A DNA stretch of 64,000 bases from Sphyrna mokarran. Its lineage: Eukaryota. The notes beneath the pieces are model-generated. The model had not been told where the DNA came from, did no database searches, and was given only the letters and a program-made list of their open reading frames with translations. The stretch spans positions 75,702,001 to 75,766,000 of the forward strand of contig JAGIQG010000010.1 in the NCBI GenBank assembly GCA_024679065.1, in the 5' to 3' direction. A program made the position numbers and the translations under genes. Shown in pieces: positions 1-64,000 of the stretch. Position 1 is the stretch's first letter. Each line of letters starts with the position of its first letter.

Positions 1-487
1 TTTGTGCTTGGTATGACTCCAACCAGTGGAGAGGTTTCCTCCAATTTCCACTGACTCCAGTTTTGCTTGAGTTCTTTGATGCCATAGTCAAATGCTGTTT
101 GGATGTCAAAAGTAGTCATGCTCATGTCACCTCTTGGTTCAGCTCTTTTATCGACGTTTGAACCAAAGTTGTACTGAGGTCAGGAGCTAAGTAACTCTTA
201 CGGAACCTAATCTGAATATCCATAGTCAGATTTTTGCTGAATAAGTGTTGCTTGATCACATCATTGATGATCGCTTCCATCACTTTACTGATGATTGAGG
301 GTAGATTGATGGGGTAGTAATTCACTGGGTTGATTGGTCCCCTGCATGTGGCATAACTGTGCAACTTTCCACATTGCTGGGTAGATGCCAGTAATGTAGC
401 TGTACTGGAACAGTTTGGCTGAAGGTGCAGCAAATTCTGGAGCACAAGCCTTCAGTACTACTGTCAGAATATTGTCAGGGTCCATAG
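1..487 (-). mobile_element. Degraded non-LTR retrotransposon (CR1/jockey group) reverse transcriptase fragment
   Basis: ORFs 285..485 and 122..445 read DPDNILTVVLKACAPEFAAPSAKLFQYSY..W..A and NPVNYYPINLPSIISKVMEAII, the usual RT N-terminal motifs, with frameshifts. Confidence 0.8.
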
Positions 488-494
488 GTTAAAC

Positions 495-830
495 TTTAAA
501 GCTTTGCAGTATCCAGTGCCTTATATTCCATCTGCCGAATTTTTGCCCATTCTCTTAACATATCTATATCCCTTTCTCTTAACATATCTATATCCGTATG
601 TGCTCCTCAAAACCTACTCTGCTATCTATTTTTGTGTCATCACCAAATTTAGCAACAGAATATTTGGTCCCTCCATCCAAGTCATTAATATACATTATAA
701 ATACTTGAGGCCTCAATACTAATCCATGTGGCACTCCACTAATTACAGCTTGCTAACTTGAAAATGGCCCATTTATTCCTATTCTCTGCTCCCTGTTAGC
801 TAATCAATTCTCAATGCATGTTAATATATG
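495..830 (-). mobile_element. Old CR1 LINE RT fragment containing a 24-bp tandem duplication (550-595)
   Basis: Reverse strand resembles the CR1 [18 protein letters not shown] region; ttctcttaacatatctatatcc occurs at 550-571 and 574-595. Confidence 0.55.
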
Positions 831-1515
831 TTAGCCCATAAATGTCTTAAGACGTGAAATCTTGTTCCATTTGGAAGTTTGGATTTCTCTTTTTAAAGGT
901 TATTGATCTTTATAGGGATTGTAACGAAGGTTGTAACTATGGTTGAACGTTTGTGGCTAGAATTTTTTGAGAGTTTTCCAGATCGACCATTATAACTTTA
1001 GCAGAAACCTCAAGTGGATGCACAAATGGGATTTTCATTGATATTCCACTGAAGTTACGCTGTCAATTTGGAGAAATCCTCAGGAAATTCCCAGTTTGAT
1101 GTCAATTGTTTTATACACTACACTAAAAACTCATAGTACAAATGATAGGCCAATCCAATTTTGAAGAGTTATTCAGGTCAGAAACATCAAGAAATATTAC
1201 TTACATGGATAATATGGTGCAAGTAAAATTTCAGCCTTTGCAAAGCTAGGCTTCCAAATAAATGCATAAAATCTTTGAAATAAAAATTACTTTGTTATTT
1301 AGGTGGAGCAGTGAATTGCCACTTAAATGCGATCAAAACTCTATTGAATATAGTTCTCATATATTCAGAAATCAGGATAGAGAGCTCATCAGCTTTCTGA
1401 TCTTAAAATAATAAAAAAAATATAAAATTAATGTAAAAATGTGATTTTAAATTGATCAGAATTGCAGTAATTGTCAGTTCAAATCTGCAACAACTTGGCA
1501 ACCTCAAATACTCAC

Positions 1516-1748
1516 TGTTTTCCTCTGTGCTTCCTTGAAAGGCAGGATTGTCTAGGCCATGCTCATCTACACAGACAGGTGTTGCTGAAGCAATGCTGTA
1601 TCCCACAGTTGTCGTTTCGGCCTGTAATTGGTCTGTATCTGATGGTTGCCCTGCCACAGTAGACGTGCTATCACTTCTAGTCTCAGTTTGTAATCTGCAA
1701 GTCCTCTGTAGCTCTAAAGCAGCTCTGTGGTTTGATGCTCCAGGACAC
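1516..1748 (-). CDS. LNX2: LNX2 second coding exon (linker with the NPAF Numb-binding motif)
   Basis: Acceptor ttttcctttttag| at 1749-1750 and donor |gtgagt at 1510-1515; 233 nt. Translates (R)CPGASNHRAALELQRT...DEHGLDNPAFQGSTEEN, matching LNX2 CPGASH...GLDNPAF. Phase is compatible with the exon ending at 42938. Confidence 0.93.
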
Positions 1749-3019
1749 CTAAAAAGGAAAACAGAACCAAATATATTTCAGCCTGTTTTGAAAGATAGAA
1801 AATTTTGAAAACCACTGAATTCTTAATTTCAGTGATTTCAGAAAGGCAAGACAAAATGTAAAGTACAGAGCAATTAGTATTTAGAAATTATAAAGTTGAA
1901 CACATTTAGTATTAATGACAAATGCAATAAAGCCAAGTACAACTTAGTCCAATTAGCCAACTTTTCCATAAGAACTGAGGTCTCTCCACCATGACACCAA
2001 ATTACCAGTTGATTGACTCTAGAACTTTTGATCTACATTAATTTATCTGGAAGATTATTTCAGGAATTGAGGAAGTTAAAAAATGATAACCTAGATTTGA
2101 TTCAGCATGCATGCCTGTGGTGTGAGAAGAGTGCTGCTTGATTTGTACTGTGTTGCATGTATTTGCTAGATCACTGCCTTTGATTATAAGCATGTATATT
2201 GATTTTCATGAAATTGTGCACTTTCACAGGAATTTAAGATGTGAAATAGCTTAAAATGGAGGCATTGCTGGGCCACTTTGGAACCCAGTTCAAAGAAGTA
2301 CCAAACACAAGAAGCTAGAGTACCCTGTGTCTTGAGACAAGCCATTGGCCACAGGAAATGCTGTCAGTGACGGCAATGAGATAAGTGTATACAAAATAAA
2401 AAGGGGAAATATTTTGTAAACTAAAAAAAGGATGGATTGTATCTATTTACAGAATTTTACATTCCACTGCTGGCAGGTTTGCAGATGGAATAGAGGAATA
2501 TAAAATTCCTCAGATCGCCTCTCCAGAGGCTCCTCCCCACTCTGACGTTTCTGTTACTTTATTGTGGGAAAGATGAATCACATGCTAATCTACCACCTTT
2601 CCCCTAAATGAGGCAGATGATTGGACAATTAATGACAATTTCAGGGCCATTTCCTGCCTGGCATCAATTCTCAGGCTGATAGGAGGAGAGGGAAGTGGAT
2701 ATGAACCCCCAGGGTTCATATCCACTTCCTGCATTGAGACACCATGTACTTACATTATCCTGGACTCCCGGGAAGTAGACTCTGGAGACTGTTTATAGTC
2801 TGAGTCCTGTCCCCTGCAGCTGCGGGCACCACCAGTCTGATTGCTGGCAGCTCTCTCAGGCAACACTTCTCCCAACCGAGAAGTTAAGTCCTGCCTCCAG
2901 ACAATTAACCCTTCTTGGGAATATTAAATAGCTGCAGAGCCAATGTGGACAGTGATGCATTCGCCACCAACTCTTCGGGTGGATAGACCTTCTATCCTAA
3001 AAATCCTGGTCCATGTATT

Positions 3020-4200
3020 TTAAAATAATCTAGGAAGAGATAGCAGAAGCATTTGTTCGAACATGGTGCAATAACAGAAGACTGGTTAACAGTTAATGTT
3101 ATTCCTACATTTAAGAAAGGGGGCAGAATATGCCAATTGAATAATAAACCAGTCATAGAACATAGAACATTACAGCGCAGAACAGGCCCTTCGGCCTTCG
3201 ATGTTGCGCCGACCAATTAGGAACAAGCAGTGACCCTTTAACCTAAACCATTCCCCTTTCATCCATAAACTTATCTACTAACCTCTTAAACGCCACCAAA
3301 CTTGGCGCATCTACAACTGACGCAGGCAAGGCATTCCATACCCTTACCACCCTCTGGGTAAAGAACCTACCTCTGACATCTGTCCTAAAACCACCACCCC
3401 TTAATTTAAAGCTATGTCCCCTCGTGCTAGCTTTCTCCATCCTAGGAAAAAGGCTATCACTGTCCACCTATCTAAACCTCTAATCATCTTATATGTTTCA
3501 ATAAGGTCTCCTCTTAGCCGCCTTCTTTCTAACGAAAACAACCTCAAATCCCTCAGCCTCTCTTCATAAGACCTGCCCTCCATACCAGGCAACATCCTGG
3601 TAAACCTCCTCTGTACCCTCTCCAATGCCTCCACATCTTTCTTATAATGTGGGGACCAGAACTGCACACAATACTCCAAGTGCGGCCGCACTAGAGTTTT
3701 GTACAGTTGCAACATGACGTTGAGGCTCCGAAATTCAATCCCCCTACCAATAAAAGCTAAGACTCCATATGCCTTCTTAACAACCTTATCGACTTGATTG
3801 CCAACTTTCAGGGATCTATGCACATATACACCAAGATCCCTCTGTTCTTCAACACTATTAAGAGTCCTACCATTAGCTCTATACTCTACACATTTGTTAT
3901 TCCTGCCAAAGTGAATTACCCCACACTTTTCCACATTAAACTCCATTTGCCACCTCTCGGCCCAGCTCTGCAACTTGTCCAAGTCTCTCTACAAACTAGA
4001 ACACCCCTCTTCACTATCTACCACTCCTCCGACTTTGGTGTCATCCGCAAATTTACTAATAGTCAGCTTAACATCAACTGAGAAATGGGAATGCTACTAA
4101 AGGATAATGTAGAACGTAAATATTTATAAAATAACAACAAATAGTGTGGATTTCAAGAAGGAAAATCTTGTTTGACCAATTTCATTGAATTTTTTTCAGG
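3020..4200 (+). mobile_element. Old CR1 LINE fragment (host of the young CR1 at 3156-4060)
   Basis: EDWLTVNVIPTFKKG before the insert and KSCLTNFIEFF after it; the host sequence is continuous across the duplicated AGTCA. Confidence 0.7.
3156..4060 (-). mobile_element. Young 5'-truncated CR1 LINE (ORF2 C-terminus, 3' UTR, (TTCTATG)n tail)
   Basis: ORFs 3401..3982 and 3243..3467 ([32 protein letters not shown]) with one frameshift; tail tagaacatagaaca; AGTCA repeated at 3151-3155 and 4061-4065. Confidence 0.92.
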
Positions 4201-4994
4201 AGCTAACAAGGAACAGTTTATGAAACATAGCTTGCATGCAGTAGATGGAAGGGGCTGCGAAATTGGTCTGGATTCCTGGTGGTCAGCTGAGCCCAATTAC
4301 ATGGCAGAAAGTATGAGCAAGTTATGCAAGCTTGCTGCCGAATCACAAGGCGGGGCCAGGAAACTCACACCACCTGATGACCACGCAGAATCTGGTGCCA
4401 TGTTTAATGAGGCAGCCAGCCTTGTGTCTGTTGAGTTGGAAATTATCCTACAGGCTTTAAACTCTGCAATTTAAACTTCCAGCATCTGAATTTCTGATGC
4501 ACAAAATACAACAGTCCAAAGTCCAGGCAAAAGATTCTTTCATTGTTGCACAAGATCATTCAATGGCATCAACAGAGCTTTGAGATGTCACAGTCCAGCC
4601 AGCACATTCCCTCCAGGAAATGAAGCATAAGGTGGATGACTTCCCATGCTGCCACCACTTTTCCCTTTCTTTGCAGATAGCTTCACAAAAGTCCTACCTT
4701 AGGGACTTAGCTGTGTAATGCCACTTTCAGGAATGATTCCTCAGTTATGGGATGTCTTCTAAATTTTAGACTCAGTACTTCTGATTCAGAATTTCCTGCT
4801 GGAGGCTCCATCTCTCAATGTCAGCTCAGTAGGTTTTAACACACAATAAATATCTCCAAGATCAATCCAGAGCCCTGTGACTCAGTCTGATGGACATTTA
4901 AAGGATTGAATGCACTTAGCATATCAATGAGCTTTGCGCCAGTAAAGGGCAAATTCACAGTTCTGTTACCTTGCTGTCACTGTCTTAATCATTC

Positions 4995-5091
4995 GGGGTC
5001 TGCTCCTGATGAAAGGGCAGACCCCAAAAGCTAGTGGGTTTACTATCAAATAAACTTGTTGGATTTTAACCTGGTGTTGTGAGACTTCTTA
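4995..5091 (+). mobile_element. Minimal Penelope-like (PLE) terminal insert with hammerhead-like core and 11-bp TSD
   Basis: CTGATGA at 5006-5012 followed by the same terminal sequence as the PLE at 19810 (aaataaac.tgttgga.tttaacctggtgttgtga.acttcttac); cttaatcattc flanks both sides (4984-4994, 5092-5102). Confidence 0.75.
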
Positions 5092-5794
5092 CTTAATCAT
5101 TCACAACAGGCTTGTCAAGTCATGGTCCGGTGCTGCCTAGAACCAATTGTTCAAACTATCTGTAAGGCAACTAAATTAGAAGTTGAATGATTCTGCAAAG
5201 AACTGCTCCTCCAATTGGAGACTGTTTCTCTCCTGTATTTGCTGCTGTAAGGCTCACTCAGTCGCAAAAGGTGGGAGAGAAACAATCGGTGAATGAAGGA
5301 GCGGCAGACACCAGTAGTGGTGAATTTGCTGAGAAGAAATAAATTTTCATGGCGGGAGTCAGTGGGAGGGAGCAAGAGACTGCTGGCCATACTCTGGCCA
5401 ATCTCACATTCTAATGTCATTTCAATTAATTATTATTTTTTAAATTATCAGTTAAGTTGCTCTGACATTGTTTTATTTTTGCTCAGCAACTTGTTTCTTT
5501 TCTTCATTACTCAACTTTATTTTGAAATGCAGTTTAATATTTTTCCAAACTTTATTTTTCTGAAATTTGCTCATTGGCCCCATGAATGAGGAAAAAAAAT
5601 GGAAATATGGCCCTTCATGCAAAAAAATTTGGACAAGCCTGGTTTACATTTACTTGCCAAGCACATAATTCTCCATGCCCATTCACTATCTTGCCCACTC
5701 CATTAGACCCCACAAAATCCAGTCCAATTTTTCTGTATATTCAAAAGACCTTGGTAAGAGTGCCCCAAAGTAGACTAATGAATGCACTAGGTCA

Positions 5795-8021
5795 CCAGTG
5801 ATAAAGAAGTATAAAAAAAAAGAGATAATCAGCCATGGATATCTAAGGAAATAAAGGAGGGTATCAAATTGAAAGAAAATGCATACAAATTGGCAAAGAT
5901 TAGTGGGAACCTAGAGGATAGGGAAACCTTTAAAGATCAGCAGAAAGTCATGAGAAAAGCTATGAAGAAAAGTAAAATGGACTATGAGAGTAAACTAGTG
6001 CAGAATATAAAAACATGTAGCAAAAGTTTCTACAAACATATAAAACAAAGAAGAGTCGCTAAAGTAAACATTAGTCCTTTAGAGGATGAGAAAGGGGATG
6101 TAATAACTAGAAACGGGAAAATGTCTGAGGCATTGAACAGGTATTTTGTGTGTGTCTTTACAGCAGAAGACACAAATAATATGCTAAAAATTGATAACAG
6201 GTGAGAACGAGAAATTATTATCACGCAAGAGGTAGTGTTGGGCAAGTTACTGGGAGCTAAAGGTAGACAATTCTCCTGATGGAATGCATCCCAGGGTACT
6301 AAAAGAGATGGTGGCAGAAATAGCAAATGCACAAATGGTAATTTACCAAAATTCACTGGACTCTGGGGTGGTTCCCACAGATTGGGCAGCAAATGTGACA
6401 CCACTGTTTAAAAAAGGAGATAGACAAAAGAGAGCTAACTATAGGACTGTTAACTTCTGTAGTAAGGAAAATGCTTGAATCTATCACTGAGGATATAAAT
6501 TATCCCAATGGGATAACTTATACAACACGCAACACGAGTGCATGAAGGGAAGGTCATGTTTGACTAATGTGGTGGAATTCTTTGAGAAAATTGCATGTGC
6601 AGTGGACTATGGGGAACCTGTGGATGTAGTGTATCTGGATTTCCAGAAGGCATTTGACAAGGTAACACACCAAAGACTGCTACACAAGATAAAGATGCAT
6701 GGTGTTGCAGGTAATATACTAGCATGGATATAGGATTGGTTAACTAACAGAAAGCAAAGAGTGGGGGGTAAATGGGTATTTTTCTGGTTCATGATCAGTG
6801 ACTAGTGGTGTGCTTCAGGAATCAGTGTTGGCAATTGTTTATGATGTACATAGATCATTTAGAGTTGGGGACCAAGTGTAGTGTGTCAAAATTTACAGAT
6901 AACACTAGGATGGGTGGAATAGCAAAGTGTGCAGAGGACACTGAAAGTCTGCAAAGGAATAGATAGAACATAGAACATAGAACAATACAGCACAGAACAG
7001 GCCCTTCGGCCTTTGATGTTGTGCCGACCAAAATAAAAAGCAATGCCCCTCCAAACTAAACCATTCCCTTCTCTTCCGTATACTTATCAATTAACCTCTT
7101 AAACGCCACCAAACTTGGCGCATCTACAACAGCTGCAGGCAGGGCATTCCACTCCCTAATCACTCTTTGAGTAAAGATATAGTCTAAGTGAGTGGGCGAG
7201 GGTCTGGCAGATGGAGTACAATATTGATAAATGTGAGGTCATCATTTTGGTAGGAATAACAGCAAAATGGATTATTATTTAAATGGTAAAAAATTGCAGC
7301 ATGCTGCTGCGCAGAGGGACTTGGTTGTCCTTGTGCAGGAATCTCAAGGAGTTGGTTTGCAGATGCAGCAGGTAATTAAGAAGGCAAATGAATTTTGTCC
7401 TTTATTGCAAGAAGAATGGAATTTAAAAACAGTGTGATTATGTTGCAGCTGTATAAGGTACTGATAAGGCCACACCTGGAGTACTGTGTACAGTTTTGGT
7501 CTCCTTACTTGAGAAAGGATATACTGGGACTGGAAGGGTGCAGAGGAGATTCACTAGGTTGATTCCAGAGTTGAGAGGCTTGACTTAAGAGGACAGACTG
7601 AGTAGACTGGGGCTCTACTCATTGGAATTCAGAAAATTGAGGGGAGATCTTACATAAACATGTAAGATTATAAAGGGAATAGATAAAATAGAAGCAGGGA
7701 AGTTGTTTCCACTGGCAGGTGAAACTAGAACTAGGAGGCATAGACTCAAAATAAGGGGAAGTAGATTTAAGACTGAATTGAGGAGGAACTTCTTCACACA
7801 AAGGGAAAGTGAATCTGTGGAATTCCCTGACCAGCGAAACAGCTGAGCTATCTCACTGAATATTTTTAAGGCAAATATAGATACATTTTTGAACAAAGGG
7901 TTATGGTGAGCAGGTGGGTAAGTGGAGCTGAGTCCACAAAAAGATCAGCCATGACCTTTTTGAATGGTGGAACAGGCTGGGGGAGGCCAGATGGCCTACT
8001 CCTGCTCCTAGTTCTTATGTT
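5795..8021 (+). mobile_element. Degraded CR1 LINE ORF2 (RT to 3' end)
   Basis: ORFs 5869..6204, 6284..6478 and 6542..6733 (HPRVLKE, GRSCLTNVVEFF, YLDFQKAFDKV); ends with the CR1 tail ggcctactcctgctcctagttcttatgttct. Confidence 0.9.
6964..7174 (-). mobile_element. 3' tail fragment of the young CR1 family, inserted into the older CR1
   Basis: tagaacatagaacatagaacaatacagcacagaacaggcccttcggcc is nearly identical to the starts at 3156, 22366 and 59116. Confidence 0.85.
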
Positions 8022-8349
8022 CTTTCCCAGACCATGCAGAAGCCCCTTCCCTGTGCCCTCATCCATCCTCACTCATTTGTGGCCTGGGTCCCTGTTGATC
8101 CATAGTCTCTGGTGAATTCATTACTAGCAGCAGCTTTTGCTGCTGGTCCTGCCAACGGCTGATGCAGAGCTGCCAGCAGACTTCTACCTGGGTATTTTAA
8201 ATCCCAGCAAAGGCCTGTGCTGGCCTTTAATTCTGGCAGGTTTTCCCCCAGTGGAGAATATGCAGGGCTCCTGTTGGTTTTCAGTGAACAGGCAAGATCC
8301 CTTCATCAACATAAAATTCTGCCCAGGGAATGGGAGTAGATAGTATTTA

Positions 8350-8785
8350 TTCAGAGTGACAGAAGGATGGAATGGCATTCCACAAGGATTAGTGAACTGC
8401 TGTTCACAAATGCATTAGTGATTTGGATTTAGGAATCAAAAACATAATTTTTAAATTTGTGGATGGCATCAAAATGAGAGGGATAGTCAATCCCAAAAAG
8501 GACTGCAGCAAATTACAAAATAGCCTTAATAAACTTGCAGAATGACTAAATAAGAAGCAAATAAATGTGAAATGGTATATTCTGGTAAAATGAATAAGGG
8601 GATTATTTATTACTTGGAAAGTCTAGGTAAAGGAATAAATGGATCTCAAAGTACAAACACATCAATCACAAAGTTGCGCTGCAGGTTAGTAATGCCATAA
8701 AAAAGCAAACCAAGAACTAGATTTTATTTCTGGAAGGATAGAATTGAAAATTAGAGAAATTATGCATAACCTGCACCAAACTTAG
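8350..8785 (+). mobile_element. Very degraded CR1 RT fragment
   Basis: Remnants of GIPQG, KFVDGIK and the IELK.REIM motifs. Confidence 0.55.
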
Positions 8786-11700
8786 GCAGAATTTTCCAGC
8801 TGTTCATGCCGTTGGGATTTTCTGGCCCCGCTGCAATGGACAGACATTTGGCTCAATGCCAAATTCTTCGTCCTTGCAGTAGCAACAGGACATGAGCAGC
8901 CGGAAAATGCTCTCAATCCAGCAGCAGAATTGTATATCTTTACAATTCAAATTAAACATGTTCCGTTGTAAAAGTCTATAAATTGGTTGCTGGATTGAAT
9001 CAGTTTTAGCATTTCAAATGTGCAGAGTTTTTGTACAAATTTATTTTAAATCCAACAGATTTCAGGTTGCAGGGATGAATACAAAGTGCACACGCAGGCC
9101 TAGGCGATAGGCTTAAGGTATTTTAGCTCCCGACCTGCAGCTGGCCAACTGCCATTCTAAAATGTGCAGAAGGTGTTAGCTGGTCAATGAATCAATATTT
9201 GGAAATCAGAGCCTCGCAGACAGTACCAGAAGGTGTGAAGTGCAGTGATTTTGGGAGTGTCTTGTAGGAAAGAGTAAGGGGATGTTTGTGATGGAGTAAG
9301 ATTTGCGACTTTCCTTTTAAAACTTAGAAGAGGACTCCAAAATTTTAATAACCTAACAGTGCAGATAAAATTATTTTAATAAAATGGTTCTTCAAAACAC
9401 AACAGAAACTTTATGAATGTCCTCACACATAAGACAATTTGAAATGCATGTTATCAACTCTTAAGCATCAAGGAACTTGTGCAACATAAATTTCAGGAAT
9501 TTTGTAAAATACTTTACCATTGCTGCTTGCTTCCTGCAAATAGCACATTTGTCCACAAACTGTTCACTCTACTTAAGTGCAAGAAGAAAAATCAGGATAT
9601 CTGATTTAGTTATTAGTTTCTCAACATCGGCATTTAATTCAATGCATTGACTGTGGCAAAAGCTATTTCCTGTACCTCAACCTGGTAACTGGATCCAGTT
9701 ACTTGGGCTTTTTTCTCACATCTTCCCCCCACCCCCACCACCACCCAGCATCCTCCTCTCACATAACATTAACAATTACCATGTAAGTCAGCAGTCTGGA
9801 CTTCAGGACATCCTTACCAACACCAACAATGGACTTAAAACTCATGTCTGTTGGCAATCGGAACAGAGAACTCATTACTTCCAACAGGTTTGCTGTTTCA
9901 CTGTCAGTCACTTGTGCCTTTGTGGGTTCACCAATTGTGTTGGATGCAGCTGCTTCCTCTGCTGGCCGATTGAATTTACAGTGAGGAAAGCAGCTGCCAA
10001 TAGATTCTGCTTTTAGATACAGGCACTTCATGCAAGTGCCACAGTTGTCAACTAACAAGGAAACTTTGTTATCTTGCAATGTCAGGGTTCAAAAAAAGAG
10101 CAATAGTCATGCATGCCTTCCTATTGTTTTGTTATGCTACATGGAGAGTAACAGCACCTAAAAAAAGCAGGCTTTTTAAAGAATTCTCAATTGTCAATGA
10201 CTTTATTTTCCCACCAGTCATGTCAAAAAGAGGAAATAGGATAGCAATATAGGATTTAAATTAATTAGATAGGAGACTTAAAACAATATATATCAAGTCT
10301 TTGTGCCAATACAAATGTACTTTTATGCATACATTTAATTAGTTTTGAGAACTGTTCAGTGACCAAATAGAGCAGTCCAGTTATTTTCATCTAAATATTT
10401 TATTAATAAGCACTAAAAATGTTTAAAATATATAAAATATCCATATGAGAGTACATTTGCCACTGCTTACAGTGAGCATGCAGGTACTAATGCGATTTTC
10501 CCACTGCATGCATTGGTTAGCTAAATACTATTATTATGAAACAAAGCTACAGCAAATCAGTATTCAGTAACTCAGTAAAAGTATATGCTGTGTAACTAGT
10601 TTTATTTAAATATTCATACAAGGTAATTGGACTCCAACAATATATTTTTTATTTATTCAACAATGGTTACTGTGGTGAGTACTAGAGTCCTAAATAATGT
10701 TAGAGGTATTATGTATATACTGAATGAAGTACAAACGATTGAGTGAACTAACTGTACTGAATAATATCGTTTAAGAATTTCCTGTCCATATATATGTATA
10801 CTTTGACTGCTACTCCAGGCTTAAGACCATTCACTTCATTTCCACTTTATATTTCCTCCTCTCCTTCTACTTCTTTTTTCTCTATCCTCCTGAACTTTCT
10901 CACTTGTTTTGCCTCCTTTCATTTCTCCTCTCTTAGGCACTCTTGCTTTCCAAATTCCTATACGAATCTTCTTTCTATTACTCTTCCATCATGGCTTGGC
11001 TCTCTCCTAAATTAGCTTTAAGCTTCTCAGTACCTCATCAGGCATTCTCTGAAGGGCCCATTAAAGCACTTGTCATTGCATTTTCACGAGAAACAATTCC
11101 AACTGGCCACCCCACAGTTTTACTGACCTTTTTACCCACATGCTGGCCACAGTCTGATCTCTCCAATCTCTTTCCCAGTTCTGACCCCATGGACTCTGCA
11201 GGTAGTTCAGCTGTCATCACTGCACCTCTCTGCATCTCCTTCCCGAATGTCCATTAATTCATGAACAATCCATTAACATTCTGGGTTATTGTACTGACAT
11301 ACGGCCTTATGAAAACTTGGCAGAGAATGGATGACACTTTCTCTTGAAGTCCCTGCCTTTCTATATCTTTCACTTTCATCACTTGCTTCACCCAGACCAT
11401 TGTGGTATGATTCTTACCACCAAATCCCACCTTAAGCTGCTCCCTACTGCTCTGTTCCTTTCTTCTCCTTGGAGACCTTTACCTTGTTTCATTCTCTCAG
11501 CTCTCATTTACAATCCTATTTTTTAACCACCCTCCCATTACCATGCCAATTTTATTAACAAGTTATCTTCGCTGCTTTTCTCCCAAGCATCTTACAAGCA
11601 ATTTCTCAACCGATATGATTTGAATTTCATCACAATTCATCATGTTCTCTCTCCCATGTTCATTCCTATCTTCTCAATTGATCCTGCCATGTAAAATCCC

Positions 11701-11837
11701 CAACCCATATTCATAGCCATTTGTTTGAATTTGCCATTTCAAAAAGGCCCTTTACTACCATTGGTATTGATCAGAGATAAGGCCATCTCTGGTCATTTTC
11801 ATAAGATCACTCCACTCATGTCCCCAAGGGACCCCCT

Positions 11838-11838
<1 letters not shown>

Positions 11839-11872
<34 letters not shown>
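11839..11872. repeat. (CA)17 microsatellite
   Basis: Directly visible. Confidence 0.95.
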
Positions 11873-11876
<4 letters not shown>

Positions 11877-13610
11877 CCTGCATCTCCTCCTCAAATAACT
11901 GTCTTGCAATTCACTTATAACTGAGGTCTCAAAATCCCTACTGTCTAGTCTTTGGCCCTCCGTTTACCATAAAGGGTCTGGAGTTACCAACCTGTTCAAC
12001 CACATCCCTACCCACACCTTTGATGCCCTAATCCCAATAAAACAATTACTCCTTTTCACTCTAGTTATTTCCCTGGTACAGGCACTCCATTTCCATTTGG
12101 GCACAGACTTCAACAGATAATGGTGGATAACTGGTTAGCCATCCACTATCAGAACCGGTTGAACCACATAAAGCACTATTGGGTCCTGTTTTCATCACTA
12201 AATACTTTGTACTTTTCCAGGATCATCTGGAATGGATATGCAATCTCCAGCTGTTGGTCCCTATTGCAAGCGGGGCCCTAGGGCCATTGAAGCCCCCGGG
12301 TTGTCAGGAGCATGGATGGGCAATATTCACCAAACCACCTGGCTATGCCAACTGGACACCCTGGCAGTGGCCACCAGGTGCCCCAGCAGTGGTTACTGGA
12401 CACAGCCAGTATTCCAGGGCAGTGCCAAGGGGGCAGGGCATAAAGGTGTAGATCATGAAGGGGGTCATGTTGGGGGTCAGGCATTGGGGGTCCCCAATGC
12501 CCATGTTGCAGAGGGAGTGGGGAACTTGTGTTGGGGTCTCCCAGTCTACTGAGAGATTGGGGCATTCTTGTGAAAAGGCACTCAGATGCTCTGAAGTTGG
12601 GATCACATTGTGTTTAGGCCCCCCTGCCATTCCATTCACCAAAACAGGCATTAACAACCCCCAACCCCCACTCACCACATCTTTACAACCCTCTCTTGTC
12701 TTAACTGAAATTCAGTTAAGTTAAGCAGGCCATTAGTGGCTTGTATTGAAGATGGAATTGCTTCAGAGTTGCTGAAAGCAATGCTTCATTGTTGATGAAG
12801 GGTGTATTCTCAGACTGGAGTTATTGTTCTGAGACTGTTGCTATTAACCTGTTCCATGTTTTAGCTCTGTTGACTTATGTATAGTTTCAGGCAAGGCCAA
12901 TTTTGCCCTTGATTTATATAAAACGAGAGGCAACATGGAGAACCAGTTTTTGTACAGAACAGATTGTAATCTGGAGTGCCTAAAAGGGCAATGGAAGCAG
13001 GTTCAATAACAGCATTCAAAAGAGAACAGGAAATATTTGAGGGGAAAAAATACAAAGCTGTAAGGAATAAGGAGGGAACAAAACTAATTAGATAGTCTGC
13101 CAAAAGCCAGTATGAGATTGATGGGTTAAATGGTTTCCTGTACTGTATGCTAGGATTCTATAAAAACACCAATTTGCATAAATTTATTTGAAAATGTGAC
13201 AGTTATACATCATAGGGATGATTTTGAGCCTGTGTTTGACATTCAAGATCTGGAAGTTGCAAGATCTGGATTTTGCCAGTGAGATTACGATCTTGGATCT
13301 TTTTTGCCTCTTGCAAGCAACTTCATCAGGTTCACATCAGTAGTAACTCGCTCCCTCGTTATATACTGACACCTACACCCCTCCCCCCACCACATATATT
13401 GATATTGTGCCAACAAGATGTCATTTTGGCACAGTTTACAACAGGTTCACTTAGACATGAATGTGTTATAGGGTTCACCCCAGGGGCATAAAGTATAGCC
13501 CCCCAGGGAGAGGGACATGGCCAGGCAGTGGCCTGGCCATAGCCCCTGGCACAGGTTGAGCTGGGGTGGTGGGGAAAGAGGTTTATTCAGGTAACGATCC
13601 TTTAAAGACG

Positions 13611-14165
13611 ATACGGCCCGAGGGGTTTTACACAAAATCAAACAGAATATTGAAAGTAGAAGTTTGGAAAATTGCTCAATTTTCACTTTCTGTTAATAAA
13701 GTTATCCAGTCATTTCTATGGATTCTAATATCAGAGTGATATCTAAATGGAGAAAGCAGTAAACAAGTAAAACTAAATTGCAGAGAGTTCACAAGATGAA
13801 GAAACTGAACAAATTAGCCTTGCAGAACAAGGGTTCCCAAACTATGCTATTCCTGAGGGCATCAAGGATAGCTGTGGGGCGTATGCAGAAGAAATTGTCT
13901 AACAGCAGCAAATTCCCTTGCACAACCTCTCCACTTGTACTCTTGCGTGTGCTTCTTTGGAACTCTTGGATCATTCTCTTTTTGTGAACTCTCTCCAATT
14001 TAGTTTTACTTGTTTACTGCTTTCTCCATTTAGATATTACTCTGATATCAGAATCCATAGAAATGACTGGATAACTTTATTAACAGAAAGTGAAAATTGA
14101 GCAATTTTCCAAACTTCTACTTTCAATATTCTGTTTGATTTTGTGTAAAACCCCTCGGGCCGTAT
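13611..14165. repeat. Long inverted repeat: 184-bp arms (13611-13794, 13982-14165) with a 187-bp spacer
   Basis: Arms compared by eye: 3 substitutions and no indels. Confidence 0.95.
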
Positions 14166-15309
14166 GACTCAATTGAATGTAAACACTAAATATTACATAT
14201 ATTACAAATGCATTGAAGCACCTCAGAATACAACATGACCTATGTAGAAAATTTTAATATCATTGCATTCTGCAATTGACATTGAGATGTGTTGTAATGT
14301 TCTTTTAAAATATAATTTTGCAAAAATACATTCATCTGTTTTTTTTCCTGGAGGTGGTAAAGGAGGCAGTTCATTTTCTTTTGTTTCACAGCACCATGCT
14401 GCAATTTTCATTAAATTAGAAACTGTGGACTGTCGCTCATTGGCATTGAAACATTGTACATGGTGTATGCAGTTAAGTAAAACAGACATCAGGCAGCATC
14501 AATTGATTTAAATTCTTTGGCTGCTGTTTGTCTCATTAAGATCATTTAGAATGAAAATAAAGACTTGCATTAAGAATTTTACTAAGATGATGACTAAATA
14601 TTACAGGAGATAGTGGAGGCAGATTTCAAGAGTGTTGGAATATTCCCTGAGTTTATCTGATCAGTGTTTAAAAAAAAAACAATCCTTGCTTATTTTTGTT
14701 CAGAAGACTGTGTCCTCCTTCATTAAGCCCTTTCGCCCTCTTTCAATGTGTTAGTATTTAACACTGCACAAGCTTTTTTGGAGAAATTCCAATTATTTTA
14801 TGTTTTTGAAATCAATCATCTTACTGAGAAAATCTTGATAAATTTTCATTTATTTCATAGACTGACTGATTCAGTTTCTTAGAAAACTTGATTTTTTAAA
14901 TTAAATATGCACCAATTCCAATATAAATCCGAAATGTACAACTTAACTATTTGGAGTATATTTGAAACAATTGTGTAAGCAATCGTATTTTTATATGTGG
15001 TCTTATTCAGTATAATAAGATGCACTGAAAGAAAGAAGTTGACTTCATATATGACCATTCTATAGCTACAGTGGTTACAAGATCATATCCCATTGCTGAG
15101 AAATGCATTTACTAAAGCTTGCACGGAGTAAATTTGGGGGGAAATACTTCATATTCTTGACCTCTGCAATATCTGAAATGTCAAGTAGGATTTATAATAA
15201 TTTCAGGCTAGTTAAAGGGACAGTCTGTCATCCTAGATTTAGATCATACCACCGGATAAAGTCCGTTCCACATCCAGTATAAAAACTGGAGCCACTATAA
15301 GACTTTCTG

Positions 15310-15860
15310 CAGTAACCAGGGCCAGCGATATGCCATTTAGCCTATCAAGCTTGTTCCACTATTCAATGGGATCATGGTTGTTCTTTGACTAATGTCTTCA
15401 ATTGGGTTGATCAACAAAATGATATCAATTTCAGATTTTAAATTTACTTCATTGCATAATGTAATAGGTTCAAGTAATTAAATGGCCTACTTTTGCTCAT
15501 ACATTCCTAAAATTAACAAGTTATCTAACATCAATTACCATTTGCAAAGTCTAAGTCTATTATTGGAAGCTCCTGTCACCATTTGCCTGTAAATATTTTC
15601 TAATTTCACTCCTGAAAGATCTGATTCTAATTTTAGACTATGCTAGTCCTAATTGTAGATACCCTTGTTTTTTCTTAATGTCTTGAAAACTCAATCAAAT
15701 CACAATTTTATGTTCTAAATTCCAGGGAATGCATTGCTATTTTAGTTAATAAAGACCTGTAACTTAACCCTTGGGAACCAGGTTTTGTTCTGGTATACCT
15801 ACGTTCCACTGTCTCCATGGCTAATACATTCCCCCTAAGGTGGGGTGTCTGGAATTGCTC
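15310..15860 (-). mobile_element. Old CR1 3' fragments
   Basis: gccatttagcctatcaagcttgttccactattcaat tail-like sequence and the RT C-terminal remnant cccctaaggtggggtgtctggaattgc. Confidence 0.5.
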
Positions 15861-15959
15861 TTGCCAAAAGAACAAGAAAACCTCCCAGATAAGTCAAAAG
15901 ATGGGAGATTCTATTGTGTTCCAACAAAAAGAAAACAGAGCTGACAAGAGTTTGATGCC

Positions 15960-16400
15960 ATTTGCTACAAGTTACATTTCTATAATGCCTTTAACATAAT
16001 GAAATATCTCCAGGTGCTTGACAGGAGTATTCTAAAAGTCACAAAGAGCTTGGTCAAAGAAATAAGAGCATTTTAAAGGAGGAAAGTGAGATGGGGAGGA
16101 TACTCCAGAGCTTGGCACCTAGGCAATCAAAGGTAGAGTGACAAAAATTGGATGTTGCAGAAGAGGCTTGAACTACAAAGCTGTAGATATCTTGGAATGT
16201 GTGGCTGCAGGATATCAGAAACAGGGAAGAGCAAGATCATGCAGGCATTTGAAAACAAGAATTAGAAGTTTAAAATCAAAATACTGCTTGACCAGGAGCC
16301 AGTATGTCAGCAAGAACAGAAGTGGCAGAGAATTGGCACTTTGTTGCAGGTTAAGACATGAACTGCAGAGATTTAGATGACATCAAGATTGCATGGATGG
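15960..16400 (-). mobile_element. L2-like LINE 3' fragment
   Basis: Reverse complement resembles L2 3' ends (ctcctggtcaagcagtattttgattttaaacttcta), like the plus-strand copy at 38470-38950. Confidence 0.5.
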
Positions 16401-16789
16401 TATGGAGCATGTTGAGTATTGTTGGAATTCTCTGCAAATGGAGAGAATTCTGACTTGTGCCTTATAGATGGTGGACAGGCTATGGGGAGTCAGGAGGCAA
16501 GTTACTTACCTCAGAATACCCAGCCTATAACCTACTGTTCAAGCCACAGTGTTTATATAGTTGATCTAGTTTAGTTTCTGTTGAATGGTCACCCAAGCAT
16601 GTTAATAGAAACCTAGGAAATAGGAGCAGCACCTTGAGCCTGCTTTACTATTTCAACTAAATCATGGTTAATCATCTAACTCAATTCCTTTTCCTGCACA
16701 ATCCCCATTTCCCACCGCTCCTCAAGGCTGTTCTAAGAATTTTATGATTCAATCAGATAATCTCACATTCTTCTAAATCAATGGTCTCC

Positions 16790-18560
16790 AGCAGTCTTAA
16801 AAATTTCAACTTTACTAAAACGCCCAAAAACACATGCTGTGCATAATCTGTGCTTAGTATGACATCTGAAAGTGCTGTGAAATCTGGGTCACAGTTTGAG
16901 ATGGCCAATCTTATACAGCCCATCAGATGAGTATCTGTGAGATATGTGCGATACTTGACCTTAGTGATTTTCATCTGGGAAAGAGCCATCTCACAGAGGT
17001 GTATGAAACCAAAGTAAGCATTCAACTTGAATGCACAGGATGTCAGAAGAGAATACTTCTCTGTTCCCAAAAGTCTTTGTCCCTTAACGTAGTTTTCAGC
17101 TCTATGTCATTTTGCATGATGATAATTTCCATGTTAAGTTCACTGCTTTATTCAACACCTGTTGAAATTTTGCTATCAGTTCTCCCATGTCCACTTAAGG
17201 AAAAGGATTTGAAACAAATGTAATGATTTGTTCCATCTTGTGTACCTTCTGAAATCGTCCACTGAATTCCTTTCCCAATTTGTTTGGATAAACCCTATTT
17301 GACCAATTGTTTGGTTTTATCCAGATTTGGGAAGTGTTTAGTAATTTTGGCACAGTTTCCACTTGAATGCATTCACCACACTGATCATGTGTGACAATTT
17401 CTATCCCAGTTTGTGATTTAGTTTGTTCAATTTTGCACTTAGGTCCATAAAAAATGCCAAGTCTAGCAACCACGTATTAGCTGACAGCTCGCTGTACACC
17501 TCACTTCTTTATTTAAGAAAGGTGACAATTTCAGGGAGCAGATCTAAAAATCTCTGGGGGACTTATCTTCAACTTAACTACCTCATATCTCCATGAAGGA
17601 TTAATTCATCATGTAAGTGGCATCAAGCTCGAGTAACGATTTGAACAAGTGATATTACAGAGTTCTGGCACAAATTGAATTGACGATTTTGACAACTGTC
17701 ATTACATGAGAAAAGTCATAACCCTGCTCACTTATGGGTGGACAACACAATGGTAACTGACAGAGGAGGATTCAGGACCATTTTTGCAAAATGCAATAAA
17801 GCCTGCACTGGCACCCAGAATTAATGGTGCACCATTGGTTGTGATTGAAACCAGTTTCTTGATTGGAATGTTTTTCTTAGTCGCATATCTTTAAATTTAT
17901 TGTAGACATCATTACCTCTAGTCCTCTCTTTTGAGTGGTAAAGAAAGTGAGAAAGTCTTTGGTTGTTGTTGAGTCTTTGAATGCCATGTGAACGAAACCA
18001 ATCAGCTGAGAGGTATCCATCATATCTATTGATCCAAACCATTTCCTGAGACAGGTTCTGGGACAACAATTCCACATTTCTGGCTACTGGTAAAGCAGTA
18101 AGCTCTTGATGGCTGTCATAATTTCATCTTTGTTTTTTTGCTAGCCTTAACTTTAGCCACAGTTTTAGAAAAGAGTGACTGAGGAGCTTTCAAATTTCCA
18201 TTAACTCCCCAATTTACTTCATTCGAATCACACTGTTTAAAGGGGAATTTTCTTGAAATTTTGCATTCATTGTCTTGTGATGCCATTCTAAATTACCTCT
18301 TCTCAAGACTACACTGATGACAAATGAGACAAACGATCTTGTCTTTGAAATTTATAAAAAGAAATTCACTTCCCAACTCTTGGTGGAAATGGTAGGATTA
18401 TGCCCACTTGGACGTCCCTTACTTATCATTTCACTGTAGAAAATTAGAAACTGAAAAGCCCAGCTTATTACAAGTTTTGGTGCGAGCAAGAATCTCATTT
18501 GTGCATTTTTGATGCAGTTCAGCAGGCAATGAGTTGATTCATCTGTGCTGACATTTAGCT
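16790..18560 (-). mobile_element. Fossil hAT (Charlie / GTF2IRD2-EPM2AIP1-like) transposase
   Basis: Reverse-strand remnants: SWEVNFF..KDKIVCLICHQ (BED-like zinc finger, ~18320-18380), the VVKIVNSICAR region (~17665-17700) and C-terminal KYRTYLTDTHLMGCIRLAISNCDPDF (ORF 16753..17070); many stops and frameshifts. Confidence 0.8.
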
Positions 18561-18774
18561 CTCTTTTTAAACTTTTCAGTAGCTTGTATTTGCACCCCAT
18601 AGCTGCGTCTGTTTAAAGTAAAGGTACCATGCAGAATCTTGGCTTTTCCCGCTCAATATATATTTTAAAAATGCTAAAATCGACTGTTCAAGACTCTGGG
18701 ATCCATTGACTGTCCAGAAACCTAATTTCTAAATTCCACAAATTACAGGCCCAGTCTCCTTAATTTCTCATAAA

Positions 18775-19330
18775 CACTAGAAGCAGGAGTTTGCCATTTG
18801 GCCCTTCAAGCCTGCTCTGCCATTCATTTTCTTCTTGGCTGATCATCAAATTCAACAATCTGATCCCCCTTCCCCCGCTTATCCCTTGAACTCCAAGAGC
18901 TATATCTAATTTTATCTTGAAATGTTTTGGCTTCAATTACATTCTGTGGTAGTGAAATCCATACATTCATCACCCTATGGGTGAAGAAAGTTCTCCTCAC
19001 CTCAGTCCTAAAATATTTATCCCTTATCTCAAACTATGACCCCTAGTTCCAGACTCCCCACCATTGGAAATTCTTTCTGAATCTACCCTAACACTGTTAG
19101 AACTATATAAGTTTCTCTGAAATCCCCTCTCACTCTTCTAAACTCCAGTGAATATAATCCTAACTGACTTAGTCTAGCTCATAGTTGCACTGTCTTAATG
19201 ACAAGCATACCTTTCATTTGGAAAGGAAACCAAAAGCGTACACAAAGTCTAGGCATGGCTCCACCAAGGCTCCATACAACTGCTGCAACACTTCTTTACT
19301 TCTGTACTCACAACATCTTGCAATAAAAGG
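18775..19330 (-). mobile_element. Old CR1 3' fragment
   Basis: CR1 tail gccatttggcccttcaagcctgctctgccattca followed by RT C-terminal remnants. Confidence 0.75.
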
Positions 19331-19809
19331 TCAAAAAGCCTGAAAGAAAGATCCAAAACAGAAGCAATTACTTCTATTTGGGATCAAAGAACTATAAAAT
19401 CTGAGCGGAGTACAGAAGCTTAAAAAAAGTCTACAGGATGAAACTAGTCTGGGTTTTTGCATGCTTCATTGTTCATAGCTGAAATGCGAATTATAACCTG
19501 TTAAGCTGTATTAATTAGCACCAAGTGTCTTTGGTTATATTTTTAATAAGTCTTTCCAATTGACTACAATTTTGACGATCCTGCTATTGGCTTAGGTATC
19601 GTGCCCAAATTCCTTAGAAATTAAGTACCTATGGCAAAATAATGACACACTCAAATTTTAAAGGAAAAGTTATGGATGAGTCATGAAGGCTTTGATGGTT
19701 AATTGAAGTATTTGAGTGCATTCTTATTATTTCTATAATTCTTGGATCAGAAGTTTAAGACTTGTTAGGACCATTGAAGTAATTACAGAATCTGGCAACC
19801 TTTAGAAGA

Positions 19810-20321
19810 ATGTGGAGATGCCAGTGTTGGACTGGAGTAAACACAGTAAGAAGTTTCACAACACCAGGTTAAAGTCCAACAGGTTTATTTGGTAGCAAAA
19901 GCCACTAATATTTGAAGCGCTGCTTCTTCATCAGGTAAGTGGGATTTCATTCACAAACAGGGCATATAAAGACGCAAACTCAATTTACAAAATAATGGTT
20001 GGAATGTCAGTCTTTATAGGTAATCAAATCTTAAAGGTACAAACAAAGTGAGTGGAGAGAGGGTTAAGCACAGGTTAAAGAAATGTGTAATGTCTCCAGA
20101 CAAGACAGTTAGTGAGATTTTGCAAGCCTAGACATGTCGTTGGGGTTACAGATAGCGTGACATGAATCCAAGATTCTGGTTGAGGCCGTCTTCATGTCTG
20201 CGGATCTTGGCTATCAATCTCTGCTCAGTGATCCTGCGCTGTTGTGTGTCATGAAGGCCGCTTTCAAGATTGCTTACCTGAAGATCAGAGGCCGAATGCC
20301 CATGACCAGACATGTTACAAG
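19810..20321 (-). mobile_element. Penelope-like element 3' part (GIY-YIG C-terminus and terminal repeat with hammerhead-like core)
   Basis: Reverse translation GHSASDLQVSNLESGLHDTQQRRITEQRLIAKIRRHEDGLNQNLGF; CTGATGA core at 19934-19928; tttagaaga on both flanks (19801-19809, 20322-20330). Confidence 0.8.
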
Positions 20322-20471
20322 TTTAGAAGAGGCAAAATAAAAGACTGCACAGTCTATCTTATTGGGAACTTAGAATCTTAGTGCTGTCTTGTCTGGCCAG
20401 CTTGCAGCCTGGCAGAGGATATCATCTGATGGTAGGAATATGGTGATTTAGTGAGTCCTGTCAGTAATCAA

Positions 20472-20668
20472 AGACAGGTTAGGTGGATTGGCCATGCTAA
20501 ATTGCCCTTTAAATGTTTAAAGATGTGTAGGTAAGGAAATTAGTGGGGTAAATCTGTGAGGTTACAGTGATAGAGTGCAGTGTGGGACTGAGTAAGATGC
20601 TCTGCTGGAAAGTCAGTGCAAACTCAATGGGCCAAATGGCTTCTTGTACCGTAGGGATTCTATGGTTC
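20472..20668 (+). mobile_element. HE1-like V-SINE, 3' portion
   Basis: V-domain end caggttaggtggattggccatgctaaattgccc and a CR1-type tail gggccaaatggc...gattctatggttct. Confidence 0.75.
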
Positions 20669-22365
20669 TCAAAACAGTGAAAATTTTATCTAACTATGAA
20701 AACTAAATTTTTCTTCAGTTTAATTACAATCATTTATAAAGTCGCCAGGGGAAACAACAGTAATCTTTTCTTCTTAAAAGTGCGTACTGTTGAGTCCTTT
20801 GTCTTATTAACAAGTGCTGGTTTGACCACATTGGGAGTATTAAGGTCAACTAACCTGCTGTGGTGTGAAACCTAAAATTTCATTAGTGCCCGTAGTGATA
20901 TTCTAGTTATTATGTCATGGTGTGTGTAAGAATCTTTAATTTTGGATAATAAGGTTCACACATATAAAGCTTGGTAGTTTCTAATTTAAAACATTTGATT
21001 GCATGAATTAGGAATGGATTCTGATTGCTCAATTATCCTGCTTCTATCAGAAAAAAGTAATCTTGGGTGAGAAACCGTTTATAAAAAAACTAAAATGTTT
21101 GAGAACAATTGATGTTGAATCCAAAATGCTATCTTCCCCAGAAGGTTTTCTTTCAAAGTTGATAATGTTACGAATGATTTTTGTTGTTTTCAATCCCCAA
21201 GGGTAAAATCTGTCGGAAGAATACTGCATACTCAAGGCATCTATTTTTCCTTTAGATCATGCTGAACGCAAAACTGTCACCCTAGAATAACAAACCTGCT
21301 GAAAACGACAATGATTTCTCTCTTGAAAAACTGAGCATCATTTTGCAGAAATGCAGGTGACCTATAAAACAGGATGCTGACATTAGGCAGCGTCAACATC
21401 TGATATTGATGCAAATCAATGCACTGAGTTATTGGTAATGTTTTCTGGAAGTTTATTACTACCTTCATAGTTATTATGTTGTAGCAAAAAAAAAATCAAT
21501 AAATGTCAACAATTCTAGAAGTTTGCTGTGTGCAATATCAATCAGAATGCTGTAGTTCAAGTCCAATTGGCCACAAAATGTAAAGATTTTCCAAAGAAGC
21601 AGAATGCACTGCTTAGTCATTACAAAGCTCACGTTAAACTATTCTTAAAAATACTTCGTTTGCTGTTCCGGTGTCCTACATATGCCAATTGTTGGTAAGG
21701 GTTTCATTAAAGAAGGCCAAAATGATGCTGGAACTTTTAAGAAATTATTTTTTAAGAATAACAATCCTTGTTAACTGACCAACACAAAATCGTTGTCTTG
21801 AAAAAGGAATGCAATACAAATCGGTGTTATTCCTGTTCCCTGTCCTTTTCTTTCTTTTTCCATATTTTGTCCTTTTAGTTTACAAATTGGATCAAGTCTC
21901 ATAATTTCAAACTTCTATTTAAAACTTTTACCAAACTCAGAACAAATGTTGTTTTTTAGTATGTTACTTTTATTTCTCAGCTCTAGATAGTAGACTTATT
22001 CAGAGTTTGTTCAATATCTCTATTTCCATTTGTAAATTTATCAGTGAACACCATGTTGTAAAATTAAAATTCTCAAAATATCAACTTATTTGGTTGATAA
22101 AAGTCTTTCAGAAAAAGCAGAGAAAATTTTGCTGTGAAAACATTTCAGTTCATAGCTTGCTTTCAGCAGGAAATGGTTTAAAAATGCATTATAGGACCAA
22201 TTATGGCTGGTACATGCCACTGTGTTCTGGACAATGAACATGCTTGCAACATATGAGACAACCTTGAATAAGGCAAAGTCAGGTAATTTAAATATTCAGC
22301 ACATGATGAATGTGCTGTCCAAAACAGGTTTGGGGAGGGAATGCACAATTGGATCCAACTGTTCT

Positions 22366-23037
22366 AGAACATAGAACATAGAACATAGAACATTACAGCA
22401 CAGAACAGGCCCTTCGGCCTTCGATGTTGCGCCGACCAATATAAAAAGCAATGCCCCTCCAAACTAAACCATTCCCTTCTCTTCCATATACTTATCAACT
22501 AACCTCTTAAACGCCACCAAACTTGGCGCATCTACAACTGCTGCAGGCAGGGCATTCCACTCCCGAACCACCCTTTGGGTAAAGAACCTACCTCTGATAT
22601 CCGTCCTATAACTATCACCCCTTAATTTAAAGCTGTGTCCCCTCGTGCTAGCTTTTTCCATCCTAGGAAAAAGGCTATCACTGTCCACCCTATCTAAACC
22701 TCTAATCATCTTATATGTTTCGATTAGGTCCCCTCTTAGCCGCCTCCTTTCTAACGAAAACAACCTCAAATCCCTCAGCCTCTCTTCATAAGACCTGCCC
22801 TCCATACCAGGCAACATCCTGGTAAACCTCCTCTGTACCCTCTCCAATGCCTCCACATCTTTCTTATAATGTGGGGACCAGAACTGCACACAATACTCCA
22901 AGTGCGGCCGCACTAGAGTTTTGTACAGTTGCAACATGACGTTGCGGCTCCGAAATTCAATCCCTCTACCAATAAAAGCCAAGACTCCATATGCCTTCTT
23001 AACAACCTTCTCAACCTGACTGCCTACTTTCAGGGAT
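22366..23037 (-). mobile_element. Young 5'-truncated CR1 LINE with an uninterrupted ORF2 C-terminus
   Basis: ORF 22464..23057 is open to the natural stop; (tagaaca)4 tail; highly similar to the copies at 3156 and 59116. Confidence 0.93.
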
Positions 23038-24084
23038 AAAAACATGTTTCTGTACAAACATCAGTAGTGCAGTTTCAATCAGAAAGCTTTCAGACCAAAT
23101 CTGGCAATAGGTATCTCCTACTCTGTTTGAGTGTTGCATAGAGTCCATCATGAAGGATATGGGCATAAGAGGAGTGATAATCCCAGGCAATGAAAATGAG
23201 CAGGTCAAAGCCTCCCTGTACATGGACGATGTCACCATTTCCTGCTTGGATCCAACACAAGCTCTTGAACGTCTGTGGCAGTTTGAACTGGCTTTGGGAA
23301 ATGTGACAAGAGTGAGGCTATGTTCTTTGGGAACTGATTGATTGATCCTTTGATCCTCCACCATCAGGTCAGAGTACCTGAAATTGCTGGGAGTGTAGCT
23401 CAGAGTGGTTGGCGTGTGCTACAAAAACTGGAAGGGGCATATTGCTAAGGCAAAACAGCACATGGGAGAACACACTCTCTTCAGTGTGGACAAAAAAACC
23501 TGGTCATCAGGTGCGAAGTGCTCTCTGGATTGTTTCTTACATCCTGATCCAGTGCCGCAACAGTCATCTGAGCCATCTTCAAATTCATGTGGGGATCCAA
23601 GATGGATCAAGTCTGAAGAGATACCATGCACAGATCTTTGGATAAGGGAGGGAAAAAGGTTATCCAACATTGCCTTCAGTCTGATGGCCAACTTTATGTG
23701 TGGTCGCATCAGGTACATTCTTGGTAGGTAAACACCAAGTGCACTACATACTGAGGTTTTACACGTTCTCGGTGTTGTGAAGGATGAGTCTGGCCACATT
23801 GCTGCAGAATGTTCCAAGTAGTTAGATCATGCCTATCACCTATCACCTATCCGTCATTCATTTTTGACCACAAGGCCATCAATCAGTGGTCTTCACATAA
23901 TGTCCTCAAAGCCTTAAGGAAAAAGGAGATGGTGGATCCTGTCAGACAGTTCCAAATGACTTTCAAAGTCATTTGGCAGAAGATCTCATCACATGGACTT
24001 TCAAACAAGTACCAAGACTAAGTTTGGCTGTTGGCGAGAAGGGCACTCCGCATTAGATCCTTCATGCACATCTAATGCGCATAA

Positions 24085-24306
24085 AGGGGCTGTGAATCTG
24101 TGGAATTCTCTGTCCACTGAAGCATTAAGGCTACCTTGTTGAATATTTTTAAGGCAAAGATAAAGGAATTAAGGGGTTATGGTGAGCAGGAGAGTAAGTG
24201 GAACGAAGTCCATGAAAAGATGAGCCATGTTCTTATTGAATATCACAGCAGGTTCAAAGAGCCAGATGGCTTACTCCTGCTCCTAATTTTTATGTTCATA
24301 TGTTCT
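24085..24306 (+). mobile_element. CR1 3' tail fragment inside the Tx1 element
   Basis: gtgaatctgtggaattctctg...gagccagatggcttactcctgctcctaatttttatgttc. Confidence 0.75.
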
Positions 24307-25446
24307 TCTGTGTCCGTGCCACCACATGCTGCCTTTGAAGTGTCTCTGATGGGAAGAGATAGTCGAATACCTCCTAATGGAATATGCCTTTGCAAAAAAG
24401 GTCTGGAGAGATGTAATGGCCATTAACAATTCATCATTGGGATTCATCCCAATGATGCAGTTCTCTGTTATCTACAGATTGTTCCCAGGAACACACACAG
24501 AAACAAACATCAACTGCTGCTGGAGAATCATCAGTGAAATATGCTGTTTGGTCTGCCAAAACTTGTCTGACTGAATGTTGCAGACTGGCACATTCCAAGC
24601 TCCAGAGCTGAGAGATACACTCAAGCTTGGGGCAGACGCTCACCAAGGTCCAATGGGGAAAGGCCGCTATGTAAGGCTTTCCAACAATTGCACATGGAGG
24701 GGCTGGTAAATGTGAAACCCCTAGTACTGTGTCTAATCCTAACATATGTAAATGTACTGAACTACTACAGAATGCAACATGGCTGATGTTTATAGTTTGA
24801 AAAAACTGTACTCTGCAATGAAAATATTGAAGTGTTTATAATGTTCTCATTATTGAACTGAAGCATCTCAGAGTGCATCTTGATTGCTGAAGAAAATGTG
24901 AATATCATTTCGCTTTATTGTTATGACAATTTGAAATGTTTTGTAATGTTTCTTTCAGATATTATATGAATAAAGTGTATTTTTTGCAATAAAAAATTCA
25001 ATGCACAGCACATAATGTAATGGAAAAATGCTGCCAGCCACCAAAACTTCATAAACATCTGTTAGGCTTTCTTAAGGAGGGAGATACAACTTAAAATTTT
25101 CAAAAGCTATGGTTCAGTAATAAATAGATGGAATACAACTTCAAGGGCTTTTCTGCCTGTATGTCAATAATAAATAAATACCTTGTGTTGTGACCAAGAC
25201 AGAATTTATAGGGATAAGCCTTCAAGTATGCAATTTATTTTGAAAAAAGATCCAACTTTATAAACCAAAACTAAACATACTTCCCATGCAGTACAATTGT
25301 TGATCAGATACTCCAGTACTCCTTCAGATCACATTTAAATTTAAGCAAGAATAGTTCTCTTAGTGCCCTGAACCAACAACAGTAAATAAGTTACCTGGTC
25401 ATTTATATTATTGCTGTTTCTAACTTTGTTATGTGCAAATTGATTT

Positions 25447-26273
25447 TGATTTGATTTATTATTGTCACATGTATTAACATACAGTGAAAAGTATTGTATC
25501 TTGTATCTATATTGTCAAAACAGACTGTTCATAGAGAAGAAAATGAGAGAGTGAAGAATGTAGTGTTATAGTCATAGCTAGGCTTAGAGAAAGATCAACT
25601 TAATGCAAGATAAGTCCATTCAAAGTCTGATAGCAGTAGGGAAGAAGCTGTTCTTGAGTCAGTTGATACGTGACCCCAGACTTCTGTATCTTTTTCCAGA
25701 AGGAAGAAGGTGGAACATAAAATGTCCGGGATGTGTGGGGTTTTTAATTATGTGGCTGGTTCGCTGAAGCAGCTGGAAGTATAGACAGAGTCAATGGATG
25801 GGAGGCTGGCTTGCGTGATGGATTGGGCTACATTCATGACTTTTTGTAGTTCCTTGCAGACTTGGAATGGCTCCTGCTCTGCCCAAGCTGTGATACAATC
25901 AGAAAGAATGCTTTCTGTGGCGCATCTGTAGAAGTTGGTGAGAGTCGTAGCTGACATACCACATTTCCTTAGTCTTCTGAGAAAGTAGAGACATTGGTGG
26001 GCTTTCTTAACTATAGCGTTGACAAGGGGGGATCAGGACAGGTTGTTGATGATCTGGACACCTAAAAACTTGAAGCACTCGACCCTTGCTACTTTATCCC
26101 CGTTGATATAGACAGGGGCATGTTCTCATTTATGCTTCCTGGTGTCAATGACAAACTCCTTCATTTTGTTGACATTGAGAAAAACATTATTGTTGCCGCA
26201 CCAGTTCACCAGATTTTCTGTCTCATTCCTGTACTTTGTTTCATCATTGTTTGAGATCCGACCCATTACGGTG
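25447..26273 (-). mobile_element. Rex1/Babar-type LINE 3' fragment
   Basis: Reverse translation AHQCLYFLRRLRKCGMSATTLTNFYRCATESILSDCITAW; tail aataaatcaaatca. Confidence 0.85.
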
Positions 26274-26294
26274 AAAACTGACAACTGAGAGACT

Positions 26295-26633
26295 TTTTTT
26301 AAAACTCATTCATAGCAGCATCACCGTAAGACCAGCATTTCTTGCCCATCCCTGATTGTCCTTGAACTGAATGACTTGCTACGGCAAAACATTTAACTAC
26401 TACGGATCTGAAGTCATATATAGGCCAGATGAGGCAAGCATGGCAGATTTCTTTCCCTAAAGGATATTAGGGAATCAGATTGATTTTTACAACAATTGAT
26501 GATAGTTTAGCTTCATATTCCAAATTTGCTAACTGAATTTAAATTCCACACCCTGCTATGGTGTGATTTCAACCCAGGAGCCTGGTGCATTGACTGAATT
26601 ATTAATCTAATTACCGCTACACACCACCTCCCC
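26295..26633 (-). mobile_element. tRNA-derived shark SINE
   Basis: Same family as 27060-27545 in the opposite orientation (gggttgaaatcacaccatagcagggtgtggaatttaaattcag). Confidence 0.65.
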
Positions 26634-26777
26634 CAAATGGCTACACAACAGTGATTACTCATACACTTTAAAAGTGCTTCATTGACTTTGAAGTTCTTTG
26701 AGAAGTCCTGAGAGAATGCAAATTCATGCAGAGTTTCTTAATACTGAAGGATTTTCCACTCACATATAATAGACTAT

Positions 26778-26980
26778 GGCGGGATTTTCCTTACAACCCA
26801 TCATATGTTTTACAGTAGTGGAGGTGACCTACCATTGCCTGTGCAGGATCTTCTGGTCCCGCCATTGTCAGCAGGACTTTTCGTTGAATGCACCTCTTGC
26901 TACTGGAAAACCTGCAGCAGGGGCATACCATTGGCAGAACTAAAAGATCCGCTGCCCTGAATGGCTGGAAAATTCTGGCC
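26778..26980. mobile_element. Short MITE with GGCGGGATTTTCC / GGAAAATTCTGGCC termini
   Basis: Imperfect terminal inverted repeats; related short elements at about 8785-8915 and 49992-50096. Confidence 0.6.
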
Positions 26981-27059
26981 TGTGTGTGCAACAAATTATA
27001 GCTTAACCAAATTGTTTACTATTTTTCAAGTACCAAGGAACAGAAAAAATCATTTCACA

Positions 27060-27545
27060 TGGGGAGACAATGACCTAGTGGTATAATCTCTAGACTATCA
27101 ATCCAGAAACTCAGCAAATGTTCAGAGGTCCCAGGATAAAAGCAAATTACTGCAGATGCTGGAATCTGAAACCAAAAGAGAAAATACTGGAAAATCTCAG
27201 CAGGTCTGGCAGCGTCTATAAAGAGAGGAAAGAGCTGAAATTTTGAGTCCAGATGATCCTTTGTTAAAGTTGACAAAGAGTCATCTTAGACTTGAAATGT
27301 CAGCTCTCTTCTCTCCTTAAAGATGCTGCCAGACCTGCTGAGAGTTTCTAGCATTTTCTCTTTTGGTTTCTAGGGACCAAGGTTTGAATCCCATCATGGC
27401 AGATGGTGGAATTTGAATTCAATTTAAAAAAAATCTGGAATTAAGAATCTACTGATGACCATGAAACCATAGTCAATTGTCGGTAAAACAAGGGTAACTT
27501 GGGATGGACAATAAATGCTGGCCATTCATCAGAATTGAATAAAAA
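27060..27545 (+). mobile_element. tRNA-derived SINE interrupted by a palindromic PLE insert
   Basis: A-box-like tgacctagtggt (27071) and B-box-like ggtttgaatccc (27381) are separated by the insert. Confidence 0.75.
27136..27370. mobile_element. Palindromic (head-to-head) Penelope-like terminal repeat
   Basis: gaaaccaaaagagaaaatactggaaaatctcagcaggtctggcagcgtct pairs with agatgctgccagacctgctgagagtttctagcattttctcttttggtttc; the centre lies near 27268. Confidence 0.75.
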
Positions 27546-28311
27546 AAATTCAATTTTCATTTTCAAGATTATTGTGCAACTGACCACAATTGTGAAACAT
27601 AACTCCACACAAGTAACGTAGGGTTAAAAAAAAAAGTTGCAGAGAGCATATAGTGTTCCCTATAGAGCAGAGACGCTTCTATAGGTGTGCAAACAAATGA
27701 AGGGTTTTGATAAGAATTATTATCTTGCACAGTGTAATTCTGTACAAGACACATCCAATGGACTTCATGAACTTTCCCAATTGTCAGAGAAGCTTCTCTT
27801 GAAACACCTTTATCATTTAGTTGGAATTAATTGGCCCACAGGAAATGATAAGGAAATCCTGTTTCCCGGATGTTTTTTTTTAAAATCATAGGAAATTCCC
27901 ACATCATGAAACAGGAAACTTTTTTTTAAAATGAGCATGACCATCTTGCTATTTTCATTGTAATCAGAGTGTCACAGTTACTGGATTTTGAAAGCAAATG
28001 TTCATATATTCATACTCACCGGAAAAGTATATGCAGCAACTATAACACAATGGCACTCCAATTATCATGTGAGCAAGACTTCGACTAGTAGTTCAGCTAA
28101 CATTCTTAAACAAAACAGAGAATGCTGGAAAAACTCAGCAGGTCACGTGCTACAAAAAGAAATGAAGGTATTCAAAATAAGGAAGGCAAGAATGTTGATC
28201 TTGTGTATAAAATATATATTGTAAGAAAATATTAGAAAAGCTCACAACCTACAATCTGGAAAGAAAGTAATTGAGGAAGGATCACATCAAAATTTAATAT
28301 AACTGAGTATT

Positions 28312-31300
28312 AGTACATAAGAGCATAAGTACATAAGGAGTAGGAGTAGACCATTCAGCCCCTAGACCCTGCTCCGCCATTCAATAAGATCATGGCTGAC
28401 CTGATAGTGGGTTCAGTTCCACTTACCCACTGCTCCACATAACCCTTAATTCCTTATTGGTTAAAAATCTATCTGTGACTTAAACACATTTAACGAGGTA
28501 GACTCTACTGCTTCATTGGGCAGAAAATTCCAAAGATTCACTACCCTCTGGGGGAAGAAATTCCTCCTCAACTCTGTTCCAAATTAACTCCTCCTTATTT
28601 TAAGGCTGTGCCCTCTAGTTCTTGTTTCCTTTCTGAGTGGACATAATCTCTCTGCTTCTACCCTGTCTAGCTCCTTCATTATCTTATATGTCTCTATAAA
28701 CAACCCCCTAGCCTTTTAAACATCAGTGAATACAGGCCCAGTCTACTCGATCTCTCCTCATAAGCTAACCCCCTCATCTTTCTCTATACCCCCTCCAAAG
28801 CTAATATATCCTTTCTTAAATAAGGGGACCAAAACTGTGCACAATACTCTAAGTGCGGCCTCACCAGTATCTTGTACAGTTGCAGCATGACCTCTCTGCT
28901 TTTATACTCCATCTCTCTTGCAATAAAGGCCAACATTCTATTTGCCTTCTTGATTACCTACTGCACCTGCAAACTGAGTTTTTGTGATTCATGCACAAGG
29001 ACCCCCAGGTCCCTCTGTAATTTTTCACCATTTAAATAATAGCCCATTTTACTATTATTCCTTCCAAAGTGGATAACCTCACACTTACCAACATTATACT
29101 CCATCTGCCAGATCCTTGCCCATCCAGTTAGCCTATCCAAATCTCTCTGCAGAGTTTATGTCCTCCACGCAATTTGCTTTCCTATTCATCTTTGTGTCAT
29201 CAGCAAACTTTGTTACCCTACATTTGGTCCCCTCCTCCAGATCATCTCTGTATATGGTCAACAGTTGAGCCCCCGCAGCGATTCCTGCAGCACATCACTA
29301 GTCACTGATTGCCAAACGGAAAAGCATCCATTTACTCTGACTCTCTGCTTTCTGTTAGATAGCCAATTCTCAATCCACGCTAAAACTTTACCCCCAACTC
29401 CGTGAACCCTTATCTTATGCAGCAACCTTTTGTGAGGCACTTTGTTGAATGCCTTCTGGAAATCTAAATACACCACATCTATCAGTTCCCCTCTGTCAAC
29501 CACATTTGTTATATCCTCATAAAATTCCAGTAAATTAGTCAAACATGACTTTCCCTTTATGAATCCATGCTGGATCTGCTTGATTGAACCATTCTTTTCT
29601 AGGTGTCCTCATAATTCTTCCTTAATGATAGATTCTAGCATTTTTCCAACTACGGATGTTAAGATAATCAGTTTGTAGTTACCTGCCTTTTGTCAACCTC
29701 CTTTTTTAAACAGCGGTGTTATATTATGTTTTCTAATCAACTGGCACCTCCCCAGAGTCCAGTGAATTTTGATAAATTACAACTAATGCATTTGCTATTA
29801 CTGCTGCCGTTTCTTTTAGTACCCTGGGATGCATTCCATCCAAACCAGGGGACTTGTCTATCTTTAGTGTAATTAGCCTACCCAGCACTATCTCTTTAGT
29901 AATAGTGATCGTTTTAAGGTCCTCACCCCTTACAGTCCCATGACTGTCAATTATTGGTATGCTATTTGTGTTCTCCACTGTGAAGACTGACACAAAAAAC
30001 TTGTTTAAAGCCTCGGCCATTTCCTCGTTTCCCATTATTAAACCACCCTTCTCATCTTCTAAGGGTCCAACATTTACTTTAACCACTCTTTTCCGTTTTA
30101 TATATTTGTAAAAACTTTTACTAACAGTTTTTATATTTTGTGCTAGTTTATCTTCATAGTCTATCTTTGCTTTCTTTATTGCTTTCTTAGTAGTTCTTTA
30201 TTGTTTTTTAAAGCTTTCTCAATCTTGTAGTTCCCCACTAATTTTGGCCACACTGTATGCATTGGTTTTTAATTTGATACTCTCCTTTATTATCCATGAA
30301 TGGTTATCCATTTTCTTACATTAATTCTTTTTCACTGGAATATATTTTTGCTGAGTACTGAGAAAAATCTCTTAAAAATCCTCCACTGTTCCTCACCTGT
30401 CCCACCAATTAGTCTGTGTTCCCAGTCTACATTAGCTATCTCTGCCCTCATCCTATTGTAATCCCCCTTGTTCATGCAGAGGACACTGGTTTGGGGCCCT
30501 ACTTTCTCATCCTCCATCTGTATTAGAAATTCAACCATATTGTGATCACTCATTCCAAGAGGATCCTCACAAGGAGATCTTTAATTTTATCTGACTCATT
30601 ACACAAGACCAGATCCAAGATAGCTTGCTCCCTCATAGTTTCCTCGAACAATATGTTACAGAACCTATCTCGACAGCATTCTAAGAACTCTTCCCCAAGT
30701 CCACTGCATCCAACTTGAGTTGATCAACTAATATGGAGGTTAACATTCCCCGTGATTATTGCTGTTCCATTTTTACATGCATCTGTTATTTGTTTGTTTA
30801 TAGCCCACCCCACCTTGAAATTATTATTGGGGGACCTATACACTACGCCCACATTGACTTTTTCCCCTTACTATTCCTTACTTCCACCCACATTTATTCC
30901 ACATTTTGTTCTTTAGAGCCTCTATCTTCTCTGACTACTGCCCTGACGTTATCCTCAATTAACAGAGCTACCCCGCCCCCTTTTCCTTCCTGTCTATCGT
31001 TCCGAATTGTCTGATACCTCTGGATATTCAGTTCCCAGTCCTGGTCACCCTGCAACCACATTTCTGTAATGGCCACTAGATCATACCCGTTTGTACTGAT
31101 TTGTGCCGTCAACTCATTCACTTTGTTTCGAATGCTATGTGCATTCAGGTAAAGGTCTTCATGTTAATCTTTCTTACCTGGACCCGATTTGTTAGTGCAT
31201 TCCTTTGTTTGCATGCTCTGTCCCTTCCCGTCATAGACTGGTTATTCTTCCCCAGATTGTCCCCCTGCACTGCGTTGACCACCTCCTTCTCACGCTTGTC

Positions 31301-31703
31301 ACCTTTTTTTATTCTACCTGAGGTTAGATTCCTGTCACCTTCTATACTCTCTGTGTTATTATGTGGTCTGGAAACTTTACTAACCTCTCCTGAACTTAAC
31401 TAGTTGGAAGTCCTCATCATTAACCTGCACTCCTACCCTCTCCTTTATCTTTGATTTTGTAATTCTCCATACAACTGAACCCTCCCCCCCACTATTTAGT
31501 TTAAAGTCCTAGCTACAGCCTTAGTTAGATGATTCACCAGGACTCTGGTCCCAGCACGATTCAGATGAAGACTATCCCATCGGAACAGGTCCCCTCTTCC
31601 CCAATACTGGTGCCAAAGTCCCATGAATTCAAACGCATTCCTCCCACACCAATCTTTGAGCCATGCATTTACCTCAATCTTATTCACTCTGTGCCAATTC
31701 GCT
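28312..31703 (-). mobile_element. 3.4-kb degraded CR1 LINE with ORF1 C-terminus (SGNH esterase-like) and ORF2 (APE endonuclease and RT)
   Basis: ORF 31496..31735 VNAWLKDWC...DSLHLNRAG; 30894..31121 YDLVAITEMW...GGGVAL; 30332..30553 SDHNMVEF; 29258..29542 YLDFQKAFNKVPH; tail at 28312. Confidence 0.92.
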
Positions 31704-32130
31704 AATAGACTAGTAACAATAATTATAATAGACAAGCAACACAGTGATCATGGGTTAGATCTCACAAGTTCTAAACCCAATTTAAATACATCTGGTACTT
31801 GTGAACTAATATCAGAAAAGTGACCATAGGAACTGTCAAATTGTTATTAGAAGCCAAACTGGCTCACTATCATACTTCAGGGAAAGGAATCTGGTTCTCT
31901 TTACACAAATTCACAGTACATGATTTACTCCCACAAGGTAATTTGAGATGCTTAATAATTACTAGTCTTCCAGGGTCATTCATATCTTTCCAACATAACC
32001 CAAGGACCAAATTTGCTACAGACCAATGATGAGTAATGGAATAGTATGAATTTCCAATGCATGCAACATTCCAGCTGAATTATAAGTTGAGGCCCATGAA
32101 TATGTAATAAATTCAATACAGAGACTCTTT

Positions 32131-32999
32131 GGGCCAATTTTACCATTGCGTCGTGCCTGTTTTCGGTGTGAAAACATGGTATAGTCAGATGTGAGGCCAT
32201 TAATGCAATCTGCGCCCATGACCACTTTAGCGAGATGGGGGAATGGCCGCAATCTGATTTGCTCTCAAAATGGATGCAACAGCGATTTAAATGCAAGTAT
32301 TTCAATTGAATTAATGAACTGCCCACCCAACTTCAGATTATTCTCGGGGACTGGGGGGCATTGCAGATCATTGTCTGGTTGTGGGGGGTGGGTGGAGGGC
32401 AGATTGTTGTCTGGTGGGGGATGAGCAAGGCAAATCATTGTCTGGTTGTTGGGAGGAGAGAGGAGAGTCAGCTGTACCTCTGATGGCGGAGGAAAGTGAG
32501 GCCAGGTCATTATCTGGGAGAAGACAGGAGAGCAGATAAGATGCATCTCTGGTGATGTGGGGGGGGGGGGGGGGGGAGAGAGAGAGAGAGAGAGAAAGAG
32601 GCCAGGTAGATCTCTGGTAGAAGCAAGGGGGATGAAGGGGAGGGTCTGCTGCCACTCTGCTGGCGGTCAGGGGTGATGGTTGGGGGGGCGGTGGGCGGGG
32701 GGATCGCAAATCAGTCTAGGTAGTGGCGAGATGGGTGGATAAGGGGACAGTTATGTCTTTGGGGGCCATCATTCCCGCTTTTCGCTCCTGGATTGCTATT
32801 TGACACGGGCACACTTTTTCAGATCTTTTTCTAACAGCACATGTGCAGTTCAGAGCTCCAATTGTTTTGCGTGAATTAAGCTCCACCCACAGCATGATTC
32901 AACTAAATGCGTATGGGGATGCCTGAAAGCAGATTTCCAAGTCGGATCTGAATTTTTTCCAGATTCAGCACTTAGAATGAAAATGGTAAAATCAGGCCC
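32131..32999. mobile_element. Non-autonomous TIR element (MITE) with an internal G-run and (GA)n
   Basis: Termini gggccaattttaccatt and aatggtaaaatcaggccc; poly-G and GA tract at 32559-32596. Confidence 0.7.
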
Positions 33000-33299
33000 C
33001 TTGTGTGCTTGTCCTGGAATGTTGAGTTTAAAGAGAAATCAGTAAATGCCTCTTGAGCCTCACATCTGTGTCTGTTACTCTACTGTCCATTCAAATGGAT
33101 ATTTCAAACCTTTTGTTACAATTACCTTACCTTCATTTGCTATTTTACTAACCTGGCTGTACAGCTGCCAATATCACCTCTCCCTTGATTTGTTGATCAG
33201 CCCCAAGAACTAGAAACAACTCTGGTCTGTGCCTCAAATGTTTCTGTTATGATGACCACAAGGGAATCATCAATAGATTTCTCTATGGACCTCGTAGTG

Positions 33300-35690
33300 G
33301 GTGGGGGGGAACTAAGCATTTTCGAAGTTTGGACATGAGCCATGCATATCTCCAACTTGAATTAGACAAGTTGTCCCAAAAGTGTGTGACAATTAATACA
33401 CACGACTACACTTGCTTATCATTTGGGGTCTCATCTGCATGTGCCATTTTTCAACTGGTCATGGAAAACATACTCCAAGGGTTACTTCAGGTAGCAGTGT
33501 TTCTAGATGATACTTTGGTTGCAGGAGCTTCTGAATGAGAATGCCTAATGAATCTGGAAGAGATCTTCTTATAGTGATTTTTGGAAGTCTGAGTATGCCT
33601 GAAAAGGAAAAAATGCATCTTCCAAGCATGATCCATGACCCATTTGGGATATCAGGTGAATGGCATGGACATTCATCCTGTGGAGGACAAAGTGAGGGCC
33701 ATCAAGGAGCTACCACCTCCAAGCAATCCCATGGAATTGAAATTCTTCCTGGGGTTAGTGAATTATTATGGGAAATTTACTCTGAGCTTAGCTTCTTACT
33801 ACTGGCTTCCATGCATACCCTACTACAGAAACATCAAAGGTGGGCCTGGGAGGAATCACAGCTGAAAGCTTTCAACACCGCTAAACAGACATATTTGATC
33901 TCAGTTATTGGTCCATTTTGAACGCAAAAAGAACTTTATCTTGATATGTGATGCCTTCCCTTACAGGATTGGGGTGCGGGTGGTACTGACATATTGCTGG
34001 AGACATGTAACAGAGAAGCCACTTGCATATACATCTAGGACCCTTTTGGACACTAAGCAGAGGTACTCCTAGACTGAGAAAGAAGGGTTGGCAAACAAAG
34101 AAGAAGAAGTTGTCTGGTGTTAAAATAGTCCATCAACATGCCTATAGTAGATGTTCATCATAATAACTGATCATAAGCCATTATTGGCACTTTTTAAAGA
34201 AGACAACACAATACCTCCATTGCCTCCATCCAGATACAGCATTGGACCCTGTTACTGGCAGCTTACGAATGTCTCCTTGAGCACTGTCTCAGGATCTGGA
34301 TCGCTAATACTGAGGCGCTGAGTCATCTATCATTTACCATTGGCCTGGCTTTGCTACCAGCTGTGGAAGAGTCATGAAGACCCTCAATTTTGTCTGCGCC
34401 TTGCTGGTGTTTGCAAGACAAATCAAAGCCTCGATACAAAAGGCCCTAGTCTTATCTAAATTAAAACATATAATATTACATGAGGGATTGAGAGGACAGC
34501 CCTCACATTAAATAAAACAATACATGATAAAAAAACAAGCTCAACGTTGATGATGGCGTCATCCTCTGGGGTTTCTGGGATCCCTTGCCCAGGGCAACGT
34601 CCAATATTTATAGAATTATACCATAATCACCCTGGGATTTGAAAGATGAAAATGCTAGCCAGCAGCTACATATGGTGGCCCAGGCTTGATGCAAACTTTA
34701 TCAACTTGGTTATACAGTGTGAGTTGTGCCAAGAGGATCAAACACACCCCTCTTTTGCTCCCTACATCCATGGGAATGGCCTGGTAGCACTGGATGAGAG
34801 TAAATATGAACTCTGCTGGGCTTTTTATTGGTTCTGTGCTCTTAATTATGGTTGACAAGCATGGATGGAGATATATTGCATGTGGTGGAACCACTTCCCA
34901 TACTACCACTGATAAACTACAACAATTTTTGCATGCATAGGATACCTGAAATCCTGATCTCTGATGATACACTGCCTTTACAAGCACCAAATTTCAAATT
35001 TTCCAATGGAATCAAACACGTTAGCACAGCTCCTTATCCTGTCATCAAATAAGTTGATGAATCAATGGTGCAGATTTTTAAGCTGTGCATGAAGAGCAAG
35101 CCACAAGGGTCCATAGAGTCCAAACTGGTGCAACTTTTATTTGAATACAGGACTATCCCTCACACAACGACAAGAATTGCCCCAGCAGAATTGTTAATAG
35201 AATGAAAGCTTCAGACAATATTAAAACTATTGTTACCAAACCTGGCAGGGAGGGTGGAGTCTCAAAAAGAAAACCAGAAGAAGAATTATGATAATGCAAG
35301 GAATGTTCACAATCAGTAACCAGTCCTTGTGAGAAACTTCAGGGATGGTGTAGTTGACTCCTGGGATCATGACAAAAAACAGGGCCTGTGTCTTATAATG
35401 CCCAAGTGCAGGGAAAAAGTGGCAGGAAGTCTCTGGACCACCTCAAGAGTAAGGAACCTGTGCCAGTGCATGCCTCATTACCAACCATGGAGATGATCAT
35501 TGCCAGTGTTAAGCCATGACTAGAAGTCAATCCTATGCCCGCCTCTTCGGTTGATGGAGATGTGGATTCTGAGCTAGACGCAGAAGAGACCAGCATCCCA
35601 AGTGAACGAAGACCTCAGGAAGAACCAACATCTGTGGCTCCCATGTTCATTTTGGAAGCAAATGTCTGCAATTCACTTTACACCCTCTGA
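33300..35690 (+). mobile_element. Degraded Gypsy LTR-retrotransposon pol (RT, RNase H, integrase); no LTR recognised
   Basis: LDMSHAYLQ...FGVSSACAIFQ...FLDDTLV; FLGLVNYYGKF; CDAFPYRIG; TDHKPLL; HPGI..MKMLASSYIWWP...CELCQ zinc-binding region; YRTIPHTTT. Confidence 0.88.
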
Positions 35691-36636
35691 TCTGGCCTGG
35701 CCTCCAAATCAACCCTGGACCAATCACTCTCTGATTGTATAGTGATTTTCTAAAAATCCTGCCATTACTTCTTGATAATAGATTGTGGCATTTTTCCAAT
35801 GACAGACATTAGGTTAACTGGCCTGTTAGCAAAAGAAAACTGCTTCCCATCTCTTTTCTTCGTTGTGCACACGTTATATTTTTGATTTTTCAATTTGAGA
35901 TCTTTTCAATTCTAGGATCTTTCCATAATCTGAGAAATTGTATTATAACCAACATCTCTGAAGGCACTTCTTTTAACATCCTAGGATGCAAGCCATTAGG
36001 TGCAGGAGAATTGTCAGCGTATATTCCCATCTACATTTTTATTACTTTTCCTCGAATTATAGCAATTTTTTCTTTTACATATATTGGCCTCATTATTGTC
36101 TTGAACCACTTAAATTATGAGATGGCAACATTGACTGTAAAATACGCATCAGCCTTTAATAGGAGCAGAAACTGTGGATAATGTGATCTTCAATCACATT
36201 GTAATATATAACACTTGGCACCAACTTTACTAATAAGTAATAAAGAAATTACTAAAGTAAAGAGTTGACTCTTGCAGATTCCCCAGGCATTATTTTTTGC
36301 TGATGGATCTGAATCCCAATGAGCAAAGGAGTCAAACATTGGAATGCCTACATTTATAATTTTACTACTGATGACAGGATGCACTCTTGCTATTGCTCAC
36401 TTAATCTTTCCAAAAAGAAATCTAACATTACATTGCACAAATAATCTGAACCATTTGATTGTACTATAGTATTGTATCAAACTCCAATTATATTACCTTT
36501 CTTTTCATGCTCTATCATTCTGCCTTATTTTCCATTACTTATTGATTCTCAGTCTACATCTCACTACACATTAATCCCCTAAATGTAAGTGACAGAGTGG
36601 AAAATGTAAGTTTTGAGAAGTGATTTTAAAATTCAC

Positions 36637-36960
36637 CTGTGGCTCAATAAGGTTATTAAAAGAGTAACTGAACTCAAAAGACCTGAATGTCCCAAGTTTG
36701 GCCCTAACTGGAGTGGACTTCAGCAGCGCAATGATGAAACTACAAAAATAGGCTTTAGAAACAAAAGGAAAAACATATTAGTCTAGAAAGACGAGTATGT
36801 TAATGTTGAATGAGGAACAGGTTGGGCTCAGGCTTGGCTGTGATGCCACTGCAACTGAATAGCTTGGTAAAACTCAATAATCAACAATTCACACTTTGAA
36901 AGGTGTGGGTTCCTTGATGAGAAAAACTTCCATTACTTGCCAGAGAAAATAGGGTGGGAA
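36637..36960 (+). mobile_element. Ancient LF-SINE-like relic
   Basis: gttgaatgaggaacaggttgggctcaggcttggctgtgatgccactgcaactgaatagc resembles my recollection of the LF-SINE core; tRNA-like head ctgtggctcaat. Confidence 0.45.
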
Positions 36961-37519
36961 AAGCAATGAAGAAAGTAATTTACAATTTATAAATTGATGG
37001 GAAACATCAGTTCCTATGATTATAAATCTTACTTAACACCAGCAGAACATTACGCTACTTTTCAAATTAGAGATGGAACAAAACCATTTAAAACACGTTA
37101 AGCAGCTTTTACCAATTTGGCTATTTACTATGTTAAATGCAAAACTTATCAAAGGACATGACCATATGAACCAAGTTTTTTATTTGTTAGGGATTTGGAA
37201 ATTAGAGGTTAACAGTAAACTTGAAATGAAAACAAAAATAACAGATGAGTGACAAGATTATCAGGCATCTATTATTTTCCCAGCAACAAGATTAGCTGGC
37301 ATCTAGTGAAACTGGAGATGCAAATTGCCATTTCAGAAACACTGTTTACCAGAAATCACCTGGGCTATACAAATGATACATTCTAAAAGGTAAGGAATTT
37401 GAGAGCTAGGCAACCAAATTCAAAGTGGGAATATCAAAGCGACTGAATAGCAATACTGCTAGCATCCTTGTTGGGTGAAACTTAGTTTTCCATCCCATAG
37501 CCAGACAGATCAAAATTGT

Positions 37520-38410
37520 GTTCATTTTGGAAGGGAAAACAAAAAAAAAGTATTATTTAAACATAGAAAAAAAAACTGCAGGAAGCTGCAACACAAATGA
37601 ACTTGGGAATACTTATGCATGAAGCACAAAGCTAGCACACAGATGAACTAGGTAATCAGTTCAGGAATGGTTCCAGGAAGCCAAATGGAACATTGGTCTT
37701 TATTTCAAGATGCTTGGAGAATAAGAGTAGGGATGTCTTGCCGCAACTGTAAAATGTACAAGATACTAGTGAGACCATATCTGGAGTACTGTTAGCAGTT
37801 TGGGTTCCCTTATTTAAGCAAATATATTATTTCATTGGAGAAGGTTCACTAGGATGATAGAAATATAAAAATTGTAGCAGGAATAAGCTAGTCAAACCTT
37901 CAAGCCTGCTCCACCATTCATTTTGGCCATGGCTGATCTCCAATATGGAGAGACTGTCTTACGAAGTAAGGTTAAATAGGTTGAAACTCTACTCATCAGA
38001 ATTTAGAAGAATCAGAGGCGATTTCATTGAAACATATAGATTTCTTAAAGAGCTTGGCAGAGTAAATGTGGAGAGGATATTTCCCCTCATTGTTGAGTCT
38101 AGGACCAGAGGCCATAGTCTCAGAAAAAAGGGGCGCCAATTTAAGATTGAGATGAGGAATTCCTTCTCTCAGAGAGTTGAGAGTCTTTAAAACTCCTTGC
38201 CATAGAGAGTGATGAGGGCAGAGTTCTTGTTTATACTTAAGGCTGAGATAGATCATTTTTGATCAGTAAAGGAATCAACAATGACTATAGGGTAACGGCA
38301 GGAAGGTGGGCATGAGGAATGTCGTCAGATCAGTCACGAACCTATTGAACGGCAGAACAGGCTTGAGAGGCTGAACAACCTACTCCTGTTCATATTTCTT
38401 ATGGGCTTAT
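37520..38410 (+). mobile_element. Degraded CR1 ORF2 C-terminus and 3' tail
   Basis: ORF 37945..38190 LSYEVRLNRLKLYSSEFRRIRGDFIETY...SRTRGHSL; tail acctactcctgttcatatttcttatg. Confidence 0.85.
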
Positions 38411-38469
38411 TTATTCTCTAATTAAATATCAGGATGACCAAAACCACAAAGTAATTTCCTAATCATTGA

Positions 38470-38950
38470 TTTCAAATTGCTCCTAACTACTGTTTGCAAC
38501 CAGATTGTCCTGTCTGTCTAATATGTACTATCCAGATCGCCTAGTACCCATGTATGTGCTGGCATACATTGACTCTGAGCTCACCAACACTGCAGGTTTA
38601 AAATTCTGATCCTAAGATTCAATTCATCTGTGGCCTCACCTGTTCCTAATTCTGGAACCTTCGCCAGCCTTTCAACCCAAGAACTTTGTACTCTTCCAAA
38701 TTTGGCCACGTTCGCCAGTCCCTATTTGCATCACCTTAACAATGGCAGATGGCATTGAAGTCTCAATATCTGGAGTTTCCCCTCTAACATCACTAATTCT
38801 TCCCACTTTCTCCACCTTTACAACCCTTCTTAAACTCTATTGCTTGATCAATTTTTAATTGCCTACGATTGCTTCTTTGCAACGCAGTCAGTCTTTGTCT
38901 GTTTACCTTGTGATATTTGCCTAGGCTGTATAAATGCAAATTGTTATTAT
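38470..38950 (+). mobile_element. L2-like LINE 3' fragment
   Basis: ggtttaaaattctgatcc remnant and a 3' end ggctgtataaatgcaaattgttatt. Confidence 0.55.
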
Positions 38951-39119
38951 TGCAACAGTCACCCTTTTGTTGTTTAGAACAGTTGGGGAGGGAAATCTTG
39001 AGAGAAAAAGACGTGAGGAAAGAAGAGGGAAAGAGAGAGAGAGAGAATAAAAATAAATGAGAAAGAATAAAGAAACAAAATATGTATGAACGGATGAGGA
39101 AGAATGAATATCCTATAAT

Positions 39120-39760
39120 CAGGGTTTGTGAAATGATCAACAAGGTTTTCTGCCTTCTGGAATCAACCATCTGCAATTGTTACAATTGTGCAAGGAATTG
39201 TCAGACCATACCTGGAGTAGTATATCCAGTTTTGGTCTCCTTACTTGACAAAGGATGTGGTGGCAATGGAGGCAGTTCAAAAAGGTTCACCAGATTGATT
39301 CCAGGGATGAAAGCGCTGTCATATAAGGAGCAGTTGAATAGCTCAGGCTTATACTCATTGGAATTCAGAAGAACGAGCATAGATTCGGTTGCAGGGGGGT
39401 GCGGGGACAGGAGTTCTGATTGATGTATATCCAATGCTTGAGAGGATTCATAAGGTGGCTGGTGTACAACAAGAGGTCATACATATACAGAGTGAAAGGA
39501 GGTAGTTTCAAAATTGAGATGAGGCGAAACTCCTTCTTTCAGAGGGTAGTGCATTTGCGGAACTCTGCAAAGAATGCAGTGGAGAGAGTCGATCAGATTC
39601 AAGAAAGAAATAAATAAGTTCCTGATGAAAAGCAGGATAAAGTGCTATGGGAAACAAGCAGGAAAGTGGAATTGAAATCAGGATTAGATAGTCATGACCA
39701 CATTAAATGATGAGGCAAACTCAAATCTGAAATGCCTACTCCTGCTCCTGATTCCTATTA
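39120..39760 (+). mobile_element. Degraded CR1 3' fragment
   Basis: RFTRLIPGMKALSYKEQLNSSGLYSLEFRR in ORF 39082..39423; tail gcctactcctgctcctgattcctat. Confidence 0.8.
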
Positions 39761-40837
39761 CAAGTTGAGGTAATTCTTAATACCCAAAGCATATTTAGCT
39801 ACACAGACTTTGAAAATAGCTTTATTTTCGTGCTTATACAATTCCTTGCAACTATTTAATTTTCAGCTCACATATAACCCATTTGACTTTAGCTTTACAA
39901 GAAGCACTCTCCTCATTTCAAACTTCAACTATCATGCAGAAGTAGTTTAAAATCTATTCTAGCGGTTACAATAAATATCATATTGGGAGGTCTGACTAGA
40001 AGCTTCAGTAAGTGTTGACTGTCTGCTTTACAAGATCAGTTTATTTCTTCATAAATTAGCCTTTTAAAGTAAAATGCTGCCAAAAACCACAAGCAAATTA
40101 TATCAAATTTAGAACGTAAAATATTATCTATGAAACATTTAACTAAATTGGTCAGTCAACAAAGCATACAACGCTCAAGTGTATTATTTAAAATCTGTTC
40201 TTGGCTGAAAGAATGTCAAATCTTAATAAATAGATGTCACATTGAAAAATGCAGGCATTATCTAAATGTAAAATGATACGAAGTGACAGGCTACCATGTA
40301 TCTGAATGAGTGATGCAAGTTCATTTCTCCAAGTACTTGATGGAATATTGATGAAAAAATATCGGTGAAAAAAAATAATTCCAGTAGAATATTGCAGGTT
40401 ATCTTTAGATGGTTTGTTTTTAATGAAGATAATTCATACGGTTCTACAGTAGATACAAACATGTGAAAATTTTAATTTGTGACCAAGCAATTTGCTTGAT
40501 TGGTTTGAAAGGATTAGCTAGCTTATACACTAATGGCTTACATTTTTCAGCAGTTACTATACACATTACTGCCATGTCACGTTTCTTGCAAACAGATTAA
40601 ATTTGTAATATGATCAATTGCAATATCAGTATGATGATGTATGAAACACAATTGTAAAAACATGCAAACTCAACCAATCAAGACCCAATTTCTCCATGTT
40701 CTCCTCTATTGCACAAACATTTTCCAAGCTAGAGTTTAAAATTGATGTACACTTAACCAGATTCAGCCTATTTCCAGCAACTGATAGGATACTCAACCAC
40801 ATTTCCCACACCTAAGTTTAAGTTTATTTACTAACGT

Positions 40838-41025
40838 CACACGGATGGCATAGTTGCTCCAGTTTCATCCCACAATCCAAAAGACAACCTGATTAAGTGC
40901 ATTGGCCATGCTAAATTCTCCCTCAGTGTACCTGAACAGGTGTCAGAGTGTGGCAACTAGGGGAATTTCACAGTAATTTCACTACAGTGTTAATGTAAGC
41001 CTACTTGTGATACTAATAAATAAAT
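40838..41025 (+). mobile_element. Internally deleted V-SINE
   Basis: gctccagtttcatcccacaatccaaaagac...attggccatgctaaattctccctcagtgtacc...actaataaataaa. Confidence 0.7.
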
Positions 41026-41049
41026 TTTAAAAACTTAACCACAGTACAT

Positions 41050-41415
41050 GCTGGAGGAGCAACATCTTATCTTCCAGTATGGGCACATTGCAGCCCTCAG
41101 GACTCAACAATGAGTCCATCAATTTTAGCTTGTGCCTTTTCTCTTTCTTGTAAAACTCAATTTTTAAAAAACATCCTATATACGTACTACCTCAATACAA
41201 CTTCTCCCCTCTCCCTCACCGCCATTCTCTACCATCTATCTTTTGTTCTTAAATTACTACGTTTTGGTGCAATCACTCACAGCTACATTTTAACATCTGA
41301 CAGTCTCTCTTTTCAGTCCTGATGAAGAGCCATAAAGGGTTAACTCAGCTTTTTCTCTTTACAAATGCTGCCACATCTGCTGAGTTTTTCCACCATCCTC
41401 CGCTCTTGATTCAAA
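41050..41415 (+). mobile_element. Penelope-like 3' fragment with a degenerate hammerhead core
   Basis: EEQHLIFQ...GTLQPSGLNNE-like C-terminus; CTGATGA at 41319-41325; terminal atgctgccacatctgctgagtttttcca. Confidence 0.65.
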
Positions 41416-42937
41416 AACATGTATTGGACAACACCATCAGATTTCTGAGTAACAAGGTGGCCCAGGCAAGTACAGTATAATATTTAAAGCTACCAATTAT
41501 TTATGCAATATATTGAATAAATAGGATACTCATTAAAACTGATGGGATTTCTTTATATCTGCTGTACCCCTAAATTCAAGGAACCATATTTTATTCCTTG
41601 ATAACAAGCAGAATTTTGAACTTATTAGCATCTAGGTTTGATTAACAATAATCATGTGGGACCATAAACATTCTTAACCTGACAAATATGAATAAAAATC
41701 AGTCATAGCAGAATATATTTATAAATATAGTGAATATATATCTATTTCAGTTTCTTCACTACCTTCATCTCTTGGAATTAATAGTAGCAAAATAAATTTC
41801 AGAGCATGGCATTCTAATGTAATAAATTGCTTTGCTTATTATCAAATAAAATCATTGATCATGTATCAGATCAATGAGATAAAGCTTTTTGTACTTAAAA
41901 ATTTCTTGAAATCTATTCACTTAACAAATCTGACCAATGAGGTTAAACTTGTCCGACAGTGTTAACAAAATTATGCAATACACAAAACTGATCAGTGTTT
42001 TTCTTTAGAAAGAATTAGCTGTTTTTTGAAAAATGAATCAGAGATAAAATGGCTAAATTAGTCATTAAATTAAAATTATGTTGTCAAAATTATATTCATG
42101 ATATTGATAGCATCACATTCCCCAAAAGGTATTCGATGCTGCATGTAGATATATATCTGCCCACTAGAACCACAGAACCCTACAGTGTAGGAGGCGGCCA
42201 TTCAGTCTATTGAGTTTGCACCAACTCTCCAAACAGCATCTTACCCAGGCTCCTGGGCCAGAATTTTTTTTAAACCTTCCATCAAAGTAGACATAAGTCT
42301 ATTTGAATGTGTAAATAAGTTGCTTAAAGTCTGCTCCTAGTCTGCGCTGCAACTTAGGTTAGTTGTGAAGCGACAAGCTGATTAAGGAAGCACTTATGAT
42401 GATGCTACTTGCAGTTTGGAAATTTATAACTTCACCCTCCAATGTCACATCACCCTGATCCTAGCCTCCACTTCCCAACATCATTCCCTGCACCCCTCCC
42501 AATCTTCTGGAGGATGGTGAACTTTCTACCCGACCTCACCCTGCAGTCCATGCATCACTCCAAATGACTCGCAAGGCCTGTGATCTTCCTATCCAACCCC
42601 TACTGAGCCTTGATTATCAACTCCAAGACTCACTCATTCCTCCTCTGGGTCCACATGATCCAATCCAATCAAATTATTAAATTACAAATTAGAGCACAAA
42701 GCTGTGCAAGACTCTTATAGCAGCATTGTCTACATTAAGGAGGGGTTATGAGATCCAAAATCAGGGGCTCCTCAGACCTTCAGATCTTAGCACAAGCAGT
42801 TAAGGTGTCCAAAAACAGTTGTGCCTGATTTTCTCTGCCCTGATACTTCGTAATTACATCAATGTGACTTTATCAATATTGATACATGGTAATCTATGTA
42901 CTTGGAATTTTTAAAAACTTTTTCTCATATTCCTTAC

Positions 42938-43338
42938 CTGTGTTTAAGATGTGCTTCCAAATCACAGCGTTGCATCACTTCTTGACAATCATTTTCAAAA
43001 GGACACAACACCAACAGTTTATCTAGAAGTTTGTGAACAAGGATGCTGGACCTTTTGCACAGTTTAAAATGAAGCCTTTTGCGGTCCAATGGGCAGAAAT
43101 TCTTCTCTCGCAAAAAATTACGGAGGCACTTGTGGCAAAATGTATGTCCACAGGGAGTGTCAAGTGGCTGTAATAGAGGCTGGAGACATATGTGGCAGAC
43201 AAGGTCATCATCCATTTCATGTTGGTAATTGTACAGATGGTTCTCCCGTATCCAGTGCTGCTGACCACACTCAAAGCATAATGGGTTTAAAGGGGGCTCC
43301 TGTTCCTCTGGATTAACGTCACCATTAGTAGTACTCAT
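42938..43338 (-). CDS. LNX2: LNX2 first coding exon (Zn-RING-Zn domain of the E3 ubiquitin ligase LNX2)
   Basis: [76 protein letters not shown]...[33 protein letters not shown]...[13 protein letters not shown] is nearly identical to vertebrate LNX2; start context accATGa; donor CAG|gtaagg at 42937-42932; 401 nt, phase 2. Confidence 0.96.
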
Positions 43339-43455
43339 GGTAACTCACTTTGGCACAGTTGCTGTCAGTCAGTTACTAATTTACGGTTACCAGTCCATGG
43401 TCAGATATTCAAATGTAATTTATCCTGGTATCAGCAATCTTCGAGTCTCATTGTT
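43339..43455 (-). other. LNX2: 5' UTR portion of the LNX2 first coding exon, containing two uORFs
   Basis: Strong acceptor ttttaatttttttgcag| with AG at 43457-43456; upstream ATGs at 43451 and 43398. Confidence 0.75.
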
Positions 43456-45747
43456 CTGCAAAAAAATTAAAAAGTTATTCTTCCAACAAACAAATTCCAC
43501 TTTGCCCAATTGTTTTACCATTCTTAATTGATTGAGGAATATAGCGTTTAATAGTATCAAACATGAATATTTACACTAAAGACAGTTCATTTTTTCATAT
43601 ATTCAGAGAATGAGTCATTCTACTTTATAGCTAGCTCCAAATAATATTTATCTTTTTTATCAAAATGCTTCACTTGATATTCAATTAAAAAACCAGTTAA
43701 CAACCTATGGTTAAAAGCTCTCATGTAACATTTCATAAAATATTCCAATTTGCTGCCTTGATAGAAAGCCTGAACTGTGGATCAGTCACCCATTATACAA
43801 AAATCAGGCAGTTCGCATAATAAGAGGTTAGAACATTAGGTGCAGCATAAGACTGAGCAGAGTAGCCCATTTGAAAAAAAAAAATCCCTGACAATATCCT
43901 TTCCTATTGTTCCTTCATTTCCTTCATCACCAACCTCTAGGTCTCCAAAAAAAAAAAACTATCCTATCCCTTTTCTCTATCAACATTTCCATGCACCTGC
44001 TCAAAAGCTGCTTTGTCTCCACTTTGTATCTGATTCCAGATAAGCTCTCACTCTGGTAGGAGAATCATTTTATGACCTCAATCCAGGGTTTTTAGGCATT
44101 AACATTGACCTTTGGCCCCCCCCCCTCAATCAAATTCAAACATAACCAATAATAGCCAAATCCAAACCAATATTAGCCAAACTCAAACTCTTCACCAAAA
44201 CTTCAAGACCTCATTCCCTGGCTAATTTAATCTTCACTTGGAGAGAATAGCTTGCAAATATTGGCCCCTTTATAGATGATAGGACGATATGAGTGGGAAC
44301 ATTCTATTTAAAGCAATTGTTTAATTCCCTATGCAATCTGAACTCTGGACAGTGTTCAAGAGAAGCTTTATAGAATATGTGAACTTACAATTAAAGGAGT
44401 GAAGTCACTTTAGAGATAAGTGTCCATATAAAGGAAATATGATGAAGCCTCATTACTGACGGAAATCCCACCACAAAGACATGAAACAGATTGTGGGAGT
44501 AAACAACAAAACATAATTGTCCATGACTTCCTTTGATGATAATTGTTCTGATTTAGAAAAACAAATACTGTCCCCAAATATATTTTGCAAAAGAAAACAC
44601 CTTAGAACTGTGGAAAATAAAAGCAGTGGCTTGGATTTTGCAATGGTAAAAATGGCAACATTCATTGTCATTGCTCTGTGAAATGGACAGCAAAAGGAAC
44701 AATAATACAGAAATCCACGTTGGTGCTAGTATTTAATGCTTCTCCAGAACTGCTGAGGTCCCTAAAGAGTGCAATTCCTAAGCAATCAATCAACCAGTAA
44801 ACTACAAATTTTATGTTGTTGATCTCATTGTAAATGCACTTGAAGTGTTTTTCCTGGGATGCAGCTGTTTTAACATACTAATGGATGTCTGGGATTTCAG
44901 CCAAGTCCTTTTATGCATTCCTGGCTGAAATCCCAGATCAGTAATATAGTGCTATTGGAGCACTGCTTCAGCACCTTCTACTTAAAACTGATTTTTCCAA
45001 TTCAATGCAGTTGGAAAATGTCAAACTTATTGGACATTAAAAGGGACTTGTATTTTAAAAAAATGCTGCAAAACTACTTCTCCAATCACAGATTGCTTCC
45101 TCCCTGTATTTATTATTGATAAACTCATGAGTGAATAATGCTGAGATAAACCAGTTTATGATTGATAAGCAACAAAGATTTGTTTTCAAAATAAGTTTTG
45201 AAGGCGTGTTCCAGGACCCAGGGTAGGAAGTAGTAGGATCCAGGCAAGGCAACAAAGCAGCAAATGCCACAAGTGAATGAATGATTGGACAGAGGAGGAC
45301 AGGTGGGAGGGGAGATGAGAGAGTGTGGGAGGAGTGGAAAAGAGAGAATATGCTTGGGAGGGGTGGAGGATAGAAAAAGTGTGTAGGAGGGACAGAGAAT
45401 ACAGGGTGCGTGGGACGGGTGAAAAAAAGACCACGTGAAGGGCAGAGAAGAGAATGGTGGTGAGGGCACAAAGAGAGAAATGATTGTGGGAGCGATGGAG
45501 AAGGAAGTGTGCTGGAGACAGAGAGAGAGTGATTCATTAATTCCTGTGTTGTAATGGCCTGAGGATGTGAAAACCATTTTATATTGTATTCCCTGCTGCC
45601 AACTTTATGTGGAATTTAGATCACAGAAACAGGTCATTTGGCCTGTCATACGAGTGATGGTGTTTAAGTTTCCTCCACTTGTCTTGATCGTATTTGGATA
45701 ACCTTCTTTCTCATGTTTTTATCAAGTTCCTTGAATGTATATATACA

Positions 45748-46630
45748 CTAGAACCATAGAATGTTCACAACACAGAAGGATACTTTTGTGTTGTGAACAC
45801 AACACTTTGCCTTTTTGTCAATACTTCGCTTTTTTTGTCTGTTCTCTACAACAGCAACTCAGCTAGTCGCATTCCTCAACCATTTCCCTGTAGCTCTATA
45901 TGCTATCTTTTCAGATAATTACTCAGTGCCTTTATGAAAGGCACTGAATTTGACTCCACCACATACTCAGACAATGCATTACAGATCATAACCACTTGTT
46001 GCATGAAGAGATTTTTCCTCATGTCACATTGTGTTCTTTGTTAATCATCTTAGGGTTCTCGACTTTCTGCCAATGAGAAAAGTTCCTCCCATTTAAGCTA
46101 TCCAGCATGTCCCACATATCTCCTTTCAAATTCCCTTTTTGAAGGGAGAACAGCCCCAGCTTCGCCAATCTATCCATATAACTCTCATCTTCAGAATTAT
46201 TCTTGTGCATCTTCTCTGTACCTTTTCTAAAAACTTCAGATCCTTCCCGCGGAGACTGAACATGTGTTTTGTGCAGGCTCATAACTTAATGGCTTTTGTA
46301 TTCCGTGCCCTTATTTATAAAGCCCAATGTCAGTATAATTTAACTGCTTTCTCAACCTGGCCTTCTACCTTCAATGATTTATGCACATATACACTCAATC
46401 ACTTCTCCTTGTTCTTCTAACCAAAATGCATTGCTTCAGCTTCTCGACATTAAATTTCATCTGCCATGTATCTGCCTACTCCACTGGTCTGTCTACACCC
46501 TCTTGAAGTTTATCACTATCCTCTTCATAATTCACAATACCTCCAAGTCTTGCATCGTCTTCAAATTTTGAAATTGTGTCCTGTACACTCAAATCTTGGT
46601 TAGAAATAAATCAAGAGAAGCAGTTTTCCC
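45748..46630 (-). mobile_element. Old CR1 3' fragment
   Basis: ORF 46019..46282 ESYMDRLAKLGLFSLQK...GD; tail ctagaaccataga. Confidence 0.75.
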
Positions 46631-49304
46631 AGTCAAAAAGTAAGTAAAGATTTCTGTAATTCATGTTTTTAATAGGTTTGAATTAAATAATTAACTGTTG
46701 CATAATTAAATTCTAGCTATGCTAAACAGTAACGATTCAAAATAAAAATCCTACCACACTAATATTTTTCATTCAAAAAGTATAGTTCCACTGACATTGT
46801 AAATGATTAATATATAGGAATCCAATATAATAATAAATATAGAAATGTTATGGTCAATATATTTTGTTAGAATTCCCGCACCTCAAAATTTGACACTACA
46901 TTACACTCCCAGACATTTAACATTACGTGATTGGCAGTTTCTTCTCTGTAAGCTATATTGTCCATTGCACAAAATTTACTGACACAATAATAAGAACAAA
47001 GAACAAAACAGCATGGGAAACAGGCCCTTCGGCCCAACGAGCCAGCACCGCCACCTCAATGTTCCTACTTCTACCCATGATCCCTGTCATCTCTAAAGTG
47101 GTGTTATGTGTTTGTAGTTTCAGCAAGTAACGAATGAACGTTGGTTTTTTAAAAAAATCATGTTCACGAGTGTCAGGCTTCACAAAGCCTATGCCCTTCA
47201 CGCTACAGGCTGGCATGAAGAGTATGAATGGCCCTTAGGAGGGAGTGGAGAGCATAGGTTGGCATGGAGAGTGTAATTGTGTGGGAGGCGGGAGGGGATG
47301 CGGGAGGCAGGAGCGAGGAAATTTCCTGACTCCAGAACACCCATCTTTAGGATGAAAATCCAGACCATCGTATCAGTATTGGCCAAAACAAAAGAGTTTC
47401 TCAGCCTAATTCCACTTTCCAGCTTTTGGTCCATAGTCTCCTAAAAATGAAGTGCCATAACCAAAGTATTTTTAAACACAATAAGTATTTCTACCACCAC
47501 TACTCTTTCAGGCAGTGAGCACCAGACCTCCAACATGTGCAAAAAAGATTTACCCTCAACATTCCTCTAGTCCATCTACCAACTGCTTTAAATCTAATTA
47601 AATCTGGATACTGGCCTCTGTTAACAGAAATAGATCCATCCCAAGCCACTACATCCAATTGCGACATGGTTGATTATTTTCATCACTCAGCTCTAATGTT
47701 CTTTTATATTCTTCCCATACTATTTTATTTCAGTATTTTAGTGATACTGTAGGTGTAACTCACTTAAGTATTTCCATTTTAAAAATATGCAATGAAGATC
47801 TAAAAAATGTTACTCAACCTATGTGATCTGCTGACATTCATCAACCTTGCCCCTGCAGTTTAGTCATCTCAATCCTTGATTGAAACTGACAACCTTGTTA
47901 CTCCTTCCATTATAACTCTGCATCTACCATCATCAAGAGTACAATTTTTTATTTTTTTCAAAATCATTACATTGTTGTTTGATATACACCCAGCTGTTAT
48001 GCCACCCACAGTAAAGAATTAGTCTTCAAGCGACACATCGTGATTTATGCCTCCTACACTGAATGAGTCATATAGCTGTGCTATGCCAGTATAATATGCA
48101 AGTGATACATGTAGAGGCTGATCCAAAAGGCAGAAAAGATAATTGAATACATTCCCCTTGCTTGCTATATTTGCAGATTAGGCACCAAAAGGTGCTTAAA
48201 AGGTGATGTGTTGCCCTCAGCCATGGCAGGTGTTTAAAAACATACTGTTAAGATTACTGTTAAGCAGGAATCACAATGCCCCTCTGTTGATCTGTGACCA
48301 AAATAGAACATAAGCTTGCTCTAAAGCCATTGGATTCATTAATCCATATTTCTACCAGGATTAGCTTCAAAATAATTTTGTGTACAGTATTATCGTACTG
48401 TTATTTATTTTGCAGTCATTTTTCAAAAAACAGCGGGGCTGAAAATCCACTACACTTGTGGTGTATTCCTGGTGCAACTCCAGGAAAAATACCTTCAGAA
48501 GCACTTAAAGTAGTCCAGAATCTATAATCTTACATCACAGGTTCCATGGAGCCTTCTAAAAGACAACTACTCTTCACTACTCCTGGTGTAGGAGAATGCT
48601 GGGTTAGAATATTCCAGCACCAAGAGTTCTTGAGTTCATGGTCCCACAGAAACTCAGGGCATCACTGGACCATAGCTGAAGGCCATAAACCACAAGGGAT
48701 CATAATCCATGAAGATTTAAGGATGGTACAATTTTATTTTTAAAATTAAAAAAAAGACTATACTTCTGCATGGCAGCATTCTTCTGCATTGCTTCGCAAT
48801 TAAATTGGCCTCCACAGCACAGGTCCTGGTTGGGTTGTGCATTCTCACATTGTCACACATCCATCTCTAACTTCTGGTTTAGTGATTAAATACTAAGTAC
48901 ATGGATTATTTTCATTAATAGCTTGTCTGGAATAAATATACCCCTGTTTTATAAAACTTCTATTTCACGCGTCAAATTTCATATGTGCAAATAAATGAAA
49001 ATCGTTAAAAGTTGTCTGTCTAGCACTTTCAAATATGTCAAAATTGGAATGATTATACATGTATGACAAAAATTGTAATTGATTCAAATAACCACCTGTC
49101 TCTTCTGAGCAAATAAATATCTAATTTACTAAGTATGATCATGAGTAGCAAAAACCTGTCAGCAAGGAACAAGTAGAGATACAAGCCACTTTCTAAAACT
49201 ACCAAAAAGTAACCATGGCAAAATTGACTAAATTGCTCAAATAATTTGTTCCATTTTCCTTTTTCATTCAGATCAGAGTTAGAAATAATATCCAGCAAAT
49301 AAAA

Positions 49305-49710
49305 TGTTTTGCATTTATTATAGGACCACCAGATGTCTCAAAGCACTTTACAACCAATGAAATATTTTCGAACTGTGGTCACTGTAATATAGAAAACACA
49401 GCCAAGCAAACTCCCCATAAACAGCAACATTATATAAACAGAAGATTTATTATTGCAATGTTGATTGAAGGATAATATAATATTGGTCAGGACACCAAGA
49501 AGAACTTCCATGTTCTTCTTTGAAATATAATGACAGGGGATTTTTTTTTAATCCGTCTGGGAGGGTAATTGGGTCCTTGGTTTAACATCTCAGTCAAAGA
49601 ACAGCATCATTGACAGTACAGTGCTGCATTGGAATATCAGCCTTGATTTTTGTGCAGTAGTGGCACATAAGCCCAGAACATGCTATCAACTGAGCCACGG
49701 GTGACACTCT
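49305..49710 (-). mobile_element. SacSINE1/AmnSINE-like DeuSINE, near full length
   Basis: Reverse strand: gtcacccgtggctcagttgatagca head, gatgttaaaccaaggaccc, ggtgtcctgaccaatatt, and tail cattggttgtaaagtgctttgagacatc. Confidence 0.75.
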
Positions 49711-52469
49711 GAATGCAAAATGCACAAAAGAATTAAACAAATTTCTAAAAAAGAATCACAGCTTTTAAAATTACATTTTTAATTAGAATCAAAGAAACAT
49801 GCAGCATTGGGGACCACTATTCGCTCATTCTTCTAGAAATATCTGCCAGATGTTCCTCTACGCAATTCCGTGCCTTAGGTCAGGGATATAGACTGAAATT
49901 GGACACTTCATCTACACTTCTAATATTGAGGACAACATTAATAATGTGGATTAAATTGTTAATTCCAATAGTTGTATGTTCAGGATGAAAGGTCAAGATT
50001 TATGGCCTTGCTCGTCCTGAAACCGTAAAATCCCACCTGAGATCAACAGACCTTTTCATGGTCCACGTCCAATTGTGGGACGATAAAATTCTGCCTAATG
50101 AGTCTGAAGCTAGCCAGTAATTTAAAATAGTTTTGTTTCCAAGACTGCAAAATAAAGTCACAGACTTTCTCAATTCCTCTCAGACACCCAGATTGAACGG
50201 TTTATCTACTCAGGCAATGCATCTATAATTCTTCCCCAATTGTGGACATTCTGTACTTACTTACCAACTTAAAGCATGTATTCTATTACAGAACAATTTC
50301 AACATTAATATAAATCATGAATGTTGTGATTCTCATTCTGTCCCATGGAGCTTCATCACCAGATTTTATAGTTGCAACTGAACAGAAAATTACCAATTGT
50401 AAGTTGTAAACAACAAAGTGCAGATGTCAGAATTAACTTGAATAATGCCTAGGACTGCCTCCAAGAGTTCAACATGGAGACCGCCAGCAACTCTCAGCCC
50501 CAAAATATCACAGCAGATTCAGCATCCTGAAGGAGGACCATCCTCCAACCTCAGAATAATAGAGATCGTGCGCAAAAAAGGGCAGGATTGGATAGTAAAT
50601 ATTACTGGATATAAGGGACTTGATTTTCTTGCTGAAACTGGGAAACAGATGCTTGTACTATTCTGGGTCCTTCATCCTCCCCCAGTTGTTGGGAAGACAG
50701 TCACAGGCTCGATTTCCAAAGGGGCAGCGTTAATTGGCCGGAGGATGGGTTGGGCAACAAATTAGCGAACAAAGGTAGGACTGAGCGAGTGCAGACCTCT
50801 TAAGCAAACCATTACTGAGCTTCCATTTTACTCATTAAATTGCAGCAGTAATTACAGAACAGGAAAGACAGAGGGCTGGAACATGAGGCTAGGCTGGTCC
50901 TCACTTCACCGATGCCAATTGGGAGGTCCTATTGAGGTAGTGAAGGAGAAGAGGGAGGTTCCCTTTCTAGAGGCAGGAGAAGGCCACCATCTGAAATCAA
51001 GGTTGCATGGATTGAGATCACTGAGAATATCAGCAGGTAAAGTTGACAAGGAGAAACCAATTCAGGGCCAGAAAAGTTTTAATGACCTTATTCACACTAG
51101 TCAGACCTCATGACAGTAGTTTAGCTATTCAACCTTAGGAGTTGGAGGGCATTTGTTGCTCCTGAACATGGGAGATAAGTGGATCCGGAATACTTACTGA
51201 TCCCTCAGTCAGGCTGCGTCCCAGTGTTGCTAAGGACTTGCAGCTTTGATATATGCAGCTTTCTAGCTCAGATACAGTCATGTTCAGCTGGGCACAGATA
51301 AAAGGCTTCAAAAAAGAAAGCCCTACCTGAGGAATGGGTGCTCAACAGGAGTTGAGCACCCACAAGTCAGACTCCCCAAGGTACTGCACTGTCATGCGTG
51401 GAGAATGAAGGAGTCTGTTCAAATGTGAAACCCTGGCTGAGTGCTGGACACGGATCAAAATCAGATTCTGTTTGTTGTGAAACAACAGAGTTATGATTAC
51501 AGAAGAGCAGCATCCCACAAGCCACTTACTAGTGGGAAAAAATACACAGGAATGAATTTGAAAAGTTACAAAGAGGTGCAAAAACTATAAATTAGTGATC
51601 ATGGAGACTTTAATTACCCTAATATAGACTGAGATAGTAGCACATGGAGAGGAGAAAGAGTTTTAAAAAAATCAGTCATAATGACACTGGTGGAGGCCAT
51701 TCAGCCCATCAAATCCTTGCCAGTGTGTTCAGAAAAATTTTCTTAATCATGATGTTTCTAGCCCAAAGAGAAAGGAAGCATTTCTGGATCTGCTTGTGGC
51801 AAATTAGGTCAGTCAAGCAGATCAAAGGGTGATCTTACCTTCTCATCCCACCAGACAGTTGGGAGGGCAAGCCGGTAAGATCACAAGAGAGCTGGGGAAA
51901 AAAAGAGAAAATCGGGTTCTTGCCCTATATCTCACTTCTTGCTATCTTACCAGCATTGGATACCAGCCTCATACTCAAAAATCAGCGATGGAGGCCAGTA
52001 ATAGCTGGGGAAAGGCAGCAACAGGTCTCTCTGAGATCTGTGCATATGCAAAGGTGCCCTCTGTTGCAAACCATCACCTCTTGACAAGCTTAGGCCCTGT
52101 ACCCTTTCCTTGCTGGCAGGAAACAGATTTTGCTTCACTTTTTCCTCAGTGTAGAAAATTGGATTCTTAACTCAACACTCCTCCCCCCCAAAAAAAGAGC
52201 AATTCTCTCCAGTTTTCACGTTTGTTTGACACTTAGAATTTTTTGGTAAGATCCAAGACAAGAATGATGTTGAATAAATTATTCAAATGGGGATTTAAAT
52301 GTAATTAATGAGTCCAGGATTGAAGTCTCCAGGCCCACTAAAATCTGCGCTCTGCAATGCACAGAGTGGGAGATTCACTTTGAAAGTGCAGCTGAAAATA
52401 AACCAGTGAGATTTACTTCAGTTTGTACACAAATTCAACATTTAGGAAAGAATTTATTTGGGAGAATCC

Positions 52470-53530
52470 ATGCTATACATTACAGCAGGTGACAGTGCAG
52501 AGCAAACAGCCAGCTGTGAATGAAGGAAAGCTATCAGATGAAGTATAAAATAAACACTGCAAAAGCAAAATGAAATAAGGTCGGAAAATGTTCATATCAG
52601 GACTTAATTGGAAGATATCCTAGGAAACATGAGACACTAAAGTCAATGAATCAAATTGTTCAAGATGTGAACAAACATTTTTCAGATGTCCCAGAAGCAC
52701 AAGAAAGAGACTACAGAACTGAAAAAAATGGTTGAACATTTTGGAAGAAAACTTAAGATAAAACATTACATTTCCAAGGTGACATGTAAAGAGATGAAAA
52801 AAATCAAGAACCTAAAACAAGAGAAAGTAGAAGTTGTCACAAGAAAGCACGAGAAACCTCAAAAACAAATAGCAAAAGCACAATTACAAAATGCAAGCTT
52901 GAATGATAGCACAGAGGAATAATACTCTGCCAAGGAAAGTCACATCAGCTTAGTGAATCATTTTCACATATGAAAGATTCATATGACCAAATAAGAACAG
53001 ATGTGGAACACTTGAAATAGGACTCGAAATGCTTAAATGATGAACTTGATCAACAAAAATGGATCTTTAACTAAAATTTGATGAACTTCAAGCAATTGAG
53101 TAAAATGCCTAGAACAGGAGAAGGAATTGTTGATGAATCATAACAGTTATTTGAATGCAGAATAAACAACAACTTTGGTTCAATCAGAACAACATGAAGG
53201 ACAAGATGTGCAGTGTACAGACTTTAAAACCAGAAAAGGGAATGCTACAGAATAGATTGAAAATTTAACAAATGAAATTAAAGAGTCTTAGGAGCAGTCA
53301 GCAACCATGGAGGAAAGATTCCAAAAATAACTGATTGCTCAGACGAACTTGTTAAAAAGTTTCACAGATAACTCAAAGATAAACAACTTATTCAAGTTGT
53401 TGCTTTGAATGCAAAGATTCATAATAACTTCTGAATCAACTAAAAATGGTTCAAACCAATGAATGAAAAATAAAGAGGATAAAAAGATACTCAGATGACA
53501 GAACAAGTTTCAAATCAACAGGATCTGCCA
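52470..53530 (+). pseudogene. TPR: Decayed intronless copy of nucleoprotein TPR, N-terminal coiled coil
   Basis: Reading through stops and frameshifts from ATG 52470: TLQQV...[86 protein letters not shown]. Collinear with human TPR as recalled: VLQQV..[90 protein letters not shown]. Confidence 0.82.
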
Positions 53531-54039
53531 TTCTTCCGATATTTGTGTGAATGAGACATGGAAGTGTTATAGGTCTTCAGACTGGCTGAACTTTTGAACT
53601 CTGAGACTTGAAAAGGTTGATGGGCTCGAAACAGCAATAACAATGTAATGTATAACAAATGGCAATGTAATATAGAATTACTTGAAATAGATTGGACAAA
53701 GACTTGCTGGTGGGGAAGGGGTGAGGAAAAGAAGGTGTAGTATCTTGCAGGAGTGGGGAGGTGGAGGAGGGGAGGTGTAGTATAAGAGTAGCAAAAAAGA
53801 TTAACAAAGAACAAAGAAAATTACAGCACAGGAAGAGGCTCTTTAGCCCTCCAAGACTGCACCGACAGTGGGACCAGGTAATGTACCACTCAGAGTGATG
53901 AGAAAGAACACATGACCTGCCTCTTGGAGACAGATCCTAACTTGAACCCTTTACTGTACTTGTTAGCTACAAGAATGATGTACATACACGTCATCTATTT
54001 AAGATGACAAATATTTCATTCAGACCTACTATCACCATA

Positions 54040-54712
54040 TAACATTACCAAGTTCAAAAGAGGGTCAAAGGATATACCTAGCAATTGCAGATCAGTCAAT
54101 TTAAACTCAGTTGTGGAAAGACTTTAAAAATAATCCAGGACAAGATTGTCATTTGAAAAAGTGTGGATTAATTAAGTAAAATCAGTGGGTTTATTAAAGG
54201 CAAATTATATTTAATTAACTTGATTGAGTTTTGGTTACGTAACCACAAGAGTAATGTGATTGATGAAGTGCACATTGATATCCACAAAGGTATTTGGAAG
54301 TACTACATAATAAGCATAATAATCTGAGGCCAATTTTCCATCACCATCACCCTTTATTTGAAACATGCCAAAGTGCTGCTCAGCGGCTGCAGTGTACAGG
54401 AAAGCATCAAAGTCTTTCAACTGCCAGTCTGAAGGGAGCCAACTGCTTTTAAGCCCCTCTGTATGTCCTATCCTATTGGATAAGCCTCTACTCATATAAC
54501 AGGAGAAATTGTATTCTACATGGGGAAATCTATTGACTATCATCATGACATCAAGTTTGCAAACAAAGTTGAAGTTCATGGAATAAAAAGGACAGTGGCA
54601 ACATAAATACATTGTTGAATAAATGTTAGAGTACAGAGAAGAAGTGAACTATTGCTTTTTGATGAGAGTAAGGTATGTAGCACCATTCCCTAGGATTGTA
54701 ATTGGGACCACT
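54040..54712 (+). mobile_element. Old CR1 RT fragments, interrupted
   Basis: gcaattgcagatcagtcaatttaaactcag, KGKLYLINLIEF-like segment and later HGIKGTVA-like segment. Confidence 0.55.
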
Positions 54713-55520
54713 ATAGAAATCGTAAGAAATAGAAGCAGGGTTAGGGTATTTGGTTCATCAAACCTGCTCCACCACTCAATAATATATTGCATGATTTGAT
54801 TGTGGCCTTCCTTCCAATTTTCTGCTAGCCCCCCATAGCCCTCAACTGCCTTATTAAAAATTTGTCTAAATTAGTCTTTTACATATTCAATGACCAAGCC
54901 TCTACAGCCCTTTGGGGATGACAATCAGTATTCCTTAGGGATGAAATTTCTCCTCATCTCATTCATAAATACAAGACCCCTTATTTTCAAACAATGCCTC
55001 TAGTTGCAGATTTGCCCATGAGAAGAAGCAACCTATCAGCATATACCATGTCAAGTCCCCACATAATCTTACGTTTCAAAAGATCACTTTCATTCTTTTA
55101 AACGTTAATGAATATAGAACCAATCTGCTCAATCTTTTTTAATAAGGCAACCATTTCATTCTAAGAATCAACTGAGTGAACATTCAATTAACTGCCTCCA
55201 ATACAAGTATGTCCCTCCTTAAATAAGACCTTCAAAACCATTCATAGTCCTCTCAGGGCAGTCTCATTTCTCTGTACAGTTATAACAAGAAACTTCCTAA
55301 CTTTTATTCTCCTGCCCTTTGCAATAAAAGCCAACCTTCTATATGCTTTCTGAATTATCTGTTGTACTTGCCTGGGAATATTTTTGTAATTAATATACAA
55401 GATACCCACATCTCTCTGGACTGTAGCCAATTTGACAACCTTACATTTTCCCTCAACATACGCAACTCATCAAATTTTTGCCCAAAAGCTTAATCTATCT
55501 ACATTCCTTTGCAGACTTTT
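54713..55520 (-). mobile_element. Old CR1 3' fragment
   Basis: Tail atagaaatcgtaagaaatagaagcaggg; ORF 55242..55430 VQRDVGIL...QVQQIIQKAYRRLAFIAKG. Confidence 0.7.
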
Positions 55521-55809
55521 GAGTTGGATTTTCACAGTTGTGAAAACTCCAGGGGCCTCTGAAAATGGTGGGTGGAGCCTCAGTCCAGAATTCTAGTGTC
55601 AACATTTTACATAACTACTTCAGGAGGGAATAAGGGTGGGAAATGGCCCCACATGTGGAAAACTTGAACTCAGTAGAGCCATTTAAACTCTGTGCTGTGT
55701 GCTGAATTCAAACAGAACCCACTTCTCCTGATGCAAGAGCCTTTTTCTATAATGTGGGAGTTATGAATCTTTGGAGAGGCTGCAAATACTCAAGGGTCGA
55801 TAAGGACTG

Positions 55810-55945
55810 TAGAACAGTCAAGTTATCTAAATGGCTGGTACTTTAACAATTGAAAATAAAACACCTATCTGTGTCTGTGGCAATTGAAAAAAAGTTCAAT
55901 AGTTTCAATTAGCAGTTTGTTGACAAAAATCCAAGTGCTATCAAT
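55810..55945 (+). pseudogene. TPR-like pseudogene fragment 2
   Basis: YLNG..TIENKTPI (IENKTPI at 55849-55869) and KKVQ*..ISSLLTKIQ versus TPR YLDEIVKEVEAKAPI and ERAQKAVASLSVKLE. Confidence 0.5.
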
Positions 55946-57664
55946 GTACCACTTTTAATGTTTGGCTGTATTCCATAACCCATCATTATCACTGTAGGAG
56001 ATTGTATATTCAGTTTGATTGACAGCTCAACAAGATTATGAAGAAATTTACTATCATTCATGTAGGGTTATGAATACAAATGTTTGTTTTTATAAGGGAT
56101 TCAGTACATAGAGGGGTTTAATTGTATTGAATGAAAGTGTTCACTAAAGTGAAAGCTATCATAGATCTATATTTTATTCAACTCAACGTGTTTCCAGAGG
56201 TCTGCCCATGTGGACACTGAGTGAGTTAACGTGGAAGGTATAATTCCAAGAGTAGGTGGGAGGGCATATGTTGGTATGGGGAGCAGGTAGGATAGTAATA
56301 GAGGGTGAGGGTACAGACTAAAGGGCCTAATATTTAACATTGCCTTTAAACAGCTCACTCCAGCACTTGGCCATCCTTATGGCCACCTCCTATATTTGGT
56401 TTCTGAAGTTCAAGACATTCCATTATAGGAAATAAAAGCATGAGAAAAGTTGCAATGTAGATTCAGTAGAAGCCACTGGGAATGAGGACATTATAGTTAT
56501 AAAGAGAATTTTCAAAGGTTTATTCTCATAGGAGTGTTCAAAAATCAGATACATAAACCTTTAAAAAGGTGGGAAAATATATTGATAAAGGATTTGGACC
56601 CACAGTTTTAGAAGTAAGGCATAGAGTACATAAGCAAAGAGATAATGCTAAATCATACAAATTATTGATTATGCCACAGCTAAAATGATCTATCCAATTA
56701 TTTTGCCTCCTTTATCTGAGAGAACTAGTTATATCCTAGAACTAATCACCAGGCAATGTTGCAAACAAAAATTGCAAATCAGTAAAGAAAGCATGCCTAC
56801 TACTAATGTGGTCAGATGCTTATATTTTCTTTCTCCCATTTCTGATTGAATCCTTGGAGTCATCAGTGAACTAGTGATGGAATGCCAGATCCCACCTATC
56901 CAGTTCTGCCAAATATCAGATTTGTCTTCCACAATGCTGCTAAACTACAGGAAACACTCCACTCTGCTGTCATATTCAATTACAACCATCCCTCTATTGC
57001 CAAACTCCAGGACCTACATAATATTACTGCCAAATCCTAGAACTAGCCTTCTAGTTCAACTAAACCCCAGGACCCCTTTCACCCCACCTCTCAGCATTGC
57101 TAAATTTGAGATACCTGCCTAACATGGTGCATCTTCTGTATCATCTGGTTGTGCAACCTCAGCTTTAAATTATGTAGGAATTAAATGTAAATAGGCTACT
57201 CATTTAGAAACATTAGAATAATCCAGGCTTCAAATATAGCTGTCATAGAAAAACTGAGCAGCTGCTGACTTTAATCCTCAAAATACCAATATAAATACTA
57301 TGTAATAAAACTGAAATGGACTCTGTGACATTAATCATTGGCCTGATAAATACATTGTTACATGGCATAACATTCCTATTAAAAATAGCATGCTCTGTCT
57401 GACTCATCATGAGCAACACCACATGAAGTCTGTAAAAACAACACATCTGGATTACGTTTTGAATTCTTCAGTCTACTCTTCAAATTCCTTCTAACTAAAA
57501 TATCCTCCATGATTCAGACCCCTCCCTTTGTCCTTTTATCCTCAGCCCATGTCCTTCTACGCATTCTTCTATCCCTTTGCCCGATCAGTCACTTTCGATC
57601 TTCCTATTATGCTCTCCATTTTTGAGAAACTGTTCTTAAGATTTGATAAAAATGAATCACTTTT

Positions 57665-58020
57665 AAAGTTTATTTATTCTGTCATAAGTAGGCTTACACT
57701 AACACTCCAATAGAATTACAGTGAAAATCCCCTAGTCTTCACACTCTGGCGCTTGTTTGGATATACAAAGGGAGAATTTAGCATGGCTAATGCACCTAAC
57801 CAGCATGTCCGTTGGGCCGAAGGGTCTGTTTCCCGTGCTGTTTTGTTCTTTGTTCTTTGTCTTCTGGACTGTTGGAAGAAACTGGAACACCCAGAGGAAA
57901 CCTATTCAGACATGGAGAGAATCTATAGACTCTGCACAGGCAATGATCCAAGCTGGGAATCGAACCTAGATCCCCAGTGCTATGAGGCAAAGGTGGTAAC
58001 TACTTTGCGGCCATGCTGCC
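57665..58020 (-). mobile_element. HE1-like V-SINE carrying a ~50-bp CR1 tail insertion
   Basis: Reverse strand ggcagcatggccgcaaagtagttaccacc...ggttcgattccc...V-domain; insert at 57810-57858. Confidence 0.8.
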
Positions 58021-58189
58021 TTACACATGCCTCAAGTCTCACAACATGATTTCAGATAGACTTCTTATAGGGCAGCCACTCACCAACACCTTTCGTGAAA
58101 CTCCTGGGGAAATTTTCTACATTAAAACACACTTATAAGAATGCAGTTATCAGTCTTCACATTAAAAAAGGTAGCCATCTGCCACTGGA

Positions 58190-58295
58190 CATAAGGATGC
58201 TTCAATAAGTAATCTTAAACAAAAAGGCAGGATTGCAACTCAAGGAATAAATTAAACATTTATCTCAGCATAATTTTGACCTTTTACAAAATAGC
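58190..58295 (+). pseudogene. TPR-like pseudogene fragment 3
   Basis: LQLKE*IKHLSQHNFDLL versus TPR MEIQVKDLSQQIRVLL. Confidence 0.4.
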
Positions 58296-59115
58296 ATATT
58301 AGTCAGTTGCATAGCCTTATTTATGTTTGGCATACAAGCTGTGAGGTGCAGAACAGTCATCTCAATCAACTTGCCTAACCAAAGCCGCAACATCAGGCCA
58401 GGACAACCATAGCAAGATAAATTGAGGGGGAACGTAATCCTGGGGCAGGAGTGGCCCAGGTTATCTTTTCTAGCCTTAGTGGAATATCTTGGGACAGCAT
58501 CTTTGGTTATACTGTCTTTGGAACTGGCGAAACTCTGAACAGCACACGTTCTGACAATCATGATAACTGGGGTAATATAGAGACAAAGGTCTCTTTGTCA
58601 TCTGGCAGACTGGGTTGCCTCTAACCAATATAAATCTTTGAAGAGTTTCCCATGGGGCTTCAATACTGAACAAGATTAAAATAGGAGGATACAATTAGTG
58701 CACATAATACAATGCTTAGATTTAAGGGTTAGTCATGTCTATAACTTTTAACATATGACACAAGACCTAAATCACTTCAAGTAACTGACAAATTAAGCCT
58801 AAGCAGATCACCAAAAGCACATTTCAGTACAGAAATTACAATTTCCCCACATACTACATAATTAATATAAGGCAGTTGACAATGTCAGGTATCACTGTTT
58901 AACAGGTAGACTTCCAATAAAATTAGATTCCTTAAAAATAACAAAAATTTAAAGTACATTAATATGTGATGTTACAATACTTATGCTATAAATTGTACAC
59001 AACTATATTTCACCAACGAGAAAATGAGTACAATGTAGTTCAATTAAATTTTAAAAAACATAAAGAGCAAAGAAAACATTAATATCTTCAGATAAACATA
59101 ACCGACTAAAATAGG

Positions 59116-60362
59116 ACATAGAACATAACAGCATAGAACAGGCCCTTCGGCCTTTGATGTTGCGCCGACCAATTAAGAAAAAGCAATGACCCTCTAACCT
59201 AAACCATTCCCTTTTTGTCCATAAACTTATCTACTAACCTCTTAAATGCCACCAAACTTGGCACATCTACAACTGCAGCAGGCAGGGCATTCCATACCCT
59301 TACCACCCTCTGGGTAAAGAACCTACCTCTGACATCCGTCCTATAACTACCACCCCTTAATTTAAAGCTATGTCCCCTCGTGCTAGCTTCTCCATCCTAG
59401 GAAAAAGGCTATCACTGTCCACCCTATCTAAACCTCTAATCATCTTATATGTTTCAATAAGGTCTCCTCTTAGCCGCCTTTTCTAACGAAAACAACCTCA
59501 AATCCCTCAGCCTCTCTTCATAAGACCTGCCCTCCATACCAGGCAACATCCTGGTAAACCTCCTTTGTACCCTCTCCAATGCCTCCACATCTTTCTTATA
59601 ATGCGGGGACCAGAACTGTACACAATACTCCAAGTGCGGCCGCACTAGAGTTTTGTACAGTTGCAACATGACGTTGCAGCTCCGAAATTCAATCCCCCTA
59701 CCAATAAAAGCTAAGACTCCGTATACCTTCTTAACAACCTTATCGACTTGATTGCCAACTTTCAGGGATCTATGCACATATACACCAAGATCCCTCTGTT
59801 CTTCAACACTATTAAGAGTCCTACATTAGCCCTGTACGCTACACATTCGTTATTCCTGCCAAAGTGAATTACCTCACACTTTTCCACATTAAACTCCATT
59901 TGCCACCTCTCGGCCCAGCTCTGCAACTTGTCCAAGTCTCTCTGCAAACTATAACACCCCTCTTCACTGTCTACCACTCCACCGACTTTAGTGTCATCTG
60001 CAAATTTACTAATCCATCCTTCAATACCCTCATCCAGATCATTTATAAAAATTACAAACAGCAGGGGCCCCAAAACAGATCCCTGAGGTACACCACTTGT
60101 AACCGAACTCCATGATGAATAATTTCCATCAACTACTACCCTCTGTCTTCTATCAGATAGCCAATTCCTAATCCAATTAGCTAAATCACCCTCAATCCCA
60201 TACATCTGCATTTTCTGCAGAAGCCTTCCATGGGGTACCTTATCGAACGCCTTACTAAAGTCCATATATACCACATCAACTGCCTTACCCCCATCCACCT
60301 CTTTGGTCACTTTTTCAAAAAACTCAATAAGATTATTAAGGCATGACCTACCCTTCACAAAA
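59116..60362 (-). mobile_element. Young 5'-truncated CR1 LINE (RT core to 3' tail)
   Basis: ORFs 59762..60379 ([34 protein letters not shown]) and 59454..59777; taaaatagg on both flanks (59107-59115, 60365-60373). Confidence 0.93.
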
Positions 60363-60666
60363 CATAAAATAGGGAACATTTTCTAGCGTAGATGACACCA
60401 ACTAAAATTATGCTCTAATTGTGCTCAAATTTAAATTCACATTTAAAACAAGCAAGGTAATTTATATGTGAGTTGCCTCTGATACTCTTAATATGACTAT
60501 GCTACACAAAGAGTTATCTCTTGCTATTTTAAAAATCATAGCTTAAGGATGCTAAAGAAATGCAAGTACTATTGGGGTGAAACAACCTCAATATGGGCAC
60601 CATTAATTTTCAATCTTGGGCTGATGCCCCAACTAGATTAAAAGTAAGGCCAAAAGGCAAGACTCA

Positions 60667-61440
60667 GGGCCAGATTTTAAGGGGTGCTGTATTCCTCCCC
60701 CGACCACCCACTAACCTGACTGAAAAGTGAGCCTCACAGTTAGGAGGAGCTTTAATTGTCTCAGAATGGGACTTTGTCTCCATCTGGGAGGAAGTGCTGT
60801 CTTAGAGAGCTGGTGGCCAATAATCCCAACATTGCCAGAATCAAGCAGTGGCATTGCTGGGACAGGCTGGACTTAAAGGCAAGTCTGGGATTTTGGGCAG
60901 GCCTATTTGGCAAATCTCAGTGAGGCGGGCAGGCAAAGTCTGGGTTTGAGGGGTTGGTAGCAGGTGGCAGGGTGAGGGGATGGGATTTTGGTGGGAGAGG
61001 ATGCCACCAATGGAAACTCCCCAAAAAAATGGATATCTTTCCCATATTGCCTCCACATAAAATAATGGCAGAGGCTGAGGCCCTTGAGTGCCCCTAAAGG
61101 CACGAGACACTAGTTGATGTCTTCTCACCCATCAGTATATCTTGGGACATGAAGGTATAATTTGGCATGGCCAAACCATCTAACTTGCACTTCTTTGGAC
61201 TGTGGGAAGAAACCAGAGCACCTGGAAGAAATTCACAGAGACACAGAGAGAACGTGCAAACTCCACATAGACAGTTACCCAAGGCCAGAATTGAACCTGA
61301 GTCTCCAGCGTTGTGAAGCAGGAGTGCTAACCACTGTGCCACCCTGGCAGACAGTTCAGGGATGGGAAGGAAGGCCATCTGCTTTTCTTTGTGATCTCAG
61401 CTGCTTTCAAATAAGCCAGCAGAAGGCTGCAAAATTCAGC
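60667..61440. mobile_element. GC-rich MITE containing a V-SINE
   Basis: Termini gggccagatttt and aaaattcagc; GC-rich interior typical of the other MITEs in this window. Confidence 0.6.
61140..61345 (-). mobile_element. HE1-like V-SINE
   Basis: Reverse strand agggtggcacagtggttagcactcctgcttcacaacgctggagactcaggttcaattc followed by the V-domain. Confidence 0.85.
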
Positions 61441-62359
61441 TTTTAGATTGAAAATTTAACTCACAGACTTAACAAGAAGGCCGACAGCAAGAATAAGGTG
61501 ATTTAAAACTCAAGCGTAAATTAGATCAGAGCTCTGAAAATAGGACTATAAATACAAACATTGAACAATTGAATGAAAACAGTGTCATTAAACTGGATGA
61601 TTACAATAACAAAGTCAAAAGGTTGGAAGCTGATCGAAGCATAAATCAATCCAAAATGGGATTCATGTTTTAAATTACCATCCAATAAAAGTATGTGTGC
61701 AGCAAGAAATTAAATAAACTTCACAAATCAGAGTAGGGGATAATAATTATTAAATCTAAAGACTTGAAAGAAAACTTCTGAATTAGTGAGTAAATTTTAA
61801 AAAAGGCCCAATTTTTCAGTTAGTAGAGACAGTCACACCAGAATGGAACAAGCATTTGGTTGGTTAAGGAATTTGGCAATGGTCTTGGTTGTATGTGACC
61901 TCCCAAGCCTCTCAGCAAGCTTTTGCACCAAATGTTAAGAATCTTCACATGGTAATATTATTAACACTAATTGAAACTTAGAACTGACAAGAATTTTTCA
62001 ATCTTCTCTTAGAAAATATGCTCTGTCTTCAGGTAACTGCCAAAGTAATCAGGATCACACAATTTTTAGGCAGATAGGAAATAACTGTTTAAAGAAGAAA
62101 TCATTTTGATTTAAGTAGATATGGAAGTACACTTTGGATTGGAAAGAGCTTAATTTTTGGTATTTAGTGAATTCAGGATCCCAGCTTTCCAACAGGAAAA
62201 AAACTGAAAAGGCTTAGACAAGAAGCACATTTAACTGCCCGAATCCATGCTTACTATGCAATCACATTTATACTTCCCAGAAACATATTTTTACCACCAG
62301 GAACTCAGATTAGCAGAAACCTCCTTCAAAAAAAGGGAAAGTAGCTAAAGTTCTGAACT

Positions 62360-62555
62360 TCGGGTTCGATAATGGCCTTGAGTTGCATGTTTGCCCTGTA
62401 TCTTCCAGGTTTCTTCCACGTGCTCCAGTTTCCTCCCACAGTCCAAGATGGTAGATGCATGTGTTACGGGGATGGTAGGGGTGGGCCTGGGTGGGATGTC
62501 CTTTCAGAAGTTTGGTGCAGACTACATTAGTCCATTGGTCTCTGCACTAAGGATT
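62360..62555 (+). mobile_element. V-SINE fragment
   Basis: cgggttcgat...tgctccagtttcctcccacagtccaagatg. Confidence 0.7.
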
Positions 62556-63589
62556 ATATTGTTTTGTCGTTCTATAGTTGATCACAGGGAATATTAGCAA
62601 TAGTGAGACAATCTTCAGTGCTGTGATGCAAAAGTTATTCATCACCAAGGAACTTATTTTCATCAAATTCCTTATGAAATTTGATAGGATAGAATTGCAA
62701 AAATTTGCCGTTTTTCCACATAATTGGATTCTCCAAAATCCACATAACATTATTAATGGTGCATAAATAGGAATGTGGATGCTGCCCAAAATCCCATTCG
62801 TGATCTATACAGAATTCCATACTTATCAGTGTGCAAGTAGTCAGTGACAAGCAGAATAGGATTGTGCAGGTTTGTGTACTCTATGTGATGTTCAGAATTG
62901 TTTTAAGTCAAGCTTCTATGCAAGAGATATTTGAAGGTAATAGTAAACAGCAAAAGTGATACTAGCCAACTAAGCTTATTTCCTTCAACCTTGATTCACG
63001 AAATAGCCCCGTCAAACCACCATCTCAGCCCATCTGCTGCTGAAATTCTTATCCATGCCTCTGTCAATGCCAAATATGCTTATCCCTATTTTCCCTTGGC
63101 TGGATTCCTGGTCTCTATCCACCTCCAATTTAGAATCGTTATCCTCTTTTTCATGCACTTCCCTATTTCTGAACTTCCACCATTTCTTCATCAGAACAGT
63201 GTGTTTCTCAAACTCTGGTCTTTTATTTGAACTTCCCATTACTCACCTCTCGATATCAAATAAACAACTTTGGATTTCAATTTTTAATAATCTAATAAAA
63301 TCTTTGATCAGTACTGTACCAACTTTCAGGAGCACATTTTAATATTTTACTGGCAGTTGCTGCACAGTTCTACTGCTGAGTCAAATAAGCTACCTGCTTG
63401 CAAAATGATTAAAATATGGGTAACCAGTAGTGATATAAAGCGGACAGATGTTCAATAAGATAGAAATATTTCTAAGCTCATGATGGCTGTTCATGAAAAT
63501 ATCTACCTGTGCAATTTCTCCAATATGACTAATTATTTTGCTTTGTTAACAAATTATTAATTAAATATTAGTTTTAACTATTACTTCAT

Positions 63590-63930
63590 TTTTAATTGGT
63601 TAAATGGTGTTGGGAGCTGAACTGTAGTCATCAAATAGGAATTTGATATCCAGACATTCCAAGGTTAAGTAAAGGGCAGGGAGATGGACTCAAATAGCAC
63701 AAGGGGTTGGATTCAAATAGCACGAGGAGTCACGGGCTTAGTGTGAGGGGGGTAAGGTATAATTTGCATGTTAGAGGGAGTTTTTTCACACAGTGTGGTG
63801 GGGGTATGGAACGCGCTGCCAAGTAAAGTGGTGGAAGCAGGCACTCTGGAGTTATTTAAGAGATACTTAGATGGGCACATGAACAGAATGGGAATGGAGG
63901 GATATAGAAAACTGATTTAAAATAGGGACC
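63590..63930 (+). mobile_element. CR1 3' fragments
   Basis: tttttcacacagtgtggtgggggtatggaacgcgctgcca...gatgggcacatgaacagaatgggaatggaggg. Confidence 0.7.
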
Positions 63931-64000
63931 ATGAGCCTTGGGAGTTCCCTGGGAAGTGTGTAAATTGTCGATGATATTGATGTATTCGTTTTTATCTACA

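Follow-up and report, generated by a model that had tools for sequence, protein, structure and literature searches.

A dead LTR-retrotransposon copy with a spliced TPR fragment upstream of the LNX2 coding start in Sphyrna mokarran, and the candidate Gag-TPR fusion of its shark family

Results

The LNX2 locus

We analysed a 64,000-nt stretch of Sphyrna mokarran DNA (contig JAGIQG010000010.1, positions 75,702,001 to 75,766,000, forward strand), referred to here as the window. On its minus strand lies the first coding exon of LNX2; upstream of this exon and on the opposite strand are the remains of an LTR retrotransposon with a piece of the nucleoporin gene TPR. The LTR elements with TPR sequence fall into two types, A and B, and the window copy is of type B. 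The features are:

42,934-43,455 (-): LNX2 first coding exon with the RING domain; acceptor at 43,455, ATG at 43,338; lower bound set where the open frame ends
52,482-52,775 (+): type-B gag-side linker, which holds TLQQV, KLSDEV and GKHETLK; 5' truncation point of the element
52,776-52,913 (+): stretch of coiled-coil-like character, perhaps TPR aa 52-97 in strongly diverged form
52,914-53,405 (+): spliced TPR fragment, from the end of exon 3 into part of exon 9 (host cDNA 292 to about 925, aa 98 to about 308)
53,408-53,708 (+): 3' internal tail, 62-76% identical to the tails of copies such as L073, L076 and L071
53,709-53,775 (+): polypurine tract plus first LTR bases, twice in tandem (from sequence and alignment to L073 and L076)
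53,776-54,044 (+): 3' LTR with TG..CA ends, 62-74% identical to family LTRs over 53,925-54,046

The RING exon matches the LNX2 structure 5DIN with E 3.6e-72, compared with 1.5e-48 for LNX1 (5H7R), and the first-pass annotation correctly put the TPR-like segment on the opposite strand, upstream of the LNX2 coding start. Its position within LNX2 intron 1 is plausible from a splice acceptor 117 nt before the ATG and from a single CpG-island window, found by scanning 114 kb, which is located about 27 kb beyond the window end and contains CCAAT-like boxes and a candidate donor in the LNX2 direction; the element is probably intronic and antisense in LNX2 (first intron). The CpG-island promoter itself (L203:6,700-7,350, corresponding to G000:C2:75,792,700-75,793,350) looks bidirectional. 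A candidate LNX2 first exon is found on its minus strand and a short coding exon on its plus strand; the latter presumably resembles exon 1 of POLR1D, and the Pfam RNA_pol_L_2 matches of the genome are on other contigs.

The window also holds other remnants of mobile DNA. A decayed LTR-retrotransposon reverse transcriptase is present in LNX2 at 33,197-33,921 (+; RVT_1, E 6e-8), and an open frame without a Pfam match at 16,753-17,106 (-) resembles, as we assume, the end of a hAT transposase. LINE reverse-transcriptase fragments, all four of which we take to be of the CR1-like class, lie at 3,401-3,988, 22,464-23,060, 29,258-30,197 and 59,454-60,382.

The window copy

The window copy spans 52,482-54,044 (+) and represents a 5'-truncated LTR element with purine tract and 3' LTR; the 5' LTR and most of the upstream gag-like frame are missing. 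Other copies match the start of the linker from 52,446-52,495 onward, a few of them already from 52,446, and in these copies the linker is a stop-poor frame carried on from the gag-like region. The 46 codons before 52,914 align with TPR aa 52-97 at a gapless protein score with p 0.006 (500 shuffles) and are in one frame with TPR aa 98 onward; at the DNA level, no TPR signal was detected in this stretch. Many stops and frameshifts break the TPR fragment. About 53 nt of exon 6 are lost, spanning a 33-nt deletion that is common in the family, and the match to Pfam Nucleoprot-TPR (E 2.7e-4, 21.4 bits) is below the cut-off of 27. The start of the LTR is duplicated (53,736 and 53,776), and the 3' LTR is split near 53,795-53,890 by an insert, the end of a common interspersed repeat, that matches many unrelated loci in both orientations.

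Directly 5' of the element are two further repeats, at 51,829-52,249 and 52,347-52,467; one is 61% like a stretch of L083, the other is reverse-oriented and like L087 and L113.

The window segment is a dead copy of an LTR-retrotransposon family, and nothing evident is done by this copy now. A domesticated host retrogene was also considered and was rejected in view of the stops and frameshifts of the window copy and a longest non-host open frame of 149 aa.

Origin from spliced TPR mRNA

The host TPR gene was located with Pfam PF25481 on contig C1548. Its first 12 exons, all with GT-AG introns, extend over 26 kb and form a single open frame of 465 codons, with later exons in order downstream. 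Spliced exons 1-12 match the window in tblastn with E 5e-11. The alignment of 52,781-53,420 to the host cDNA scores 290.6, against a mean of 37.8 and a maximum of 58.3 in 200 codon shuffles, and the true exon order is above all 200 shuffled exon orders (maximum 255.7). No intron sequence is present between the exon matches in the window, in agreement with the absence of introns reported initially. Continuity across the TPR exon junctions, proposed as a check, holds in part: the spliced form is clearly favoured in the window only at exons 7/8 (25 vs 12 and 18), junctions 4/5 and 6/7 are weakly spliced-like, and 3/4, 5/6 and 8/9 have no preference. Across 55 copies, the spliced junction scores at least 20 in 28 cases, the two unspliced forms in 0 and 1. 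Judged by these alignments, the window segment derives from spliced TPR mRNA.

A protein search with the sister copy L017 among 1.84 billion proteins returned nine matches, eight of which were looked up: four are TPR or TPR-like by name, one is a catshark copy and three have no informative name. The best match is the 153-aa catshark protein GCB67842.1. A homologue search with the TPR piece of the sister copy, under a length limit of 2000 aa that leaves out full TPR, found nothing. With four matches named TPR or TPR-like, and host TPR itself at E 5e-11 to the window, TPR ranks above generic coiled-coil proteins as the best match, as had been expected.

The peptide motifs on which the TPR assignment was originally based are placed exactly or a few bases off (TLQQV 52,477, KLSDEV 52,528, KHETLK 52,625, VEHLK 53,003, KFDELQA 53,074, CLEQEKEL 53,106, IENLTNE 53,256), and they are distributed across three different frames. 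From 52,914 on they belong to TPR. TLQQV, KLSDEV and KHETLK lie on the gag side of the element and have no TPR likeness in DNA (z 0.4, -1.0 and 0.2 against TPR exons 1-3 in 16 type-B copies). The proposed match to roughly TPR residues 1-370 shrinks to aa 98 to about 308, and a retrocopy beginning at the TPR ATG has to be discarded, the 'ATG' at 52,470 having no alignment to the TPR start. At the other end, TPR exon 13 or later is absent from the 14 copies tested.

A dispersed LTR family

Contrary to its first description as non-TE sequence, the segment belongs to a dispersed LTR family. Searches with the window region gave 44 DNA matches from 40 scored of 437 candidates (the long ones with 63-71% identity), and PF25481 gave 86 matches from 150 scored of 280, one of which is a host exon; all family counts are lower bounds, so that at least 85 TPR fragments exist besides the host gene. 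In 14 control genomes, no PF25481-type match was found. The LTR matched in 40/40 scored of 422 candidates, mostly near 70% identity and none of them young, and the gag-like frame in 143/150 scored of 464. The locus comparison took in 90 loci, and sequence on both sides of TPR is common to the copies.

The processed retrocopy of the first-pass annotation is therefore correct in its spliced TPR origin, and misses that the segment is one copy of a multi-copy LTR family. High copy number had been named as a finding against the TPR assignment; the repeat is indeed high-copy, and its cargo is genuinely TPR. A single LINE-made processed pseudogene that starts from the ATG would explain intronless TPR exons in order. 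We rejected it as extremely improbable, because only the 5' part of the mRNA is present and the TPR 5' end is absent from it, no poly(A) tail was seen, the flanking linker, tail, purine tract and 3' LTR are common to many loci, and the exon-6 deletion region is common to other copies.

The full type-B copies L073 and L077 have direct terminal repeats of about 275 bp with TG..CA ends; the LTR pairs agree at 201/270 and 192/266 positions. Right behind the 5' LTR of L073, L077 and L225 lies the primer-site-like TGGTGGCAGCG, which we take to match the 3' end of tRNA-Leu, and a purine tract precedes the 3' LTR in type-B copies. The 5-bp flanks agree at 4/5 positions in L073 and in the solo LTR L096, and are unreadable in most of 20 LTR loci. 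Taken for its structure alone, an LTR family carrying a TPR piece is very probable. The six element copies scanned contain no pol. None of 50 integrase loci and 29 primer-site loci qualified as an autonomous partner with type-B LTRs, and no intact copy was encountered among the copies examined. The tree of 41 copies, based on host-anchored columns, consists of star-like subfamilies A0, A1, B0 and B1 with terminal branches of 0.15-0.3.

Two side observations concern single loci. L167 (G000:C993:62.50 Mb) has RNase H and integrase frames, which in our estimation look retroviral rather than Gypsy. In the type-B loci L117, L119, L131 and L135, the gag-like part is joined to the tail with no TPR match between; these are probably internal deletions.

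The type-B upstream frame

The gag-like frame of type B stayed negative in Pfam, PDB sequence, two homologue and two fold searches, a degenerate gag pattern had no match, and the type-B leader has no credible Pfam name. Its AlphaFold model is all-helical (pLDDT 65.8, pTM 0.33), and a Foldseek comparison with PDB and BFVD gave the frame no name. An Sm/LSM identity (best E 0.006) conflicts with the all-helical model and was dismissed. A profile of the frame finds its six best matches among 26 other primer-site loci at E 0.0014-2.2, and all six are on the sense strand, at 210-660 nt downstream of the primer site. We presume a likeness to Gag, and the frame may, weakly, be classified as such.

In type B, stops are rare in one frame along the gag-like region and linker and in one frame along TPR, with 3/21 windows not clean. 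How the linker frame connects to the TPR frame is ambiguous at a single position rich in indels, although individual natural copies can be read through parts of this link.

Type A and the shared cassette

Type-A copies possess no type-B parts, and their TPR sequence begins at its own start. Over 907 nt, their upstream DNA shares 59% identity (E 1e-33) with an integrase-bearing Gypsy locus of the same genome, with tblastx matches in the zinc knuckle and the protease; SCAN (E 0.02) and zf-CCHC (E 0.056) were found below the Pfam cut-offs. Gmr1-like elements are described with the order SCAN-PR-IN-RT (bioRxiv 2025.03.03.638093). L169 has zinc knuckle, protease motif and integrase in Gmr1 order. 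In type A, TPR stands directly behind the protease, where integrase and reverse transcriptase are expected, and an integrase before a reverse transcriptase is not found. As far as homology can tell, the type-A carrier is a deleted derivative of a Gmr1-like Gypsy element and not a complete member.

The type-A cassette consists of the last ~15 nt of the TPR 5' UTR plus exons 1-12, in frame behind the protease. The junction is covered in 14/19 type-A loci; from the protease end to TPR codon 6 the distance is exactly 45 nt in seven (one being the reference) and a multiple of three in nine. The TPR ATG itself is altered in most A1 copies, as expected if translation began upstream. A1 copies have long terminal repeats of another kind than type B.

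In A1 (L192:5000-5790, L190, L084, L086, L193), the TPR sequence breaks off where exon 6 ends, and another common coiled-coil-like segment follows, perhaps a second captured gene, for which Pfam gave no credible name. Part of the A1 locus L086 (2,508-4,730) contains near-identical local duplications and an inverted TPR piece with 93-99.7% identity, either a recent rearrangement or an assembly artefact.

Three deletions mark the cassette, of 186 nt (A0 and B), 96 nt (some A0 and B) and 33 nt (mainly B1), and all of them keep the frame; they are exact in 6/9, 3/5 and 3/4 of the measurable deleted copies. Other gaps of at least 4 nt are a multiple of three in 18/63. The type-A deletion in exons 1-3 measures roughly 200-225 nt, its size being approximate. 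Two of these deletions are found in the catshark protein GCB67842.1, as gaps of exactly 32 and 62 residues at the corresponding sites, and the protein runs on into the type-B tail. The deletions shared by A and B, together with the catshark gaps, point to one capture before both carriers, and the gaps at the same sites indicate that the family is older than the split from the catshark lineage. The LTR-pair distances are 0.31 and 0.35. At 0.6-1.1e-9 per site per year, a rate based on the whale shark-zebra shark dS in PMC13100897, these would correspond to a rough age of 140-285 My, likely more than 100 My.

The 'TPR-like' protein XP_033011504.1 of Lacerta agilis has TPR aa 136-332 behind 183 unrelated residues and no match to the shark element; it could be an independently formed TPR chimera or an artefact of the gene model.

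Selection on the TPR piece

Because neutral decay dominates pairwise comparisons, we used a shared-change test: patterns found in two copies of one subfamily versus host and outside copies were counted, minus the discordant pattern. A first coarse grouping gave a shared dN/dS of 0.58 (interval 0.30-1.16), which is not significant. With the subfamily groups redrawn from the tree after this coarse grouping, shared dN/dS is 0.46 (0.25-0.91) in B1 and 0.56 (0.35-0.93) pooled; A1 alone gives 0.65 (0.32-1.51), not significant, and B0 0.79 with a wide interval. Shifted frames yield 1.7-2.2. Third positions account for 22.6/43.8 shared changes, and 28.5 shared amino-acid changes are observed where about 51 are expected from the synonymous rate. 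In neutral simulations with the same tree and coverage, 0/60 runs were as low as 0.56, and the median of shared stops was 3.1 compared to 0.19 observed; simulated stems at 0.4 reproduce the data. Changes private to copies, on the other hand, have a dN/dS of 0.96 (0.83-1.12). Since shared changes are constrained and private changes neutral, the active ancestors likely translated a Gag-TPR coiled-coil fusion. We consider such a translated and selected fusion in this LTR family likely.

It might be argued that TPR was passive cargo, captured by chance and spread for reasons unrelated to the TPR protein, with at most an open frame kept against RNA decay. Pairwise dN/dS among type-B copies (0.93, 0.78-1.07) would fit, and chance capture with secondary retroposition is documented (PMC5131818). 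Three in-frame deletions would arise by chance in about 1 of 40 cases at the 18/63 background, which is unlikely but possible. However, the pairwise comparisons are dominated by neutral decay after insertion, amino-acid changes and not only stops are depleted among the shared changes, the protease-TPR junction is in frame, and the cassette was retained through a change of carrier. Passive cargo is thus an improbable account.

Discussion

A model for capture, transfer and role

It is established that LTR elements pick up mRNAs when reverse transcription switches template, and that the resulting chimera can be copied again (PMC5131818). In the model that we propose, a reverse transcriptase would have switched template onto a co-packaged TPR mRNA, leading to capture behind the protease of a Gmr1-like element. 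The cassette lost 186, 96 and 33 nt and is present as well in the type-B carrier, which has different LTRs, the TGGTGGCAGCG primer site and another gag-like frame; a second template switch would have brought it there. The spread was presumably non-autonomous, with reverse transcriptase and integrase borrowed in trans from complete elements; we infer this mobilisation in trans from the failure to see pol.

The least certain step is the role of the protein. The cited parts of earlier work indicate that a TPR fragment of residues 1-304 fails to bind the pore and is capable of filament formation, the pore domain being 435-649 (PMC2175216), that the leucine zipper of TPR starts from aa 78 (bioRxiv 10.64898/2026.10.08.757499), and that HIV-1 Gag still assembles with a zipper in place of NC (PMC6042153). 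The captured part would accordingly end at or before the pore-association domain and cover the self-associating region, and a self-dimerising TPR coiled coil without its pore-anchoring domain could serve as an oligomerisation module on Gag. In type B, the TPR piece is found where the rear of Gag would be expected. The zipper-for-NC idea applies to type B alone, since type A still has its zinc knuckle. By analogy with these systems, we put forward an oligomerisation role tentatively.

Alternatively, the TPR piece may have acted as a decoy that pairs with host TPR, weakens the retention of unspliced RNA or TPR-dependent silencing and aids RNA export. The purifying selection on shared changes is compatible with this, and the piece is without pore domain, as a dominant-negative fragment would be. 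In the work available, TPR knockdown raises export of unspliced Gag/Pol-CTE RNA, an activity that needs pore localisation (PMC3258255), TPR homodimerises through its rod (PMC2876962), and mouse piRNA silencing uses TPR (PMC7618654). But a benefit in trans to all elements is a weaker account of selection on a non-autonomous element, and the SPOCD1 site (aa 775-877; PMC7618654) is outside the captured piece; we regard the decoy as unlikely. Oligomerisation therefore receives the most weight, the decoy less and passive cargo the least.

A farther-reaching reading, to which we assign a probability of roughly 40%, is that early shark retrotransposons recruited the coiled coil of a nucleoporin as a functional part of their Gag polyprotein. 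Selection would have accompanied its in-frame trimming, and the module would then have passed from a Gmr1-like to an unrelated Gypsy element, there replacing the RNA-binding rear of Gag or acting as a decoy against host TPR.

Comparison with known captures

The LTR-mediated retroposition treated by Tan et al. (2016; PMC5131818) resembles the present case: spliced host mRNA is taken up in sense orientation, often in frame, and re-copied with the same switch points. The cases set out there are young and have few copies (one to five for maize Bs1), whereas at least 85 fragments are found here, with a likely age above 100 My, serial in-frame deletions, a carrier change and a selection signal. Also close are the crocodilian CrocERV29 with KIT-ligand and CrocERV31 with nectin3, where, in the portion of PMC4299795 used, captured host mRNA is likewise ancient, under purifying selection and present in several species, and an in-frame deletion is common to some copies, as here. 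In these ERVs the host gene forms an extra ORF or replaces env (PMC4299795). Here the carriers are of Gypsy type and the cargo is a nucleoporin fused to the Gag polyprotein; it replaces pol in type A and the rear of gag plus pol in type B. With Gmr1-like Gypsy elements, type A has a homologous SCAN-like, zinc-knuckle and protease region in common, its integrase and reverse transcriptase being replaced by TPR. The traffic described for this group went the opposite way, the host taking SCAN from the element (bioRxiv 2025.03.03.638093, in the text cited). Fusions of the TPR-MET type, as presented in PMC2175216, also use the N-terminal TPR coiled coil without the pore domain. They are somatic and have the kinase downstream, while here TPR is downstream of Gag in a germline mobile element.

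A search of the full-text literature, with Repbase, Dfam, subscription journals and supplements outside its scope, found no description of a TPR-carrying LTR family, which may be catalogued under a repeat name in repeat databases. Novel features are a nucleoporin as cargo, joined to Gag-protease where pol would stand, the number and age of the copies, and the transfer of the cassette from one Gypsy lineage to another.

A consequence for genome annotation is that short 'TPR-like' gene models in sharks, GCB67842.1 among them, can in fact be copies of a transposon. In animals, captures of host genes by LTR elements are known mostly as young, low-copy accidents; the cargo here appears to have been used. 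As TPR restrains the export of unspliced retroviral-type RNA and aids transposon silencing in the mouse, the family may be the fossil of an element that exploited a nuclear-pore protein.
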